This document shows, in pieces, positions 1 through 64,000 of a stretch of 64,000 nucleotides of DNA. The stretch lies in assembly GCA_963674705.1 (NCBI GenBank), contig OY771506.1, positions 896,001 through 960,000 on the forward strand, written 5' to 3'. The translations under genes and the position numbers were made by a program. Every line of letters starts with the position of its first letter. Position 1 is the stretch's first letter. This DNA is from Phycisphaeraceae bacterium (GTDB taxonomy: Bacteria; Planctomycetota; Phycisphaerae; Phycisphaerales; Phycisphaeraceae). The notes beneath the pieces were generated by a model. The model was not told where the DNA came from and searched no databases. It saw nothing but the letters and a program-made list of their open reading frames with translations.

Positions 1-2
1 AC

Positions 3-458
3 GATATTGATCAACCCGTCGTCATCGCCAAGGGCAAAGCACGCGGCCGTTTGATCGGCGGCAACTTCTCACTCGTCGCCGCCACCATGGGCACACCTTA
101 CGAACCGCAGACACGCGGCAAAATTCTTTTCCTGGAAGATGTCCGTGAGGCCCCCTACCGGATCGACCGCTTCTTCTCGAACCTCAAACTCGCCGGCAAA
201 CTCGACGATTGTGCGGGGATCATTCTCTGTAAATTCACCCACACGGAAAAAGAGGGCGAAGAGCCTTCTGAATTCAGCATCCGCGAGGTCATCGATCAGT
301 ACTTCACCGACGCCGACATCCCGGTCATCTACGACTTCCCGACAGGCCATTTTTCGCAAAACGCAACACTGCCCGTTGGCGCACTTGTCGAACTGGAGGC
401 AACCGAGGATGGTTGCACTGTTCGGGTGCTTGAAGACCCGGTTGATTTAAAGGAATAA
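3..458 (+). CDS. LD-carboxypeptidase, peptidase S66 family (5'-truncated by window edge)
   Basis: Frame open from base 3 (DIDQPVVIAKGKARGRLIGGN); S66 motifs GGNxS, ILFLEDVxExPYRIDR and FPTGH. Confidence 0.88.
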   Translation, partial: DIDQPVVIAKGKARGRLIGGNFSLVAATMGTPYEPQTRGKILFLEDVREAPYRIDRFFSNLKLAGKLDDCAGIILCKFTHTEKEGEEPSEFSIREVIDQYFTDADIPVIYDFPTGHFSQNATLPVGALVELEATEDGCTVRVLEDPVDLKE

Positions 459-727
459 GTGGTTAGCCGGATTCTGCCGGGCATCCTGCATACAGTTTAT
501 TAATCAGAAGTGGGCACGATCCGAATCACACCGGGCCTAAGTCAGGCGGCCACCGGTGCCGGTTCTGTTTGTGCCGACCATGAGGGCTGGTATGCCTGGG
601 AAATATACCGGTTGTATATGTTGCAGAATCTTGCGAGATAAGGTTGCCGCAGGCCGGGCTAAATCGGTTTTTTCAATTGATTAAATACATCCCGGGACAC
701 ACGCGACCCTTGTCCGAGAGGATACCA

Positions 728-3700
728 ATGTTCGCCGACAAATATGTGAGGCCGATTACAGGGTTAGTAGCCGCGATTGTTGTGGCTGTCGTAGGTGCTG
801 CGCACCCTTTGAGTGCGGAGTTCATCGAGCCGGTCGCGGTCGCTGATACCCAGGAACTGGTTGTACCTGTTGATCCAGATCTCTACACCACAGAAGTAGC
901 AGAAACCCCTCTTGAGCCCGAAGCCCCCGGTCTCCAGGCCGGCGACTTCAACGGCAACGGCACGTACGAATTCGATGACGTCACCGCTTGCGCCCTGGCG
1001 TGGAAGCAACGCGACGACTATTGGACCCAGTACCCCAACCTCACCGAAAACGACCTGCTCGCCGCAGGTGACTTCAATAATGATGGTGTTTTCGACGACT
1101 CGGACATCGAGCCGTTTAAAACTTTTATCGTCGCTGAACTCACGACGCAGCAGCAAACCGCTGTCACACCCGACGACCAGACTGATAGCGATCAGACCGA
1201 CACTTACACAGAAGTGGACATGGACAGGTTACTTCCACGGTTAACCATCGTGGATTCACCTCTGTCCAATACGTCGTCCGGTGAAAGCGTCGGTGGCGGG
1301 ACCGTCACGACAGCATCCACAGGCAGCGGGGGAAGTGGCGGTGGTGGTGGCAGCAGTCTGGCCGGCAGTGCTGGTGGCGGTGGCGGTGGCGGCGGCGGCG
1401 GTTCCAGCGGTAGTGCTTCCACAGCATCGGATAGCGACTCTTCATCCAGCAGCAATCTCTCGCTGACATACCCGATACTGATCGGCTCCGGTGGCAGCAC
1501 GAATCTTGCTAATGGGGGAACCACCGACAACAGCAGTGAAACCGCAATAGACCTTCAGCCTTCTGTGCCGGATGGAATGCTGACCAATCCGTCTGCCGGC
1601 GAATTGAATATGCCCACAGGCCCGACGGGCGTCGAAGCCCCCGGCCCCATCGTTTTGGGTACGCTTAACCTGACCAGCCACAGCTCTGCCCCGGCGATCA
1701 GTGAAGTCAGTAACGTCACGCTTCCGGGTGAATCTCTGATCATCACCGGAGAGAATCTCGACGGCGCCGGCCTGAAAATCTTCACGCCCGAAGGCAGCAT
1801 GAACCTGTTACCCCTGCGTTCAGATGATCAAACGATGCGCGCCGTCATCCCCCTGCTCCGCTACGACCAGGGTAACCGCGTACCGCTTGCACAAAGCACA
1901 ATGATCGTCGTACCGAGTTCCGCAGGATACGACGGCTTGCCGATCCGTGTGAATGCTGCAGAAGCATGGTGGAGCTGGCCCTGCCGGGCGTATGCAAACC
2001 ACACCGGCCAGACGGTACGCATTTTCGGTAAGAACCTGTCGTTGACCGACGCCACACCGCTTGTCTACCTCCAGCGGGAAAACAGTACGCCGGTCGCTTT
2101 AGAGGTAACCAACTCAAATCCTTATAGCCTCGAAGCGACGCTGCCCGGCAACTTGAGCGCGGGTACGTATTACCTCTGGGCACACAACGGAACCGGTGGC
2201 GAGTACGGCTGGTCCGAGCGGCTGGAGTTTGAGGTTGTGACTCAAGCATCTCTGCCGACCACCGTTGTGTATGCGAACGATTACCTGCCCAACGCGACAT
2301 CAGACGGCGACGCGATCGAACAAGCCATACGGGCCGTACAGGCCGCCGGCGGCGGGACGGTACAGCTTGGTGCGCGTGTGTATCGGGTCTCCGAGCCGAT
2401 CAACATACCCTCCGGCCCGCCGGTAGTCCTCAAGGGCCGTGGAACCGGGGAATGGGACCCGTTAACGAGCACGCTGTCGGACCCGTCGGGCACCGCCACG
2501 GTAATCCAGTCGCGGCCCGGATTCAACGGGGTCTTCGTTGTCAACCTGGTAGCGAACGGTTCGCGCTTAACAGCGCTTACGGTACGCAGCGACAACGAGG
2601 ACGTTCGGATGGGTGTCCGACTCCTGGGCCAAAATCAAACGGTTGACCATGTGACGGTGATCCGCGCCACCGAGATCGATGACGAAAATCCCAACTCCTG
2701 TATCCAGTCCATGTACAAGGGCGATGCCAACAATGTCATAGAGCATTGCACGCTTTATGGCGTGTCCTTTTGCGTCCTCGTCGGCGAGGACAGTGATTAT
2801 GTGCGGATTTCGGACTGCGTCTTGCGTGGACAATTCGCATCCGGTTGGAGCACCACATCCAACGCGGTCACCAATATGGGCGGCAACAGCATGATCATGG
2901 AGCGTTGCGACGCACGCGCTGTCGATCGCGCTCATGCCAGGATCATGAGTCGCACATGCCTGCTATACGAAAGCTCTATCCAGAACACATACCTTGCGAA
3001 TAACCACAGCGAAGACTTTGGCCCCCATCCTTCGGTACCGGATGTTATGGGGAACACGGGTGAGCAATATTTGTTCCACGAACGTGGCGACACCGCGGGG
3101 ATATACACCGTAACATCCGCGGGGGATAACACCGTGGCCGTCAACGGCGGCCTGCCCGGCAGAGTTAACAGCAATGGCGACTGGATCGTCTTCGTCGCCA
3201 AGGGAGTCGGTGCTGGTCAATGGCGCACCATCGTCGGCCGAACCAATTCCGGCGAGGTGGTACTCGATAAACCATGGCGCGTTACCCCGACTCGCAACGC
3301 AACCGTCATCGTGCAGCAGGCCTTCAGACACAACATCGTCTATGGCAACACCATGCAAGGACCGGCTCCGGAAGCGGGTGTCACCGATCAGATGAAGACG
3401 GTAGGCGTTTACTTCTACAAAAACGCTTTCGATAACATCGCCGCGAATAACACGATGGACAGGGTCGCCGTTGGCGCCGCCATCTCCGCTGAGTTCGATA
3501 TGCCCTCCGGATGGAACCTGATCCGCGAAAACGAGATCAGTAACATCCAGGGCTTTGCAGGCGGCACCGCCTCCGGGCCCATGGCTTACGTCGAAATGCA
3601 CCCCGGTTCCGTCGAAGAAAACCGCGTGCGGATAAACCACTGGATCACCGTCGGTAATATTTTCCGGGCCAACACCATCACCAAGGCCCCCACCGCCGCG

Positions 3701-3967
3701 AGCCTGGGCTGGCGACTCATCGACCGATTCTACGACAGGGAATACATCCCCAGGGCTTATGTCGGTATGGTGCTTAGCACCCTGGAACGCAACACATTCG
3801 ACCAGGTCGACCGCGGCATCCTGGTCTCCTCACCCGCAAACCGCGCGTTGCTACGGAATAACACCGTCAACTTCAATGAACCCAGGGGACAGGATGTGGA
3901 AGTACCCAATCCCGATTCCCTGTACGACGCCTACATACCCTCTGATGCTTCAGCCAGCTATGATTGA
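728..3967 (+). CDS. Large secreted protein: dockerin-like pair, Gly/Ser linker, Ig/IPT-like region, pectin-lyase-like beta-helix
   Basis: ATG at 728 follows GAGAGGA and precedes a hydrophobic signal ending PLSA; GDFNGNG/GDFNNDG repeats; 'VRIFGKNL' Ig-like motif; 'DGDAIEQAIRAVQAAGGGTVQL' beta-helix N-cap; Asn-ladder C-terminus. Confidence 0.7.
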   Translation: MFADKYVRPITGLVAAIVVAVVGAAHPLSAEFIEPVAVADTQELVVPVDPDLYTTEVAETPLEPEAPGLQAGDFNGNGTYEFDDVTACALAWKQRDDYWTQYPNLTENDLLAAGDFNNDGVFDDSDIEPFKTFIVAELTTQQQTAVTPDDQTDSDQTDTYTEVDMDRLLPRLTIVDSPLSNTSSGESVGGGTVTTASTGSGGSGGGGGSSLAGSAGGGGGGGGGGSSGSASTASDSDSSSSSNLSLTYPILIGSGGSTNLANGGTTDNSSETAIDLQPSVPDGMLTNPSAGELNMPTGPTGVEAPGPIVLGTLNLTSHSSAPAISEVSNVTLPGESLIITGENLDGAGLKIFTPEGSMNLLPLRSDDQTMRAVIPLLRYDQGNRVPLAQSTMIVVPSSAGYDGLPIRVNAAEAWWSWPCRAYANHTGQTVRIFGKNLSLTDATPLVYLQRENSTPVALEVTNSNPYSLEATLPGNLSAGTYYLWAHNGTGGEYGWSERLEFEVVTQASLPTTVVYANDYLPNATSDGDAIEQAIRAVQAAGGGTVQLGARVYRVSEPINIPSGPPVVLKGRGTGEWDPLTSTLSDPSGTATVIQSRPGFNGVFVVNLVANGSRLTALTVRSDNEDVRMGVRLLGQNQTVDHVTVIRATEIDDENPNSCIQSMYKGDANNVIEHCTLYGVSFCVLVGEDSDYVRISDCVLRGQFASGWSTTSNAVTNMGGNSMIMERCDARAVDRAHARIMSRTCLLYESSIQNTYLANNHSEDFGPHPSVPDVMGNTGEQYLFHERGDTAGIYTVTSAGDNTVAVNGGLPGRVNSNGDWIVFVAKGVGAGQWRTIVGRTNSGEVVLDKPWRVTPTRNATVIVQQAFRHNIVYGNTMQGPAPEAGVTDQMKTVGVYFYKNAFDNIAANNTMDRVAVGAAISAEFDMPSGWNLIRENEISNIQGFAGGTASGPMAYVEMHPGSVEENRVRINHWITVGNIFRANTITKAPTAASLGWRLIDRFYDREYIPRAYVGMVLSTLERNTFDQVDRGILVSSPANRALLRNNTVNFNEPRGQDVEVPNPDSLYDAYIPSDASASYD

Positions 3968-4220
3968 CATACGACCGGATTTTTAAAAACACCGCCCTCG
4001 ATAAAGACCTGTAGGTGTTTACCCAAACCCCCTGATCGTAAAAGGTGGGATGGGTGTGGGTTTAGGTAATTTTGTGCCTCCCGTCTTGCCCGGCAGCATC
4101 CTTTCCGCCCCAGGACCGAGCGACAAAACCCTTGATATTACTGATATTTGTGTCACAATTAGACGACTGCGGATCAGTAAGGCCGCAGCGCGATACTATT
4201 GATAGAGACACGATTCAGTC

Positions 4221-7200
4221 ATGGCCCGAGGTACAGGCATTTCTCGAGTTACCGCGGCAGTACGTCGCTGTCTTTCCGCGCGCAAGACGCACCCCATCCA
4301 TCGGCAGGCTCACATTGAGCCGTTGGAATCCAGATTCTTACTAAGCGGTGATCCACTTCTCGGCGACGTAAACGCAGACGGGGTTGTTGACGATCAGGAT
4401 ATCGACCTGGTTAAACAACAATGGAACGTCAGCGCTTCGGCAGACGCCTTGAGTGCTGATTTGAATGGGGATGGATACGTTGGGCTTGACGATCTGAACG
4501 TGGTGCTGAACAGCCCGTATTTGTATCAATCCATCTTCGTCGGCCCGGTTGCATCAACTTCACAATCAACCAGCGCCAGCACCGAAACGCAGGTCGTCGA
4601 CACATCGCTGTTCACCGACTTCGACGGCGGAATCACCGGCAACTGGACACCAACATTCACACGCGATCAGGAAACGGCCGACCCGTCAGGGCAAAACGTC
4701 GAGGTAGATGAACCCAGATGGGGCGACCTGGTTGCTACCGGCACCACCGCGGAATGGGAACAGGTGCTTGCCACCGACGCGAGCCTGGTCAACATCGGCC
4801 AGGGACCCGGCGCTGATGGACAATGGCTCAGCATCTGGCACGACCGGGATGCCGACATCTTGATCGCGTTCAACCATGATATGAGCCAGTGGAAAACGCT
4901 GGACATCTCCCGCGGCTCAGAATCCGAATGGCTCGCCGAAGCCGACTGGCTGACGAATACGCTGTATATGCCAAAGACGGGTCGCATCGTCCCCGGCGGC
5001 CTGTGGGTGGTCTACCTGCAAAGAGAAACCGATCAGGACGCAAGCGAAACCGGTGCTGACTGGACGCCCGAAGGCACATCGTTCGGCATCGTCCAGGAGG
5101 TGACCTTCGAAAACATCTTCGATCAAACAAGAACCGTGATCGATGGGCAGGCGCTGATCAACAGTGAGACCGGGCTTCCCTACGACAACGAGCGCGGCCA
5201 TGAGTGGAGCATTGCCATTACGCCGATCGTCGTTGACGGCAGAGTCGAAGCGGTCTGGTGGGCGATTACCGATTACCTCCAGGACCCAACCGCATCGCCG
5301 GAAAAACCCGGCGGCAGCACGTGGGTAATACTCACTGAGCGCGATCCCGACTCGAATCACTACACGGTCCGCCAGCCACGTCTGATCGAGCAGCAGGAGG
5401 ACCCGCTCGGTGTTGACGAAGCTTACGAACACCGCCACTCGGCAATCGTGGTCGTACACGAGACCGGTGAAGTCGATGTGATCGTCGCCGCAGGCGATAC
5501 CGCCGCACATTCGTTCCTCAAACGGTATCGCATCGACGATCCGGAACATTACGAGACATCAACGCTAACCGTACAAGAGACCGGCCTGCTTGGAATCACC
5601 GGCGAAGCATCTTCCCAGTTGATATCGTTCCAGGTCGGCAGCGCCGCAAACAAGATCCTTGCTGCAACGGATGGCCGGGATGAGGGTGTCATCGAGCTGA
5701 CGATCCCGCTTGCCATGGACCAGCCCGCAGAAGTCCGGTCCGTCATCGGTCGTGGTTACGTTAAGACACACGCGCTGACAGTCAATCTTGTCTGCGCCAA
5801 ACCGTGGGAACGATCCGGCTACGCGATCACGGTCAGGCCGTTCCTGGCATACGAAAATAATGAGATCCCCTCTGAAGCCACAACGATTTTCTATTCCGAA
5901 GATGGCGAAAGCTGGATCGAAGTCGCATCCAATATTTTGGGCAGCGAGCTTGTGTTCCATGACGACTGGCTTGTGATTGCCAGCACGAAGAACGGCCATG
6001 GCGTTTTGAAAACACACATCGGCGACATGACTTCAAGCTCGCCGCTGCTGATTGCACCGGGCGGTACACAGCGCTTGAGCAGTTCACTCACCGAGCTCGT
6101 CGATTACGAAGACACCGAGGTCACCTTCCTCCAGAAGGTTAACGGCGTGTGGGTCGATGACGGCGTTGAGTTGGCCTCGCAACCCCCGACACTGGGCCAG
6201 GTCGTCAAGATCAGCCGGACCGGTGAAATCAACACCGCCAACCTCGCGAGGATCCTGCTCGCAGGCACCGATGCGGACTTCGAGGCGGGCAGTTTCGTGC
6301 TCAAGGTATGGATCCTGTCTGTACCCGGATACAACTCGGTACTCGGTGTCGGCATCGCGGGCGATGGCGAGTACGTCTCGCACCCTGAATACCCGACATC
6401 CACGGAGGACTGGCTGCCGATATTGATGTGGTCGGAACTGGACCCGAACGGTGACGGCACCGATTATGTGCCTTACATCCAACTCACCGCTCAAGCCCAG
6501 AAAATCGCACAACACACCGAGTTCTATATCGCGTTCGATCTGCTGCTTAATGAAGCCGACGTCAACGGGACCGTTGCACCGGTTGGCGACATCAATAACG
6601 ACAACTATGTGGGCCTCGACGATCTTGAAGCGCTCCTGGCTAACTGGAGCGAAACATCGATCCCCGAAGAGGTCGAAGGTGACCTCAACGGCGACGGTTT
6701 TGTCGGACTCGATGACTTGACTTGCGTGCTGCTCAATTGGAACAGCAATGTCACACCCGGTGATTTGATCAGCGGCGACGCAACCGGTGATGGATTTGTC
6801 GGCCTCGACGACCTGGAACTTGTTCTGAGTAACTGGAACGCCGGCGAGCCGCCGGCCCCCGGCCCGTTGGTGGGCGATATTAATAATGACGGCTTCGTCG
6901 GGCTCGCCGATCTCGACCTGTTGCTGAATGAGTGGAACGTCTCGCGCGCAACCACCGGCATCGTCCCGGGCTATTCGATCGCCCCCAGCGACACCGAAAA
7001 TATCACCGCCGAGCCTGAAAAACTCATCTGGGACATACCTACATCCACAACCGGCAGCTTCACGGTCGGCCTGTCCATGACCGTGCCCCAAGATGGCATC
7101 GATGCAACGTGGGGCGATGACACATTCAGCACCGGTTCTACATGCTACGGCACCGTCTTGCTGGATGAGAACAACCACTTGGAGATCTGGCACAACCGCG

Positions 7201-7550
7201 GGACACAAGTATGGTCACTTGAGGTAACCATCGATGGCCAGCGCTACGGCGCGATTCAGATCCCCGATGCCTGGCTGAATGTTGATGGCCGATTCCACTG
7301 GGTGATCTCGTACGACCAGGGCGAACTGCGATTCGCCATCCTGCAACGCGGTAACGAAGTCGCCTCCGGCACCATGTCGGTCACGCTGCCGTTCATGCCC
7401 ACACAGATGCAGGTCGGCTCGCACGACTGGATCAGTGTCCCCACGGTCGGCATCCTGTCCGCGTATGGCAACTATGGCGTCGGCGAAACACTCGAACAGA
7501 TACGCCAGCGCGTCCTCAACGACGATATCTATCTGCCACTGCCTACGTAA
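4221..7550 (+). CDS. Planctomycete extracellular protein with six dockerin-like repeats
   Basis: N-terminal 'HIEPLESRFLLSG' motif; two dockerin repeats at the N-terminus and four internal GDxxxDGFVGLDDL repeats; possible Asp-box 'YSEDGESW'; beta-rich C-terminus. Confidence 0.7.
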   Translation: MARGTGISRVTAAVRRCLSARKTHPIHRQAHIEPLESRFLLSGDPLLGDVNADGVVDDQDIDLVKQQWNVSASADALSADLNGDGYVGLDDLNVVLNSPYLYQSIFVGPVASTSQSTSASTETQVVDTSLFTDFDGGITGNWTPTFTRDQETADPSGQNVEVDEPRWGDLVATGTTAEWEQVLATDASLVNIGQGPGADGQWLSIWHDRDADILIAFNHDMSQWKTLDISRGSESEWLAEADWLTNTLYMPKTGRIVPGGLWVVYLQRETDQDASETGADWTPEGTSFGIVQEVTFENIFDQTRTVIDGQALINSETGLPYDNERGHEWSIAITPIVVDGRVEAVWWAITDYLQDPTASPEKPGGSTWVILTERDPDSNHYTVRQPRLIEQQEDPLGVDEAYEHRHSAIVVVHETGEVDVIVAAGDTAAHSFLKRYRIDDPEHYETSTLTVQETGLLGITGEASSQLISFQVGSAANKILAATDGRDEGVIELTIPLAMDQPAEVRSVIGRGYVKTHALTVNLVCAKPWERSGYAITVRPFLAYENNEIPSEATTIFYSEDGESWIEVASNILGSELVFHDDWLVIASTKNGHGVLKTHIGDMTSSSPLLIAPGGTQRLSSSLTELVDYEDTEVTFLQKVNGVWVDDGVELASQPPTLGQVVKISRTGEINTANLARILLAGTDADFEAGSFVLKVWILSVPGYNSVLGVGIAGDGEYVSHPEYPTSTEDWLPILMWSELDPNGDGTDYVPYIQLTAQAQKIAQHTEFYIAFDLLLNEADVNGTVAPVGDINNDNYVGLDDLEALLANWSETSIPEEVEGDLNGDGFVGLDDLTCVLLNWNSNVTPGDLISGDATGDGFVGLDDLELVLSNWNAGEPPAPGPLVGDINNDGFVGLADLDLLLNEWNVSRATTGIVPGYSIAPSDTENITAEPEKLIWDIPTSTTGSFTVGLSMTVPQDGIDATWGDDTFSTGSTCYGTVLLDENNHLEIWHNRGTQVWSLEVTIDGQRYGAIQIPDAWLNVDGRFHWVISYDQGELRFAILQRGNEVASGTMSVTLPFMPTQMQVGSHDWISVPTVGILSAYGNYGVGETLEQIRQRVLNDDIYLPLPT

Positions 7551-7615
7551 GCATTGCCCCGCGTTTAACGGCGGTTCGTAGATCCGCGCGTTTGCCGATA
7601 ATGACCAATATCGCT

Positions 7616-9127
7616 TCACCTTTCCAGTGATTGCTTATCAATCCGCAAAGGCGCACCATCCGGCCCGAACGCGGTAATCACCAGGCCGTCATCTGTCCAT
7701 TCATATGTAAAGTTGCCCGGCGAGTCATCTATCTTCATGTCTTGCCCGGTCGTCGGATTCTTCATGTGAACCAAGATCGCCTGTATGGTTGCTTCATAAC
7801 CATCCGGATCGTCGATACCGTCAACTAGATTATTAAGTGTACCTCTCATAATAGACCACCGGACGCGGGAAGCCGTGACAAGCTGCGCTTTATGCTTAGG
7901 TAGCAACAGATAGGTACCCAGACCCAGCACCAAACTCACAGCACAAGCGCCGAGCACGAACCTGGCCGCCCGCCCTTTCGCTTCTTTCATCCAGGCCCGA
8001 CGTGGATAGATAACGGGCAGCAACATCACCGCGATAGATAAACTGATGAACCCGACATTTGCCGCAACACGAACAGCGCCTTCTTCCGTCCAGCGCTCAG
8101 GCACGTATAACTCATCGCCCGACCATCGAATCATTGCGTCCCGCGACATCTGGTCCGGCGTAAGGCAGGCAGACAACTTCGTCACATAAGCCGACGGCTG
8201 CACGAGCCGAACCAACTCCGGGTGCCTGATCGGCATCTCATCAATATCGCGCGGCCGCGGCCAAGACTCGATATCGACACCTGAAAAGGAATCTGTGCGA
8301 TTACAGTACGCAACTTCAAATCCATCTACAGCCGCACGTTCAGGCCCGAATACGTACAGGTCGATATCCAGCAGCGTTGAACCCGCCGCAGTCAGACGCA
8401 ACGGATAGATCGGCTTCTCAACAGCAAAACGGAACCCAAGCGGATGGGTCAACGCCCCACCTTCCGCGGCCAACTCGGGCCGAAGCCGAGTAGCTGTGAA
8501 GTACCATCCTTCAAAAACATAATGCTCAATCGCCTGACGCGAATCATCTGAGATGTAAAAACCATTGTCTTCAAGCCAGCCGGATAACGAATCGGCATCA
8601 TCGGAGCTGATCACAGCAACCTCGTAATTACCAACCACCCCGCGCTGATGGACCTCGGTCGTCCCAACGGTTACCACACTTCTCGCAGCACCGGATGCAG
8701 GTAATAAAACACCCACAACAAGAGCAATCAACGTAAGCACAATAAGTACATCTATGTAACGCCCCGCCGCACAGCACAGGACCGATAGCGCCACAAGCCA
8801 GAAAAATAGAAACAGCATTGACTCGGTGTGCTTCATCTTCGGCGCCGTCAGCACACGCAGCGTCGTAAACAAACCCGTGGTAGATGCGGTCACCTCCGGC
8901 TCGCTCGGCGTGGGCACAACCCAGGCAAACTCATCGCCCTCGCCTGAAAAACCTGTCTGGATAACCATGGTCTCTACACCGTCAGCCCAATGGATCAGGG
9001 CTTCCTGGTCAGGCATGTTGACCTTGGCTGTCGCACGCTTGGGAAAGACTTTGCCGTCAGCTACGGCATGTGCAGCCCAAGATAACGAAAGGATGAAAAC
9101 CAATACGAAAGTAAATACACGAAACAT
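7616..9127 (-). CDS. DUF2330-family membrane protein
   Basis: 'ADG..', 'QEALI', 'EFAWVVPTPSEP', 'VGNYEVAVI', 'LSGWLEDNGF', 'HYVFEGWYF', 'PIYPLRLT' match DUF2330 as I recall it; several TM segments; ATG 9127 follows GGGAG. Confidence 0.7.
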   Translation of the reverse strand: MFRVFTFVLVFILSLSWAAHAVADGKVFPKRATAKVNMPDQEALIHWADGVETMVIQTGFSGEGDEFAWVVPTPSEPEVTASTTGLFTTLRVLTAPKMKHTESMLFLFFWLVALSVLCCAAGRYIDVLIVLTLIALVVGVLLPASGAARSVVTVGTTEVHQRGVVGNYEVAVISSDDADSLSGWLEDNGFYISDDSRQAIEHYVFEGWYFTATRLRPELAAEGGALTHPLGFRFAVEKPIYPLRLTAAGSTLLDIDLYVFGPERAAVDGFEVAYCNRTDSFSGVDIESWPRPRDIDEMPIRHPELVRLVQPSAYVTKLSACLTPDQMSRDAMIRWSGDELYVPERWTEEGAVRVAANVGFISLSIAVMLLPVIYPRRAWMKEAKGRAARFVLGACAVSLVLGLGTYLLLPKHKAQLVTASRVRWSIMRGTLNNLVDGIDDPDGYEATIQAILVHMKNPTTGQDMKIDDSPGNFTYEWTDDGLVITAFGPDGAPLRIDKQSLER

Positions 9128-9199
9128 CGACAGGCTCCCGGGCAAGATGATTCATGCACAGGATAGCCCGAATGCTATCGCATAACACATCGAGAATGC

Positions 9200-9778
9200 T
9201 TACTGATTCTGCTCGCTGCCCTGACCGCCGCGGTATTGACCCCGTCCGTTTTCACCACCGCCGGGCCCCCGGCCATTACCTCGGCCCGGCCCACCACCCA
9301 TACCATTGCCACCACGGCCGGGCCCCTCGCCCTGCTGACCCATTCGGTTCTGATGCCGACGGCTTGACCGAACGCTTTCAGCACAAAGACCCATCAACCG
9401 GCTGCGCTGTTCAGGCTCGAGATGCGTGCGGATTTTCAGGATATGTTCAGCCACCCGACGCTTCAGCGCATTATGCGCCTCGATCGTGGATTCAAACTGT
9501 TTCCTGATCTGCTCATCGGTGGCATCATCACTTTCAAGAACTTCCGCGAGTTTGGTCTTCGCGTCATCTAATTTGTTGGACAGATCCGCCGCATCGGCAT
9601 CAAAATCAGGATCGGCCTGATCGATCGCCGCGATCTGCTCGCTGCTCAGGTTAAGCAGGCTGTTCAGGTGCGGGTCCTTCACGGGCGTGCTCTTCGGGCC
9701 GGCGCCGATCGTCAACGTAAACACAATGCCGGCGATGAATGCCCCGGTCAACAAAATCAGGAGATTGTTTCGTCGCAT
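9200..9778 (-). CDS. Spy/CpxP/ZraP-like periplasmic helical protein with Gly-rich tail
   Basis: N-terminal signal/TM; 'LNLSSEQ' and 'HLEPEQR' LTxxQ-type motifs; GPGRG repeats; directly downstream of the anti-sigma gene. Confidence 0.75.
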   Translation of the reverse strand: MRRNNLLILLTGAFIAGIVFTLTIGAGPKSTPVKDPHLNSLLNLSSEQIAAIDQADPDFDADAADLSNKLDDAKTKLAEVLESDDATDEQIRKQFESTIEAHNALKRRVAEHILKIRTHLEPEQRSRLMGLCAESVRSSRRHQNRMGQQGEGPGRGGNGMGGGPGRGNGRGPGGGENGRGQYRGGQGSEQNQ

Positions 9779-9781
9779 GGC

Positions 9782-10300
9782 TTATACCTCTTCTTCCGGG
9801 GCTTCCGAAGCATCCTGGAAGTCCGGGGTATCCGTGGTTTCAGGTGGCAGGATCACCGACACCAGCCCGGTCGGGTCGTTGTCGGTGATGATGTCCAGAT
9901 ACAACTCGTTCGCGGCCTGCTGTGGGTCCGCAGCGTCCACCGTCATCGCTTGTGGCGCCGGCCGCACCGCCAGACCCGCCGCGTGGCCGATCACCGCCGC
10001 AAGCCCGACACAGGCTGCCAGCTTCGCCACTGGCCAGACCCAGTCCTGCAAGCGGAACGGGCCGGCGTCCGGCGTGTCTGCTTGCTCAGCTTCCAGGCGA
10101 TCGAGCACCCGGCTCGTCAGATCGACCTTACCCTCGTCGGCTTCCCAGCCCCCCAAAACCTCCCAGGTTAGCCTTGTCTGCCGCAGTTTTTCAGCGCACA
10201 GCTCACACTCAGCAAGGTGTGCGTCAACTTCGCTTCGGGCAGCGGTCGACAACTGCCCGTTGCAGTATTCGATCAACTGGATGTCCTGAAGGTGGGCCAT
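9782..10300 (-). CDS. Zinc-binding (HxxxCxxC) membrane anti-sigma factor
   Basis: 'HLAECELC' ZAS motif plus one TM helix; follows the ECF sigma gene; ATG at 10300 has GGAG 6 nt upstream (the ORF track starts at 10312). Confidence 0.85.
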   Translation of the reverse strand: MAHLQDIQLIEYCNGQLSTAARSEVDAHLAECELCAEKLRQTRLTWEVLGGWEADEGKVDLTSRVLDRLEAEQADTPDAGPFRLQDWVWPVAKLAACVGLAAVIGHAAGLAVRPAPQAMTVDAADPQQAANELYLDIITDNDPTGLVSVILPPETTDTPDFQDASEAPEEEV

Positions 10301-10316
10301 AATTTGCTCCATTACT

Positions 10317-10345
10317 TAAACGTTCCGAAACGCCAACGCCTGCGG
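10317..10345 (-). promoter_or_regulatory. Putative ECF-sigma promoter for the anti-sigma/Spy genes
   Basis: Minus strand CCGCAGGCG-ttggcgtttcggaa-CGTTTA; same boxes and 14-nt spacer as the site at 11035. Confidence 0.6.
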
Positions 10346-10361
10346 CGGTTTCAGAAAATAA

Positions 10362-10967
10362 CTAACCATTTTTCAAATCCGATAACGTTTCCCGCAGCTT
10401 GGCGTAAGCCCTTACCAATAATGATTCCACGGCCGATTCACTGCGATCCATTACCTCGGCGATCTGACGGATTGGCTGGCCCTCAAAACGGTGCAGAAGC
10501 AGCGCCGTCTGCTGCGCTTCCGGTAACTCATTCACCGCTTTGCGAACCCGCTCGCTTCGTTCACGAGCCGTCAGACTATCCTCCGGTAACTCGCCCATCC
10601 GATCGATCTGCTCCTGGCTGACCGCCATCGGCATACGCGCCGCCTTACGCTTCATATCCAGACAGTGATTGACCACGATCCGGTACAGCCACGTCGTAAA
10701 CAACGCCTCCGGCCGGTACTTACCCGCAGACCGGTACACCTTGATAAACACTTCCTGCGCCGCTTCCTCCGCCTGATCCCATCGGCCAAGAACCCGATAA
10801 CTCAATGAGAATACACGCTGTTGATGACGCTCAATCAGTTGACCCAGCGCCGCATGATCGCCACGGGCAACTCTCTGAACAAGCTGCGGGTCCGAAGGCA
10901 CATCCGCGCCCGGATCATCCGAACCATGCGAAGCGTTACGCGGAGTTGTATGGCGTGCATCATCCAA
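10362..10967 (-). CDS. RNA polymerase ECF sigma-70 factor
   Basis: Region 2 'AEEAAQEVFIKVY...FTTWLYRIVVNHCLD'; region 4 'LPEAQQTALLL...IAEVM...AVESLLVRA'. Confidence 0.95.
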   Translation of the reverse strand: MDDARHTTPRNASHGSDDPGADVPSDPQLVQRVARGDHAALGQLIERHQQRVFSLSYRVLGRWDQAEEAAQEVFIKVYRSAGKYRPEALFTTWLYRIVVNHCLDMKRKAARMPMAVSQEQIDRMGELPEDSLTARERSERVRKAVNELPEAQQTALLLHRFEGQPIRQIAEVMDRSESAVESLLVRAYAKLRETLSDLKNG

Positions 10968-11034
10968 TTTTCAGTGTCCCCGCCCTCTCGATATGGCGCG
11001 GCCTGCAACCCAAACAAAATTCTTTTCAAAAAGT

Positions 11035-11063
11035 CCGCAGGCGATCCGTACCGCTGACGTTCA
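11035..11063 (+). promoter_or_regulatory. Putative ECF-sigma promoter for the Asp/Cys-repeat secreted protein
   Basis: CCGCAGGCG-atccgtaccgctga-CGTTCA preceded by an A/T tract; matches the site at 10317-10345. Confidence 0.6.
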
Positions 11064-11207
11064 TAAGTATAGACGATCCGGTGATTGTCGAGCGAAATAC
11101 ACAACGTGAAGCCCCGGTAAGTGCGACGAGCCGGGCCCAATGTAACTGCCTCTGTACCCGGAGGCGACTACCGCCGAAAGGCACAGTCAAACAGAAAGGA
11201 ATCCAAC

Positions 11208-11672
11208 ATGAAGTCATTAACACTCTTTGCCGCCGCCCTCGCATTGCTGCTCGTTGCAGGCGCCGGAACCACAACCGCTTCGGTAGGTTCAGCCATCGGT
11301 GACTGGACCACGCCAGACCTGATGCCGCTGGCAGACCAGACACGCGCCCGCGATCGCGACAAGGACGGCGACTGCGACAAGGACTGTGATCAGGACAAGG
11401 ATCAGGACCGCGCACGTGACCGTGACGGTGACTGCGACCAGGACTGCGACAAGGATCAGGACCGTGCACGCGATCGCGACGGCGACTGCCCGTTTGAAGA
11501 AGCCGCCATCAACATCGACCGTGACGTACAGAGCTTTGCACAGCGTCAGCGCAGCCGTGATTGCGACGGCAGCGGACAACAGGCCGGCAAGGGTAAAGGC
11601 GCCGGCAAAGGTAAAGGCAACGGTAGCGGTAACGGCACGAAAGACCGCAAGCGAGATGGCAGCTGCGGATAA
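11208..11672 (+). CDS. Small secreted low-complexity protein with DQ-RARDRD-GDCD repeats and GKG tail
   Basis: AAAGGA RBS; signal peptide MKSLTLFAAALALLLVAG; three Asp/Arg/Cys repeats; ends RDGSCG; followed by a terminator. Confidence 0.7.
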   Translation: MKSLTLFAAALALLLVAGAGTTTASVGSAIGDWTTPDLMPLADQTRARDRDKDGDCDKDCDQDKDQDRARDRDGDCDQDCDKDQDRARDRDGDCPFEEAAINIDRDVQSFAQRQRSRDCDGSGQQAGKGKGAGKGKGNGSGNGTKDRKRDGSCG

Positions 11673-11704
11673 CACCCAACTGCTTTAGACATACTTAAGT
11701 GCAC

Positions 11705-11747
11705 GAGACATGTGTCAGCGGCGTGCCCGGCACATGTCTCTTTTTTT
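11705..11747 (+). terminator. Intrinsic terminator
   Basis: GAGACATGTG...CACATGTCTC stem followed by T7. Confidence 0.75.
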
Positions 11748-13458
11748 ACTTCTTCCCTGCCCGACGGCCTAATAGCCAACCCAATTCTTCGGCCCCGGTC
11801 AGCTTCGCGCCAATCAATACAACTAACGCACCGATCAACACCACCACCGCCAGTAACCCCGCGCTGCCGAACCACGTCAACGTTTGGGCCGGGTACTTCA
11901 TCATCACAGGCGTGACAAGAAGCGTCATCACGAAACTCAATAGGAGCGTGCGGGCCCAACCCATCACCACACCCCTGTCGATCGGTTTAGCCACATGCTT
12001 GCGCACCAACAGCAACAGGATCAGAACCTGCAAACTCGCGCTGATCGCGGTCGACCACGCAAGCCCCGCAGCGCCGAGCGGCCAGATAAGCGTCAGGTTC
12101 AGCGCAAAATTGAAAACGACCATGCTCATGCTCACACGCAACGGCGTCTTGGAATCGCCAACCGCATAAAACGTACGGGTCAGGATATGCGTCATCGAAT
12201 AAGCCCAGACAGCCGAAGCATATCCCGCGAGGATCATGGCTACACGCAACGAGTCCTGCAGCTCGAACTTCCCATGCTCGAATAAAACGCGCGTCAACGG
12301 TACACGCACGAGGATAAGCCCAACGCTTGCCGGCATCCCAATGAAAAACGCCAGCCTAAGCCCGTGATGCAGTATCGTTTGGAAGTTGGCTTTGCCCGCA
12401 TCAGACTTGTCCGCCGCCGCATGCGCAAGCGCCGGGAAAATCGCCGTCGCCAGCGCGATGCCAAACACACCCAGTGGGAACTGGTACAGCCGTTGCGCAC
12501 CCGCGAGCGCCACCACCTGCCCCGCATCGTCGATCGGGTAATGCCACTGCCTGCCGAAAAGCTCGATGACATCCGCCCCCCCCTCTTTCGGTGCAAAACC
12601 AAAAGCGATCAGTGAATCCATCGCCGCGTTGATCTGGAACACCGCAAGCCCCAGCACCATCGGCAGCATCACCCACAGCATCTTCTTGAACGGCTCCAGC
12701 GTCTGCGCAAAATTCAGCGTCAACCCTTCAACGCGCAATAAAGCAACCAACTGCCACAGCAACTGCAACACACCCGCAACCAACACGCTCAGCGACACAT
12801 AATCGACCGCCGTCCGCAATGGCGCATCGTCGGTCACATCTGGTGCAATGCCGTACGTCGCCAGGAAGATCGCCACGATCATGACAAGGTTCAACAGCAC
12901 CGGCGCCGCGGCGGGCGGTCCAAACCTGTTACGCACCTGCAATGCCCCGCCGATCAACGCCACCAGGCAGATCAACGGCATGTATGGCAGCATCAGCATC
13001 GTCAGCCGGATCGCCAGCAGCGTGTCTTCCGTGACACTGAGTTTCGTGTACATCAACCACAGCACACCCTCGCCGACCAGCGTCAGCGCGCCCGTAACGA
13101 TCATCAGTGCCGCGATGCAGAATGAAGCAAACCGCTTGGCTACCTCGGGCTTGTTCCGCGTCAACTCGGCATAGGCCGGGATAAATGCCGACGATAGCGC
13201 CCCCTCGCCGAACAGACGGCGAAAGAGATTGGGCACCATGAATCCGATCAGGAATGCCGAACCAACCGGCCCCCGCCCGAACGAGGCAAAAAGCACCGCG
13301 TCGCGCAGCAAGCCGGTGAAACGCGAGACGAGCGTGAGCGCCGCCACGAGCATGGCGTTGCCGACAAAACGTGGAGCCTCGCCGGCTTTCGCCGATCCAC
13401 TCGGATCGGGCCCGCTATCAGCGGTCGCATGTTGGGGGGCGTTCGGTGTTTCGGTCAT
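11746..13458 (-). CDS. murJ: Lipid II flippase MurJ/MviN
   Basis: 'TLVSRFTGLLRD', 'PNLFRRLFGEGALSSAFIP' and 'RLYQFPLGVFGIA' signature motifs. Confidence 0.93.
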   Translation of the reverse strand: MTETPNAPQHATADSGPDPSGSAKAGEAPRFVGNAMLVAALTLVSRFTGLLRDAVLFASFGRGPVGSAFLIGFMVPNLFRRLFGEGALSSAFIPAYAELTRNKPEVAKRFASFCIAALMIVTGALTLVGEGVLWLMYTKLSVTEDTLLAIRLTMLMLPYMPLICLVALIGGALQVRNRFGPPAAAPVLLNLVMIVAIFLATYGIAPDVTDDAPLRTAVDYVSLSVLVAGVLQLLWQLVALLRVEGLTLNFAQTLEPFKKMLWVMLPMVLGLAVFQINAAMDSLIAFGFAPKEGGADVIELFGRQWHYPIDDAGQVVALAGAQRLYQFPLGVFGIALATAIFPALAHAAADKSDAGKANFQTILHHGLRLAFFIGMPASVGLILVRVPLTRVLFEHGKFELQDSLRVAMILAGYASAVWAYSMTHILTRTFYAVGDSKTPLRVSMSMVVFNFALNLTLIWPLGAAGLAWSTAISASLQVLILLLLVRKHVAKPIDRGVVMGWARTLLLSFVMTLLVTPVMMKYPAQTLTWFGSAGLLAVVVLIGALVVLIGAKLTGAEELGWLLGRRAGKK

Positions 13459-14276
13459 ACCTGATCGGTCAATGGTCGGTTTGTGCGTACGTGTCGGATA
13501 ATCGCCAATACTGCCAAGGCTGCCATCCCGGTAAGCAAACCGAGCTGGTGGGCGTACAGGCCATTCATATCGATGCCCTGCTCGGTAAACAACCGAGCTG
13601 ATTCTATGATCGGCCCACCCAGACCGATCACAACAATGCTCAGGAACATCCCAAGTCTGGGCCGGTTTACCCCGGCCGGTTGCGATGCAACCAGCAGCAG
13701 AATCAGGACACCGGCGATGAGGAAACGCACGATCTCATTGATACCCAGCCCGGATGGTTGTGCAGACGGCTGCCCCTGTCCCCATGCGCTGAGCAGTGCC
13801 ACCAACGCCAAAACCAGCGCGGCGACAATCAGCACGGCCGAAACGACACGGTAGATCACGACCCGCCGGGGCCTCGTATCCAGAGGTGGCGGCGAAGTCA
13901 GGATCAGGAACACCCCGATGATCGCGATCGCCCCCGCCACGACATCGCTGTAGGAAACATGTCGGCCGGTGAACTGCTGGGTGTACTCGTCCACGAGGGC
14001 GTACACGCTGCCGATCAACAGCGCAGCAAGCGCGTGGGCGAATGAAGGGGCCTTCGACCCGGCCAACCGGCTTAGATATAAAAGTAACGCGAGTCCCGCA
14101 AAGCCGGCCACGTGCAGCGACTTGTCGATCTGGAACACGCCGATCTGATTCGATGTATCGCCCAGTGTAAATTCCGGCAGGTGCGAGCCTGTCGCCAGCA
14201 GCAGCCAATAGATCGCCAGGCACCAGCGCGACCGCGAAACCGATTGAAAAAAAGTAGTTGGTTTTACCACCGACAC
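13455..14276 (-). CDS. VanZ-family membrane protein (two VanZ-like halves)
   Basis: 'DKSLHVAGFAGL', 'YALVDEYTQQFTGRHVSYSDVVA'; degenerate second repeat; overlaps the murJ start (ATGA). Confidence 0.8.
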   Translation of the reverse strand: MSVVKPTTFFQSVSRSRWCLAIYWLLLATGSHLPEFTLGDTSNQIGVFQIDKSLHVAGFAGLALLLYLSRLAGSKAPSFAHALAALLIGSVYALVDEYTQQFTGRHVSYSDVVAGAIAIIGVFLILTSPPPLDTRPRRVVIYRVVSAVLIVAALVLALVALLSAWGQGQPSAQPSGLGINEIVRFLIAGVLILLLVASQPAGVNRPRLGMFLSIVVIGLGGPIIESARLFTEQGIDMNGLYAHQLGLLTGMAALAVLAIIRHVRTNRPLTDQV

Positions 14277-14312
14277 ATCATAGAGAAGTTAACGTGATCG
14301 AACACGGAGCCG

Positions 14313-15779
14313 TTAACGCCCTCGTCGACCCGTATCAGATGTCCGGCGCGTACCGATCATGGTAAGCCCGGTAACGATTCCTATCCCCAAAACAGACGGC
14401 TCGGGGATGCTCAACTCTGAGATGCTTGGCGGTGTACCTTCACCCCAGTGGTTCAATACCAGGTCTAATTCATCCAGCCCCACATCGCCGTCGCTCCATG
14501 ATGTGGCCTGGCCCCATTCACCGAGGACGATGTCCAGGTCGTCCAGGCCGACAAATCCATCGCCATCAAGATCGCCGACCAGGCTCACGGTCAGGGCGTT
14601 TGGGAAACTGCTCACCACATCCCACACCGCATCCTGCACAAGCAGCGCCAGCTCTTCCGTAATGGGTATGCCTATGGTTGGTGTGCCCTCCCCCCAATTG
14701 CCCAGCACATATTCCAGTTCATCCAACCCGACGATCCCGTTGCTCCACAGCGTGACCTGGTTCCAACTCGTAAGGACGATATCCAGGTCATCGATACCAA
14801 CAAAACCATCCAGATCAAGGTCTCCTGGCAGCAGGTCGGTACTGGTATCGGCATCGGTATCACAGGCAACGCAGGGACTCGTCGTCAGTGTTACCTGATC
14901 GACTAGCGTAAGCTGTTCGGTGCTCGCGGGTGTGCCGGTGGGCAAGCTGCCGGGCTGGAAGTCATCGCTGGCGGGTAAACCTGTGGGGTCCTCTTCAAAC
15001 AGCGTGGCAAAAACCGTAGTTGCCGCGATGAATCGGCCCAGGTTGTTCAGGTGCAGGTTGTCGCGATAGAGCTGTACCGCGCTGAAAAAATCGGAGAACT
15101 CGCCGGCGTCCATACGTAGGTCGATCTCTGCCATCACATATCCCACGGGGATGACGTACAAATCAATATCCTGCAGGTCCGGATCGTTCTTTAATTCGTT
15201 GTAAATCCATTCGAAACTGTTCGCGTTTCGGACCATGTTTGCGTCCGGGTCCGTCGGTGTCGGGTCATACCAGTCGTCGTAGAAAAGCGTGCCGGTAAAA
15301 GGTTTTTCACCCCAACTCGCAAACATGTAGAAGCGTGTATCCGCGTTGTCGGGATTCTGCCGGGCAAGCTGGATCAATGCTTTCGCGGCCTCGTATTCTT
15401 CCCTGGCCGTGGCGCTGGTGTGTGGCTGCAAGGTGATCGCGTCCCAGGCATAGTTGGCCAGCGCTTCTTCGTAATACCCAAGCGTGTTCGACTCGATGCA
15501 CACGTCCGTGGGATTGTTGAGGATGTAATCCAAAGATCGCCCGCAACGGATGTGGTAGCCCGTGGTCAGTGTGTGCCCCGCGTCTGCCGCAAGCTGAGGC
15601 AAACCCGCACTGACGCGCGCATCCCACGTCAGGCTGTTTCCGATGTGGTAGGTGTTCAAGGTGTCCGCATGGATAGTGCCGGCCATAATAAAAAAACTGG
15701 CCGGGACAACCACAAAATTGAATACACACCGTTTAATCATAGGACACATCACATCGGGATTAAATATAAAACGGTACAC
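14313..15779 (-). CDS. SGNH-hydrolase-like secreted protein with dockerin-like repeats and PEP-CTERM tail
   Basis: 'HIGNSLT' (GxS), 'WDAITLQP', 'YRDNLHLNNLG' (DxxH); dockerin repeats; 'IPEPS'+TM+RR tail. The start may lie a few codons downstream. Confidence 0.7.
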   Translation of the reverse strand: MYRFIFNPDVMCPMIKRCVFNFVVVPASFFIMAGTIHADTLNTYHIGNSLTWDARVSAGLPQLAADAGHTLTTGYHIRCGRSLDYILNNPTDVCIESNTLGYYEEALANYAWDAITLQPHTSATAREEYEAAKALIQLARQNPDNADTRFYMFASWGEKPFTGTLFYDDWYDPTPTDPDANMVRNANSFEWIYNELKNDPDLQDIDLYVIPVGYVMAEIDLRMDAGEFSDFFSAVQLYRDNLHLNNLGRFIAATTVFATLFEEDPTGLPASDDFQPGSLPTGTPASTEQLTLVDQVTLTTSPCVACDTDADTSTDLLPGDLDLDGFVGIDDLDIVLTSWNQVTLWSNGIVGLDELEYVLGNWGEGTPTIGIPITEELALLVQDAVWDVVSSFPNALTVSLVGDLDGDGFVGLDDLDIVLGEWGQATSWSDGDVGLDELDLVLNHWGEGTPPSISELSIPEPSVLGIGIVTGLTMIGTRRTSDTGRRGR

Positions 15780-15780
15780 T

Positions 15781-16959
15781 TCAAAGCCTCACGCAACTAC
15801 GACGACGCAGCGCAACACAAAAGCCAAACGCAAACAAACCGGCACACGCCGGCTCGGGTACTGGAATCCCCGGCGGCCTCCCTGCGTCCCAGTTACCCAG
15901 CACGATATCCAGATCATCGAGCCCGACGAAGCCGTCGCCGCTCGGATCAGCTGAACTGTCAACGGGCACAACGGTCTGGTTCCAATTGCCCAACACCAAT
16001 TCCAGATCATCCAACCCCACGTAGCCGTCCCCGTTCAGGTCCCCGATCAAATAGGTCGGTGTAATGTCGGTATTGATGATGCTCAGATGGCGCTTTGCGG
16101 GGCTGAGCATCTGCGCGGCAGGCCCCCACGTCTGCATGTTGTCATATGAATCGATATACAGCCCGGTCGATACGCCCTCGATCAACTTCGTGCCCGGCCC
16201 CGGCTGGTCGAAGAACATGCGCCAATGATCCCCCTCGATCTGCACCACGTAAGGCCCTTCGATTGACGCGCCGACCCCGTACCAGTTGCCTTGATGATCC
16301 ACATCCAGTGTGTAAGGCCCGGTTAAGTTTGTTGACGTGGCTCGAACGTTATTCCATGGAACACTCGTACGGTCCGTGTACCAGAGGTTGTATACCCCAT
16401 CGATGAGGGTCACCATGCCGTCCACGACATTGCTTTGCAGCCCGGTCAGATGATCCGGTTGCGACCACGTGGTGTAATCATCATTGGTCGGATGCATCTC
16501 AAACATCTGCAACGTGGCGCTGCCATCGGATGAAAGCCCGACAATCAAATGCCAACCCTCATCATCCCGGACCCACTCCGGCGCCCATGAGCGAGGATCG
16601 CCGTTAGCTACACTTGATGTGTCGATCTGCGTCACGTGCTCCCACGTCACCGCGTCACGGCTGCGCGCCAAACCGATGTAATCGGTCTGCACCGACCAGT
16701 GCCCGGCCGTATACGCAACCCACCAGTAACCGGTGGCCTGGTCAAACATCAACGACGGGTCACGCACAACATCATCACCAGGCGGATCGTAAACCGCGTA
16801 ATCCCCGGTAAACGTTTGGGCGTCTTCAGAATGCAGGATGTAAAGCTGCTGATCCCTGTCGCTGACCCATGATGCAGCGATATAGTCCGCGCTACTCACA
16901 ACGGGCGCTGCTGCCATGAATATGGCCGGTAACAAAAACCAGCGACTAAGACGAAGCAT
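15781..16959 (-). CDS. Five-bladed beta-propeller glycoside hydrolase (GH43/GH32-like) with dockerin pair and PEP-CTERM
   Basis: 'VRDPSL', 'WAPEW', 'VVDG' and 'IEGPY' catalytic-type motifs; GDLNGDGYVGLDDL repeats; 'VPEPA'+TM+RRR. Confidence 0.78.
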   Translation of the reverse strand: MLRLSRWFLLPAIFMAAAPVVSSADYIAASWVSDRDQQLYILHSEDAQTFTGDYAVYDPPGDDVVRDPSLMFDQATGYWWVAYTAGHWSVQTDYIGLARSRDAVTWEHVTQIDTSSVANGDPRSWAPEWVRDDEGWHLIVGLSSDGSATLQMFEMHPTNDDYTTWSQPDHLTGLQSNVVDGMVTLIDGVYNLWYTDRTSVPWNNVRATSTNLTGPYTLDVDHQGNWYGVGASIEGPYVVQIEGDHWRMFFDQPGPGTKLIEGVSTGLYIDSYDNMQTWGPAAQMLSPAKRHLSIINTDITPTYLIGDLNGDGYVGLDDLELVLGNWNQTVVPVDSSADPSGDGFVGLDDLDIVLGNWDAGRPPGIPVPEPACAGLFAFGFCVALRRRSCVRL

Positions 16960-17684
16960 GTATCCAAGGCTCCCGCTTCTACGCCCACCGGCCGGCCGCA
17001 TGCCAAAGCCGACATCACACACACTGTCCACCGGGCAACAGCCGATAAAAACGACCGGTCGCCGGCGACAACACGATTGATACTTACACCTTGTTGACCC
17101 TGCCGATGAACATCGCCTGTGACACTTGAGCGGGTGGAACTACGAACCACGCTCCAGCCACAAGACGCCGCAAATCCTGCAGTGTCAGAACAATGCAATA
17201 TTTTACCATTTCAGTGTGTAAAAGCGAGGTTTACAGCAAAATAAGCAGCTTTCTGCCACATAACGCCTGCCAAATGCCGCAATCGGCGACCCCAACCCGA
17301 CGATGACTGGAATCGTGCAAAAACTGACCCCCAAAGCCTGTTAAGGTGGGCAAACTGGGTCGTTCGGCAGATGAACTGCCACTACGTCTATGCCCTCCCC
17401 CTGATACGCCATATCAAAGCAAAATGGAACCTTGCTTGACCTCGATCAATTGCCTTATGTGGAAACAACATCCGCATCGTTTTGAATGCTGGTTAGAAAC
17501 GCCCTTTTAACAAATCCAGGTCAGCCTATCGATGCCAAAGGCCTTATCCGGTCAAGACAGCCGGGGTTTGCTCGATTCTGTTGCAAAGACATAAACCCTG
17601 AATCTTGCCTATAATATGGGTTTGCCACGAGCTGGGCTCGGGCCGAAAAATGCCCGATCAGTATCATAGGAGTCAATACATCGA

Positions 17685-18533
17685 ATGCGTTCCAATATCG
17701 AAAAACGCAAGGTCGGGCCCATAGGTCGAAAGGTGATTACCGCAACACATCACCTCTCCTATACGCTGGCCAAGCGTTTCCCCAAAGCCATCCCGATCAC
17801 GTTCGTCGTCGGTTACCCCAAGAGCGGAACCGTATGGGCGTGCCAGATGGTTTCTGACTACCTGCAATTACCGTTCGCTGATATGTCGTACTTCCCGATC
17901 GGCTTCCCCTCAGTCATGCACGGCCACTACCGTGTCTGGCCCGACAGCCCCCCAACCGTTTATGTGGCCCGGGATGGACGCGACGCCTTGGTCTCAATGT
18001 ACTTCTACCTCTCGCGTGCGTTGCCAGAGGGCGATCACCCCAACGGGTACAAGAAAATCCCCCGCTGGCTGGATCGTTGTTTCCCGGGCGTAAAGAACCG
18101 TGAAAACGTGCGCGAGAACCTGCCTGCATTCATCGAGATGCAGATGCAGCGCCCCATGGGCTGCCGATCGAATTGGGGCGAGCACGTATCTTCGGTAGAA
18201 AAGAGTGGCCGCAACGATGTGCCGATTCTCAAGTATGAAGACATGCTCGCCGACTGCCCAGCCGCACTTAGCGCTGCGATGAAAAAACTGACCGACAAAG
18301 AGCCCGACGAAGACGCGATCAAAGCCACCGTTTGGAAGTTCTCATTTGAACGGCAGTCAGGCCGATCACGCGGCACGGAAAGCCGATCCAACTTCCTGCG
18401 CAAAGGTCAGTCCGGTGACTGGCAGAACCACTTCACCCGCGAAGCCGCGGAAGTGTTCGACCGCCACGTCGGCGAAGACCTGATCCGGCTGGGCTACGAA
18501 AACAACCGCGAGTGGGTTAAGAACTGCGGGTAA
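17685..18533 (+). CDS. PAPS-dependent sulfotransferase (Sulfotransfer_1 type)
   Basis: 5'-PSB 'GYPKSGTVW', 3'-PB 'RDGRDALVS', 'LKYEDM' and C-terminal 'RKGQSGDWQNHF'. Confidence 0.92.
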   Translation: MRSNIEKRKVGPIGRKVITATHHLSYTLAKRFPKAIPITFVVGYPKSGTVWACQMVSDYLQLPFADMSYFPIGFPSVMHGHYRVWPDSPPTVYVARDGRDALVSMYFYLSRALPEGDHPNGYKKIPRWLDRCFPGVKNRENVRENLPAFIEMQMQRPMGCRSNWGEHVSSVEKSGRNDVPILKYEDMLADCPAALSAAMKKLTDKEPDEDAIKATVWKFSFERQSGRSRGTESRSNFLRKGQSGDWQNHFTREAAEVFDRHVGEDLIRLGYENNREWVKNCG

Positions 18534-18584
18534 CATCAAACCTTTTGAGCAATCCGTCCGGGTAGTCTCGGAGCATCCTTCATA

Positions 18585-19754
18585 ATGCGTATCCTTCACG
18601 TCATCAGCAGCCTCGACCCCAAGGACGGCGGCCCCCCGAAGATCGCAGCCTGTATCGCTTCGGCGCAGGCGGCGATGGGCCACGATGTGCATCTGCTGAC
18701 CGAGTCGGAAGCCGGCCGAGAGGAATACGTGCGTCACCTGCTTGACGCAGTTCCGGGCATCGATCGGGTGAAGCTCCAGCAAGTCCCGAAGAACGGCGAA
18801 TGGCGCTGGCTGCTGGACCCGGAGAAAAAACGCATCGCCAGGGACGCCGTGTCCCAAGTGGACGCGGTGCATCTGCACAACGTCTGGAACCCGATCCTGA
18901 TCGCTGCCGGCAAAGCCTGCCGTAAACTGAATAAACCCTACCTCATCCTGCTCAACGGCATGCTCGATCCGTGGAGCCTCAGCCAGAAAGCACTGAAAAA
19001 GAAACTCGCGATCGCGCTGGTCTACAAAAAACTCTACAACGGCGCAGCAGCGCTGCACCTGGGTAACACGCATGAGCGGGAACTGATCAAACCGCTAGGC
19101 CTCACCGCCCGAGGCGAGATCATCCCCAACGGCGTATTCGAAGAGGACCTGCACGACCTGCCGGCTAAAGGCACCTTCTACAAGATGCACCCGGAGTTGC
19201 ATGACCTGCCGTTCATCCTGTTCATGAGCAGGCTTCATTACAAAAAGGGTCTGGACTACCTGGCCGACGCTTTCGCCGTCTTCGCCGAATCGAACAACGA
19301 AGCGCATCTCGTCGTCGCCGGCCCGGAGGAGGGTGCGGGCGATGCCTTCAAGGAACAGATCGCCAACGCAGGCCTGACGGATCGCGTACACGTCATCGGC
19401 CCGATCCACGGCGAAGAAAAACGCGCCGCACTCGTTGACGCAACCTGCTTCTGCCTGCCCAGCCGACAGGAAGGCTTCAGCGTCGCCATCACCGAGGCAA
19501 TCGGGCACGGTGTTCCCGCAGTCATCACCGAAGGCTGCCACTTCCCCGAGGTCGAAACAGAAGGCGCAGGCCGCGTGCTTCCTCTGGATGCCAAAAGGGT
19601 CGGCCACGCACTGATCGAAGTGATGTCCGACCCGGGTTTGCGGCAGCAGATGTCCGAGAAGGGCCGGGCGCTTGCTTTGGGCCGCTACACCTGGCCGAAA
19701 GTCGCCCAGCAGACCGTCGGCATTTACGAGTCCGCATTGAAACAGAAGCGTTAA
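18585..19754 (+). CDS. Glycosyltransferase family 4
   Basis: 'MRILHVI..L....GGP', 'SRLHYKKGLD', 'LPSRQEGFSVAITEA'. Confidence 0.92.
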   Translation: MRILHVISSLDPKDGGPPKIAACIASAQAAMGHDVHLLTESEAGREEYVRHLLDAVPGIDRVKLQQVPKNGEWRWLLDPEKKRIARDAVSQVDAVHLHNVWNPILIAAGKACRKLNKPYLILLNGMLDPWSLSQKALKKKLAIALVYKKLYNGAAALHLGNTHERELIKPLGLTARGEIIPNGVFEEDLHDLPAKGTFYKMHPELHDLPFILFMSRLHYKKGLDYLADAFAVFAESNNEAHLVVAGPEEGAGDAFKEQIANAGLTDRVHVIGPIHGEEKRAALVDATCFCLPSRQEGFSVAITEAIGHGVPAVITEGCHFPEVETEGAGRVLPLDAKRVGHALIEVMSDPGLRQQMSEKGRALALGRYTWPKVAQQTVGIYESALKQKR

Positions 19755-19769
19755 CGGCGGCAACTCACC

Positions 19770-20948
19770 ATGAAGATCCTGCACGTGATCGGCACGCTTG
19801 ATGCAACCACGGGCGGGCCACCGGTGGTGGTCGCGTGCCTCGCCGTAGCACAGCAACAACTCGGGCACGACGTCTCCATCGCCTGCTGCCCCCCGCCGAA
19901 CGGACCCGAAGCTGAAAATAAGTTATTGTCGAGCGTAGCCGGCGCAGATGAATTAACCATCCATCACGTCCCAGACTCTCAAGGTCTCGATCGCTTCCTC
20001 GGCCGCGCAGCGCGCGAGCAATTAACGCCACTGATAAAAACCTGCGACATCGTGCACCTGCACGGTGTATGGGAAGCGATCCTCGTCGCAGCACAGCGCA
20101 GCGCCAAACAAATCGGCAAACCATACGTGATCGCGCCGCACGGCATGCTCGATCCGTGGAGTCTCAGCCAAGGCAAACTCAAGAAAACGCTCGCAATCAA
20201 ACTCTGGTTCGCCCGACTCTGGCGTCACGCGGCGTTCATCCACACGCTCAACCAGGATGAAGCCCGGCTCATCGATCAACTCGGTTTAGATGTGCCCACC
20301 AAAATCATCCCCAACGGCATATTCCTTGATTCGATCGACCCGCCGCAAGCGCCCGGCCAGTTCCGCGCCGCTCATCCTGAACTCGGTAACGATCCATACA
20401 TCCTGTTCCTGAGCCGCCTGCACTACAAGAAAGGCCTGGACTACCTCGCCGACATCTTTAAACGCGTAGCCGAAACCGAACCGCAAATGCGACTCGTCGT
20501 CGCCGGACCCGATGAAGGCGCGCGCAGCGACTTCGAACAACGCATCCACTCCGCAAATCTGGACAAGCGCGTTCACGTGGTCGGCCCGATCTACGGCCGG
20601 CAGAAGTATCAGGCCATGGTCGATGCGCTGTGTTTCTGCCTGCCCAGCCGACAGGAAGGTTTCAGTATGGCGATCACTGAAGCGCTGGCCTGCGGCGCCC
20701 CGGCGGTCATCAGCGAAACCTGCCACTTCCCGGAAGTCGGCTCGCAGCAAGCGGGTTACGTCTTACCGTTGGACCCCAGGCGTTTTGCCGAGGCCATCCT
20801 CAAGCTGCACCGCGATCCAGCCGAACGGGAAATGATGGGCCGCAACGGGGCGGCGATGGTCAGGCAGCGTTACACCTGGCCGCGGATCGCCGAGCAATCC
20901 GTCCAGGCCTACGCAAGCGTTTTGTCCACCAACAAATCGCCCGGTTGA
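19770..20948 (+). CDS. Glycosyltransferase family 4 (tandem paralog)
   Basis: Same motifs as the upstream gene; 'PHGMLDPWSL', 'LPSRQEGFSMAITEA'. Confidence 0.92.
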   Translation: MKILHVIGTLDATTGGPPVVVACLAVAQQQLGHDVSIACCPPPNGPEAENKLLSSVAGADELTIHHVPDSQGLDRFLGRAAREQLTPLIKTCDIVHLHGVWEAILVAAQRSAKQIGKPYVIAPHGMLDPWSLSQGKLKKTLAIKLWFARLWRHAAFIHTLNQDEARLIDQLGLDVPTKIIPNGIFLDSIDPPQAPGQFRAAHPELGNDPYILFLSRLHYKKGLDYLADIFKRVAETEPQMRLVVAGPDEGARSDFEQRIHSANLDKRVHVVGPIYGRQKYQAMVDALCFCLPSRQEGFSMAITEALACGAPAVISETCHFPEVGSQQAGYVLPLDPRRFAEAILKLHRDPAEREMMGRNGAAMVRQRYTWPRIAEQSVQAYASVLSTNKSPG

Positions 20949-21083
20949 ACCATGCTTGTACGAATAACGGTGACAACCCACCAGCCATCGGCTACGATAA
21001 TTGGCTGGCTTCAGACAAGACCGGGGCTTGAATTCTCGATACGCCCGGATGTAGTACGCAACTAAGATTTAGAGGAAATTGAC

Positions 21084-21980
21084 GTGTCACGCCTGCCGGA
21101 CTTCTTAATTATTGGCGCAATGAAGTCGGGAACCACCACGCTGTTCCACGACCTGGCCACACACCCCCGCGTGTTTTTCCCCATACACAAGGAACTGGGA
21201 TTCAGCATCAACCTGACCCAGCCCAAGATCCTGACCCAAGAGGGCCGCGCCGAATACGGTCAGTTTTTCGTTAAGGCCGACGACGATCAGTTAGTCGGTG
21301 AAGCGTCCACGGTTTACACCAAACGCCCCACCTTTGAAGATACCCCCAAACGAGCCCTGGAACTGCTGGGCCCGAACATCAAGCTGCTGTACATCATCCG
21401 CGAACCGATCAAGCGATTGATCAGCCATTACCACCACGAACTGTTCCGCGAAGTGATAAGCGATCCGATCGAGGAAGAACTGCCACGGCACCCGGAGATG
21501 GTCCAGTACAGTCTCTACGCGATGCAATTGGAACCCTGGATCGAAACCTTCGGCCGCGAGTCACTCAAGGTGATCCGCTTCGAGGATTACGTGGCCGACC
21601 GCTACGCCGGTTGTGCCGCGGCACTTGAACACCTGGGCCTTGACCCGGGCAAGCTCTCGCTGGATATCGAAACCGCGCACAACCAGACGCAGGGCAAGCC
21701 GCTTTCCAAAGGTTGGGCCTTCCGGCTATCAAGAACCCCGGTCTATGAAAAATTCGTCAGGCCCATGATCTCGATGGACACACGAAAGAAGCTGCAAAAG
21801 CTCCTGCTGCCCAAGGCCAAGAAACCCGAAACCGCGCTCAGCCAGGCGACGATCGATCGGCTCGTTAAAGAATTGGGCGATGACCAGGAACGCCTCCGAG
21901 TACTGCTCGGCCTCGAGGCGCCCTTGTGGGACTTGCCGAAGATCTATTCGAAAGACAAAAACAAACCAAACGTTGCCTGA
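21084..21980 (+). CDS. Sulfotransferase (heparan-sulfate sulfotransferase-like motifs)
   Basis: 'LPDFLIIGAMKSGTTTL', 'GEASTVY', 'IREPIKRLISHY'. Confidence 0.9.
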   Translation: MSRLPDFLIIGAMKSGTTTLFHDLATHPRVFFPIHKELGFSINLTQPKILTQEGRAEYGQFFVKADDDQLVGEASTVYTKRPTFEDTPKRALELLGPNIKLLYIIREPIKRLISHYHHELFREVISDPIEEELPRHPEMVQYSLYAMQLEPWIETFGRESLKVIRFEDYVADRYAGCAAALEHLGLDPGKLSLDIETAHNQTQGKPLSKGWAFRLSRTPVYEKFVRPMISMDTRKKLQKLLLPKAKKPETALSQATIDRLVKELGDDQERLRVLLGLEAPLWDLPKIYSKDKNKPNVA

Positions 21981-22006
21981 GTGTCAAGGCCGTTAACCCA
22001 TTCGAT

Positions 22007-22040
22007 AAGAAACGGAAGCCAACGGCAGGCTTCCGTTTTT
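22007..22040. terminator. Probable bidirectional intrinsic terminator
   Basis: AAACGGAAGCC-loop-GGCTTCCGTTT with a T tail, between convergent genes. Confidence 0.8.
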
Positions 22041-22047
22041 GTTGGAA

Positions 22048-23628
22048 TCACTCGGGTTGTTCCCCGTTGGTCATACCCGCCTTACGCTTCAACATCCCGA
22101 GGATGCGCGCCCGCTCCTGAGGCTTTAAGACATAGAGCGCCGCGACCAGCAGGTAGGCCCCGCCATATGCGCCCAGCGCAATCGCCAGCTTGATGAGGTT
22201 CCAGTCTTCAAACATATACTTGAATGCAAACAGGATCACCATACACACGAGCGACCCGATAAGCGGCCTCAGTAACGGCCGATAGACTTCAACAATACTC
22301 ATCTGAAGTATCCGCGACACCGCCACACCCATCCAGACGCCGTTGAACAACACCAGTGTGGCCGCGTATGCCCAGGATACGCCGTAGATACGCACCGATT
22401 CGGGCAGCACAAACAGCAGGAAAATAGCACCGATCGGATTGCATATACCACTGATGATGATGATCCAGACGTAACGCCTGACATGCCCCGCGCCATACAG
22501 CACGCGCATCCAGCTATCCGAGATGCTGCGGCAGGCGACACCGATCATCAGGATGCGGATGATGTTCGAGGCAAGTGGGATGGTTTCGGTGGGGTTTTCA
22601 ATCCGCCCGTGAAGCCAGACATACATGATGGGCTCGCACAGCACGATCATCGCTATCGCCGAGGGAAACGTGACCAACGCGTGCAACATGGATGATTGCT
22701 GGTTGAACCGGCGGACCGCGTTGTCGCCGGCGGTCGAGGCGTGCCTGGCCGCCACCGCATCAGCGCCGAACGTCATACCCTGCGCGATCATCCGCACGTA
22801 GCTTGCCATCTGCACCGCCAGGCCGAACACCAGGTTGCCCAGCAGGCCGAACGCCAGGTTCATGATGAACGCATCGAGGCGGAAGTGCAGGTTCACCGCC
22901 GCAACCACGCATGTATTCCATCCGCCTGTCGTGACGATATCACGCGCAGCGGCGCGCGTCATCGCGTGGGGCGAAGGTATCAGCGAACGGTCTTTGAGAA
23001 CCATGAACCCCACAAACACCGCATAGATCACCACGGTGGCGATGGAAGTCAGCCACCCAAAGACGATCACGCCCCAAGCGGGGTCTTCAGGAATCCACCA
23101 GAGCACGACCAAAGCGGCAAGTACGAGCGATAAGCGTTGCAGGATCGAATACGAATGGAACGCAAACATGCGCTCGCTGATCAGCAGCATGTTGAATTGC
23201 GGCGCGAGCACGATGTTAAACGTCGTGCTGATGGCCCGGGCGATCAGGAACCACCTCGCGGCCACAAGCAGTTCATCCGGGATCGACAGCCACGGCAAAG
23301 CCAGATAGACCCCGGTGAACATGATGATGCTCGCCAGCGCCATCAATGCCGACACCAGCGTGGCCGAGCTTAATACAACCTTGAACTCTTGCGGATTATC
23401 ACTGTGATACGCGACGCCAAGCTCTCGCACGAGGCTGCTGCGGATGATCTCTTCGAACATCGCCGCCAACCCCACGGTCGAACCAAGCAGCAGGATCATG
23501 CCTTGCGCATCATTGCCCACCGCGCGCAGCAGGATGCGCACCAGGAACAGGCCAAACACCAGCGTCGCCACCAGCCGGGTGTAATTCGCCAGGATACGGA
23601 GGAGGCTGCGCTTAGCTTCGGCGGACAT
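22048..23628 (-). CDS. Wzx-type polysaccharide flippase
   Basis: About 12-14 hydrophobic segments, MOP-type N-terminus 'NYTRLVATLVFGLFLVRILL', located in a glycosyltransferase cluster. Confidence 0.72.
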   Translation of the reverse strand: MSAEAKRSLLRILANYTRLVATLVFGLFLVRILLRAVGNDAQGMILLLGSTVGLAAMFEEIIRSSLVRELGVAYHSDNPQEFKVVLSSATLVSALMALASIIMFTGVYLALPWLSIPDELLVAARWFLIARAISTTFNIVLAPQFNMLLISERMFAFHSYSILQRLSLVLAALVVLWWIPEDPAWGVIVFGWLTSIATVVIYAVFVGFMVLKDRSLIPSPHAMTRAAARDIVTTGGWNTCVVAAVNLHFRLDAFIMNLAFGLLGNLVFGLAVQMASYVRMIAQGMTFGADAVAARHASTAGDNAVRRFNQQSSMLHALVTFPSAIAMIVLCEPIMYVWLHGRIENPTETIPLASNIIRILMIGVACRSISDSWMRVLYGAGHVRRYVWIIIISGICNPIGAIFLLFVLPESVRIYGVSWAYAATLVLFNGVWMGVAVSRILQMSIVEVYRPLLRPLIGSLVCMVILFAFKYMFEDWNLIKLAIALGAYGGAYLLVAALYVLKPQERARILGMLKRKAGMTNGEQPE

Positions 23629-23813
23629 GGAAAATCCACATGAGGGGTTTAATGACAACGATCGCCGGGATTACCGGCAAACGGTCCGGCGTGAGGTAAA
23701 GACACCGGGCAACATCAGGAACATATACGGGCGTCTCTACTGCATTGTTCTTCAATGAGGTTTTTGCCTTTCACGGCAGGCGCCCGCTCGCTCCGTGCCG
23801 CGAGCAGCCCCGG

Positions 23814-25172
23814 CTATCCCGTGGCGTGTAAACGCCTGTCGAACTGCATGACGATTGAGTGGCCGCCAATCAGCTTGGAAAATACCAGCAATATCAGGTA
23901 GGCGCTGACGACCGCATAAACAATCTGCATGTAGAACAATGCAATATCCCCGCGCGACAAACCCGTCAGCGTACCCAGGGACGCACCGACCGCAAGAACC
24001 ACCAGCGGTTGATAATAATGCATCCACACCAGGTTCTGAAGAAACCGGATACTCATCGAGAAAAAGATCGCGTAGATAATGACCGCATAAAGACCCCCCT
24101 CGGCCGCGGCAAACCCGATCACGCCGGGCGGCAGGGTCACCCCCTGTTCACCCAACGCACGGTTCAGATTCGCCTTCTTGATCTTCGCCTGATACGCGAT
24201 CAACGCACTGTAGACATAGGGTTTGTTCGGCCAGAACATTCTGGGGATGTTGGAGGCCGGGATATAGTAGAGTGAAAACAGCGGGCGGTAGGCGATGTTT
24301 TCCGGATAGTTTTCGATTGTCCAGAAGGTGGCCGCCCCGACCGTCTGGCCCCCGAGCGTATCGATGATCCCTTCTTTGATGTCGATGTTGGCCGGGTTCA
24401 CGATATCCTGAACAATCTGGATGGACGTCTTTTCGCGGAAGTCCTGCGTTCGCACGGAGGTGTAAACCGCCAGCAAGATAAACGGGGGCACCAACAGTAT
24501 CGCAAGCAACGCAAAACTGCGAGTCGGTCGCATGTACCGCATACGGCTGTAAAACAATCCCCACAACAACGCGATCAACACTGCAAGCAGAATGCGACGG
24601 CTCATCTGCTGATAAATCGCGATAAGCATGTCGACCATCACGACAACGCCCCCCATCATCCATAATCCCACATTCAGAGGCCGACGCCCTACCACCCAGC
24701 CGATACAACCCGCCGATACCGAGACGAAGGCCGTCGATGCATAAATCGAAATGACGCCGATGACCGGGATCACTGCCGCTAAACGAAAGGGCACGGCCAG
24801 AAACATCAGCGCCACCGCCATGATCAGAAGACCGCCGTCGGTCGGCATGGTCTTGGCAACCGGCACCATCCGGCTCAATTGAAGCATGGGCCAGGTGCGG
24901 GAATAGGTAAATAAAAAGACGGCGAAGAAAACGGTGATATAAATGCAGTAAGTAAACGCAGATTTATTGATGTTCTGGACCGTGAACGGTTCGGTCACAT
25001 CCGTGAGCAATACGAGGATCGGACTGACCAGCAGGTAGATGATGGCGCCGACAAGATAAAGATTACGCAGGCTTATGATCTCGTGGGTGTTTCTAAAATG
25101 TTGAACGATCATCATCGTCAACAACGCGACGACCCAACCGATCAAATAGATTGCCATCAAACCGCTACTCAT
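23814..25172 (-). CDS. Wzy-like oligosaccharide repeat-unit polymerase
   Basis: Multi-TM protein with 'SRR' and a periplasmic-loop 'IPRMFWPNKP' motif; next to the flippase. Confidence 0.68.
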   Translation of the reverse strand: MSSGLMAIYLIGWVVALLTMMIVQHFRNTHEIISLRNLYLVGAIIYLLVSPILVLLTDVTEPFTVQNINKSAFTYCIYITVFFAVFLFTYSRTWPMLQLSRMVPVAKTMPTDGGLLIMAVALMFLAVPFRLAAVIPVIGVISIYASTAFVSVSAGCIGWVVGRRPLNVGLWMMGGVVVMVDMLIAIYQQMSRRILLAVLIALLWGLFYSRMRYMRPTRSFALLAILLVPPFILLAVYTSVRTQDFREKTSIQIVQDIVNPANIDIKEGIIDTLGGQTVGAATFWTIENYPENIAYRPLFSLYYIPASNIPRMFWPNKPYVYSALIAYQAKIKKANLNRALGEQGVTLPPGVIGFAAAEGGLYAVIIYAIFFSMSIRFLQNLVWMHYYQPLVVLAVGASLGTLTGLSRGDIALFYMQIVYAVVSAYLILLVFSKLIGGHSIVMQFDRRLHATG

Positions 25173-25351
25173 TACCGGCTCCCAACTTGTGGCGCATTGC
25201 TGCGGCCTGAATGCACCCAATTATCCCACGTTAAGTATGATCGGAGAGATACTGATCGGAGTCAATTGGACCGAGAAAAACAGCCTGTAAGACGGCTTTG
25301 AAGCCTTAATGAACTGACTGTGCTCAAGGTGTAATAACTGTAAATAAAACA

Positions 25352-26026
25352 TTATCCGGCATCTTCCGACATACTCGAATATTCCGGGTCTCTTGAACGA
25401 GCCTGCTCCAGGTGTTCATCCCGCATCGGCTTGAGCGTGGCAGGGATACCGACCGCGATGTGCGCCGGGGGAACATACCCGTTCACCACCGCCCGCGCCG
25501 CTACGATCGTGTCTTCCGCAACCACCGCCCCACGGATCAATAGCGCCCCGCTGTTAAGCTGGGCCCGGTCACCCACGATACCGGACTTGCCCTGGTCCTC
25601 CGGCATAATGTGAACGATCTCAACACCCTGCCGCAGCCTGACGTACTTACCCAGCTTGGCCCGGCTGTTCAAAACGATCCCAAGCGGGTGCGGCACCCAA
25701 AGCGCCGGGCCGATCTTCACCGAACACGGGATCAGGCAGTGGTACCAGTGGTAAATAATCTTCTCAATCACAATACAAACGGGATACAGCCGGAATTTAT
25801 GACAGAACGCGCCCAGGCGATACAGCGCCACCATGTGGAACCCACTTGATAATAGCGCCGCGACCAGCAACCGCAATACGTAACGCCACAACGGCGCGTT
25901 CTTGCGCGGGTGCGTGTGGATACATAAATCCTCGATAAGACCGCTGAACGTCACGGGCGCCGCCATCTGGATCGGCGGATGGTCCTCGGACGCGTTCTCC
26001 GCGGCCTGACTGCTACCTTCATTCAT
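25352..26026 (-). CDS. CysE/WcaB-like hexapeptide O-acetyltransferase
   Basis: 'LYRLG', 'KIGPALWVPHPLGIVLN', 'VPPAHIAVGIPA'. Confidence 0.78.
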   Translation of the reverse strand: MNEGSSQAAENASEDHPPIQMAAPVTFSGLIEDLCIHTHPRKNAPLWRYVLRLLVAALLSSGFHMVALYRLGAFCHKFRLYPVCIVIEKIIYHWYHCLIPCSVKIGPALWVPHPLGIVLNSRAKLGKYVRLRQGVEIVHIMPEDQGKSGIVGDRAQLNSGALLIRGAVVAEDTIVAARAVVNGYVPPAHIAVGIPATLKPMRDEHLEQARSRDPEYSSMSEDAG

Positions 26027-26148
26027 AAGTCATTCCCTGCCCAATCAACACGCATACATCAGGCTATTCAATGCGAACGTGATCGTACAACACGCCTTCT
26101 TTACTTCGGCAACACCGGATTGGTTCATGTGACGCGTGTGTTAACGGC

Positions 26149-26733
26149 TTATCTCGGTTCCAACGGCCTGGCCGGGCTGCCCGCGACCAGCGCTTTGGCC
26201 GGCACGTCACGGAACACACTGCAACGCGCACCGAGCACCGCACCATCACCTATATTCACACCGCTGCCCACGAACACATCCGCCGCAAGCCAGCAGTCCC
26301 GACCCACCGTGATCGGCTGGCCGATGATCGGCATGTCACGCTTCTCGTACTCATGCGTCGCCGTACACAAATGCGACAACTGGCTGATCCGTGTCGCCGA
26401 CCCGATCCGCAGCGGCGCCTGGCAATCCAATATCACATCATGCATCACCACAACCCCACGCTCGATTGTGAGATTCCAGGGATGGATGATCCTGACGTGC
26501 GGATGGATCTTTACGGTCGCATGCACCTTCGCGCCGAACCGCCGCAGCACCCACAGCCGCCAGCCGTTGGCCGAAACCGGGCTTGGCTGAAGCAACAATC
26601 GCTGTACCCACCGCCAGGCAAAATCCGCCAGCTTCGCTCCACTGGTCAGTTCGCGAAACACACGATTCCGCGGCTCCGGCACGATCGTGGTGACCGGTTC
26701 GCGTTCGGGTTGTGCTGCACCGGAGTCGATCAC
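26149..26733 (-). CDS. WcaF-like acetyltransferase
   Basis: 'LRRFGAKV', 'PWNLTI', 'SQLSHLCTATHEY', 'GSPA'. Confidence 0.85.
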   Translation of the reverse strand: MIDSGAAQPEREPVTTIVPEPRNRVFRELTSGAKLADFAWRWVQRLLLQPSPVSANGWRLWVLRRFGAKVHATVKIHPHVRIIHPWNLTIERGVVVMHDVILDCQAPLRIGSATRISQLSHLCTATHEYEKRDMPIIGQPITVGRDCWLAADVFVGSGVNIGDGAVLGARCSVFRDVPAKALVAGSPARPLEPR

Positions 26734-28217
26734 TTGAGGTTGCGCTCCTTGATCGGCTTGGCTGGATTACCCACACACACCATCCTCGGAGGCAGGTCCT
26801 TGTATGCGCTGGACCTCGCCCCGACCACGGTCAGGTCGCCGATGTTCACACCCGGCCCGATGAAGGCGTCCGTGCCGATCCACACATCCGAACCCACCGT
26901 CACCGGCGAACGGATCAGCTTGAATGCATGGTCCGCGTAGTCGTGTGTGCCGGCACACAGATGTGCATACTGGCTGATGATAGAACGCTTGCCGATCTGT
27001 ACCTTACCCAGGCTGTAAATGATCGCGTAGTCGCCGATCGTCGCATCGTCTTCGATCTCGACCATCCACGGCACTTCGATGTTGACAGATGGTCGGATGG
27101 CAACCCCCGTACCGACCTTCGCGCCGAACAGCCGCAGCAGTCTCGCCCTGAATCCATACCAGTTGTGGAAACTGATGCGGAAGATCGGCTTGCCGAACAC
27201 CATCCAGATCGCACGCCCGAGTTTTTCCTTGAAACTCCAGGGGCTCGCCTCCGGCTGCATCTGCATCACACCGACCTGGGGTTCGGGCGCCGGCGGCAGC
27301 TTCTGTTCAGACCCGGTCACCGTGCCTTCGGCCTGCGATAACGCGGACGCCGACGCCTCGGGCATCTCCGTTTGCGTTCGTTCCGCCTTCTTGTGCTGCC
27401 GCAACAACTCGCGAAGTTTCAAAGCCACCATCGAATCGTACGTCGCGATGAATCGGCAGAACTCAAAACCCACCGCACCGTCCAGCACGCCCAGCTTGAT
27501 CACGTACATGTAAAGGAAACGCCAGAGCGACGGCATCGGAACGAACTGTGTCACGTTACGCTTCAACCAACGCCGGCGGCGCGTCTCAGACGTCACGTTC
27601 GCACTCTTGCCCTGCAACTCCGGCTTCGTGATCTCGGTGAACAACTGCTTCGATTCAAGCGTCGAGTAACGGTTGTGCTTCGCGAAGTAATGCTCGAGCC
27701 CGCGGCGGTCCTCGTGCAACATCGGCTCTTTAATCTTGCCGATCGGGTCGTCGATGATGATGTGCTCGTGAACCAGCCGGTTCTCGTAACGTCCCATGTT
27801 GCGCTTGAAGAAGCGCATGTTCCAACTGGGGTAGTACCCGCAATGCCGGATCGGCCGATCCAGGAAGAACGTCAGCCGGTTGATGAAAAACCCGTTCTCC
27901 GGCACCTCGTCTACGGGCTTCTCCGCCAGCGCCACCAGCATGTTCCGCAACTTGGGCGTGATCACCTCGTCCGCGTCCACGATCAACAGCCACGGCGACT
28001 CGAACGGCAGGTTCTCCATCCCCCAGTTCTTCTGCTCGGCATACCCGGGCCAATCGTGGTGTACCACCTCCGCACCGAATGACCGTGCGATCTCCTGCGT
28101 CCCGTCCGTCGACCCCGAGTCGATCACGAAAACCTTGTTCGTCCAGCCCTGAAGGGCCTGCAAACAGTGAGGCAGGTTCAATGCCTCATTAAACGTAATG
28201 ATCATGACATCGATCAT
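26730..28217 (-). CDS. GT2 glycosyltransferase fused to a WcaF-like acetyltransferase
   Basis: GT2 motifs 'TFNEA', 'DSGSTDGT', 'VDADE', 'VHEH'; C-terminal 'LRLFGAKVG...PWMVEI...SQYAHLCAGTHDY...GNPA' in the same frame. Confidence 0.88.
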   Translation of the reverse strand: MIDVMIITFNEALNLPHCLQALQGWTNKVFVIDSGSTDGTQEIARSFGAEVVHHDWPGYAEQKNWGMENLPFESPWLLIVDADEVITPKLRNMLVALAEKPVDEVPENGFFINRLTFFLDRPIRHCGYYPSWNMRFFKRNMGRYENRLVHEHIIIDDPIGKIKEPMLHEDRRGLEHYFAKHNRYSTLESKQLFTEITKPELQGKSANVTSETRRRRWLKRNVTQFVPMPSLWRFLYMYVIKLGVLDGAVGFEFCRFIATYDSMVALKLRELLRQHKKAERTQTEMPEASASALSQAEGTVTGSEQKLPPAPEPQVGVMQMQPEASPWSFKEKLGRAIWMVFGKPIFRISFHNWYGFRARLLRLFGAKVGTGVAIRPSVNIEVPWMVEIEDDATIGDYAIIYSLGKVQIGKRSIISQYAHLCAGTHDYADHAFKLIRSPVTVGSDVWIGTDAFIGPGVNIGDLTVVGARSSAYKDLPPRMVCVGNPAKPIKERNLK

Positions 28218-28456
28218 GGTTGTCCTTCAAACGAACACGGTCCGTAACCCCGATAATCATCAAAGCTTACAAAGATACCTTAGTATATCGGTCCGGATCG
28301 ACCCCCACGCCACGGCCGATCCGCGAATCCCGCCTGTTCGTATCAGTCAGGCAAGGTATCGTATATCTGAGCAAAGGACACATTAGCTGAAAAATCCAGT
28401 TAGTACCGACCGCCACCGCGCCGATGTACTGCTTAGAGCCCCGGTCGACTACAAAT

Positions 28457-29755
28457 ATGCATATTATCCTTCTTAATCAGGCTTTTTATCCGGACCATGC
28501 CGCCACCGCACAACACGCGCATGACCTGGCCCGATATCTGGTCGACCACGGCCACAAGGTCTCCGTCGTCGCCTCACGCTCGATCTACGGCTCAAAGGGC
28601 GCCGCCCTGCCCAAACGTGAGACCGTCGACGGCATCGAAATCCACCGCGTCGGCAAGAGCCTGTTCGGCAAGGCCTCCATCCTTGCACGGTTGATCGACT
28701 TCGCCCTTTTTTACGTCCTCGCCCTGATCAAAGTTCTGACTATCAAAAAACCGGACGTCATCGTCCCCTTCTCCACGCCCCCGTTTATCGCACTGGTCGG
28801 CTGGGCACTCAAAGTCGTCAAACGATGCAAAACCGTCTACTGGGTCATGGACCTCTACCCCGACGTCCCGATCGCGTTCGGCCTGATGAAAAGAACCAGT
28901 CTTTCGGCACGCATGCTTGAGAAGATCCACCGCTTCATCTTTAACCACTCCGACTGCTCGGTCGCGCTCGGCCGATGCATGCGCGATCATCTGATCAGCA
29001 AAGGCATCCCGCCACAGAAACTCGCGCTCATCCCGCCGTGGGCCGACATCGATGAACTCGAACCGCTGCCGCGCGATCAGAACCCGTTCAGAGAAAAATG
29101 GGAACTGCAGGATAAAACCGTCGTGATGTACTCGGGCAACCTCGGCCTCGCACACGACATCGCCACCATCCGCGACGCGATCGAACAACTCAAAGACCGC
29201 GACGATATCCGCTTCGTCTTCGTCGGCGGCGGCAAGCACATGGCCCAGTTGCAGAACTACTGCGAAGAAAACCAACTCAACAACGCGATCTTCAAACCCT
29301 ACCAGCCGCGCGAAGAAATCGGCGCTTCGCTGAGCCTCGCAGACCTGCACCTGATCAGTCAGACCGAATCCATGACCGGCCTGCTCGTGCCGTCCAAGCT
29401 CTACGGCATCATGGCAGCGGGACGCGCCTCCGTCTTCATCGGCAGCGATAAAGCAGAGGTCGGCCTCGTCCTCCAGGAAAACAACGCCGGCAAGGTCGTA
29501 CCTGTTGGTGATGTGCAAGCACTCAAAGACGCGATCACACAACTCGCGGTCGATCCGCAAACCTGCAAGCAGATGGGCGATGCCGCACGCCGCGCCATGA
29601 CCGAGCGATACGACCGCCGACACTCCTGCGCCGCGTGGGAAAAACTGCTCGTTGCATGCGTGTCGGGGAAACAAAACGAATCAACCGACGCTAAGCCTGC
29701 CGAAGATAATCCTGTCAAACCCGCTGAACCCGTCGGCGCAAACGGACCCGATTGA
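28457..29755 (+). CDS. Glycosyltransferase family 4 (WcaI/WbuB-like)
   Basis: 'LNQAFYPD', 'MDLYPD', 'MYSGNLGLAH', 'VPSKLYGIMAAG'. Confidence 0.9.
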   Translation: MHIILLNQAFYPDHAATAQHAHDLARYLVDHGHKVSVVASRSIYGSKGAALPKRETVDGIEIHRVGKSLFGKASILARLIDFALFYVLALIKVLTIKKPDVIVPFSTPPFIALVGWALKVVKRCKTVYWVMDLYPDVPIAFGLMKRTSLSARMLEKIHRFIFNHSDCSVALGRCMRDHLISKGIPPQKLALIPPWADIDELEPLPRDQNPFREKWELQDKTVVMYSGNLGLAHDIATIRDAIEQLKDRDDIRFVFVGGGKHMAQLQNYCEENQLNNAIFKPYQPREEIGASLSLADLHLISQTESMTGLLVPSKLYGIMAAGRASVFIGSDKAEVGLVLQENNAGKVVPVGDVQALKDAITQLAVDPQTCKQMGDAARRAMTERYDRRHSCAAWEKLLVACVSGKQNESTDAKPAEDNPVKPAEPVGANGPD

Positions 29756-30357
29756 TGAGCGATCACCAGTCAAACCAATCTCCCGACCCCGTGTTTCAAC
29801 GGCTGGACCGCGTCGAAGGATATCCCTACCCGCTTAGCATGTATATCCGCCGGTTCGCTTGGGGGATCGTGCAATCCACCTGCATCCGCCTGAGCCCGGC
29901 TCGTGCGATGGGCTGGCGCCGTTTCTGGCTGCGATTCTTCGGCGCAAAGGTCGGCAAGCTTGCTGGCATCCGCCCCACCACGCGCATCTTCGCCCCCTGG
30001 CAATTACAGCTCGACGACTTCGCTATGCTCGGCGACAACGTCACCGTCTACAACCTAGGCAACATCCGCATCGGCGAACACTCCGTCGTCTCGCAGAACG
30101 CGCATCTCTGCGCCGGCACACACGATTACACCAAGCAGAACCTGCCGCTGATACGCAGTGAAATAAACATCGGCCGCGGCGTCTGGGTCTGCGCCGACGC
30201 CTTCGTCGGCCCGGGTGTCACCATCGCTGACAACGCCGTCATCGGCGCACGGGCGGTTGTGATGAAAAATGTCGACCCCGGCATGGTCGTTGCGGGTAAC
30301 CCGGCAAAGGTCATCAAGCAACGCAACACCACGCCGCCAACCACCACCACCACCTGA
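29752..30357 (+). CDS. WcaF-like acetyltransferase
   Basis: 'LRFFGAKVG', 'PWQL', 'SQNAHLCAGTHDY', 'GNPAKVIK'. Confidence 0.87.
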   Translation: MMSDHQSNQSPDPVFQRLDRVEGYPYPLSMYIRRFAWGIVQSTCIRLSPARAMGWRRFWLRFFGAKVGKLAGIRPTTRIFAPWQLQLDDFAMLGDNVTVYNLGNIRIGEHSVVSQNAHLCAGTHDYTKQNLPLIRSEINIGRGVWVCADAFVGPGVTIADNAVIGARAVVMKNVDPGMVVAGNPAKVIKQRNTTPPTTTTT

Positions 30358-30399
30358 CCAAAGCAAACCCAATCTAGCGCCGCCACCGGTCGGCATTGA

Positions 30400-32922
30400 T
30401 TATCGACGACGGATACAAACCAAGCCAAGCATAAACATGGCAACTGTTGTCGGCTCCGGGATGCTGTGCTTCCAAACCGGCGCACTACCTGCATTCCAGT
30501 TACTCAGGATGATGTCCAGATCATCAAGACCGACGAAGCCGTCACCCGAAAAGTCTCCATGCAATAGATCGTTCGCTGTCACAATCTTGTTCCAATTGCC
30601 AAGGACAATATCCAGGTCGTCGATACCGACGAAACCATCCCCATCATGATCCCCCGCGATCGGACTGATGATAGACTGGTAACGCGCAAGCAGTTCCGCC
30701 GCTTCGATCGCGTAGTTGTTATATCGAAGCAGCGCAATCTCGCCCCGCAATCCGCCGCCGACGAACGGCAAATCGCCCAGCCCGCCGTTAGCCCCCAAGC
30801 CGTCGCCGCCGATATTACCCAGGCCCGCCTCATCGAAACCATCCCAATCGATCTCGGCCAGCCCGAGTTCGCCATCCAATCGCGCCTGCAACTGGCCGTT
30901 CATGTAGATCTCGATGTACCGATCGCCCGGATCGTCTGAAAAAACCGCCGCCAACTGGATAAACTCCGTGATGGGGTCTGCGTGGTCGTTGATCGGTGCA
31001 GTCAGGCTCAAGTAGTTGCCATCGGCGCCGAGAATCCGGAAACGTATATCGTCACACAATCCATCGGCGTCACCGTCGCCAAGGGTGATTGACAGCCCGC
31101 TTGTTTCATCACCGGATTCAAGCAGCACCTGCTCGCTATTCAGATCGTCCAGGCGAAGCCAGAACTCGAACGAGGCCGAATGGTCCGCATCAAAAACGTC
31201 CGGCTTCTGGGGGTCGGATACGCGGAAAAAGGTATGGGACATCACATCGTCCCCATCAAAGCGCAAGGCCTGAGACGCCAGCCCGGCGGGCTGTCCGGTC
31301 GTGGCGACAAACGCCGGTGCGTTCACACCCGTTCCGCTCATCCAATGCTCACGGAAGTATTCATCCACATCGACTAACGAACGCCACGCGCCCGACGTCT
31401 GCCCGGGCGCCCCGGCGTTCCAGATCAATTCAATGTTGTCGGCCACATCGTACGGCAACGACGCGTCAGCCGCGATTAACCACGCTTCGAGTTTGGCCCT
31501 TAATTCCGCGACTTTTTCAGGCATCTCCCGGGCAAGGTTAAGAGGCGAATTCGGGTTGTTGCTTTCCTCAATATTCGCGGCCAGGTTAAACAGCAGGTAA
31601 GTATCCGCAACGTTGTCGTGGCCGTAGACCTTGATGAGCTTGTAGTCTCCCGAACGCACCGCGGATACGGGGCTGACGCCATTCATCGCACCCTCGCCGC
31701 CATTTAGATAATGCGGGATATGCCAGTACAACTCGCCGTTCGGCCCATACGCCCTCTCGATCGCATCCATGCCTTCAGGCAAAGCGCCTTCATTGAACAG
31801 CAAGGGCGTCAAGTCGCCGCCCTCCACCCCGTCGGGCAACGGGATTGTGGAATTGACCAGCGAAGCGATGGTCGGAACATAGTCATACAAACTCACGGGA
31901 ACATCGCTGTAACTGCCCGCCTCTATGCCCGGCCCCTTAACGATCATCGGGATGCGGATGCCGCCTTCATAGATGGATCCCTTGCCGTCGGTAAGCGGCA
32001 GGTTATTCGTGTACGTTTCGGCGGTACGCGCACCGTTATCAGAAGCGAAGAAGATATAGGTGTTATCATCTAATCCAAGATTACTTATCGCATCCAACAA
32101 CCGGCCGAAAGCCGTATCCAGATCTTCAATCATCGCGGCGTATTCAGGCACATCGTGCCGGACGCCCGGTGTTAGATTTTCATACTTCTCGATCGTCGCC
32201 GCTTTGGCTTCAATGGGGGCGTGAGGCGCATAATAGTTCACCTGCATATAGAAAGGATTTTCCAACGCCGCCTGATCTTCGATAAAACCGATGGCCGCAT
32301 TCGTTACACGTTCGACACCCCGGGCGTCCTCTTCAAGGTACGGATCGCCCAATCCCCACAAGTCATAACCCTGCGAGCTTTCCGTGCCCACCGTAGTGTC
32401 GGTGGAATAATTAAGGTGCCACTTGCCCAGGTTGGCGGTGGCATACTCAGAATTAAGTTCTTTGAGATACTCAGCTATTGTCGTTTCGGATTCCGGCAGG
32501 CCCGGATAGATCGCCGGCGGGGTCAACGACCACCCGGTATAGCCCTCGTAGTACCAGGGCGTCGTAACGTCTCCCCCGGTGTGGATGTCGGTGAACTGCA
32601 ATTGCGCGGGCGATTTGCCCGTGATGATCGAGGCTCTCGTCGGCGAACATGCCGCGGCAGGCGCGTAGGCGCTACTGAAAACCATCCCCTCGGCCGCCAA
32701 TCGCTCCAGGTTGGGTGTCTGGTAGAAGTCGCTCTTCGAGTCAGCGATAGCAGGGTCCATCTGCACAGACGTGCCGGTCCATCCCTGGTCGTCAGTAAGC
32801 ACGACGATGATATTAGGCGCTTCAGGCGTTTGTGCAGGCACAACCGACGTGAGCCCGCCGGATACGCCGATTAGCAGGACCACTAATTGCACACGCCCCG
32901 GCCGCAATGCATAGAACAACAT
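30400..32922 (-). CDS. Formylglycine-dependent (S1) sulfatase with LamG-like domain, dockerin pair and PEP-CTERM
   Basis: 'PNIIVVLTDDQG', 'CSPTRASIITG' (CxPxR), 'GKWHL', 'SDNG', 'GKGSIYEGGIRIP'; 'SFEFWLR' LamG-like; 'IPEPT'+TM+RRR. Confidence 0.92.
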   Translation of the reverse strand: MLFYALRPGRVQLVVLLIGVSGGLTSVVPAQTPEAPNIIVVLTDDQGWTGTSVQMDPAIADSKSDFYQTPNLERLAAEGMVFSSAYAPAAACSPTRASIITGKSPAQLQFTDIHTGGDVTTPWYYEGYTGWSLTPPAIYPGLPESETTIAEYLKELNSEYATANLGKWHLNYSTDTTVGTESSQGYDLWGLGDPYLEEDARGVERVTNAAIGFIEDQAALENPFYMQVNYYAPHAPIEAKAATIEKYENLTPGVRHDVPEYAAMIEDLDTAFGRLLDAISNLGLDDNTYIFFASDNGARTAETYTNNLPLTDGKGSIYEGGIRIPMIVKGPGIEAGSYSDVPVSLYDYVPTIASLVNSTIPLPDGVEGGDLTPLLFNEGALPEGMDAIERAYGPNGELYWHIPHYLNGGEGAMNGVSPVSAVRSGDYKLIKVYGHDNVADTYLLFNLAANIEESNNPNSPLNLAREMPEKVAELRAKLEAWLIAADASLPYDVADNIELIWNAGAPGQTSGAWRSLVDVDEYFREHWMSGTGVNAPAFVATTGQPAGLASQALRFDGDDVMSHTFFRVSDPQKPDVFDADHSASFEFWLRLDDLNSEQVLLESGDETSGLSITLGDGDADGLCDDIRFRILGADGNYLSLTAPINDHADPITEFIQLAAVFSDDPGDRYIEIYMNGQLQARLDGELGLAEIDWDGFDEAGLGNIGGDGLGANGGLGDLPFVGGGLRGEIALLRYNNYAIEAAELLARYQSIISPIAGDHDGDGFVGIDDLDIVLGNWNKIVTANDLLHGDFSGDGFVGLDDLDIILSNWNAGSAPVWKHSIPEPTTVAMFMLGLVCIRRR

Positions 32923-33165
32923 TAATGACGCTCCCGCAACAAGGTCCTGTAGACCTGACTTTCCTATTGTTAATACACCCCAGAACCCCGGCAGGATGCA
33001 GGACTCACAATACTAAACACCTTTTCATTATTCAAGACATGATGGGCCTACAGGCCCAAATACTGTTTCCCATTCAATTCTATTAATGCTGCTTTGCCTG
33101 TCTTACCACCGTGTACAGCCCACAAATTACCCAAACTCGCAACACCGACAAACAAGTGGTATCAC

Positions 33166-33199
33166 AAAAAAGAAGCCCACGTTTTTAAACGTGGGCTCC
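33166..33199 (-). terminator. Intrinsic terminator of the amtB-glnK operon
   Basis: Minus strand GAGCCCACGTTT-AA-AAACGTGGGCTT followed by C and T6. Confidence 0.8.
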
Positions 33200-33246
33200 C
33201 GCGCAATGAATGGTAGTGCTTTTGAAACTGTTTAAAACATTTTTGT

Positions 33247-33585
33247 TTACAGAGCGTCGTTGTTCATTTCGCCCGTACGGACGCGGACAACCTTGCTCAG
33301 TTCGTAGACAAAGAGCTTGCCGTCGCCTACTGAGCCGGTGCGGGCCGATTCGGTGATGGCATTGATGGTGTTCTCAAGGTCTTCGCTCTTGACCGCGATC
33401 TTCAGGAGGACCTTGGGGACAAACCCCACGTCCATCCGGGCCCCACGGTAGCGTTCGGTGTGCCCGCGCTGCTTGCCGTAGCCTTTGCATTCCAGGGCGG
33501 TCATACCCAGGATGCCCAGCTCTGTCAGCCGCTTCTTCAGCGGGGCTAAGGCCGCGGGCTTGATGACTGCTTCAATCATGTGCAT
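33247..33585 (-). CDS. glnK: PII nitrogen regulatory protein
   Basis: 112 aa; 'GYGKQRGHTERYRG', 'ARTGSVGDGKLFV', 'RVRTGE'; adjacent to amtB. Confidence 0.93.
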   Translation of the reverse strand: MHMIEAVIKPAALAPLKKRLTELGILGMTALECKGYGKQRGHTERYRGARMDVGFVPKVLLKIAVKSEDLENTINAITESARTGSVGDGKLFVYELSKVVRVRTGEMNNDAL

Positions 33586-33698
33586 GGTCTAAATCTCCAA
33601 GGTGTTTCTTTGCTTGCCGTGGGCCGCCCGATGGGTGGGAGCTTAGGATCACCCACCGGCGGCGGCACGGACGAGATTCTCATATAAGGAACGATTAA

Positions 33699-35246
33699 TC
33701 AAGCCTCGCGTAACTGGTAGCTCTTGATGGTGGTCTGCTGGAAGTCCGGGTAAGCCGCCATATCGTGCTCGCCCAGGTCCAGGCCTTCGGCCTGCTCGTC
33801 GTCGGAAACCCGCAGCCCCATGACCGCCTTGATGGTTCCGCCGACGATCAGCGTGAAGATCACGGTGAACGCACCCATCGCGATGATGCCCGCAAGCTGG
33901 TAGCCGATCTGGGCAATACCATCGCTGTTGATGCTGATGAACCCCTGGTTCACATGGCCGACCTGGATCAGGCCCATGTTGCCGAACAGACCCACCGCCA
34001 GTGTACCGAAGATACCGCAGACCAGGTGGACACTCGTCGCACCGACCGGGTCGTCGATCTTCAACACGCGGTCGAAGGTGATCACCGCGAAGTAAACCAG
34101 CACACCCGCGATCGCACCAATCAGGAACGATTCTACGATCGTCATCTGGTCCGCACCGGCGGTGATGCCGACGAGGCCGGCGAGGATACCGTTCAATGCC
34201 ATCGACAGGTCAGGCTTGCCCGCGGCTGCCCAACTGGTCATCCCGGCTGCGACACCACCGGCGGCGGCGGCGATCGAGGTCGTGACCAGGGTCAGGGAAA
34301 CCAAGGCCGGATCAGCACTCAGCACCGAACCACCGTTGAACCCGAACCAACCGAACCACAGCAGGAACACACCGATCGCGGCTAGTGTCATGTTGTGACC
34401 GGGGATCGCGTTGCTCGAACCGTCGGCGTTGTATTTGCCCAAACGAGGTCCCAGCAGGATCACCATCACCAAGGCAGCCCAGCCACCGACCGAGTGAACG
34501 ATCGTCGAACCGGCGAAGTCGTAGAAGCCCAGGACGTCCAACCAGCCGCCGCCCCACTTCCATGCACCCGTGATCGGGTAAGCGATCATGACAAACAGCG
34601 TGGCGAAGATCAGGAAGCTGGAGAGTTTGATACGTTCAGCCACCGCACCGGACACGATCGTGCAGCAGGTCGCGGCGAACATCGCCTGGAAGAAGAAGTC
34701 GGTGTACCAGGTGTAGGCGGCATAATCCGGGCCGAACAGGCTCAGGTCACCCATATCCGCCGTGATAAAGCCCTTGATGGCATCAACATCCAACCAGCCG
34801 GGGATACCGATCACGGTGGCGACCCCCGCATCATCCGTGAACCCGGGATACATCAGGTTGAAACCGATGAACGCGTAAGTCAGAACACCGATACAGACAA
34901 TGAAGGTGTTCTTGAACAGGATGTTGACGGTGTTCTTGGCACGGGTCAGGCCGGTTTCGAGTGTGGCAAACCCCAGGTGCATGATGAACACGAGCATCCC
35001 CGCGATCATGATCCACAGGTTGTTGGCAGTGAACATGGCATCAACCGGGGTCCCGGTCGATTCCACCGCATCTTCCGCCGCATCCGCTGCTGTATCTACA
35101 GCTTCGGCCACAGTCTGAGCCGCCGTCGCGACTGCTTCTTCCGCGCCCGCGGTGTCCTGTGCATACACACCCTGTGAAAACGCCAGCAGGCTCAGGGCGA
35201 GAATGATCAGGGCCATGGGCTTAGCGCCGCTTGCTATCCACCTCAT
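33699..35246 (-). CDS. amtB: Ammonium transporter
   Basis: 'FFQAMFAAT', 'SGAVAERIK', 'DFAGSTIVH', 'LWFGWFGFNGGS', 'DDPVGATSVH'; ATG 35246 follows GGAGA. Confidence 0.96.
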   Translation of the reverse strand: MRWIASGAKPMALIILALSLLAFSQGVYAQDTAGAEEAVATAAQTVAEAVDTAADAAEDAVESTGTPVDAMFTANNLWIMIAGMLVFIMHLGFATLETGLTRAKNTVNILFKNTFIVCIGVLTYAFIGFNLMYPGFTDDAGVATVIGIPGWLDVDAIKGFITADMGDLSLFGPDYAAYTWYTDFFFQAMFAATCCTIVSGAVAERIKLSSFLIFATLFVMIAYPITGAWKWGGGWLDVLGFYDFAGSTIVHSVGGWAALVMVILLGPRLGKYNADGSSNAIPGHNMTLAAIGVFLLWFGWFGFNGGSVLSADPALVSLTLVTTSIAAAAGGVAAGMTSWAAAGKPDLSMALNGILAGLVGITAGADQMTIVESFLIGAIAGVLVYFAVITFDRVLKIDDPVGATSVHLVCGIFGTLAVGLFGNMGLIQVGHVNQGFISINSDGIAQIGYQLAGIIAMGAFTVIFTLIVGGTIKAVMGLRVSDDEQAEGLDLGEHDMAAYPDFQQTTIKSYQLREA

Positions 35247-35457
35247 GTCATAGGTCTCCAAGTTGTTAGTTGAAAGGCCGAACCCACGACAGGCTCGGCC
35301 CGTACCATCCGTCGCTTTGCCCGGTGGATCCGGCCTCCCTTGGAGAGAGAGGCCGGATGCCGGGTCTTGGAATTGAGTGGACGTCGTTTCTGACGCCCAC
35401 CCATCCCTCTACTCACGCAGTAGAGGGTGGCTTGTGTCATGGTTATGCCCCTCTAAA

Positions 35458-35473
35458 TGCAAGCATCGTGCCA
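35458..35473 (-). promoter_or_regulatory. Sigma54 (-24/-12) promoter of amtB-glnK
   Basis: Minus strand TGGCACGATGCTTGCA matches the consensus TGGCACG-N4-TTGCW exactly. Confidence 0.85.
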
Positions 35474-35605
35474 GTGATCTGATAGCGCGCCCAAACCTGA
35501 TCGCCAACAGGCCAAAAACGCCTTTTGCAAGACGCCAGGGGGGATAAAAAGCTTTAAAACACGCCTAAAATTCTCCTGCGACTGCCCACATGCAGTCCGG
35601 AAAAC

Positions 35606-35652
35606 GCGCATTAAATAGGCATTTGGCCTTCCACTAGCACAAAAATGGTCAA
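35606..35652. promoter_or_regulatory. Two candidate NtrC-like enhancer sites
   Basis: GCGCATTAAATAGGCA and AGCACAAAAATGGTCAA resemble TGCACC-N5-GGTGCA, are ~30 bp apart and lie 130-180 bp upstream of the sigma54 site. Confidence 0.45.
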
Positions 35653-35996
35653 CCCGCGCGCAGGAATGTCTATGTGTTATGCAATCTTGCAAGTGTTTTT
35701 AAAAGATGGGCTTATGCTCGAATTGCACTTTTTGCCCCCCGCAACACCCGGCGATGAACACCGCTCATGCCAGCGATTTCGCAGCGCGACGCTTCATTAA
35801 GCATCGATTGAACTGGCCGCTAACCGCTCAGCAAATCTTCTGGATGAAATGATCTGAGCCGCAGGTGCGACTTGTTAACGCTTGCGGTAAAATAGCTCGG
35901 CCCCGGACCCCATGTCCGCCCCGCCGACGTGCGTAACCTTTACCCCCCACCCCGATCGCACCACCGGGACGGTCTGAAACACTTGAGGAGTGACCG

Positions 35997-38900
35997 ATGG
36001 ACGCCACCGTGCGAACGCCTGTCGTGACTGCCGCACTGTTGCTATCCCTGTGTTTGGCGTGCTTCACCGCACTGCTGCCGGCCCGCGCTCAGTTGGCGCC
36101 CAACAACACAGACCTGCCGCAAGAGCCGAACATCGATCTGGACATCGATGCGCTGCTCAACAACAACCAGGTCTTCGAGGAATCAGTCAACAGCAGCATC
36201 TGGGACATCGCCGCGCAACCCGGACGAAGGCTTATCCAGGTCCCCATCACCGTCAAACCCAAGAGCGAAGAAACACGCCTCGGTACACCGTCCATCAAGT
36301 TGCGAGGCGGACGCTTCATCGCCTGGCGCATCGTCGCGGATGAAACAGACAACAGCAACAACAGAGGCGGCGGCCGATACTCAAACGAAGCCTCATACGA
36401 TCCCTACAGCAACCCGACCTCCGTCGGATCGCTGCGTAACTACGGCGAAGAGGAGCTAGGGAATATCGATCAACCAAACTACAACGAATCATCACGCTCC
36501 GCACAGATGGGCCAACAGCCAACCGATGATATCCCGCTGATAACACGCGATATCACTGTTTCGCCGCAAGGCATCATCCACTGGGAACTGGATCGCGCCA
36601 TCCCCGGCGGGGAACTCAAGAGCGGCGACACGGGCTACCTGCTCAAGCTTCGGCCCGATCGGCTCAACGAACTCCGCCCCGAGCCGCCCGGCCGCAACAC
36701 GCGCTCAACATCCTCTTCTCGCTCCTCGCGCGGTATCGGTGGTGAAGCTCCAACCGGTCGAACCACCACCACGAGGCGCCCCTCCGGCAATGATGCACGC
36801 GAAGCCGCCGCACGCCAACGCGCTGAAGAACTGGAATACCGCGAAAAACTCAAGGAATACAACGACCTGCGTGAACATATCCGCGATCTGCCCGACGAGT
36901 TCCAGGCGCCGTTGCCCTCCAGGCTCTGGGCGATCTACGAAGTCTCCGACCGCATGGACGAACTGGAATTCACGGGCGAACCACCCTTGCCATGGAGCAT
37001 CAGGCAAGCGGACATCGAGGCGCTTAACAACCTGACGTCTCGCTCCCGTGGCGGTGATAACCTGACCGCTGAAGACTTCACGGTTATCTCGCAGATGACG
37101 ATCATGCTCGCCAACGAGCACCCATTGACCGAACGCACCGTCGCCAGCTCACTCAGCGCCGCCGGCATGCTCGGCCGATCACAACAAGGTGATGCGCTCT
37201 ATCGCCTGATCGCTCGACTGCTTAAAAGTAAAGATTCACAAACCGTGCAGATCACGGCCGCGGGCCTTGCCGCCAATGTGCCGCCCAGCCCCGCAACGAT
37301 CTCGCTGCTGCGCGGTGCGTTCGACGATCTCGACCCCGCCTCCAAACTTATGGCGCTTGGCGGCCTACTTACAACTGAAGGCAACGACCCCATCGCTCAG
37401 CGGCAGATGGTCGACACCGCCAACCAGATCATCGCAGACCCCAACGGCCCGGGCGTCGTCCACGTCCTGAATCAGCTCGTGCGTGCACTTGCTGACAATC
37501 CGGATGCAACCAAACTCGTCGGCGCGAGTATCAAGTTCGACGACCTTAAGCCCGAAGCCCTCGACAATGCGATCATCTACATCGCCGAGGCCGCCGGCGA
37601 CAGCCCGCTTGCTTCGGAATGGATGGAGCACGGCCTGCTCGGTTCGACCAACCCGCAAACCGTCAAACGAACCGTCGAACTGCTCGCAACAAGCACACGC
37701 GGCGACGGCATCGTCTCCCGGTCCACACGCTCCCTGGTCATCGCCACCTTCGGCCCGGGGGCCCCGCTTTCACCGACCCGCCAAACCGCGCAGATGCACC
37801 GTGTCGGACGCATCCCGATCAACTCGACCGGCCACAGCATCTATCGCGTCCTCAACGCCGGCGATCCCGAGCTGCGCAGCCTCGGCTGGCAGGCCCTGCG
37901 ACACTTCCAGGTCCCCTCGAACAACCAGCGCAACAACCGCAGCATGCCGACGATGAACCCCGGCGAAGGTGAACAAACCGACCGCCTCAAACTCATCCTC
38001 GACGCCGCGTTCAACGAAACCGTTACACCGCCGCAACTCGTCAGCTTCCTCGTCAACCAGGAAGATACCGAGCCCGCAACCGAAGCGCTCGTCCGCATCG
38101 TCGTCGAAGGCCGCGGCCCGGCGATCACACGCGCCGCCCGCGCGCTGGTCCGCTCCGGTCGACGCATCGATCAATCGCTGCAGCAGCTTACGCCCGAACA
38201 GCGAGGCTCGTTCGCTTCAAGACTCTACGAGGCCGTCACCGGCTCGTCCCCCATGGTCGCCGGCTTGATGCGCATCAACGATTCCCGCTCGCGCGTCGTC
38301 GGTTGGTTCGCTCAGCAAGTCACGACCACCGGCCTGCCGCAAGCTTCCGAATGGGCGTCGGCCATGAACGGCGAAGACGCACTGCTCGGTTTAGCTTCAA
38401 ACCCCGATCCCGAACTCGCCGACGCCGCCGTCGCCAGCCTCGTCGCTTCGGTCGGCGGAGATGAAGTCGTCGCTCGCGACCTCGCCCGGCAAATGAGCAA
38501 CGCAACCGACCGCTCACCAAGCGGCCTGGGTGACATCTGGAGCGAAGCCAAGCAGGAAATCTACGCCGGCAAACTTCAATCCGCCGCCGGCAGCTACCGA
38601 CTCATCATCAACGTCCGCGGTAACAACAATTCCAACACCGGCTACGACGCACCCGGTGGATATGACTACGGCGGTTACGACGGCGAATTCGAAGGGGAAT
38701 ATGGCGGAGGGCTTGGTGGATACGGGCCCGACCCCAGCACCGAACTCGCCAGCGTCGCGGCACTCCCACTGATCAAGAGCATCAACCTCGCGCTGATCGA
38801 ACTCCGCGCCGATGGCACAAGCATCGAACTGGCAAGTGGTACGCTCACACTTTCCGCTTCCGATCAGCGCCTCGCTATCGTCATGCAGGACCCCAAGGAA

Positions 38901-39053
38901 CTCAACGACTTCGGCAACAACGAAGTCTCCGATCTGCCGATCGAAAACCTCAACTCGCCCATCGAATTATTGCCACAACCCGGCAACGTATGGCGAGGCG
39001 CAGCATCCCTGGGCGACGGCCGTAGCATCGAAGTCATCTTCGACCCCCAGTAA
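35997..39053 (+). CDS. Large exported hypothetical protein with helical (HEAT-like) core
   Basis: GAGGAG RBS; signal peptide ending ARA-Q; 1018-aa ORF; Gly/Tyr/Asp low-complexity patches. Confidence 0.7.
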   Translation: MDATVRTPVVTAALLLSLCLACFTALLPARAQLAPNNTDLPQEPNIDLDIDALLNNNQVFEESVNSSIWDIAAQPGRRLIQVPITVKPKSEETRLGTPSIKLRGGRFIAWRIVADETDNSNNRGGGRYSNEASYDPYSNPTSVGSLRNYGEEELGNIDQPNYNESSRSAQMGQQPTDDIPLITRDITVSPQGIIHWELDRAIPGGELKSGDTGYLLKLRPDRLNELRPEPPGRNTRSTSSSRSSRGIGGEAPTGRTTTTRRPSGNDAREAAARQRAEELEYREKLKEYNDLREHIRDLPDEFQAPLPSRLWAIYEVSDRMDELEFTGEPPLPWSIRQADIEALNNLTSRSRGGDNLTAEDFTVISQMTIMLANEHPLTERTVASSLSAAGMLGRSQQGDALYRLIARLLKSKDSQTVQITAAGLAANVPPSPATISLLRGAFDDLDPASKLMALGGLLTTEGNDPIAQRQMVDTANQIIADPNGPGVVHVLNQLVRALADNPDATKLVGASIKFDDLKPEALDNAIIYIAEAAGDSPLASEWMEHGLLGSTNPQTVKRTVELLATSTRGDGIVSRSTRSLVIATFGPGAPLSPTRQTAQMHRVGRIPINSTGHSIYRVLNAGDPELRSLGWQALRHFQVPSNNQRNNRSMPTMNPGEGEQTDRLKLILDAAFNETVTPPQLVSFLVNQEDTEPATEALVRIVVEGRGPAITRAARALVRSGRRIDQSLQQLTPEQRGSFASRLYEAVTGSSPMVAGLMRINDSRSRVVGWFAQQVTTTGLPQASEWASAMNGEDALLGLASNPDPELADAAVASLVASVGGDEVVARDLARQMSNATDRSPSGLGDIWSEAKQEIYAGKLQSAAGSYRLIINVRGNNNSNTGYDAPGGYDYGGYDGEFEGEYGGGLGGYGPDPSTELASVAALPLIKSINLALIELRADGTSIELASGTLTLSASDQRLAIVMQDPKELNDFGNNEVSDLPIENLNSPIELLPQPGNVWRGAASLGDGRSIEVIFDPQ

Positions 39054-39093
39054 CCCCGAGTCGATCCGCGCAGTTTGCAAAATACTCCCTCCA

Positions 39094-39350
39094 AACGCCG
39101 GTCCTGAGCGCAGCGAAGGTCCGGGCGGTTTGTATGTTCAATGTTCGAGCTTCAATGTTCAATCTGAAGCCCGTGCTAATCGCTAACGGCTAACGGCTTT
39201 GCCCCCCCCCAACGCCGGTCCTGAGCGCAGCGAAGGTCCGGGCGGATTTAGAGCAGTAGATGGTTGAACAGGAGAGCAGGAGACCAGTATCGGGTATCGG
39301 ACAGATTGTATTGCTAATGGCTAATCGCTAACGGCTAACGGCTTTGCCCC
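39094..39350. repeat. Duplicated intergenic module with heptamer arrays
   Basis: Exact 35-bp repeat at 39094-39128 and 39211-39245; exact 31-bp repeat at 39175-39205 and 39320-39350. Confidence 0.85.
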
Positions 39351-39411
39351 ATCCCACCCCCATCCTGTAAAATCACACCGCATCACCCGCCCCATCCAAA
39401 AGGAGACACCC

Positions 39412-40104
39412 ATGAAGTTCCGGACGTGGTTACTCGTGTCTGTACTTATCTGCCTGCCAAATCTTACCCAGGCTCAGGTTGTCATCAGTGAAATCATGTA
39501 CAACCCCAGCAGCAACGAAGGTTGGGGACCCGACCCGAATAAGCCGGACGACAAGGGCAAGCCCAACAGCGTCGAATGGGTCGAGATATACAACGCTTCA
39601 GACACCGCCGTCGACATCTCCGGCTGGTCGCTTGCCGATGAAGACGGGACAACTAAAACCATCCGCGACGGCGCGGTGCTCGAACCCGGCGAAGCCGCGG
39701 TCATCGTCCCCGGCAGCATGACACCCGCCGGCTTCCACGCCGCCTGGAGCGGCGCCTTCGCCGTCTATCCCGTCCAGGGCTGGGGCGACGACGGGATCTA
39801 CAACCTGTCCAACGGCCCAAGCGAAACCAACGAAATTCTCCGCCTCGTCGACGCCGACGGCGCTACTATTGATGAAGTCAACTACGACGACGAGGGCGAC
39901 TGGCCCAGCGACCGACCCGACGGCGCAAGCATCTACCTGCCTTACGAGATGCTGAACGCGGAATTGAACGATCAGGGCGCCAACTGGAAACTGTCGACCA
40001 ACGGCACAGACGGCGCAAAGAAAAACCGAACCACCAAAGACTTCAACGGCGAAGACCTCGGCTCGCCCGGCAAAGTCCCCGAACCAAACACCGACAACAA
40101 ATAA
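39412..40104 (+). CDS. Secreted lamin-tail-domain protein
   Basis: Signal peptide; 'VVISEIMYNP', 'EWVEIYN', 'VDISGWSL', 'GSPG'. Confidence 0.88.
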   Translation: MKFRTWLLVSVLICLPNLTQAQVVISEIMYNPSSNEGWGPDPNKPDDKGKPNSVEWVEIYNASDTAVDISGWSLADEDGTTKTIRDGAVLEPGEAAVIVPGSMTPAGFHAAWSGAFAVYPVQGWGDDGIYNLSNGPSETNEILRLVDADGATIDEVNYDDEGDWPSDRPDGASIYLPYEMLNAELNDQGANWKLSTNGTDGAKKNRTTKDFNGEDLGSPGKVPEPNTDNK

Positions 40105-40121
40105 GTACAACAAACGGAAAC

Positions 40122-41069
40122 ATGATAATGAAGAATCGGCCCCTCATTCACGCCGCCTTGCTTCTTTCAACCCTGCTCATCGCAACGCCCACCAATGCCT
40201 GGCACGACGAGGGCCACTACTATTCCGCACGCGCCGCCGTCAATGCGCTGCCCGAAGATGTCCCAGAGTTCTTCCGGCAAGGCGTCGGCACCGTCGCACA
40301 CTGTTCGCTCGACCCCGATGTCTTCAAAGTCCGTGAATTGCCGCAGCTCAATCACAGCGAATACCCCGAACACTTCCTCGACATCGAATTGCTCAAAGGC
40401 AAGCCACTGCCCGCACAGCGATCCGAATTCCTCAAGCTCTGTTACGACAACGATCTCGACCCGAGCAAGGTCGGCACACTGCCGTATGCCATCACCGAAT
40501 GGACGCAGAAGCTGACGATGGCGTTCGCCGAATACCGCCAGCACCCCGACAACCCGCACATCCACGCCAAGTGCCTCGTCTACGCGGGTATTCTCTCGCA
40601 TTACGCAGCCGACCTGCACATGCCGTTGCACACGACCGTCCACTGGGACGGCCGATACGAGCAAAACATGCCCTACACCCGCACGGGCATCCACACCAAG
40701 GTCGACGCCCTGCCGACTTTCATCCCATACAACGACCTGTACGCCGAACCGCTGCCGACCCCGCTCGCCTCATCGGACATCTTCAGTTTCACGAAGGAGG
40801 AATTCGACAAGAGCCATAAGCTGGTCGACAGCGTTTACAAACTCGAAGACAAACTCCCCACCACGTGGGACCCGCGGATACACAACGACGAAGTCCGCGA
40901 CTTCACGATCGAGCGCATGCGCGCCGCCGCCGCCTTCACCGCCGACCTCTACCTAAGCGCCTGGCGCAACTCCGCCAACATCGAAGTCCCCGACTGGATG
41001 GACCGCACCATCTTCGACGACGACTTCGACCCAACCGTCGTCCCCCCACAACCCGATCGTCAACGCTAA
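40122..41069 (+). CDS. S1/P1 nuclease / Zn-phospholipase-C-fold secreted enzyme
   Basis: Signal peptide, then mature 'WHDEGH'; 'HYAADLHMPLH'; 'IHTKVD' Zn ligands. Confidence 0.82.
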   Translation: MIMKNRPLIHAALLLSTLLIATPTNAWHDEGHYYSARAAVNALPEDVPEFFRQGVGTVAHCSLDPDVFKVRELPQLNHSEYPEHFLDIELLKGKPLPAQRSEFLKLCYDNDLDPSKVGTLPYAITEWTQKLTMAFAEYRQHPDNPHIHAKCLVYAGILSHYAADLHMPLHTTVHWDGRYEQNMPYTRTGIHTKVDALPTFIPYNDLYAEPLPTPLASSDIFSFTKEEFDKSHKLVDSVYKLEDKLPTTWDPRIHNDEVRDFTIERMRAAAAFTADLYLSAWRNSANIEVPDWMDRTIFDDDFDPTVVPPQPDRQR

Positions 41070-41072
41070 CTG

Positions 41073-41140
41073 CAAAGCCGCGACCATCGGTCGCGCTCTT
41101 ACACCCTCTCCCCTCGGGAGAGGGCCGGGGTGAGGGCCGT
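41073..41140. repeat. Composite REP-like palindromic element (copy 1)
   Basis: GCCGCGACCATCGGTCGCGC joined to CCCTCTCCC..GGGAGAGGG..GGGGTGAGGG; related copies at 48481, 48596, 49945 and 54180. Confidence 0.8.
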
Positions 41141-41194
41141 ACTGATTGTGTAATCAATCACAAATAAAAAACCCGCGACAACATCGCAGGTCTT

Positions 41195-41363
41195 TCACAT
41201 AGCCCGAACATCTTGGTCGGGTTTCTTCATTCCCACACACACCCGTTTAGCTCCGCAGCTCGCTGCGGAATACGGCCCGCCAGGGCCGCTCAAATAAACA
41301 CCCGACCCAATCAGCGAATGTGTTGTCATAAAAAAACCCGACCAAAATGGTCGGGCTATATGA
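41195..41363. repeat. REPIN/MITE-like element with ~30-bp inverted ends
   Basis: ATAGCCCGAACATCTTGGTCGGGTTT ... AAACCCGACCAAAATGGTCGGGCTAT; the internal palindrome CCGTTTAGCTCCGCAGCTCGCTGCGGA recurs inverted near 48748-48774. Confidence 0.7.
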
Positions 41364-41395
41364 ACCGTGCGACTCATGGTCGCGGCCTTACAAAA

Positions 41396-44300
41396 TCAAT
41401 TCGCGCCCGAATCCATATCATTCGCCGGCCCGGACGCCGAAGTGATATCCGGCTTGATCTCGGTGATTAACTCGGGCGTATCCAGCCAGGCCCGCAACGA
41501 CTCGCGCGTGTCGCGATCGATCAGCGAAGTCAGTGCTTCCGTGGCCTTGTCCATCTCGTCCGGGCTGCGCCAGCAGAAGCTCGACCAATCGACCTGCTTG
41601 AACTCATCCGCCCACTCCCACGCTGACGGGCCGATCTTGTCGACCAGCATTCGCAGCACGTCCGCCTGCATCTCCGGCTTCACATCGAAGTACAGCTTGC
41701 GGAACTCCGCATCCGCCAGTTTCTGTACCGCGCCGGGGTCCTGTTCATACACGAGCACAAGAAGCGCGTCCGTTACCCATATCAATTGCTGCGGTGTGAG
41801 TCGTTGACCTTCTCTCTCGATCAGATCGTCCAGCGCTTTTGACGCAACGGCAAGCGACCGCTGTTTGTACCGAAGCCCCTCCTGGTTGTTCATCTGCGCC
41901 AGCAGGTCCGCAACCAGGTACGTATGGAACGGCACGGGCAGGTTCGGGATAGCCAGTCTGCCGTATCGGCCATCCTCCACACCGAACAGTTCAGCCTTGA
42001 GGAACGGCTCGGCATAAGCCGGGTTCACTTCCTTCCACGCGTGATACATCAACCACGGCCGCGCCTGGTATGCCTCGGACAACGCCTCGCGGTAGTTGAT
42101 CATCGTCTGCTCGGCAGCGCCCATCGGGAAGAAGTCCCGGATGCACAGCGCCGCCGGCGAAATACGCAGTGTGCCCGCGTTCGCCGGGATCTCGTCTTCA
42201 CCCGTGAACAGGTGTTTGCCACGAACGATCAGGTGCGGTTTGATCGGCTGTGGATTGGCGTATTGTAGCCGCGCGATCTGTTCAAAACCCGCCAGGAAAG
42301 ACTCGACATCCGCCTCGACATACTTCGCATACATCTTCGCCCATTCATCAAACATCAGCGGATACTGCGGCGCGACATACGGCCGCAACGCGTACAGCGG
42401 GTCTTCTTCCTCGCGCTCACTGATCTGCTGCACACCCGCCAGCGCCGACGGCAACGGGATGCCGAACGACAACACCGGACGATCGTCTTCAACCGTCGCG
42501 CCGATGCCCGACATCGACATGGTGCTGGATAGATCGTTGCGATCCTTCGCCAGCGCCTCACGCAACACCGGATTAATCAGGTCCAGCGAGCTTTCTCTAA
42601 CCATCAGAGGAGAATTGAATGTCGACCCCTGCGTCGCGGGCAACTTCAACTGCCCGCACCACTGCACAAACTGATCCGTGCTTTCCTTCGTGACCTGCTC
42701 GGTCGTAAACTCGTCGATCAATTGCCCGCTAATAGCGTCGATCGCCTGCAGGCATACACCCGCCGTCGCGCCTTCACCGGTCCATGCACGGCCGACGATC
42801 AACACCGTGCCCGTCATCGTGCGGTGATCGATCGACCGCGGGTCTTGCCTCGTATCATCCAACCAGAAGCGGCGCGTCACGATCGCCATGTCACGATGCG
42901 CCTTGTCCGCCGCTTCGGTCAGGCTCGCCGTCAACGCTTTCGTCTGGTAATACATGCCCAGTTCATCGACCGGCAGGATCGGACCAACCACCAGCAACCG
43001 CGGCGCTTCGCCCGAAACTTCGGCGACGGTGACATCTTCAGGTAATCGCAGGTCCAGATAGTTGCGCAGCGCCGCAACAAACAAATCAGTTTTGTTTTCG
43101 ACCTGGTCCGCTTCGGCACGCGCCAACAGACGCGATCGCCCGGTCGACAAATCCGTCACCCACAGCGACAACACGTTGCCGCCGGGACCGGTCGAATCGA
43201 CGACACGCAAGACTACTTGTGCAGGCGTACCACACACATCATCCATGTGACCGACCAGGGCCTTGCCTTCATCAATATCAACAAAAAACCTTAGCGCCAT
43301 CCGGTCCACGACCGTGATACCGGGCGCATTCTTAAAAGATGCGAGCAGACGTTCGAGCAGGATCGCGGTAGGCTTACCCGTGCCTGCATAACTCAACTCA
43401 GGCATGCCGATCGAAACGTAAAGCCGATCAAGCCCCGGACTCGGCACCACACCGGCGGTTGTCTGGACGCCCGCACAAGGCACCATCACCGGGATCGTGC
43501 CGTAACCATCCACCCACGCATCGGCATGGATCAACGCGTCGGCAGAAGAAGTCCCCGCACGGACCAGTGAAAGCTCATACGAAACAGGTTGGCCGTTGCT
43601 GACATCGGTATCGGTGATGCCCGTGCTGTCGGCAGGCAGCAGCGCAACCTTCGCCACGCTGCCATCGGCATCAATACGATGCACCGCGATCTGCACTTCG
43701 CCTTCGTATCGGTCACGCCCGGCGATCAGGCCCGTGCTGTCCCAGCCGACGTGAACGTTGCCATCGTAAGGCGTCGCCGAAACACCCGTCACGATCGGCG
43801 GCGCCATCGCCACCAGCGTCTGGTCGCGCGATGATGCCGTGGCAAACGTCACCGCACGACTCGCACCGTTTGATCCCATGATCACCGAATGCGCAATCCC
43901 GTTGAACTTCGCTTCGCCCGGGACAAACTTGTAATCCAACACGCCGCCCGCTTCCACAGGCACCACGCCGACCACTTCGCTTCCTGCTGTACCCGTGCGA
44001 CGAAGCAACTGGTTTTGCCATTGCACACGCCAACGGCCGACGCCCTGACTGTCCAGCACGATCCCCGTCGGCACAGATACCGCAGACTCGACAACCACAG
44101 GCAAATCGTTCGGCAAATCAGGCAACACCTGATCGATCGAGCCCGCCGCGGACGCCTGCCACAACAAAACATTTTCCCAACCCGGGGCATCAAGCCGCGC
44201 CTGCAAACGCATCGCCGGCGCTGGTTTGTCCTTCACACCAAGCGTCCAGGTAACACGATCGCCCGCGACCTTCGGTTCAGGCACATGAGCGAAACTGCCG

Positions 44301-45232
44301 GCCGGCGTATCAAACAAACGCTTGCCTTCGCTATCAAATCCTGTCAGCCGATAGTAAAGCAGATTCGCGCCGACAACTTCAGGCACATCATCAAACACTT
44401 CAAACGTCAGCGAACCGGTTGCACGGTTGAATCCATCAACCTTCGCGCGATCGATCTGCTTGAACGGGCCTTGCTCATCCAATGCGCGATAAAGCACAAC
44501 CGAAGTTGCCATGCTCAACCGACTGTCACGAGCACTGGAAGCCGGTTTGAACTCGACGTTGAACGTGTAACGAGAATCATCTGATCTTTCGACATCGATA
44601 TGCACGCCATCCATCGCAACGTCGCTGACTTCGGATGCGCTTGCAGCCGCCCATGTCATGTTGTTGTCTACCGCTTGCTTGCGTGCTTCGACGACAACCG
44701 GTTTGGAATTGTTGTCTTCAGCGACTTCGCCATCACCTACGCCGTACTCCGTCTTGAGCACCTGCACAGCGATCACGATGCCGATGCCGATGGTCAGCAC
44801 CGCGATCCCCAGGCCGATCAACAGTTTTAACTTGCTGCCACCACCGGTTTTAATGCGCATCTCTTTGCCGGCGTACACCTCGTACAGCCGGGTCATGCGG
44901 TCGTCGACTTCCTGTGAAATCGCCTGATCGCTGGATGTGCCGTCGCCCATCGTCGAGCCGCCGCTAGTCTCGCCGCTGCCGCGCGATCGCAGGCGGATAG
45001 AACTTCGGCCCGCGGTGGCGTCACGGGAGCCGGTAGACTCCAAAGCGTCGTTTTCAAGCGATGTGAGGTCGCCGAGGTCCGGTTCGGGCCCTGGGGCGAG
45101 CTGAGGGCTGGTATCCCCAACCTCGGGCACCGTGAGCGTCTTGCGGCAGGACGGACAGCGGACCATCTGCCCTGCCAACTGGTCCGGTGCAGCGAACACG
45201 GATCCGCAACTGCAGGTCACTTGTATCTTCAT
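41396..45232 (-). CDS. Large bitopic membrane protein with N-terminal zinc ribbon and extracytoplasmic beta-rich/FN3-like domains
   Basis: 'CSCG...CPSC' zinc ribbon; single TM 'LLIGLGIAVLTIGIGIVIAV'; FN3-like 'VSATPYDGNVHVGWD...TDTDVSNGQPVSYEL'. Confidence 0.7.
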   Translation of the reverse strand: MKIQVTCSCGSVFAAPDQLAGQMVRCPSCRKTLTVPEVGDTSPQLAPGPEPDLGDLTSLENDALESTGSRDATAGRSSIRLRSRGSGETSGGSTMGDGTSSDQAISQEVDDRMTRLYEVYAGKEMRIKTGGGSKLKLLIGLGIAVLTIGIGIVIAVQVLKTEYGVGDGEVAEDNNSKPVVVEARKQAVDNNMTWAAASASEVSDVAMDGVHIDVERSDDSRYTFNVEFKPASSARDSRLSMATSVVLYRALDEQGPFKQIDRAKVDGFNRATGSLTFEVFDDVPEVVGANLLYYRLTGFDSEGKRLFDTPAGSFAHVPEPKVAGDRVTWTLGVKDKPAPAMRLQARLDAPGWENVLLWQASAAGSIDQVLPDLPNDLPVVVESAVSVPTGIVLDSQGVGRWRVQWQNQLLRRTGTAGSEVVGVVPVEAGGVLDYKFVPGEAKFNGIAHSVIMGSNGASRAVTFATASSRDQTLVAMAPPIVTGVSATPYDGNVHVGWDSTGLIAGRDRYEGEVQIAVHRIDADGSVAKVALLPADSTGITDTDVSNGQPVSYELSLVRAGTSSADALIHADAWVDGYGTIPVMVPCAGVQTTAGVVPSPGLDRLYVSIGMPELSYAGTGKPTAILLERLLASFKNAPGITVVDRMALRFFVDIDEGKALVGHMDDVCGTPAQVVLRVVDSTGPGGNVLSLWVTDLSTGRSRLLARAEADQVENKTDLFVAALRNYLDLRLPEDVTVAEVSGEAPRLLVVGPILPVDELGMYYQTKALTASLTEAADKAHRDMAIVTRRFWLDDTRQDPRSIDHRTMTGTVLIVGRAWTGEGATAGVCLQAIDAISGQLIDEFTTEQVTKESTDQFVQWCGQLKLPATQGSTFNSPLMVRESSLDLINPVLREALAKDRNDLSSTMSMSGIGATVEDDRPVLSFGIPLPSALAGVQQISEREEEDPLYALRPYVAPQYPLMFDEWAKMYAKYVEADVESFLAGFEQIARLQYANPQPIKPHLIVRGKHLFTGEDEIPANAGTLRISPAALCIRDFFPMGAAEQTMINYREALSEAYQARPWLMYHAWKEVNPAYAEPFLKAELFGVEDGRYGRLAIPNLPVPFHTYLVADLLAQMNNQEGLRYKQRSLAVASKALDDLIEREGQRLTPQQLIWVTDALLVLVYEQDPGAVQKLADAEFRKLYFDVKPEMQADVLRMLVDKIGPSAWEWADEFKQVDWSSFCWRSPDEMDKATEALTSLIDRDTRESLRAWLDTPELITEIKPDITSASGPANDMDSGAN

Positions 45233-45562
45233 AATTCACCCGGCAAATTCGATTTAAAAAAATGACACCACCCCGAGCCTGAAAACTGGAGGCACAATAT
45301 GGGTCCAACCAGCCAAGGTCCCGTACACCGCCTCACCCGGCGCACGGATTATACCGGCTACACATCCCCACTTACGGGCATCTAGAGACCTACGTTCGAT
45401 ATTTTGGGGTTTATATTACGTTATCCCCTATTTTACCCAACTTTACATCTCCACACCCCTATGACGTTTAACGTGGGTAAGTGTTCAAAAATTTCATCCA
45501 TGAAGTTCCGGTTAGACGGTCTGATCCGGTTGTATTCGCTCAGATATCGTGTACAGTAGACA

Positions 45563-45796
45563 AAGCAGGGAGTGGAGAAAGACCCCCTGGGAGGGAAGCT
45601 GAGAGGAGAAAACCGTTCTTTTGGGAGAAAGACGGATCGGGAGAAAGTTAGGAGACGGAGAAAGCGCAGGAGGCGGAGAAAGCAGGAGTGGAGAGAGTAG
45701 GAGAGGAGAAAGGCAGGGAAGCACCTTGGGGAGAACAAGCAGGGATGCCCAACTCAGCTTCCAAGACCCTCGGCGAAAGCCGAGGGTTTTTCTTTT
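45563..45796 (+). ncRNA. Candidate GGA-repeat (CsrB/Rsm-like) small RNA
   Basis: 19 GGA and 7 GGAGAAA in ~180 nt; TTGTAT-N16-TACAGT upstream; GAAA-tetraloop terminator at the 3' end; no credible ORF. Confidence 0.6.
45764..45796 (+). terminator. Intrinsic terminator ending the GGA-rich unit
   Basis: ACCCTCGGC-GAAA-GCCGAGGGT followed by TTTTCTTTT. Confidence 0.88.
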
Positions 45797-46144
45797 GTCA
45801 ACCCCAACGACTTATCCACCACCCAACAGGCGCACAGCCCTGTCGTGATTGAACGCTATGCGCACGTTGAGGACAGGCACAAAACACCGTTGATGGATGC
45901 CCTTTTACCGGGTTCATGCGCGCAGCCTGTCACACGCACTCGACTTGCTCGCGAGGATCGTATAGTGCATGGCCGCCACGATGAAGTGGCGATCGTAAAG
46001 GATGTCATTGCTTATATGGCTTGAGGTGCTGGGGTGTCGGGTGATACATCCCGGTTATGCGGCAGTGATGGGTGTGTGGCCGTATGATGATTGGTATACT
46101 CGCTAAGAGATTTCAATACTCGAACACAACACCGGGAAAACCGA

Positions 46145-46597
46145 ATGGAGCCGAACTCTTTAGGTGACTCAATCCATCAACAGATAGAGGACCTTTGCTC
46201 CCTTGGGGACAGCCAGGTTGAACAAGGCAACCTGAAGATAGCACTTAAGTCATATCATGATGCACTTCATTTGCTACCTGAACCGGTCGAAGACTGGGAG
46301 GCCGCCACTTGGATCTACACGGCCATTGGCGACCTGTATTTCCAAGCAAGACAATTTTCAGATGCGATAGAAGCACTCAAGGCGGCGGTGCGATGTCCGG
46401 GTGGATTAGGCAATCCATTTATTCATCTGAGGCTTGGTGAATCACATTATGAATTGGGTCACGAGGATCTGGCAGCAGACGAATTAACCAGAGCATATAT
46501 GGGGGCCGGACGAGATATATTTGCAGCCGAAGACCCTAAGTACATAGACTTTTTAGCCACGCGGATTAAACCGCCTACCGGACAAGAACATTTGTAA
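46145..46597 (+). CDS. TPR protein of the type found in toxin-immunity islands
   Basis: TPR helices; 'GNPFIHLRLGE..YELG....A.DELTRAYMGAG..IF..EDPKY'. Confidence 0.72.
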   Translation: MEPNSLGDSIHQQIEDLCSLGDSQVEQGNLKIALKSYHDALHLLPEPVEDWEAATWIYTAIGDLYFQARQFSDAIEALKAAVRCPGGLGNPFIHLRLGESHYELGHEDLAADELTRAYMGAGRDIFAAEDPKYIDFLATRIKPPTGQEHL

Positions 46598-46691
46598 CTG
46601 GATACGGTAATAATCGGGAGATGTACTTTATCAGTTTGTGAACACAGTGTGGCACCCGACTAAACAGCGCCGCAAACCAGGGGCAATTGAA

Positions 46692-47171
46692 ATGCAAGGG
46701 TTGGAACAGATAATTGAGTTGATTAAAGAAAATCAGGGTATCGCAGAGTTCGCTAACTTTGGTGACGGAGCTAGTGATGAATGGATTACCAAAGCCGAAG
46801 AGGCGATCGGTTGCCCCTTGCCCGATAGCTACAAATGGTGGTTTGCGAAATACGGTGGCGGAGAGATTGGAGGCGAAGAAATCTTCAGCGTTTATGAAGA
46901 AGACTTCGATGAGGTTGTAGGTGGAGACGTGGTTTACATGTATCGCCTCGATGCTGAAGAGAATAAGCGAAAATACAGAATCCCGATCTGCCACAGTGAC
47001 GTTGATGGAGTCTTTGCTTTCAACGTTCAACAAGGAGTTTCAAATAACGAGTATTCAGTGGTGAGTGAAGCAACCGGAACGAAATACGCTGAGAATTTTT
47101 TGGATTTTTTGGTTAAGCGAATTGCATGCTTCAAGGAACGACGCGGGCTCTGCCCCTCCCCGCTTTCGTGA
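46692..47171 (+). CDS. SMI1/KNR4 (SUKH) immunity protein
   Basis: 'GASDEWITKAEEAIGCPLPDSYKWWFAKYGGG' and C-terminal 'YAENFLDFL'. Confidence 0.85.
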   Translation: MQGLEQIIELIKENQGIAEFANFGDGASDEWITKAEEAIGCPLPDSYKWWFAKYGGGEIGGEEIFSVYEEDFDEVVGGDVVYMYRLDAEENKRKYRIPICHSDVDGVFAFNVQQGVSNNEYSVVSEATGTKYAENFLDFLVKRIACFKERRGLCPSPLS

Positions 47172-47222
47172 TGTAAGGGCCGAGGACATAGATAACAGTT
47201 AAATTCCTGCGGTAGACGCGCA

Positions 47223-47531
47223 ATGGAAAAATTTGATTTAGATTGCGGCAGTGCAACGCCGGAGGCGTACGACGATGTGAGCAAAGAGGCGCTGCACATT
47301 CTCAATGTATACTTCATCGACGATGTGAACAGGAACCGAGTGGTCAATTTCGCCTGCGCAAGAGTCTTGCACTTTCACAAACACCTACCCAAAGGCAGTT
47401 CTCAAAGAGTTATATTCGATCTGAGGGGGCAACCGGTTGGTAACAATAATTTGGAATCGGCGCGAATGGCGATTGAACAAGAAGCTGTGAAGTATGGAAT
47501 CCGAATCTCCGTCGAATTCTTAACGAGTTAG
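47223..47531 (+). CDS. Hypothetical protein, possibly a degenerate restriction-endonuclease-fold toxin tip
   Basis: 102-aa ORF; 'HLPKGSSQRVIFDLRGQ' recalls C-termini of polymorphic nuclease toxins (from memory). Confidence 0.45.
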   Translation: MEKFDLDCGSATPEAYDDVSKEALHILNVYFIDDVNRNRVVNFACARVLHFHKHLPKGSSQRVIFDLRGQPVGNNNLESARMAIEQEAVKYGIRISVEFLTS

Positions 47532-47533
47532 TT

Positions 47534-47833
47534 ATGGCGTATAACTTTACCGCTGAGAATCTTGGCAAGCAGGACCTACATGCCCTGGGAAAACGACTGT
47601 CTGAGTACAGCTTAATCGAGTTTTTTCCTGTTGAAGTATCCGCCGCGTCGCTTACATTGGGAATTTCTGTCCCGTTCAAAGCAATAGGCGATCCGGGATT
47701 TAGAACAGAGATCGAAAATGCGATGAGCTATTTGGTGACGGAGCAAGGATTCGTAGTAACCGATCTCTACACCGGCAACACAATCGCTCCCAGCGATATC
47801 CCCGGCTTGGCTCAACAGATCTCAAGGGGATAA
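47534..47833 (+). CDS. Small hypothetical protein
   Basis: 99-aa ORF starting 2 nt after the upstream stop; same AT-richer composition as its neighbours. Confidence 0.6.
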   Translation: MAYNFTAENLGKQDLHALGKRLSEYSLIEFFPVEVSAASLTLGISVPFKAIGDPGFRTEIENAMSYLVTEQGFVVTDLYTGNTIAPSDIPGLAQQISRG

Positions 47834-47912
47834 CGAGCGATAATAGCAGAGATAACGAGGCCTGACCTCGTTCAACTAGCTGATCGAAGTGAAGTATGAT
47901 ACCCGCTCAATT

Positions 47913-48398
47913 TCAAGTAACCACAAAATGATTTTTGTGTGATGCCGGCGTGAAAAGTCGCCAGTGCTCGGAATGGTTGCTGCCGTCGGGGAACACATCC
48001 AGCCTGTAGTCATCGCTGAGCGCCATCGAAAAGCCGCCGACATCATCTACGGTGTAAGAAGTGACCTTCGGCGGGCTCATCTTGAATCTTTCGCGAAGTG
48101 ATGAGGCCTGCTGGTCGAATAGGCTCTTGCCGATCACATCCCAATCTTTGAGCACTTCGCCTTCGGGGCTGCAATAGTAATCCTGGCATGCAACCCGGAT
48201 GCGGCCTTGCTGACAAAGTCGCCAAGCACACTGAACGTGAATAGCCCATTCACCGACCGTCCTCACACCACCTCCGCGTGCAGCCACCTCGTGCATCTCA
48301 CCGAAGTGCAACCAAAGCAAATCAGCCGCACGACCGATCGTACGCAGCGGTAGTCCAACCAGAGGCGTCAGGGCTTGTTCGATCGTTTCTTTGTTCAT
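47913..48398 (-). CDS. Hypothetical protein (immunity-island type)
   Basis: 161-aa ORF with 'RAADLLWLHFG', 'HVQCAWRL' and 'EHWRLF'. Confidence 0.65.
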   Translation of the reverse strand: MNKETIEQALTPLVGLPLRTIGRAADLLWLHFGEMHEVAARGGGVRTVGEWAIHVQCAWRLCQQGRIRVACQDYYCSPEGEVLKDWDVIGKSLFDQQASSLRERFKMSPPKVTSYTVDDVGGFSMALSDDYRLDVFPDGSNHSEHWRLFTPASHKNHFVVT

Positions 48399-48480
48399 GA
48401 TAGTAATCGTAACTTATAAAAAAGCGTGGATTTAATCCCCGGGCAGGGTGCGGTTAAGTGCAGCTTACATGCAAATATTC

Positions 48481-48775
48481 TCCCTCTCCCCCCGGGAGAG
48501 GGCCGGGGTGAGGGCCGTTGTGGATTACATGCACGGTGTTTTGTATGCGATCATCATTGTTTGTTGTATCAGTTGTTCTGATCTTTACGCATAATCAATC
48601 CGGGCCCTCACCCTAATCTACTCCGGGGGCTCCCGAGGGGAGAGGGGACAAGAGCGCGACCGGTGGTCGCGGCCATACAAAAATGCGGGGACAGATTGGG
48701 GCTGTCCCGCTGAAGTGGGTTTGTTGATCGGCCCGGATGGGCCGATATCCGCAGCGAGCTGCGGAGCTAAACGGG
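48481..48775. repeat. Cluster of REP-like palindromes
   Basis: CCCTCTCCC..GGGAGAGGG unit at 48481-48516, inverted composite at 48596-48673, and TCCGCAGCGAGCTGCGGA palindrome near 48748. Confidence 0.78.
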
Positions 48776-48863
48776 GTAAGCGTAGCGTGGGATTTTTGTG
48801 GGCAACGAGAATGCGAGTGGAGATTGATTGATTGTTGCGGGGATTTCGTAAAATGGATTCATC

Positions 48864-49796
48864 ATGACGAATGCGAATACACAGCCGTACCTTCTTGGCC
48901 TTGATGTAGGTGGGACGAAGTGTGCGGTGATTGTGGGGGACCGCGGGGGGCATGTGTTGGATCGTGTGGTTTGGGCGTCGGACGTGGCGCGTGGGCCTCA
49001 CGCGATGATTGATGAACTTTGTGAGAAGGCGCAGGTGTTGATTGCGCGGCACGGGGGGACGCAAAACTTTTCGGGTGTGGGGATTTCGATTGGTGGGCCT
49101 TTGGATGCGGCGGAAGGGATTGTTTATGAACCGCCGAACTTGCCGGGGTGGGCTAGTGTTGCTTTGCCGAAGATGGTCAGCGAACGGTTAGGTGTTCATG
49201 CGAAGATGGAGCATGATGCGGCGGCGTGTGCGTTAGCGGAGACTTTGTGGGGAGCGGGGCGTGGGTTGTCGCGTGTGGCTTATCTGACATGCGGGTCGGG
49301 ATTCGGCTGCGGATTAGTAGTTGATGGAAAGATTTATCGCGGGGCGCGAGGGCGCAGCCCGGAGATCGGGCATGTGCGGTATCGCGCGGATGGGCCGAGC
49401 GCGTTTGGGAAGGTGGGATCGTTTGAAGCGTACGCGGCGGGCAACAGTCTGCCGAAGCTTGCGGCGTGGATGTTTGCGCGGCGCTGGAAAGATGATCCGC
49501 CAAGCGGTAAGGCGCTAGCGGAACTTTGGCGAGCCGGAGATAAAGATGCGGAAGCGGTCATCATGATGAATGCACGCGCGACGGGTGATGCGTGTGCGTT
49601 GGTTGGGGATCTACTGATTCCGGATGTGATTCTGCTTGGCAGCCTTGCGCAGTATCTGGGGGATGTGTGGGTGGAAGCTGTTAAGAGACAGTTTGAGTTG
49701 GAAGTTACGGAAGACGTGGCGCGGTACTGCGGGGTGCGGGCAGCGGGATTGGGGGAAAGGTTGCAGGATTGTTCGGCGTTGGCGGTGGGGATGTGA
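48864..49796 (+). CDS. ROK family sugar kinase
   Basis: 'GLDVGGTK', 'GISIGGPLD', 'EHDAAACALAE..WGAG', 'GSGFGCG', 'EIGH'; lacks the CxCGxxGC zinc motif. Confidence 0.9.
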   Translation: MTNANTQPYLLGLDVGGTKCAVIVGDRGGHVLDRVVWASDVARGPHAMIDELCEKAQVLIARHGGTQNFSGVGISIGGPLDAAEGIVYEPPNLPGWASVALPKMVSERLGVHAKMEHDAAACALAETLWGAGRGLSRVAYLTCGSGFGCGLVVDGKIYRGARGRSPEIGHVRYRADGPSAFGKVGSFEAYAAGNSLPKLAAWMFARRWKDDPPSGKALAELWRAGDKDAEAVIMMNARATGDACALVGDLLIPDVILLGSLAQYLGDVWVEAVKRQFELEVTEDVARYCGVRAAGLGERLQDCSALAVGM

Positions 49797-49944
49797 GTGC
49801 AGCCGGAACTCTATAGGCATTGGCAAGAAGATATTAGCCACAGATGAACACGGATTAACACAGATAAGAAAAGCGTGTTTTTATATATGTCTGAGATGCT
49901 TGTTGTAGCTTTATGAATGGTGATGAATCTGATCGTGTAATGAA

Positions 49945-50080
49945 TCCGGCCCTCACCCCGGCAACTTCCGGGGGCTCACGAGGGGAGAGGGGGTAGGAAT
50001 TTGTGTATAGCCACGACCAGTGGTCGCGCTCGTTCGTATAACAAACAAATTCAGCGCGACCGATGGTCGCGGCTATACAT
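49945..50080. repeat. REP-like palindromes including an inverted doublet
   Basis: CCCTCACCCC..GGGGAGAGGG at 49945-49995; TGTATAGCCACGACCAGTGGTCGCGCT / AGCGCGACCGATGGTCGCGGCTATACA inverted pair. Confidence 0.78.
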
Positions 50081-50113
50081 GTTAAAACGCGCCGGGATGG
50101 TTGGGTTATGCGG

Positions 50114-51565
50114 TTATATGACGACCGATGCGCCGGGGTCGATGGTTTTGGGTAGGTTGGCGGTGGCGAGGTCTTCGGGGGCGATGGCGGTTTGCAGGCT
50201 GACTTCGATGACAGCGTCGACGTTGCCGTTGGCGTCGCGGGGGGCTTTTAGGCCTTGGGTTTCGAGCCAGCGGGCGGCGCGTTCGGTTTGTAGTTGTTTG
50301 CTTGTTGCAGGGCAGTCAACGGCGCCGGGGCTGTCGGCGTTTTTGATCGGGGCGAATTCTTCGACGCGGTCGGTTTCGTAGATGATGGATTCATCGCATA
50401 AGGGCAGTGCATCGAACACGAACGTTTCGAGCTTGACGGCGTTGGGCTCACTTGGATCGATCGGTTCGGCGGTGTCGATATCGATGCAAGGCACTTTCTT
50501 TTCGGCGCGGTGGAACGGCAAGCCGAAGCCTTCAGCCGAAGTGTTGAGGTCTTCGACGAAGGAGGTGCTGATGATGTGGATGGCGATGGAGCCGGCGCGG
50601 AAGCGCAGCTCGCCATCGTCCGTGCGTTGTTCGGCAAGTTCATCGGGCAGGTCGGAGTATTCGATGACGGTCATCTTGCCGTCGGCGAGACAGAAGTTGC
50701 CGAGCTTTTCTTTGGGGCCGGTCTTGGGCAGCATCTTGGAAGACATCTGCGCTTCGTCGAGCGCGTGCAGGCCGATGAATAGCGGATCGACGACATGGAC
50801 GGTGGGGTTGTCGACCTGCATGTAGCTGAGTTGGGTGACGCCGCGTTGTTTCATGTCGTCGATGGCGCCGCTGGTGTAGAGGGCTTTGAGCGATCCGCCG
50901 TGGCCGTTGGGCGAGAGTGCGAGTGAATCCTTGGCGGCGAGCAGGACCTTGCCGCGCTGCGCACCGGTCAAGCCGATCGCGGGCATCATGGCCTGGGGGA
51001 AGTGTTTGACGTTTTTCGGATCGAGGCCGAAGTAGTTGTTTTCCTCGAAGAATTTAACGGTGGGTTCGTGGTTGACAGGGCTGGTCATGACGTACCAGGG
51101 GATGGTGCTGCCGTATTTTTTCTGTGCTTTGATGATGTAGTCGGCGAAGACGCCGAAGAGCGGCCGGCCGGTGATGGGCGTTGCGGGGAAGGTGCCTTTG
51201 GGTGCGTCCCAACCGAGTCGTGTGCCTTGCCCGCCTGCGACGGTGAACGCGGCGACCATGCCTTCGCCGATTAGTTTTTCGCCAAGCGCTTTGGCTTCGC
51301 GGTATTTGCTGATCTGTTCATCGGTCGCTTTTTGCGGGTAGAACGGCGCGGGCTGGATGTTTTTCGGCAGGTGCAGTTCGGGGGATTGGAGCACGTGCGA
51401 TTCGATCAACCGCCCCACCTCCGGCCAGTCGATGCCTTCGATCTGCGAAAGCAACTGCTCGCGCTGCGGATCGCTCAGTTCATCGTAGAACTTCAGGACA
51501 TGGGCTTGATTCACAGCGGCAAGGGTTTTGGTGGCGGCGGCGTGTCGTTCGGTAAGCGTAGGCAT
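50114..51565 (-). CDS. UDPGP-family (UDP-GlcNAc/UDP-glucose) pyrophosphorylase, eukaryote-like type
   Basis: 'AGGQGTRLG..PKG', 'PNGHGG', 'QVDN', 'IEYSDL', 'KLETFVFD', 'EEFAPIKN'. Confidence 0.9.
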   Translation of the reverse strand: MPTLTERHAAATKTLAAVNQAHVLKFYDELSDPQREQLLSQIEGIDWPEVGRLIESHVLQSPELHLPKNIQPAPFYPQKATDEQISKYREAKALGEKLIGEGMVAAFTVAGGQGTRLGWDAPKGTFPATPITGRPLFGVFADYIIKAQKKYGSTIPWYVMTSPVNHEPTVKFFEENNYFGLDPKNVKHFPQAMMPAIGLTGAQRGKVLLAAKDSLALSPNGHGGSLKALYTSGAIDDMKQRGVTQLSYMQVDNPTVHVVDPLFIGLHALDEAQMSSKMLPKTGPKEKLGNFCLADGKMTVIEYSDLPDELAEQRTDDGELRFRAGSIAIHIISTSFVEDLNTSAEGFGLPFHRAEKKVPCIDIDTAEPIDPSEPNAVKLETFVFDALPLCDESIIYETDRVEEFAPIKNADSPGAVDCPATSKQLQTERAARWLETQGLKAPRDANGNVDAVIEVSLQTAIAPEDLATANLPKTIDPGASVVI

Positions 51566-51775
51566 GGGGTTGTTTCGGGGTTGGGGATTTGGGTTTGGGG
51601 GTTGGTGTTCGGTGTGCTCAACAGCATAACGGGCAATGCCCGGGGGATGGTCGGTATTCCGCAAGGTTCGGTCCGCCAACTTAAGCCGGCAACAGCTAAC
51701 GGCTGTTTGGCTAACAGCTTAACGGGCGGGGTATGTTGCGGCAAAATGGCGGGGATTTGATGCGTAAATATCCGG

Positions 51776-52531
51776 TTAAATCGTGCTTGGATAGCGCAGG
51801 ATCGCGGCGGCGGTGGTGGCGGCGGTTTCGATTCGCAGGATGTAGGGGGCGATGCGCCACGGGTGGCAACCGGCCCGGGTGGCGGCATCCAGTTCCTCAT
51901 CGCTCCAGCCGCCTTCGGGGCCGATGAGGGTGAGGACTTCACTGGCGTTATTCAACTGATTCTGCAGGTCGGGGAATGTTTCGGCGGCCGGGGCGGCTAG
52001 GAATTTGAGGTCGTATTGATTGTCTTGCCAGACGTCGTTGGGGAAAGCGGGTTCTTCGATCTGCATGAGCCAGGTTCGGCCGCACTGCTTGGCGGACTCG
52101 ATGGCGGCGCGGCTGAACTTTTCGATCTTGTTTTCCTTGGGGACGGCAACGCTGTGCTCGCATTTAAGCGGGATGAAGCGGTCGACGCCGAGCTGGGAGA
52201 GCTGATCGATCATGGCATCGGCGCGCGGGCCCTTGGGGACGGCGGAGGCGACGGTCAGCGTGGGATTCGGCTTCGGCTGATGCGTGAGGTTGTCGAGCCG
52301 ACAGATGATGCGTTTGGCTTCGGTGGCATGGAGGGTGGCGGTAGCCAGGGCGCCTTGACCATCGAATAATACGAGTGGTTCGCCGACCGATAAGCGCATG
52401 ACGTGCAGGGCGTGGTGTGATTCGGGTTTGTCGAGTTTGTAGAGGGAGTCCGATACTTGCGAGGATTGGGCGTTGGCAAGCGAGGGGCAGAAGAATCGAG
52501 GTGCGTGATGTGTTGGATTTGGCTCGTTCAT
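51776..52531 (-). CDS. rsmE: 16S rRNA m3U1498 methyltransferase
   Basis: 'HHALHVMRL', 'ESAKQCGR', 'IGPEGGWS', 'ILRIETA'. Confidence 0.93.
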   Translation of the reverse strand: MNEPNPTHHAPRFFCPSLANAQSSQVSDSLYKLDKPESHHALHVMRLSVGEPLVLFDGQGALATATLHATEAKRIICRLDNLTHQPKPNPTLTVASAVPKGPRADAMIDQLSQLGVDRFIPLKCEHSVAVPKENKIEKFSRAAIESAKQCGRTWLMQIEEPAFPNDVWQDNQYDLKFLAAPAAETFPDLQNQLNNASEVLTLIGPEGGWSDEELDAATRAGCHPWRIAPYILRIETAATTAAAILRYPSTI

Positions 52532-52686
52532 CGGATTCTCATGCGATTAACTGTGGAGCGGGCTTGAGTCGGGTGTCGTGTGCGTCGATAAAGCCGGATG
52601 TAACGGTTAGGTAAAGCCGTATGGCCGCATGATGGCAGAAGCATGGGGCCAAGGCCAATCAGCGGGATCGCATCGGACGTCTACCA

Positions 52687-54078
52687 GTGACTGACAAACC
52701 TGAAAACAAAGACAGCGACAAGAACACTCAGGACATGGATCTTGAGGCCCAGCTTGACGCGTTGCTCAGCGACCTGGAAGAGGTGGACCCCCAGAGTGTG
52801 CCGGCCGACCTGCGAAAGAAGCCGGGTAATGCGGGAGCCAAGCCGGTTGAGCCGAGGCCGGAACCCGAACCGGTAGCTGAAGCGGAACCGGAGGCGCAGC
52901 CCGTGGCGGCTGATGCCGAACCTGTCCCGGCCCCGACGACCGAGATAGAAGAACAAGAAGAAGAACCACCGGCTCAACCCATGGCGGCGTCGGAAGACAG
53001 CAGCCAAGCCAAGAAGCCGAAGATGGGTCTGGACCTGGAGACGATCGCGTCGATGGCGTCGAATCTGCTGGACGAGCAGATCGAGTCGACGATCGAGTCG
53101 GCGTCAAATGTGATCGATCGCGTCGAAGGTGAAGCCAAGGCTGAAGCCGATGCCGCCGCAACCGAACAAGCAGCCAAGGAATCGACGGAAGCGGCGTTTG
53201 AATCCAAGACGGGCGGAGCGGTAGATAATGATGTGCTGGGCGAGCAGCTCGCGGCGCTGATGCAAGACATGCAGACGATGAACAGCGAAACCGAAGCGGA
53301 GGCCGAGCAAGCCGAAGCCGTCTCGCAAACGTCAGCGGTTGTTGAAGCAAGCGTAGAAGCCGACGATCTGACGGCATCGATGGAATCTGCATCGGAATTG
53401 GAAGACGAACCCGGCGCGGTATCGATCGAACAGATTGACGCGATGCTGGCAGAGTCCGCGGAGCAGGCGTTGGCATCGGGTGATGAAAGCGATCAACCCG
53501 TTCCGGGCACGGATGAGATTCTAGCGGCGCAGGCGGAAGCGGAAGACAGGGCGGCGGAAGAATCGGCCCAGGCGATGGCAGCGGTTGAGGCGCAGCCCGA
53601 ACCGGTTACAACCGGGCAAGTAGCCGAACCCGAGCCGGCGCCGATTCCCACCGAGGCGGTTACCGAAGCGGCCGAAGCGCCGCAGCCGGTTCCCGTGCAG
53701 AGCTTCGATGCCTCGGCAGAAGATGTGGCGCGCGAGCTTGATAATGACAGCGCGGCAGAAACCAAGGCGGCAATCCCCGCGCCTAAGCCGGTGCCGGTCG
53801 CCGCACAGGCGGTTGCATCAACGAACGTCTCGCAGCAAGCCGTAGCCGATGCGTCGGATGATAACGCCGGGCAGGAGCAGGACGGACCCGTTGAATCGGA
53901 AATGGTCATCAAAGAAAGCGGCTTAGCGAAGGCGGAGCGGATGTTGCTGCGTCTTTGCCGAAGGATCAATCATCCGCTGCAACGGTTGTCGCCCGAGATG
54001 CGTGACACGGTGGGATATGTGGGGATTCTGACGACCGCGGTGGCGCTATTCATGATTGCGTTTGGGTTGATTTTCTAA
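52687..54078 (+). CDS. Acidic Ala/Glu/Pro-rich disordered protein with C-terminal membrane anchor
   Basis: 463-aa ORF; repeated short helices 'LDALLSDL', 'LAALMQDM', 'IDAMLAE'; terminal TM segment. Confidence 0.68.
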   Translation: MTDKPENKDSDKNTQDMDLEAQLDALLSDLEEVDPQSVPADLRKKPGNAGAKPVEPRPEPEPVAEAEPEAQPVAADAEPVPAPTTEIEEQEEEPPAQPMAASEDSSQAKKPKMGLDLETIASMASNLLDEQIESTIESASNVIDRVEGEAKAEADAAATEQAAKESTEAAFESKTGGAVDNDVLGEQLAALMQDMQTMNSETEAEAEQAEAVSQTSAVVEASVEADDLTASMESASELEDEPGAVSIEQIDAMLAESAEQALASGDESDQPVPGTDEILAAQAEAEDRAAEESAQAMAAVEAQPEPVTTGQVAEPEPAPIPTEAVTEAAEAPQPVPVQSFDASAEDVARELDNDSAAETKAAIPAPKPVPVAAQAVASTNVSQQAVADASDDNAGQEQDGPVESEMVIKESGLAKAERMLLRLCRRINHPLQRLSPEMRDTVGYVGILTTAVALFMIAFGLIF

Positions 54079-54132
54079 CCTTCGTAGCCGAAGCGCTGCG
54101 AGGATTCCAGATACAAATCTGCAAATGATGTT

Positions 54133-54253
54133 TAGCCGCGAGCAGTGGTCGCGCGTTTTGCAATTCTCAGTTCGCGTAATCAACCCGGCCCTCACCCTAG
54201 CCCCCACCCGGGGGGAGAGGGGATAAGAGTGCGAATGATGGTCGCGGCTTTGC
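54133..54253. repeat. Composite REP-like element
   Basis: GCCGCGAGCAGTGGTCGCGC followed by an inverted copy of the 41073-41140 composite. Confidence 0.75.
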
Positions 54254-54256
54254 CGT

Positions 54257-54670
54257 TTATTGATTAAGTTGTTCGAGGAAGGCGCGGAGGATGTTGGCGG
54301 CGGCGAGGGCGTCGCGGCGTGCTTTTTTCTGGCCGTGGGTCAGACCGGTCTGGGCCATCTGTTCATCGGCGGCGGCCGAGGTGAGACGCTCGTCGAACAG
54401 GTGCACGGGGAGATTGAAACGCGTTTGCAGTTCCTTGGCGAACGTTTCGGCTTTCTGTGTGCCGGGGCTTTTTGTGCCGTCCATGTTGAAGGGCGCTCCG
54501 ACGACCAGCGCGGCGGGGCCTTGATCTTCGATCGCGCGGGCGATTGTCTTGAAACGTTCTTCGGCGCTGGCGGTTTGAATGACATCAAGCGGCGAAGCGA
54601 TGCCGGTGATGTCATCGCCGACAGCCAGGCCGGTCCGTTTTTCACCAAGGTCTATCGCGAGGTAGCGCAT
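54257..54670 (-). CDS. ruvX: YqgF/RuvX pre-16S rRNA nuclease
   Basis: 'LAIDLGEKRTGLAVGD', 'VVGAPFNMDG', 'DERLTS', 'DALAAANIL'. Confidence 0.93.
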   Translation of the reverse strand: MRYLAIDLGEKRTGLAVGDDITGIASPLDVIQTASAEERFKTIARAIEDQGPAALVVGAPFNMDGTKSPGTQKAETFAKELQTRFNLPVHLFDERLTSAAADEQMAQTGLTHGQKKARRDALAAANILRAFLEQLNQ

Positions 54671-54697
54671 GGGGGGATTGTACTTGATGCTGAAGCA

Positions 54698-54841
54698 TTA
54701 GCCGCAAATGAACGCTAATAAACGCGATTGGGGATTGGGGATTGGGCAGAGGATACAGCAATCACAAAAATTAGCGATTAACGATCAGCAATTAGAAATG
54801 GCTAATCCCATTCGCGTGTATTTGCGTTGATTTGCGGCTAA
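54698..54841. repeat. Inverted-repeat element enclosing short tandem arrays
   Basis: TTAGCCGCAAATGAACGCTAATAAACGCGA ... TCGCGTGTATTTGCGTTGATTTGCGGCTAA around (TTGGGGA)n. Confidence 0.75.
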
Positions 54842-54847
54842 AAATTC

Positions 54848-55945
54848 TTACAGCAATTCTTCGCCGAACTTCTCGCCGACCAGTTGGTGCAACTTCTTGA
54901 TGTGTTCGGCCTGGTTGGCTTTACAGACTAACGTGGCTTTGGGCGTGTGGATCACGACCATGTCGTCGCAGCCGATGGTGGCGATAAGGTGGTTCGGATC
55001 GCTGCCGGCGACGAGGGTGTTATTGGTGTCGTAAAGCAGCGTCTTGCACCCTGCGGCGGTGTTGCCATCATTGTCCTTGTTCAAGGTCTGAGCGAACTGA
55101 GGCCAACTGCCGACGTCCAGCCAGCGTAGCGGCATGGGTACGGCCAATACACGTGCGCGGTGGTCACGGCTGGCGGGTTCCATCACGGCGTAGTCGACAC
55201 TGATCTTGTCGAGCGTCGGGTAGACGCGTTCAAGCACTTCGTTGCGCTGGTCGGAGTCCCAGGCGTCGACGACTTCGCTGATGCCGAGGTAGTTATCCGG
55301 GCAGAAGCGACGGATGCAATCCATCAGGGCGCTTGCGCGCCAGACAAACATGCCGGAGTTCCAGAGGTATTTTTCCGAGCCGTCTTTGTAATAGCTTTCG
55401 GCAGTTTGCAGGTTGGGTTTTTCTTTGAAGGTGTCAACGGTGTGCGCCTTGCCGCAGGTGGTGGCTTTGCCGAGTTGCAGGTAGCCGTAGCCGGTCGCGG
55501 CGTGAGTCGGTGTGATGCCGAAGGTCACGAGCGTGTGCGGTTGCTCTTCTGCGAGGGTGTAGCCGGTCTCGACAACGGAGCGGAACTTATCTTCCGGCTC
55601 GATGATGTGGTCGGCGGTGAAGACGGCGATGATGGCGTTTTCATCTTCCCGCCCAAGCACCGCGGCGCCGAGGCCGACGGCGTTGAGCGTGTCACGGCCA
55701 CAGGGTTCACCGATGAAGCGGTCGGGCGTGAGTCCCGGAATGCGATCAAGCATCACCTGCCGCTGGGCTTCGCCGGCGCAGATATAGATCTGATCCTCGG
55801 GGACGAGCCCTTTGAGGCGCTTCATCGCGATTTCGAGCAAGCTCTTGCCGTTGATGAAAGGGATAAGTTGCTTGGGCAACTCACGCGTGGACATCGGCCA
55901 CAGCCTGGTGCCGGAACCACCTGCAATAATAAGAGCGTAGCGCAT
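54848..55945 (-). CDS. manC: Mannose-1-phosphate guanylyltransferase
   Basis: 'AGGSGTRLWPMS..LPKQ', 'EPCGRDT', 'TGYGY', 'FKEKP', 'WNSGMF', 'ISVDYAVME', 'WLDVGSW'. Confidence 0.93.
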   Translation of the reverse strand: MRYALIIAGGSGTRLWPMSTRELPKQLIPFINGKSLLEIAMKRLKGLVPEDQIYICAGEAQRQVMLDRIPGLTPDRFIGEPCGRDTLNAVGLGAAVLGREDENAIIAVFTADHIIEPEDKFRSVVETGYTLAEEQPHTLVTFGITPTHAATGYGYLQLGKATTCGKAHTVDTFKEKPNLQTAESYYKDGSEKYLWNSGMFVWRASALMDCIRRFCPDNYLGISEVVDAWDSDQRNEVLERVYPTLDKISVDYAVMEPASRDHRARVLAVPMPLRWLDVGSWPQFAQTLNKDNDGNTAAGCKTLLYDTNNTLVAGSDPNHLIATIGCDDMVVIHTPKATLVCKANQAEHIKKLHQLVGEKFGEELL

Positions 55946-56154
55946 AGGAGGGGTCTGGGGTCTGGGGTCTAGGGTCTAGGGTATCTAAAGCATAACAAGC
56001 AGCATGACAGCCATGAATCGTTGAGAGATTATTGTGTTATTTCATTATAAGGGTAACGGCGTATCAATGGGTGGGGAAGTTCCGATGGTTTGCTCCTGAT
56101 GCGTTATGATCTCAGGCCAGACCCCAGACCCTAAACCCCAGCCCCAAGCCAGCC

Positions 56155-57390
56155 GTGCGTTCTATCAGGTTCCAATACTTCCTCGGATATGCCGTTCTCG
56201 GCAGCGCGGCGCCGTATATGTCGGTGTACCTGGGCTGGCGGGGGCTGGATGACAGCCGGATCGGCTGGGTGATGAGCATTGGCGGGGTCTCGGCGTTGCT
56301 GATCCCGACGATCATGTCGCTGCTGGCGGACCTGAAACTGGAAAATAGAGTACTGCTTCGGTGTACATTCCTGTCGGCGGCGGCGGCGCTGGGCCTGATG
56401 CTGTTGACAGGCGGGTTCTGGTGGCTGATCCCGGCGTTCCTGGTCTGGGCGCTGGCGATGGCGCCGATGATGTCGTTGGTCGACGGCTTATTGTTCAGCG
56501 TGCGGGGATTGCGTGAAGCGGAGGGCAAGCCGACGCCGCCGTATCACCGCGTCCGCGTTTTTGGGACACTCGGTTTTATCGCGCCGTCGTTCGTTCTGTA
56601 TTGGTTGATGAAAGGCGGCGACGCTTCTCTGATCCAACTCGCGCCGGCGTGCGCGCTGGTGGTGGCGTTGATCGCGGCGGCGAACACGTTTTTGCTGCCG
56701 CACACGCGCGGGTCGCTTGGGGAAACGACGACGCCGATAGAGGTTCCCGATCCGCACCCCCCTGCCAAAGACGGCGACCACATGCCGACGAAGCTGGCGC
56801 TGAAGTGCATGTTGCAGCCGGACATGGCGCTATTCTGCCTGACGATGTGGCTGGCGCACGTGGCGACGGCGGCGTACTACACGTTTTACCCGCTGTACCT
56901 GACGCGGGTGATCCAGGTGAAAGAAGAATGGATCGGCTTGATCTCGTCGGTGGGAGTGACGTTTGAAATTGCTTACGTGCTTTTGTTCGGGTGGCTTTTG
57001 CGCAAGCTGGGGGCGCGCTGGCTGTTGATGTTTGGCATCGCGGCGGTCGGGCTGCGGCTGGCGTTGCTGTGGCTTGCGCCGACGTTGTTTGTCGCGGTGG
57101 GCACGCAACTGCTGCACGGGCTGACGGTGCTGGCGCTGTTTGTCTTGCCGCCGTTGTACCTGAACCACCGCGCGGAACCCGCGTTCCGCAACTCGATACA
57201 GGGGCTGTACGCGATGGTCGTGTTCGGCAGCGGACGGATCGTGGGTAACATCTTTGCCGGGCAGGTCTCCACGATGTTTGACGGCGATATTTTGGTGGTG
57301 TTCGGCATCGCGACGGGTATCGCGGCCGGGGCGTTCGTGCTGCACGCACTGTTTTTCCGGGACCGCAGCGGGAAAACCATCGAGCCGTGA
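56155..57390 (+). CDS. MFS transporter (MFS_1-like / nucleoside:H+ type)
   Basis: About 12 TM segments; 'YHRVRVFGTLGF', 'QLLHGL'. Confidence 0.85.
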   Translation: MRSIRFQYFLGYAVLGSAAPYMSVYLGWRGLDDSRIGWVMSIGGVSALLIPTIMSLLADLKLENRVLLRCTFLSAAAALGLMLLTGGFWWLIPAFLVWALAMAPMMSLVDGLLFSVRGLREAEGKPTPPYHRVRVFGTLGFIAPSFVLYWLMKGGDASLIQLAPACALVVALIAAANTFLLPHTRGSLGETTTPIEVPDPHPPAKDGDHMPTKLALKCMLQPDMALFCLTMWLAHVATAAYYTFYPLYLTRVIQVKEEWIGLISSVGVTFEIAYVLLFGWLLRKLGARWLLMFGIAAVGLRLALLWLAPTLFVAVGTQLLHGLTVLALFVLPPLYLNHRAEPAFRNSIQGLYAMVVFGSGRIVGNIFAGQVSTMFDGDILVVFGIATGIAAGAFVLHALFFRDRSGKTIEP

Positions 57391-57444
57391 GGCCCCAAAA
57401 CAGGCCACTTTCCGCGACACCCGCTTGAGGCTATCTTCTGCATC

Positions 57445-57978
57445 ATGACAGACGAACAACTGATCCAACGGATAAAAGATTCGGCCCTGCTGCACGGGGA
57501 CTTCACGCTGCGTTCGGGCCGAAAGAGCAAATATTACCTGGATAAGTACCTGTTCCAGACGCAGCCGGACATTCTAGAGGCACTGGCGCAGCGGTTTGCG
57601 AAGAAGATCGAGGCGCTGCCGGGCAAAGTGGACAAGCTTGCCGGGGCGGAGCTGGGTGGGATCCCGATCGTCAGCGCGACCAGCATCGCGGCGAACAAGC
57701 CGACCGTGCTGATCCGTAACCAGAAAAAGAACTACGGCACAGCCAAACAGGTCGAGGGCAAACTCGAAGCCGGCGAACACATCGTCATCCTCGAAGACAT
57801 CGCCACCACCGGCGGGCAGGTGCTGGAAGCAGCCAAGAGCCTGACCGACATGGGCGCGACGATCGTCGCAATCATCGCCGTGATCGACCGCCAGGAAGGC
57901 GCAAGGGAGAACGTCGAAGGCGCGGGGTATGTGTTTGACAGTCTGATGACGAAGGCGGACTTGGGAATATCTGAGTAA
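57445..57978 (+). CDS. pyrE: Orotate phosphoribosyltransferase
   Basis: 'GDFTLRSGRKSKYYLDK'; PRPP-binding motif 'ILEDIATTGG'. Confidence 0.95.
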   Translation: MTDEQLIQRIKDSALLHGDFTLRSGRKSKYYLDKYLFQTQPDILEALAQRFAKKIEALPGKVDKLAGAELGGIPIVSATSIAANKPTVLIRNQKKNYGTAKQVEGKLEAGEHIVILEDIATTGGQVLEAAKSLTDMGATIVAIIAVIDRQEGARENVEGAGYVFDSLMTKADLGISE

Positions 57979-57981
57979 TTC

Positions 57982-58110
57982 ACGAACTTCGAATGCACGA
58001 ATGACGAAAGAATGTCAAATGCTCAAATGTTCAATGACCCGTCTACAGCGGTTTCGTCATTCGTTATTTGAGCATTGATTCGTCATTCGTGGATTCGTCA
58101 TTCGAGCATT
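57982..58110. repeat. Inverted array of CGAATGA/TCATTCG-type repeats
   Basis: CGAATGACGAA..CAAATGCTCAAAT mirrored by ATTTGAGCATTGATTCGTCATTCG between convergent genes. Confidence 0.75.
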
Positions 58111-58119
58111 ACCCCCTCC

Positions 58120-60375
58120 CTACCCGATCATCTGCGCGCCGCCGGCGGGTTGATCGGGGTCGGGCTTGTTGCCGTGGACGATGACGGGATCGATCTGGCC
58201 TTCGATGGTGACGCGGCCGTGGTGGTCGATGACGCAGACGGGGATCTTGCCTGCTTTCCAGTCGGCGAGGGGGAGCAGCGGCCAGCGTTGTGGCTTGTGG
58301 CGGTCGGGGTCGACGGTGATGTATGCGCCGCCGGGCGCGCGGCGGTCGATGATGAGACGTGGCGCGGCGAGCAGGTGGCCGATGACGGTGATGCCCCTTG
58401 GGCTGTAGGCGATGTAGTTATTGATGTAGGCGTCGGTGTAGCCCATGGAGTTGGGGCCGGTGTTGCTCATGACCTGCATGTCCCAGTAATACTGGGAGGA
58501 CATGGGGCGCAGGCGGATGTACTGGGCGAGCGTGTCGCGCCAGAGGTTCTGGCTGACCCAGACGTTGTCGGACTCGGCCGAGGTGTGGCCGCAGCCGTAG
58601 CGTGATGCATTTTCGCGTTGCGAATTAGCGACATCGGTGCGTAGCCGGCGGCGTTCGAGCAGGTCGGGTCGGCCGACCATCATCGGCAGCAATAGTCCGT
58701 TGCCGGTGTAGATCGAGTAGGCGTCCCAGCCGGGCAGTGTTTCGTAAGGCAGCGGCCTACCGGTCCAGGCATCGGTGATGCCGACAGCCGATTTATCGAT
58801 ACAGACCGCGTAGTGATCGCTCAGCCAGGCGGCGGATTCGACTTTGGCAAGGTCACCCTCGGCAAGTGTTTCGCAGGAGCGCGCCAGGTCGTCGTGCCCG
58901 CCACGGATCGAGAGCAGATCGGCAATGGCCTTGAGCGCGGCGATGCGTTTGACGGCGAGGTAGGTTTGCTTGCGCGAGAACTGCATGGCCGGGCTCGCGT
59001 CATCGATCGTGTTGGCGACGCCCATCGAGGGGAAGCCCGAGCCGTCGCGGTCGCTCCAGACGAGATAGCGAGCGAGGCGTACGATCAGGTCGGCGTGTTT
59101 CTGGAGGATGTCGTCTTTGCCGGTCCAGTGTGTGTAAGCCTGGAGCAAAAGCAGGAAGTTGCAGTTTTCCTCGACTTCCATGTCGTGCTGGTAGTACTGG
59201 CCGGTCGCGTTGACGCCGGCGCCGAGGTCGTGACAGATGAAACTGCCGGATGAAGGGGCGTGTTTGCGTTCCTGCTCGGCCCATTGATCGAACTGCATCC
59301 CCAGCAGCTTTGGCCAGAGCGTGAGGTAGATCAGCGAGATGTTGTATTCGACGTCGAGCGTGCCGATGTAGGCACACGAGCCTTCCCACGCGCTGAACCA
59401 TTGCGGGGGGACCGGCTCATCACCGACGATGTCGCACCAGAAGGTGTTGCTTAGCCAGGCCTGGAAGCTCTGTGCAAGCAGGTGGGATTGTGCGGTGTCC
59501 ATCGGCGCCTGCTCGAGGAGTTTTTCGAATCGGCGCGACAGTGCGAGCCGGACGTCGCGTGTCTCGACGGCTTCATCGATCACTTCATCGAGGCTGTTCC
59601 ATGCGTGGTTGTAGCGGAAGACGGCGTCGCGAATTTTACCTTCGTGTTTGACTTTCAGGACGGGTTCGCGGACGTGCGCGCCCCAGACGAGGCGCCACTT
59701 GATACCGCTGCCGGCGTCGGTGACGGGCAGTTCGAGCATGAGCCCTTGCCCGCATTCGGTGGCGGTGCAGCCGGGGTTAAGGCTGACGATGCGTTCGTGT
59801 ACCTGGACCGATCGCTGCTGGGCCGGGTCGTTGTCGGTCGGCATGGCGAACTCTTCGTTGTGTGGTTTCAACGAATTGCTGTAGGCCATATTGATCGAAC
59901 AGAGTTCACCTTCTTCGATGCCGGGTTTGACGGAGATATCCGTGTCGGGCCGTTTCAGGCGGATGAAGAGCTTGACCTTTTCGGGGACTTCTTCGGATTC
60001 GTACCAGCGCACGCGGTGCACGGGATTGACGCGCATCTCCAGGTAGAAGGCGGGCATGATGCACAGCCGTTCGTCCTGGGGGTAGAAGACGGCGTGGACA
60101 TTGAACTCGAAGCGCAGGTTTTGTTTTTCGCTGTAGCCCCGATAGGTGATGGAGTTGATGCGTTCGAACTGTTCGCAGTTGGTAAGCGTTCGGCCGTCGG
60201 TCGTGAAAGGCAGCACGCGGTGGGTCCCGTCGGATTCCACCAGTCCTACTTTCAAGTCCAACGGCTTATCCAACAATCGGCCCATGGCCGAATGCATCAC
60301 ACGGTTGCGGTAGGGCTCGAACAGCAGATTGAACCGACTGCCCAACCGTGAAATCGTCCACGTCATCGACTGCAT
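58120..60375 (-). CDS. DUF4965 / GtaA-like (alpha/alpha)6 protein
   Basis: 'GTLDVEY' and 'HDLG....GQYY.HDMEVEENCNFLLL' resemble the DUF4965 'HDLG...MPVEE.GN' motif; no signal peptide. Confidence 0.62.
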   Translation of the reverse strand: MQSMTWTISRLGSRFNLLFEPYRNRVMHSAMGRLLDKPLDLKVGLVESDGTHRVLPFTTDGRTLTNCEQFERINSITYRGYSEKQNLRFEFNVHAVFYPQDERLCIMPAFYLEMRVNPVHRVRWYESEEVPEKVKLFIRLKRPDTDISVKPGIEEGELCSINMAYSNSLKPHNEEFAMPTDNDPAQQRSVQVHERIVSLNPGCTATECGQGLMLELPVTDAGSGIKWRLVWGAHVREPVLKVKHEGKIRDAVFRYNHAWNSLDEVIDEAVETRDVRLALSRRFEKLLEQAPMDTAQSHLLAQSFQAWLSNTFWCDIVGDEPVPPQWFSAWEGSCAYIGTLDVEYNISLIYLTLWPKLLGMQFDQWAEQERKHAPSSGSFICHDLGAGVNATGQYYQHDMEVEENCNFLLLLQAYTHWTGKDDILQKHADLIVRLARYLVWSDRDGSGFPSMGVANTIDDASPAMQFSRKQTYLAVKRIAALKAIADLLSIRGGHDDLARSCETLAEGDLAKVESAAWLSDHYAVCIDKSAVGITDAWTGRPLPYETLPGWDAYSIYTGNGLLLPMMVGRPDLLERRRLRTDVANSQRENASRYGCGHTSAESDNVWVSQNLWRDTLAQYIRLRPMSSQYYWDMQVMSNTGPNSMGYTDAYINNYIAYSPRGITVIGHLLAAPRLIIDRRAPGGAYITVDPDRHKPQRWPLLPLADWKAGKIPVCVIDHHGRVTIEGQIDPVIVHGNKPDPDQPAGGAQMIG

Positions 60376-60443
60376 GAGTGGTTTACCTCGTCCTCGTAAG
60401 AATACCTATTGTGCGACAGGACGGGCTTGAGGTAAAGCGCGGG

Positions 60444-61646
60444 TTATCCATGGGGCATTAATCGACCCAATCGACCCACGACTTCGGGGATCAATTCCAG
60501 CGCCCGGTCCATTGCCTGGTCGGTTGTTTCCCGGCCCAATGAGAAGCGGATCGAGCCGTGAGCCACAGCTTCGGGCACCCCCATCGCTAATAAAACCGGC
60601 GAAGGTTCGAGCGATCCGCTGGAACACGCTGCGCCGGCCGAGGCGCAGACGCCGCGTTCGCTGAGGCCCAGCAGGATCGCCTCGGCTTCAATGCCGGGAA
60701 AACCGATGTTGCTCGTGTTCCATAGCCGAAAAGCCGGGCTTTTATCCTGCGGAGCGTTGATGACGGCGCTTGGAATACGCTCAAGCAAGGAGGATTCGAA
60801 ACGGTCACGCAATGCTGTCAACGCGATTAATTGCTGGTCATCTATCAGAAATTTTGCGGCCAGCTCCGCTGCCACACCGAATCCGATGATCGCGGCGGTA
60901 TTTTCCGTGCCGCCTCGGCGCTGCAATTCCTGCGGGCCGCCGTGGATTTGCCGTTTTAATCGTAACCCGCGATGAACATATAGTGCCCCCACGCCTTTGG
61001 GGCCGTGAAACTTGTGGGCGGAGAGCGTTAATAAATCAACCTCGACCTTGCTGACATCGACGGGCATCTTGCCCACCATCTGGCAGGCATCGACGTGCAG
61101 GTAGATGCCATGGCGTGATGAAGTTTGTTCACGGGCTTGTTGCACGACTTGCACAATCTGCTCGATGGGCTGGATCGCGCCGGTTTCGTTATTCGCCCAT
61201 TGGATGCTGATGAGTATCGGCCCGGCCGCGTCTTGATATTCACGGATCGCATCAGCGACGGATTGCGGATTGATCACGCCACCATCAGCGATCGGGAGCC
61301 AGACGGTTTTACCTATCTTGCCAAACACCTCCGCCGGTTCGCGTACAGCCGAGTGTTCAAGCTTGCTGGTGATGAGCACAGCGTCGGCTGAATCCCCGAG
61401 GACGCCGCGGATCGCAAGGTTGTTGGACTCGGTCCCGCCGGAGGTGAAGACGATCTGCCGGGGATGTGCGTTGATCAGGGATGCGACCGAAGCACGGGCC
61501 AGCTCGACCTGCTGACGGGCAAGCTGGCCCTGGCGGTGGATGCTGGACGGATTGGCCCAGAACTGCTGCTGCGCCTGCTGCATGGCTTCGATGACCCGCG
61601 GATCGGGTCTGGTGGTGGCATTGTTGTCGAGGTAGACGAGGTCCAT
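60444..61646 (-). CDS. Cysteine desulfurase (IscS/NifS class V aminotransferase)
   Basis: 'YLDNNATT', 'FTSGGTESNN', 'SAHKFHGPKG', 'SAGAACSS'. Confidence 0.95.
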   Translation of the reverse strand: MDLVYLDNNATTRPDPRVIEAMQQAQQQFWANPSSIHRQGQLARQQVELARASVASLINAHPRQIVFTSGGTESNNLAIRGVLGDSADAVLITSKLEHSAVREPAEVFGKIGKTVWLPIADGGVINPQSVADAIREYQDAAGPILISIQWANNETGAIQPIEQIVQVVQQAREQTSSRHGIYLHVDACQMVGKMPVDVSKVEVDLLTLSAHKFHGPKGVGALYVHRGLRLKRQIHGGPQELQRRGGTENTAAIIGFGVAAELAAKFLIDDQQLIALTALRDRFESSLLERIPSAVINAPQDKSPAFRLWNTSNIGFPGIEAEAILLGLSERGVCASAGAACSSGSLEPSPVLLAMGVPEAVAHGSIRFSLGRETTDQAMDRALELIPEVVGRLGRLMPHG

Positions 61647-61806
61647 GGGGGGATTTTAGGCGATTGGGGATTGGGGGTTAGGGATTGGGGTGTAGGGATT
61701 TTAATCGCTGATTTTTAATCGTTAATCGCTAATAGCCCCCTCCCTAAGCCGCGCGATAGCTGCGAAGCAGCTTTCCGCGGGTCTCTTCCAAGGGATCAGA
61801 AGGATT

Positions 61807-62415
61807 TCATTTCCTGCTTTTCTGCGATTCCTGCGTTTTCTGCTTTTCTTCAATCCCAGCCAGCCACGCATTCAGGACTCGGCGGCTTCTGAAGCGGATG
61901 CGTCGTTGGTGGGCGTGGTTGGGGTCGTTGAAAAGCTCGGTGTATCGGGTGCGGTTTGAGCGGTAAGTGCGCAGGGCCCAGAGGAGGATCGAATCGGTAG
62001 AGAACAGGGACAGGCGGAAGCTCTCGCGGTTGCCGTGCCAGAGTTCCTCCTGCGTCCAGGCCCGGCGGATCGTGCGCTTCAGAAGCTGGGGAAGCACGGT
62101 ACGCAACGGCAGGTCGAGCCAGATGAGCGTGTCGACGCGGTCCAGCACCAAGGCGTTCTTGGCTTTGGTAGCTGTGCCCAGGTTGCCATCGAAGGTCCAG
62201 GCTTCGCAACAGGTAGCCTCGTCATAGCCGGCGAGTTGCTCGTCAGACGACTTCAGCGTCCAGTTGGGCCCCCAGAGGATCGCATCACTACAGATGTAGG
62301 GGATCTCCAGCAGTTCGGCCAAGCGTTTGGCGACAAACGTCTTGCCGCTGCCGCACGTGCCGAGGACGGCGATCCGTTTGCCGGGTTTGGTCGGTGTATC
62401 GATGGCTTGTCTCAC
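61807..62415 (-). CDS. P-loop adenylate-kinase-like (FlaR/topology-modulation family) protein
   Basis: 'GTCGSGKT', 'WTFDGN', 'IWLDLP', 'LWHGNRES'. Confidence 0.82.
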   Translation of the reverse strand: MRQAIDTPTKPGKRIAVLGTCGSGKTFVAKRLAELLEIPYICSDAILWGPNWTLKSSDEQLAGYDEATCCEAWTFDGNLGTATKAKNALVLDRVDTLIWLDLPLRTVLPQLLKRTIRRAWTQEELWHGNRESFRLSLFSTDSILLWALRTYRSNRTRYTELFNDPNHAHQRRIRFRSRRVLNAWLAGIEEKQKTQESQKSRK

Positions 62416-62430
62416 AGCTATAACCTTGGT

Positions 62431-63006
62431 TTATTCGGCAGTCTCACGTCTGACAGAGGCGAGCCAGGTATTGACCTGCTTGCGTCGTGTCAGTCGCAAC
62501 TTTCTGATGCGTGCGTGTGCCGGATCATTAAACAGGGACTGATTGCGTTGCTTGCGGCTGGCGTAGCTTTTCATCGTCAGGATGAGGATAGATTCTCGGG
62601 AGAAAAAGGTCTTTCGCCAACTTTCCGTATTGTTGTGCCACATCGGCTCTTTGGTCCAAACGCGCTTGATCGACCGGCCTAAGGCTTGCGTAAAAACCCG
62701 CCAACGGGGTAGATCAAGCCAGATGATCGTGTCGGCACGTTGCAGGAATACGGGGCCTTTGTTGATCATCCCATCGATATTGCCATCGAAGGTCCAGGTT
62801 TCGGCACGGGTGGCTTTGTCATACTCAGCGAGTCGTTGCTCCAGCGGGGCCGTCGTCCAATCAGGCCCCCAATAAATCCAGTCATTGCTGATATAGGTCA
62901 CCCCCAGCAACTCAGCGAGCCTCTTGGCGACGTAGGTTTTGCCGCAGCCACTATTGCCAACAACGCAGATCCGTTTGCCGGGCTGGAATGTGCTGGGGTC
63001 AGACAT
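62431..63006 (-). CDS. P-loop adenylate-kinase-like protein (tandem paralog)
   Basis: 'GNSGCGKT', 'WTFDGN', 'IWLDLP', 'MWHNNTES'. Confidence 0.82.
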   Translation of the reverse strand: MSDPSTFQPGKRICVVGNSGCGKTYVAKRLAELLGVTYISNDWIYWGPDWTTAPLEQRLAEYDKATRAETWTFDGNIDGMINKGPVFLQRADTIIWLDLPRWRVFTQALGRSIKRVWTKEPMWHNNTESWRKTFFSRESILILTMKSYASRKQRNQSLFNDPAHARIRKLRLTRRKQVNTWLASVRRETAE

Positions 63007-63035
63007 TTGACTTTGTGTTATACGGGAGAAAATAT

Positions 63036-63245
63036 CGCCCCGCAGGGGCGGCGGGTTGTAGCCACGGGTGGAGCGCAGCGGAACCCGTGGTGGTCGAGTC
63101 GTTTTATGTTGCCCACCCCGGAGGGGTGGAGGAAGTACTCACACTCCTTCGTCCCTGCCGGGGCGACTAAGATACAAAGCCCCCTTCTATCCACGGGTGG
63201 CGCTGCGCTCTACCCGTGGCTACATGCCGTGGCTCCTTTGGAGCC
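63036..63245. repeat. REPIN-like nested palindromic element
   Basis: 34-bp inverted repeats at 63057-63090 and 63191-63224 (3 mismatches) plus short CCCC-N-GGGG hairpins. Confidence 0.8.
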
Positions 63246-63333
63246 CGAAACGGCAATCTCTGCTCCACAGTTTACCCGCTGGATTACGGGGCTATGATGT
63301 CGGACTTGACGCATTGTTATAGAAGGATCCGAC

Positions 63334-64000
63334 ATGGACTCATTTACGTATCGTGATGGCAGGCTCTTCTGTGAAGACGTGGCGGTGGATGACATCATGG
63401 CCAGGGTCGGTTCGCCGGTCTATATCTACTCTAAAGAGACATTTCTCCGGCATTACAAGGCGCTGACCGGCGCGTTTGCGGAGATCGACCCGATCATCTG
63501 CTACTCGATCAAGAGTTGCGGGAACCTGAACATCATCAAGCTGCTGGCTGAGCAAGGCAGCGGGATGGATGTGGTGTCGGGCGGCGAGATCTTCCGCGCG
63601 CAGCAGGCCGGGGCGGACATGAGCAAGGTCGTGTATGCGGGCGTCGGCAAGACGGACGCGGAGATCGAGCTTGGCATCAATGCGGGGATCGGCTGGTTCA
63701 ACATCGAATCGGAAGCCGAGTTCGAGAACATCGCTGCGATCGCGAAGCGTCTGGGCAAGAAGGCGAACGGCGCGCTGCGCGTGAATCCTGATGTGTACGA
63801 TGCGAAGACGCACGCCAAGACAACGACGGGCAAGAAGGAAACGAAGTTCGGCGTGGACATCGAACGCGCCAAGCGGTTCTTCCAGTCGTACGGCCACAAC
63901 GAACACTGCCGACTGACCGCGATTCACCTGCACATCGGTTCGCCGATCTATTCGCCCGATCCTTACGTGCAGGCGATCACCAAGGCGATCGAGCTGATCG
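63334..64000 (+). CDS. lysA: Diaminopimelate decarboxylase (3'-truncated by window edge)
   Basis: Translated by hand: MDSFTYRDGRLFCEDV...GSPVYIYS...CYSIKS...DVVSGGE...GVGKT...NIESE...LRVNPDV...TKFG...HLHIGS; AAGGA RBS. Missing from the ORF track because there is no stop codon in the window. Confidence 0.95.
   Translation, partial: MDSFTYRDGRLFCEDVAVDDIMARVGSPVYIYSKETFLRHYKALTGAFAEIDPIICYSIKSCGNLNIIKLLAEQGSGMDVVSGGEIFRAQQAGADMSKVVYAGVGKTDAEIELGINAGIGWFNIESEAEFENIAAIAKRLGKKANGALRVNPDVYDAKTHAKTTTGKKETKFGVDIERAKRFFQSYGHNEHCRLTAIHLHIGSPIYSPDPYVQAITKAIELI

Follow-up and report, generated by a model that had tools for sequence, protein, structure and literature searches.

Among the described systems closest to the one discussed here, the small RNAs CsrB/CsrC and RsmX/Y/Z of Gammaproteobacteria titrate CsrA/RsmA, and control of CsrA by a decoy RNA has so far been proven in this one bacterial class only, unrelated to the Planctomycetota. 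A different arrangement, the FliW-CsrA-flagellin switch, operates in Bacillus subtilis, Campylobacter jejuni and Geobacter sulfurreducens, in which no dedicated sponge RNA has been found. In C. jejuni the leader of the flaA mRNA titrates CsrA (PMC4894983); it is not a separate gene, unlike the RNA described below. FliW and sRNA control of CsrA have been called mutually exclusive (PMC7366521), and passages of a 2026 paper place sRNA control principally in Gammaproteobacteria and give G. sulfurreducens no characterised Csr sRNA (PMC13407953). Predicted, unvalidated RsmA-regulating sRNAs of ~70-90 nt have been listed for G. sulfurreducens and Oceanobacillus iheyensis, in a table that holds no planctomycete (PMC5568370, Table 2). 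CsrA is common in Planctomycetota (PMC13443453), and Planctomycetes have been named among the groups possibly using FliW, in a passage that leaves inhibitory sRNAs in FliW species open (PMC4682653). Our literature search, with supplements and most subscription journals outside its scope, found no Csr sRNA of a planctomycete.

In this study, we analysed a 64,000-nucleotide stretch of contig OY771506.1 from a Phycisphaeraceae bacterium (assembly GCA_963674705.1), called the window here. We are confident that positions 45501-45796 of its plus strand hold a stand-alone non-coding RNA gene that is real, undescribed and restricted to one lineage (Table 1). A preliminary description, made from the letters of the window, had proposed a stand-alone plus-strand RNA of ~230 nt, and conservation, the absence of a reading frame, the promoter and the terminator all support that proposal well. 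It had also pointed to a TTGTAT-N16-TACAGT pair, a GAAA-tetraloop terminator with a U tract and a divergent upstream neighbour, and all three lie where they were claimed to be.

Table 1. Features of the RNA locus and its upstream neighbour, in positions of the window.
Feature	Position	Strand	Remarks
Predicted non-coding RNA	45564..45796	+	~230 nt here; start inferred from the -10 box
Conserved box directly 5′ of the -35 hexamer	45501..45529	+	consensus about TGAAGTTCCGATTAAACCG...CCGG; candidate regulator site
Sigma-70-type promoter, TTGTAT-N16-TACAGT	45530..45557	+	conserved in 13/13
5′ hairpin, (G)GGAGAAAG loop	45566..45589	+	folds in this genome and relatives
Long-range stem, 10 bp, 45594-45603 with 45753-45762, enclosing the repeat domain	45594..45762	+	predicted fold
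Invariant hairpin with GGGA(G) in the loop	45613..45635	+	8/8 pairs unvarying in 13 sequences
Mostly unpaired array of GGAGA / GGAGAAAG units	45640..45712	+	unit number differs between species
CsrA-type hexaloop 1, GC-AGGGAA-GC	45713..45722	+	13/13 sequences
CsrA-type hexaloop 2, GC-AGGGAU-GC	45739..45748	+	13/13 sequences
Intrinsic terminator	45763..45796	+	GAAA-loop stem 45763-45790, then U tract
Divergent neighbour, 1278 aa, N-terminal cysteine motif	41396..45232	-	context, outside the RNA

The distribution of the RNA is narrow. BLAST found the element in 10/10 genomes of the same genus at 74-97% identity and gave no comparable match in 30 other relatives. A covariance model trained on 11 sequences gave scores over 150 bits in 12/144 Phycisphaeraceae genomes, namely this one, 10 others of the genus and G082 from a different genus, and at most 21 bits in the rest, a figure to be read with the closeness of the training sequences and the ~20 candidates scored per genome in mind. 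In a 150-genome sample of the order, the model scored in the three members of this genus and in no other genome. The exact core pattern occurs in 11 records among 185,579 species, 10 of them titled Phycisphaeraceae, Phycisphaerales or Planctomycetota and one uncultured bacterium; similar patterns matched one metagenome contig, and the viral contigs gave no match to the RNA patterns. One full copy is present in each of the 12 genomes, the second match in G008 being a contig overlap. A REP/BOX-like dispersed intergenic repeat, of which many copies would be expected, was rejected on this count.

Across the 11 genomes of the genus the RNA ranges from 189 to 229 nt and carries 13-19 GGA, its middle lengthening or shortening by the insertion or deletion of entire repeat units. 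In six distant relatives, 58-60 of the 61-62 sites of the 5′ domain and 46-51 of the 50-53 sites of the 3′ domain are identical, while the neighbouring gene of the same six is identical at 43-50% of fourfold-degenerate sites and its protein at 47-56%. Both domains, at ~95% identity, are thus conserved far above neutral expectation and are under strong constraint. Conservation begins ~30 bp 5′ of the -35 box and ends at the U tract. Neither strand preserves a reading frame, and the indels are not multiples of three. A 101-aa minus-strand ORF that overlaps the tract is not kept even in G004, which is 97% identical. An ATG stands behind the last GGAG in 12/13 rows; the frame that it opens extends into the terminator, and G009 has it shifted and G010 has lost it. 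Conservation of this degree exceeds what a loose GGA sponge would seem to require, which counts against a sponge.

The promoter call rests on conservation and on the genome's own tRNA promoters. TTGTA and TACA(G/T)T stand 16 nt apart in 13/13 sequences, and the pattern TTG-N3-N16/17-TANNNT stands 5′ of 24/78 tRNA genes of this genome (shuffle mean 1.8, maximum 6 in 200), 12 of the 24 matches having the 16-nt spacer. A generic promoter scan did not list the pair. Sigma-28 and ECF promoter readings were set aside, as their spacings did not fit by eye. The box upstream of the -35 hexamer is kept in 13/13 sequences and the DNA farther upstream is not conserved. In a genome-wide matrix scan this box scored 35 bits here, at the training site, and nothing elsewhere exceeded 21 bits. 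A regulon for the box was rejected, there being no second site and the match near the flagellar genes falling within a coding region. At the other end, at least four U follow the terminator stem on the plus strand in 13/13 sequences, and compensatory changes were seen in 3/10 pairs of the stem (13 cells).

The internal stems, compared with the terminator, are invariant, and covariation is uninformative for them because their letters do not change. This holds for the long-range stem, whose letters are invariant except in one misaligned row, so that covariation speaks neither for nor against it. The 5′ hairpin shows no compensatory change, with three alignment rows out of register. Where stems carry G-U variants, these fit the plus strand. 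On the minus strand, the promoter pattern was found at 1/13 loci and there is no conserved terminator or U tract; the tail of the weak terminator-like site on that strand in this genome is not conserved even in G004. Single-sequence folding left only 3-9 of the 13-19 GGA mostly unpaired.

The divergent neighbour, which has no Pfam family, flanks the RNA in 8/10 same-genus genomes and in G082; the exceptions are G009, where other genes are found, and G005, where the contig is too short. The downstream side varies among genomes. In five genomes of other genera (G016, G148, G117, G084 and G069) the orthologue of the neighbour faces a gene that, judged by eye from its sequence, is xylose-isomerase-like, and no GGA array lies beside the orthologue in these five or in G066. 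With the same gene at this position in five other-genus genomes, the RNA seems to have been gained in one lineage. Wider searches with a GGAGA-triplet pattern in 144 genomes of the family and with a CANGGANG-triplet pattern in 301 genomes of the phylum returned, among the matches listed, mostly coding repeats and dispersed tandem repeats, and they neither show nor exclude unrelated sponge RNAs.

RNA libraries hint weakly at expression. From the 17 runs listed, we used four libraries, one each from a wastewater, a wetland, a marine and an estuary study. Three of them each gave a single whole contig (181, 176 and 171 nt), corresponding to 45577-45757, 45577-45749 and 45581-45751 and having no genomic loose end, and the fourth yielded two short contigs within the RNA, one of them joined near the 5′ end to what looks like a sequencing adapter. 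In none of the four libraries did a contig lie on the promoter or the flanks. The contigs are thus wholly inside the RNA, as a discrete RNA would give; they are unstranded, come from relatives, have a depth of ~3 in the three long cases and may have a DNA source, so transcription is weakly shown.

What has been selected in this RNA is a longer word than GGA. The preliminary description had counted 19 GGA, seven GGAGAAA and six ANGGA, and these numbers are exact for 45530-45800, where GGAGA occurs 11 times; the purine fraction over 45566-45750 is 0.77. No other 200-nt interval of the 5.54-Mb genome is as dense in these words: the 11 GGAGA compare with 5 in the next interval, and the 7 GGAGAAA with 2. 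Dinucleotide shuffles reached 11 GGAGA or 7 GGAGAAA in 0/2000 cases each. GGA alone is modestly above shuffles, 54/2000 of which reach 19, and in two relatives it is barely enriched over composition, with 703 and 619 of 2000 shuffles reaching the count. A simple heptamer repeat elsewhere in the genome contains 21 GGA, and six ANGGA per 200 nt are unexceptional in this genome. Since GGA is weak and GGAGA(AAG) extreme against chance, the selected word is GGAGA(AAG) and not mere GGA. A hairpin of CTTG and CAAG around one of the units, also claimed at the outset, did not hold up: it is not conserved, one A being missing in most relatives.

The immediate context of the GGA words differs from that in CsrB. 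In this RNA 15/19 GGA read GGAG, as against 4/22 in CsrB, and an A(N)GGA context is found for 12/19, 9/14 and 8/13 GGA in three genomes, as against 19/22 in CsrB and 13/14 in CsrC. Most GGA units are single-stranded or in loops without the A. RsmE specifically recognises the 5′ A of a GGA site (PMC4005645), and the 7/19 GGA that lack this A, among them the invariant YGGGAGAAAG of the 5′ loops, count against a sponge.

The two hexaloops near the 3′ end follow a different pattern. Both were found in 13/13 sequences, spaced 23-26 nt apart; the sole change in hexaloop 1 is at the N of ANGGA, in two rows, and that in hexaloop 2 at the base after GGA, in one row. These changes coincide with the positions N and X that are free in the high-affinity ANGGAX hexaloop (PMC4005645). 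Each hexaloop has only two closing pairs, a point against the sponge, and the fold of hexaloop 1 is weak without protein. Two GC-ANGGAN-GC elements occurred in 0/10000 shuffles, and the pair is the sole one within 10-40 nt among 240 such sites of the genome; in both comparisons the choice of pattern followed inspection of the RNA. A looser CANGGANG pattern was reached by 286/10000 shuffles. The hexaloops match hairpins in the flagellin and csrA leaders of this organism.

The host has the partner that a CsrA sponge would need. A count of CsrA (PF02599) genes, suggested as a check in the preliminary description, gave three above the cut-off in this genome, and among the 41 genomes searched CsrA was present in 41 and FliW in 38. 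The gene for CsrA1 sits between fliW and the flagellin gene; the protein finds its best match in entry 5dmb (CsrA chain) and carries I51 and N55, and in C. jejuni CsrA the residues V51/N55 are needed for FliW binding (PMC7829508). CsrA2, a 71-aa orphan with a four-residue insertion, occurs throughout the family and keeps L2, L4, R6, R7 and R44; K and E stand at the I51/N55 positions in 11/11 RNA-bearing genomes. Going by these residues, CsrA2 appears to retain RNA binding and to be without those for FliW binding. The gene for CsrA3 lies in an island-like region. Of the leaders in this system, that of flagellin carries a C-ANGGA(G/A)-G hexaloop over its ribosome-binding site in 26/26 leaders located, from 32 csrA1 loci, and in this genome it is the strongest-stemmed of 27 such start-codon hairpins. 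GC-WNGGAN-GC is found in csrA1 leaders of 11/11 RNA-bearing genomes and 9/23 others, and two GGA hairpins in csrA2 leaders of 11/11 RNA-bearing genomes and 1/15 others, an association that amounts to one lineage and one evolutionary event because kin are not independent.

Compared with CsrB/CsrC (RF00018) and RsmX/RsmY (RF00195)/RsmZ, the RNA is likewise stand-alone and purine-rich, with ANGGAN loops, an intrinsic terminator and CsrA in the host. Its size is within the 100-400 nt range of Csr/Rsm sRNAs (PMC7366521), and its 13-19 GGA compare with 22 in CsrB and 14 in CsrC. It differs in its dominant repeat, GGAGA(AAG) as opposed to CAGGA(U/A/C)G in CsrB/Rsm, in the long-range stem around the repeats, in having no UvrY/GacA, in the presence of FliW and in its phylum, Planctomycetota. 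Membership in the CsrB/Rsm family failed when checked with the Rfam family models: no match was obtained, the best being RsmY at 12.1 bits (E 7.1, cut-off 57). The loci of three relatives gave no gathering-level Rfam match, with E. coli CsrB as a control at 380 bits, and the RF00018 model found nothing in 5/5 genomes. By anatomy the RNA resembles CsrB/RsmZ, but it is not a member of that family. No UvrY/GacA orthologue was found (best NF007018 score 55 bits, cut-off 280), and a GacA-box-like site was absent near the locus, the window holding 6 matches against 9.4 expected by chance. RsmV and RsmW are likewise without BarA-UvrY / GacS-GacA activation (PMC7366521). With the FliW-CsrA-flagellin switch the host shares the locus, I51/N55 and the flagellin hexaloop. 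The predictions of PMC5568370 are alike in being GGA-rich, terminator-ended and intergenic and in their proposed role as antagonists of CsrA beyond Gammaproteobacteria; they lie in other phyla, and the RNA described here has comparative support from 13 sequences.

We consider it probable that the RNA is a sponge titrating CsrA, which is the best reading of the sequence. The titration proposed in the preliminary description thus stands as the favoured mechanism, with a change of emphasis: its best evidence is the two hexaloops near the 3′ end, which had not been singled out, and the GGAGAAA units, on which the proposal was built, fit CsrA less well. In the scheme that we infer for CsrA binding, the paralogue bound, the target mRNAs and the inducing signal, the sigma-70-type promoter together with the conserved upstream box would produce the ~230-nt RNA ending at its own terminator. 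The two ANGGAN hexaloops would be spaced to fit both RNA-binding faces of one CsrA dimer, the 11-17 further GGA words, which copy ribosome-binding sites, might also bind CsrA dimers, and the binding of these dimers would free target mRNAs. CsrA2 is the likely main client: it keeps the residues for RNA binding and, lacking those that bind FliW, is left with no known antagonist. The hexaloops match the apparent target sites of the flagellar CsrA, which may therefore bind too. Such a sponge would most likely have arisen independently and would coexist with FliW. If so, a dedicated and strongly conserved sponge gene beside an intact fliW-csrA-flagellin locus would break the mutual-exclusion rule and would show that RNAs of this kind can arise independently.

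The GGAGAAA units resemble the ribosome-binding sites of PEP-CTERM surface-protein genes. In a comparison limited to genes whose start codon is preceded by a GGAG site, based on crude scripted gene calling, GGAGA[AG]A was found at the ribosome-binding site of 46/216 PEP-CTERM genes versus 23/919 others (p 2.6e-19), and, when the genes compared were matched in signal peptide and A+T content, in 31/156 versus 7/185. Single PEP-CTERM leaders and RNA units have 11-14 nt in common. This enrichment and sharing indicate PEP-CTERM mRNAs as what the RNA imitates. The GGAGA[AG]A pattern exceeds control across much of the family, and GGA-loop hairpins are depleted, not enriched, in PEP-CTERM leaders (16/216 vs 139/919). 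There was no support for the RNA having co-evolved with the ribosome-binding motif of PEP-CTERM genes, the motif standing in 6/27 leaders in RNA-less genera versus 6/20 where the RNA is present. Passages in PMC1569441 describe the regulators of PEP-CTERM genes as still to be found, and the RNA offers a first lead on post-transcriptional PEP-CTERM control outside Proteobacteria. CsrA2 and the GGAGA[AG]A ribosome-binding site are family-wide and the RNA is present in 12/144 genomes, so most relatives manage without it.

A more elaborate version of the sponge gives the RNA two kinds of site. The hexaloops would serve the flagellar CsrA, and the GGAGAAAG units would mimic PEP-CTERM ribosome-binding sites and titrate a CsrA paralogue that is insensitive to FliW and shifted in its specificity, such that the RNA would couple motility to PEP-CTERM translation. 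Site requirements differ among CsrA homologues (PMC13443453), which makes a shifted CsrA2 motif plausible; we put the proposal forward tentatively, and it is rather unlikely to hold in full. Were it true, motility would be linked to the translation of an exported surface-protein family of ~340 genes (a crude motif count), and the organism would be a living intermediate between protein (FliW) and RNA control of CsrA.

The same resemblance could be read without CsrA at its centre. The RNA might mimic the purine-rich ribosome-binding sites of PEP-CTERM genes and titrate another RNA-binding protein, with CsrA at most on the two hexaloops. The GGAGA[AG]A enrichment, the nucleotides shared with the leaders and the invariant YGGGAGAAAG loops without the canonical A all agree with this. 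We nevertheless regard it as improbable: the hexaloops are textbook CsrA sites that match the leaders of the CsrA locus, no candidate protein was found, with Hfq and TRAP not found in this genome (96.6% complete), the motif is equally common in RNA-less genera, and PEP-CTERM genes have strong purine-rich sites generally, favouring GGAGG (110/216) and purine runs as well. That the tandem Shine-Dalgarno-like sites act as a decoy for the ribosome (30S or S1) is very unlikely. The predominance of GGAG among the GGA words would suit such a decoy, the 16S tail of the genome is complementary to AGAAAGGAGG, and the best RNA window pairs with that tail at -13.5 kcal/mol, beyond the -11.1 that marks the 5th percentile among 800 gene starts sampled. 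Shuffles, however, pair as well or better (mean -15.5 vs best -13.5), GGAGG is not enriched, the exact complement AAAGGAG is absent and AAGGAG occurs once across 13 sequences, and the ATG behind GGAG opens a frame into the terminator that G009 and G010 do not preserve.

Base pairing has also been considered, with the RNA as a sponge for an sRNA with an anti-Shine-Dalgarno seed, or with a functional minus strand whose repeated CUUUCUCC seeds would act against PEP-CTERM mRNAs. By construction, PEP-CTERM ribosome-binding sites have their complement in the minus strand, this genome has the weak terminator-like site on that strand, and a sigma-54 gene is present. Against this stand the lack of conservation of the terminator-like tail even in G004, the promoter pattern at a single locus, the G-U variants that fit the plus strand, and crude screens of 260 non-coding stretches before terminators and of 10 sigma-54 sites, which gave no convincing seed-bearing sRNA; we would hardly expect either form to be correct. 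A purine-rich repeat element or small protein gene with no regulatory RNA role is the most improbable of the explanations, given that each genome has a single copy, that this copy has a promoter and a terminator of its own, both conserved, that its conservation lies far above the neutral level and that the overlapping minus-strand ORF is not kept even in G004, although that ORF and the dispersed repeats of the family could be cited in its favour. These GGAGA-type tandem repeats are abundant in Phycisphaeraceae, some of them lying just 3′ of the terminator in several relatives, and they could be the raw material from which the RNA was made.

The leader of csrA2, the gene for the 71-aa orphan CsrA, can form a GGTC-AGGA-GACC hairpin that covers the ribosome-binding site and a second hairpin, CTC-AGGAY-GAG, upstream of it. 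Since both GGA hairpins occur in 11/11 genomes carrying the predicted non-coding RNA gene, as opposed to 1/15 relatives without it, the sequence comparison suggests that csrA2 autoregulation was acquired in the RNA-bearing lineage. At the fliW-csrA-flagellin locus, a perfect CsrA-type hexaloop covers the flagellin ribosome-binding site, and the locus with this hexaloop is kept across the order. The third, divergent CsrA of G000 (the genome of the window) has a probable counterpart within the genus only in G004, a 97%-identical relative, and it looks acquired.

Candidate CsrA-type sites in G000 extend to an insertion sequence with a transposase-like ORF of 128 aa, ten copies of which have a C-AAGGAG-G hexaloop hairpin lying over the ribosome-binding site; because of this placement, the element might be repressed by CsrA. 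Purine runs also follow the ribosome-binding sites of the PEP-CTERM genes, which number about 340 genome-wide by a crude motif count, and GGAG plus four purines was found in 76 of 216 PEP-CTERM genes versus 38 of 919 other genes. Many genomes of Planctomycetota abound in dispersed, purine-rich repeats that contain CACGGAG-like words and are related to the long simple tandem repeats between genes of G000.

The ~60-bp repeat that follows the RNA terminator, starting with a DnaA-box-like word, has 23 additional BLAST matches within G000 and numerous matches in G004, and by BLAST is absent from the other same-genus genomes. The run of small genes downstream is a variable insertion site, common to G000 and G004 only among the loci compared.

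Features and their coordinates (L, locus; C1, contig of G000)
Feature	Position	Details
Third, divergent CsrA	L003:1501-1797	Adjoins HisKA_3 kinase and YflT-domain gene
csrA2 leader, two GGA hairpins	L002:1420-1503; also L191, L196-L204	
fliW-csrA-flagellin locus	L001:138-3156 = G000:C1:2264130-2267355	Intact
Long simple tandem repeats	G000:C1 2811400-2811650, 2617700-2617800, 3487480-3487600	Intergenic; 7-mer and 9-mer units
Insertion-sequence copies	G000, e.g. C1:366947 and 962974	128-aa transposase-like ORF
Dispersed repeat, ~60 bp	window 45804-45870	Immediately 3′ of RNA terminator; TTATCCACCAC...GCGCAC...GTCG(T/C)GAT...GCGCAC
Run of small AT-rich genes	window 46091-47833	Downstream of RNA; TPR protein, SUKH/SMI1-KNR4 immunity-type protein, unknowns
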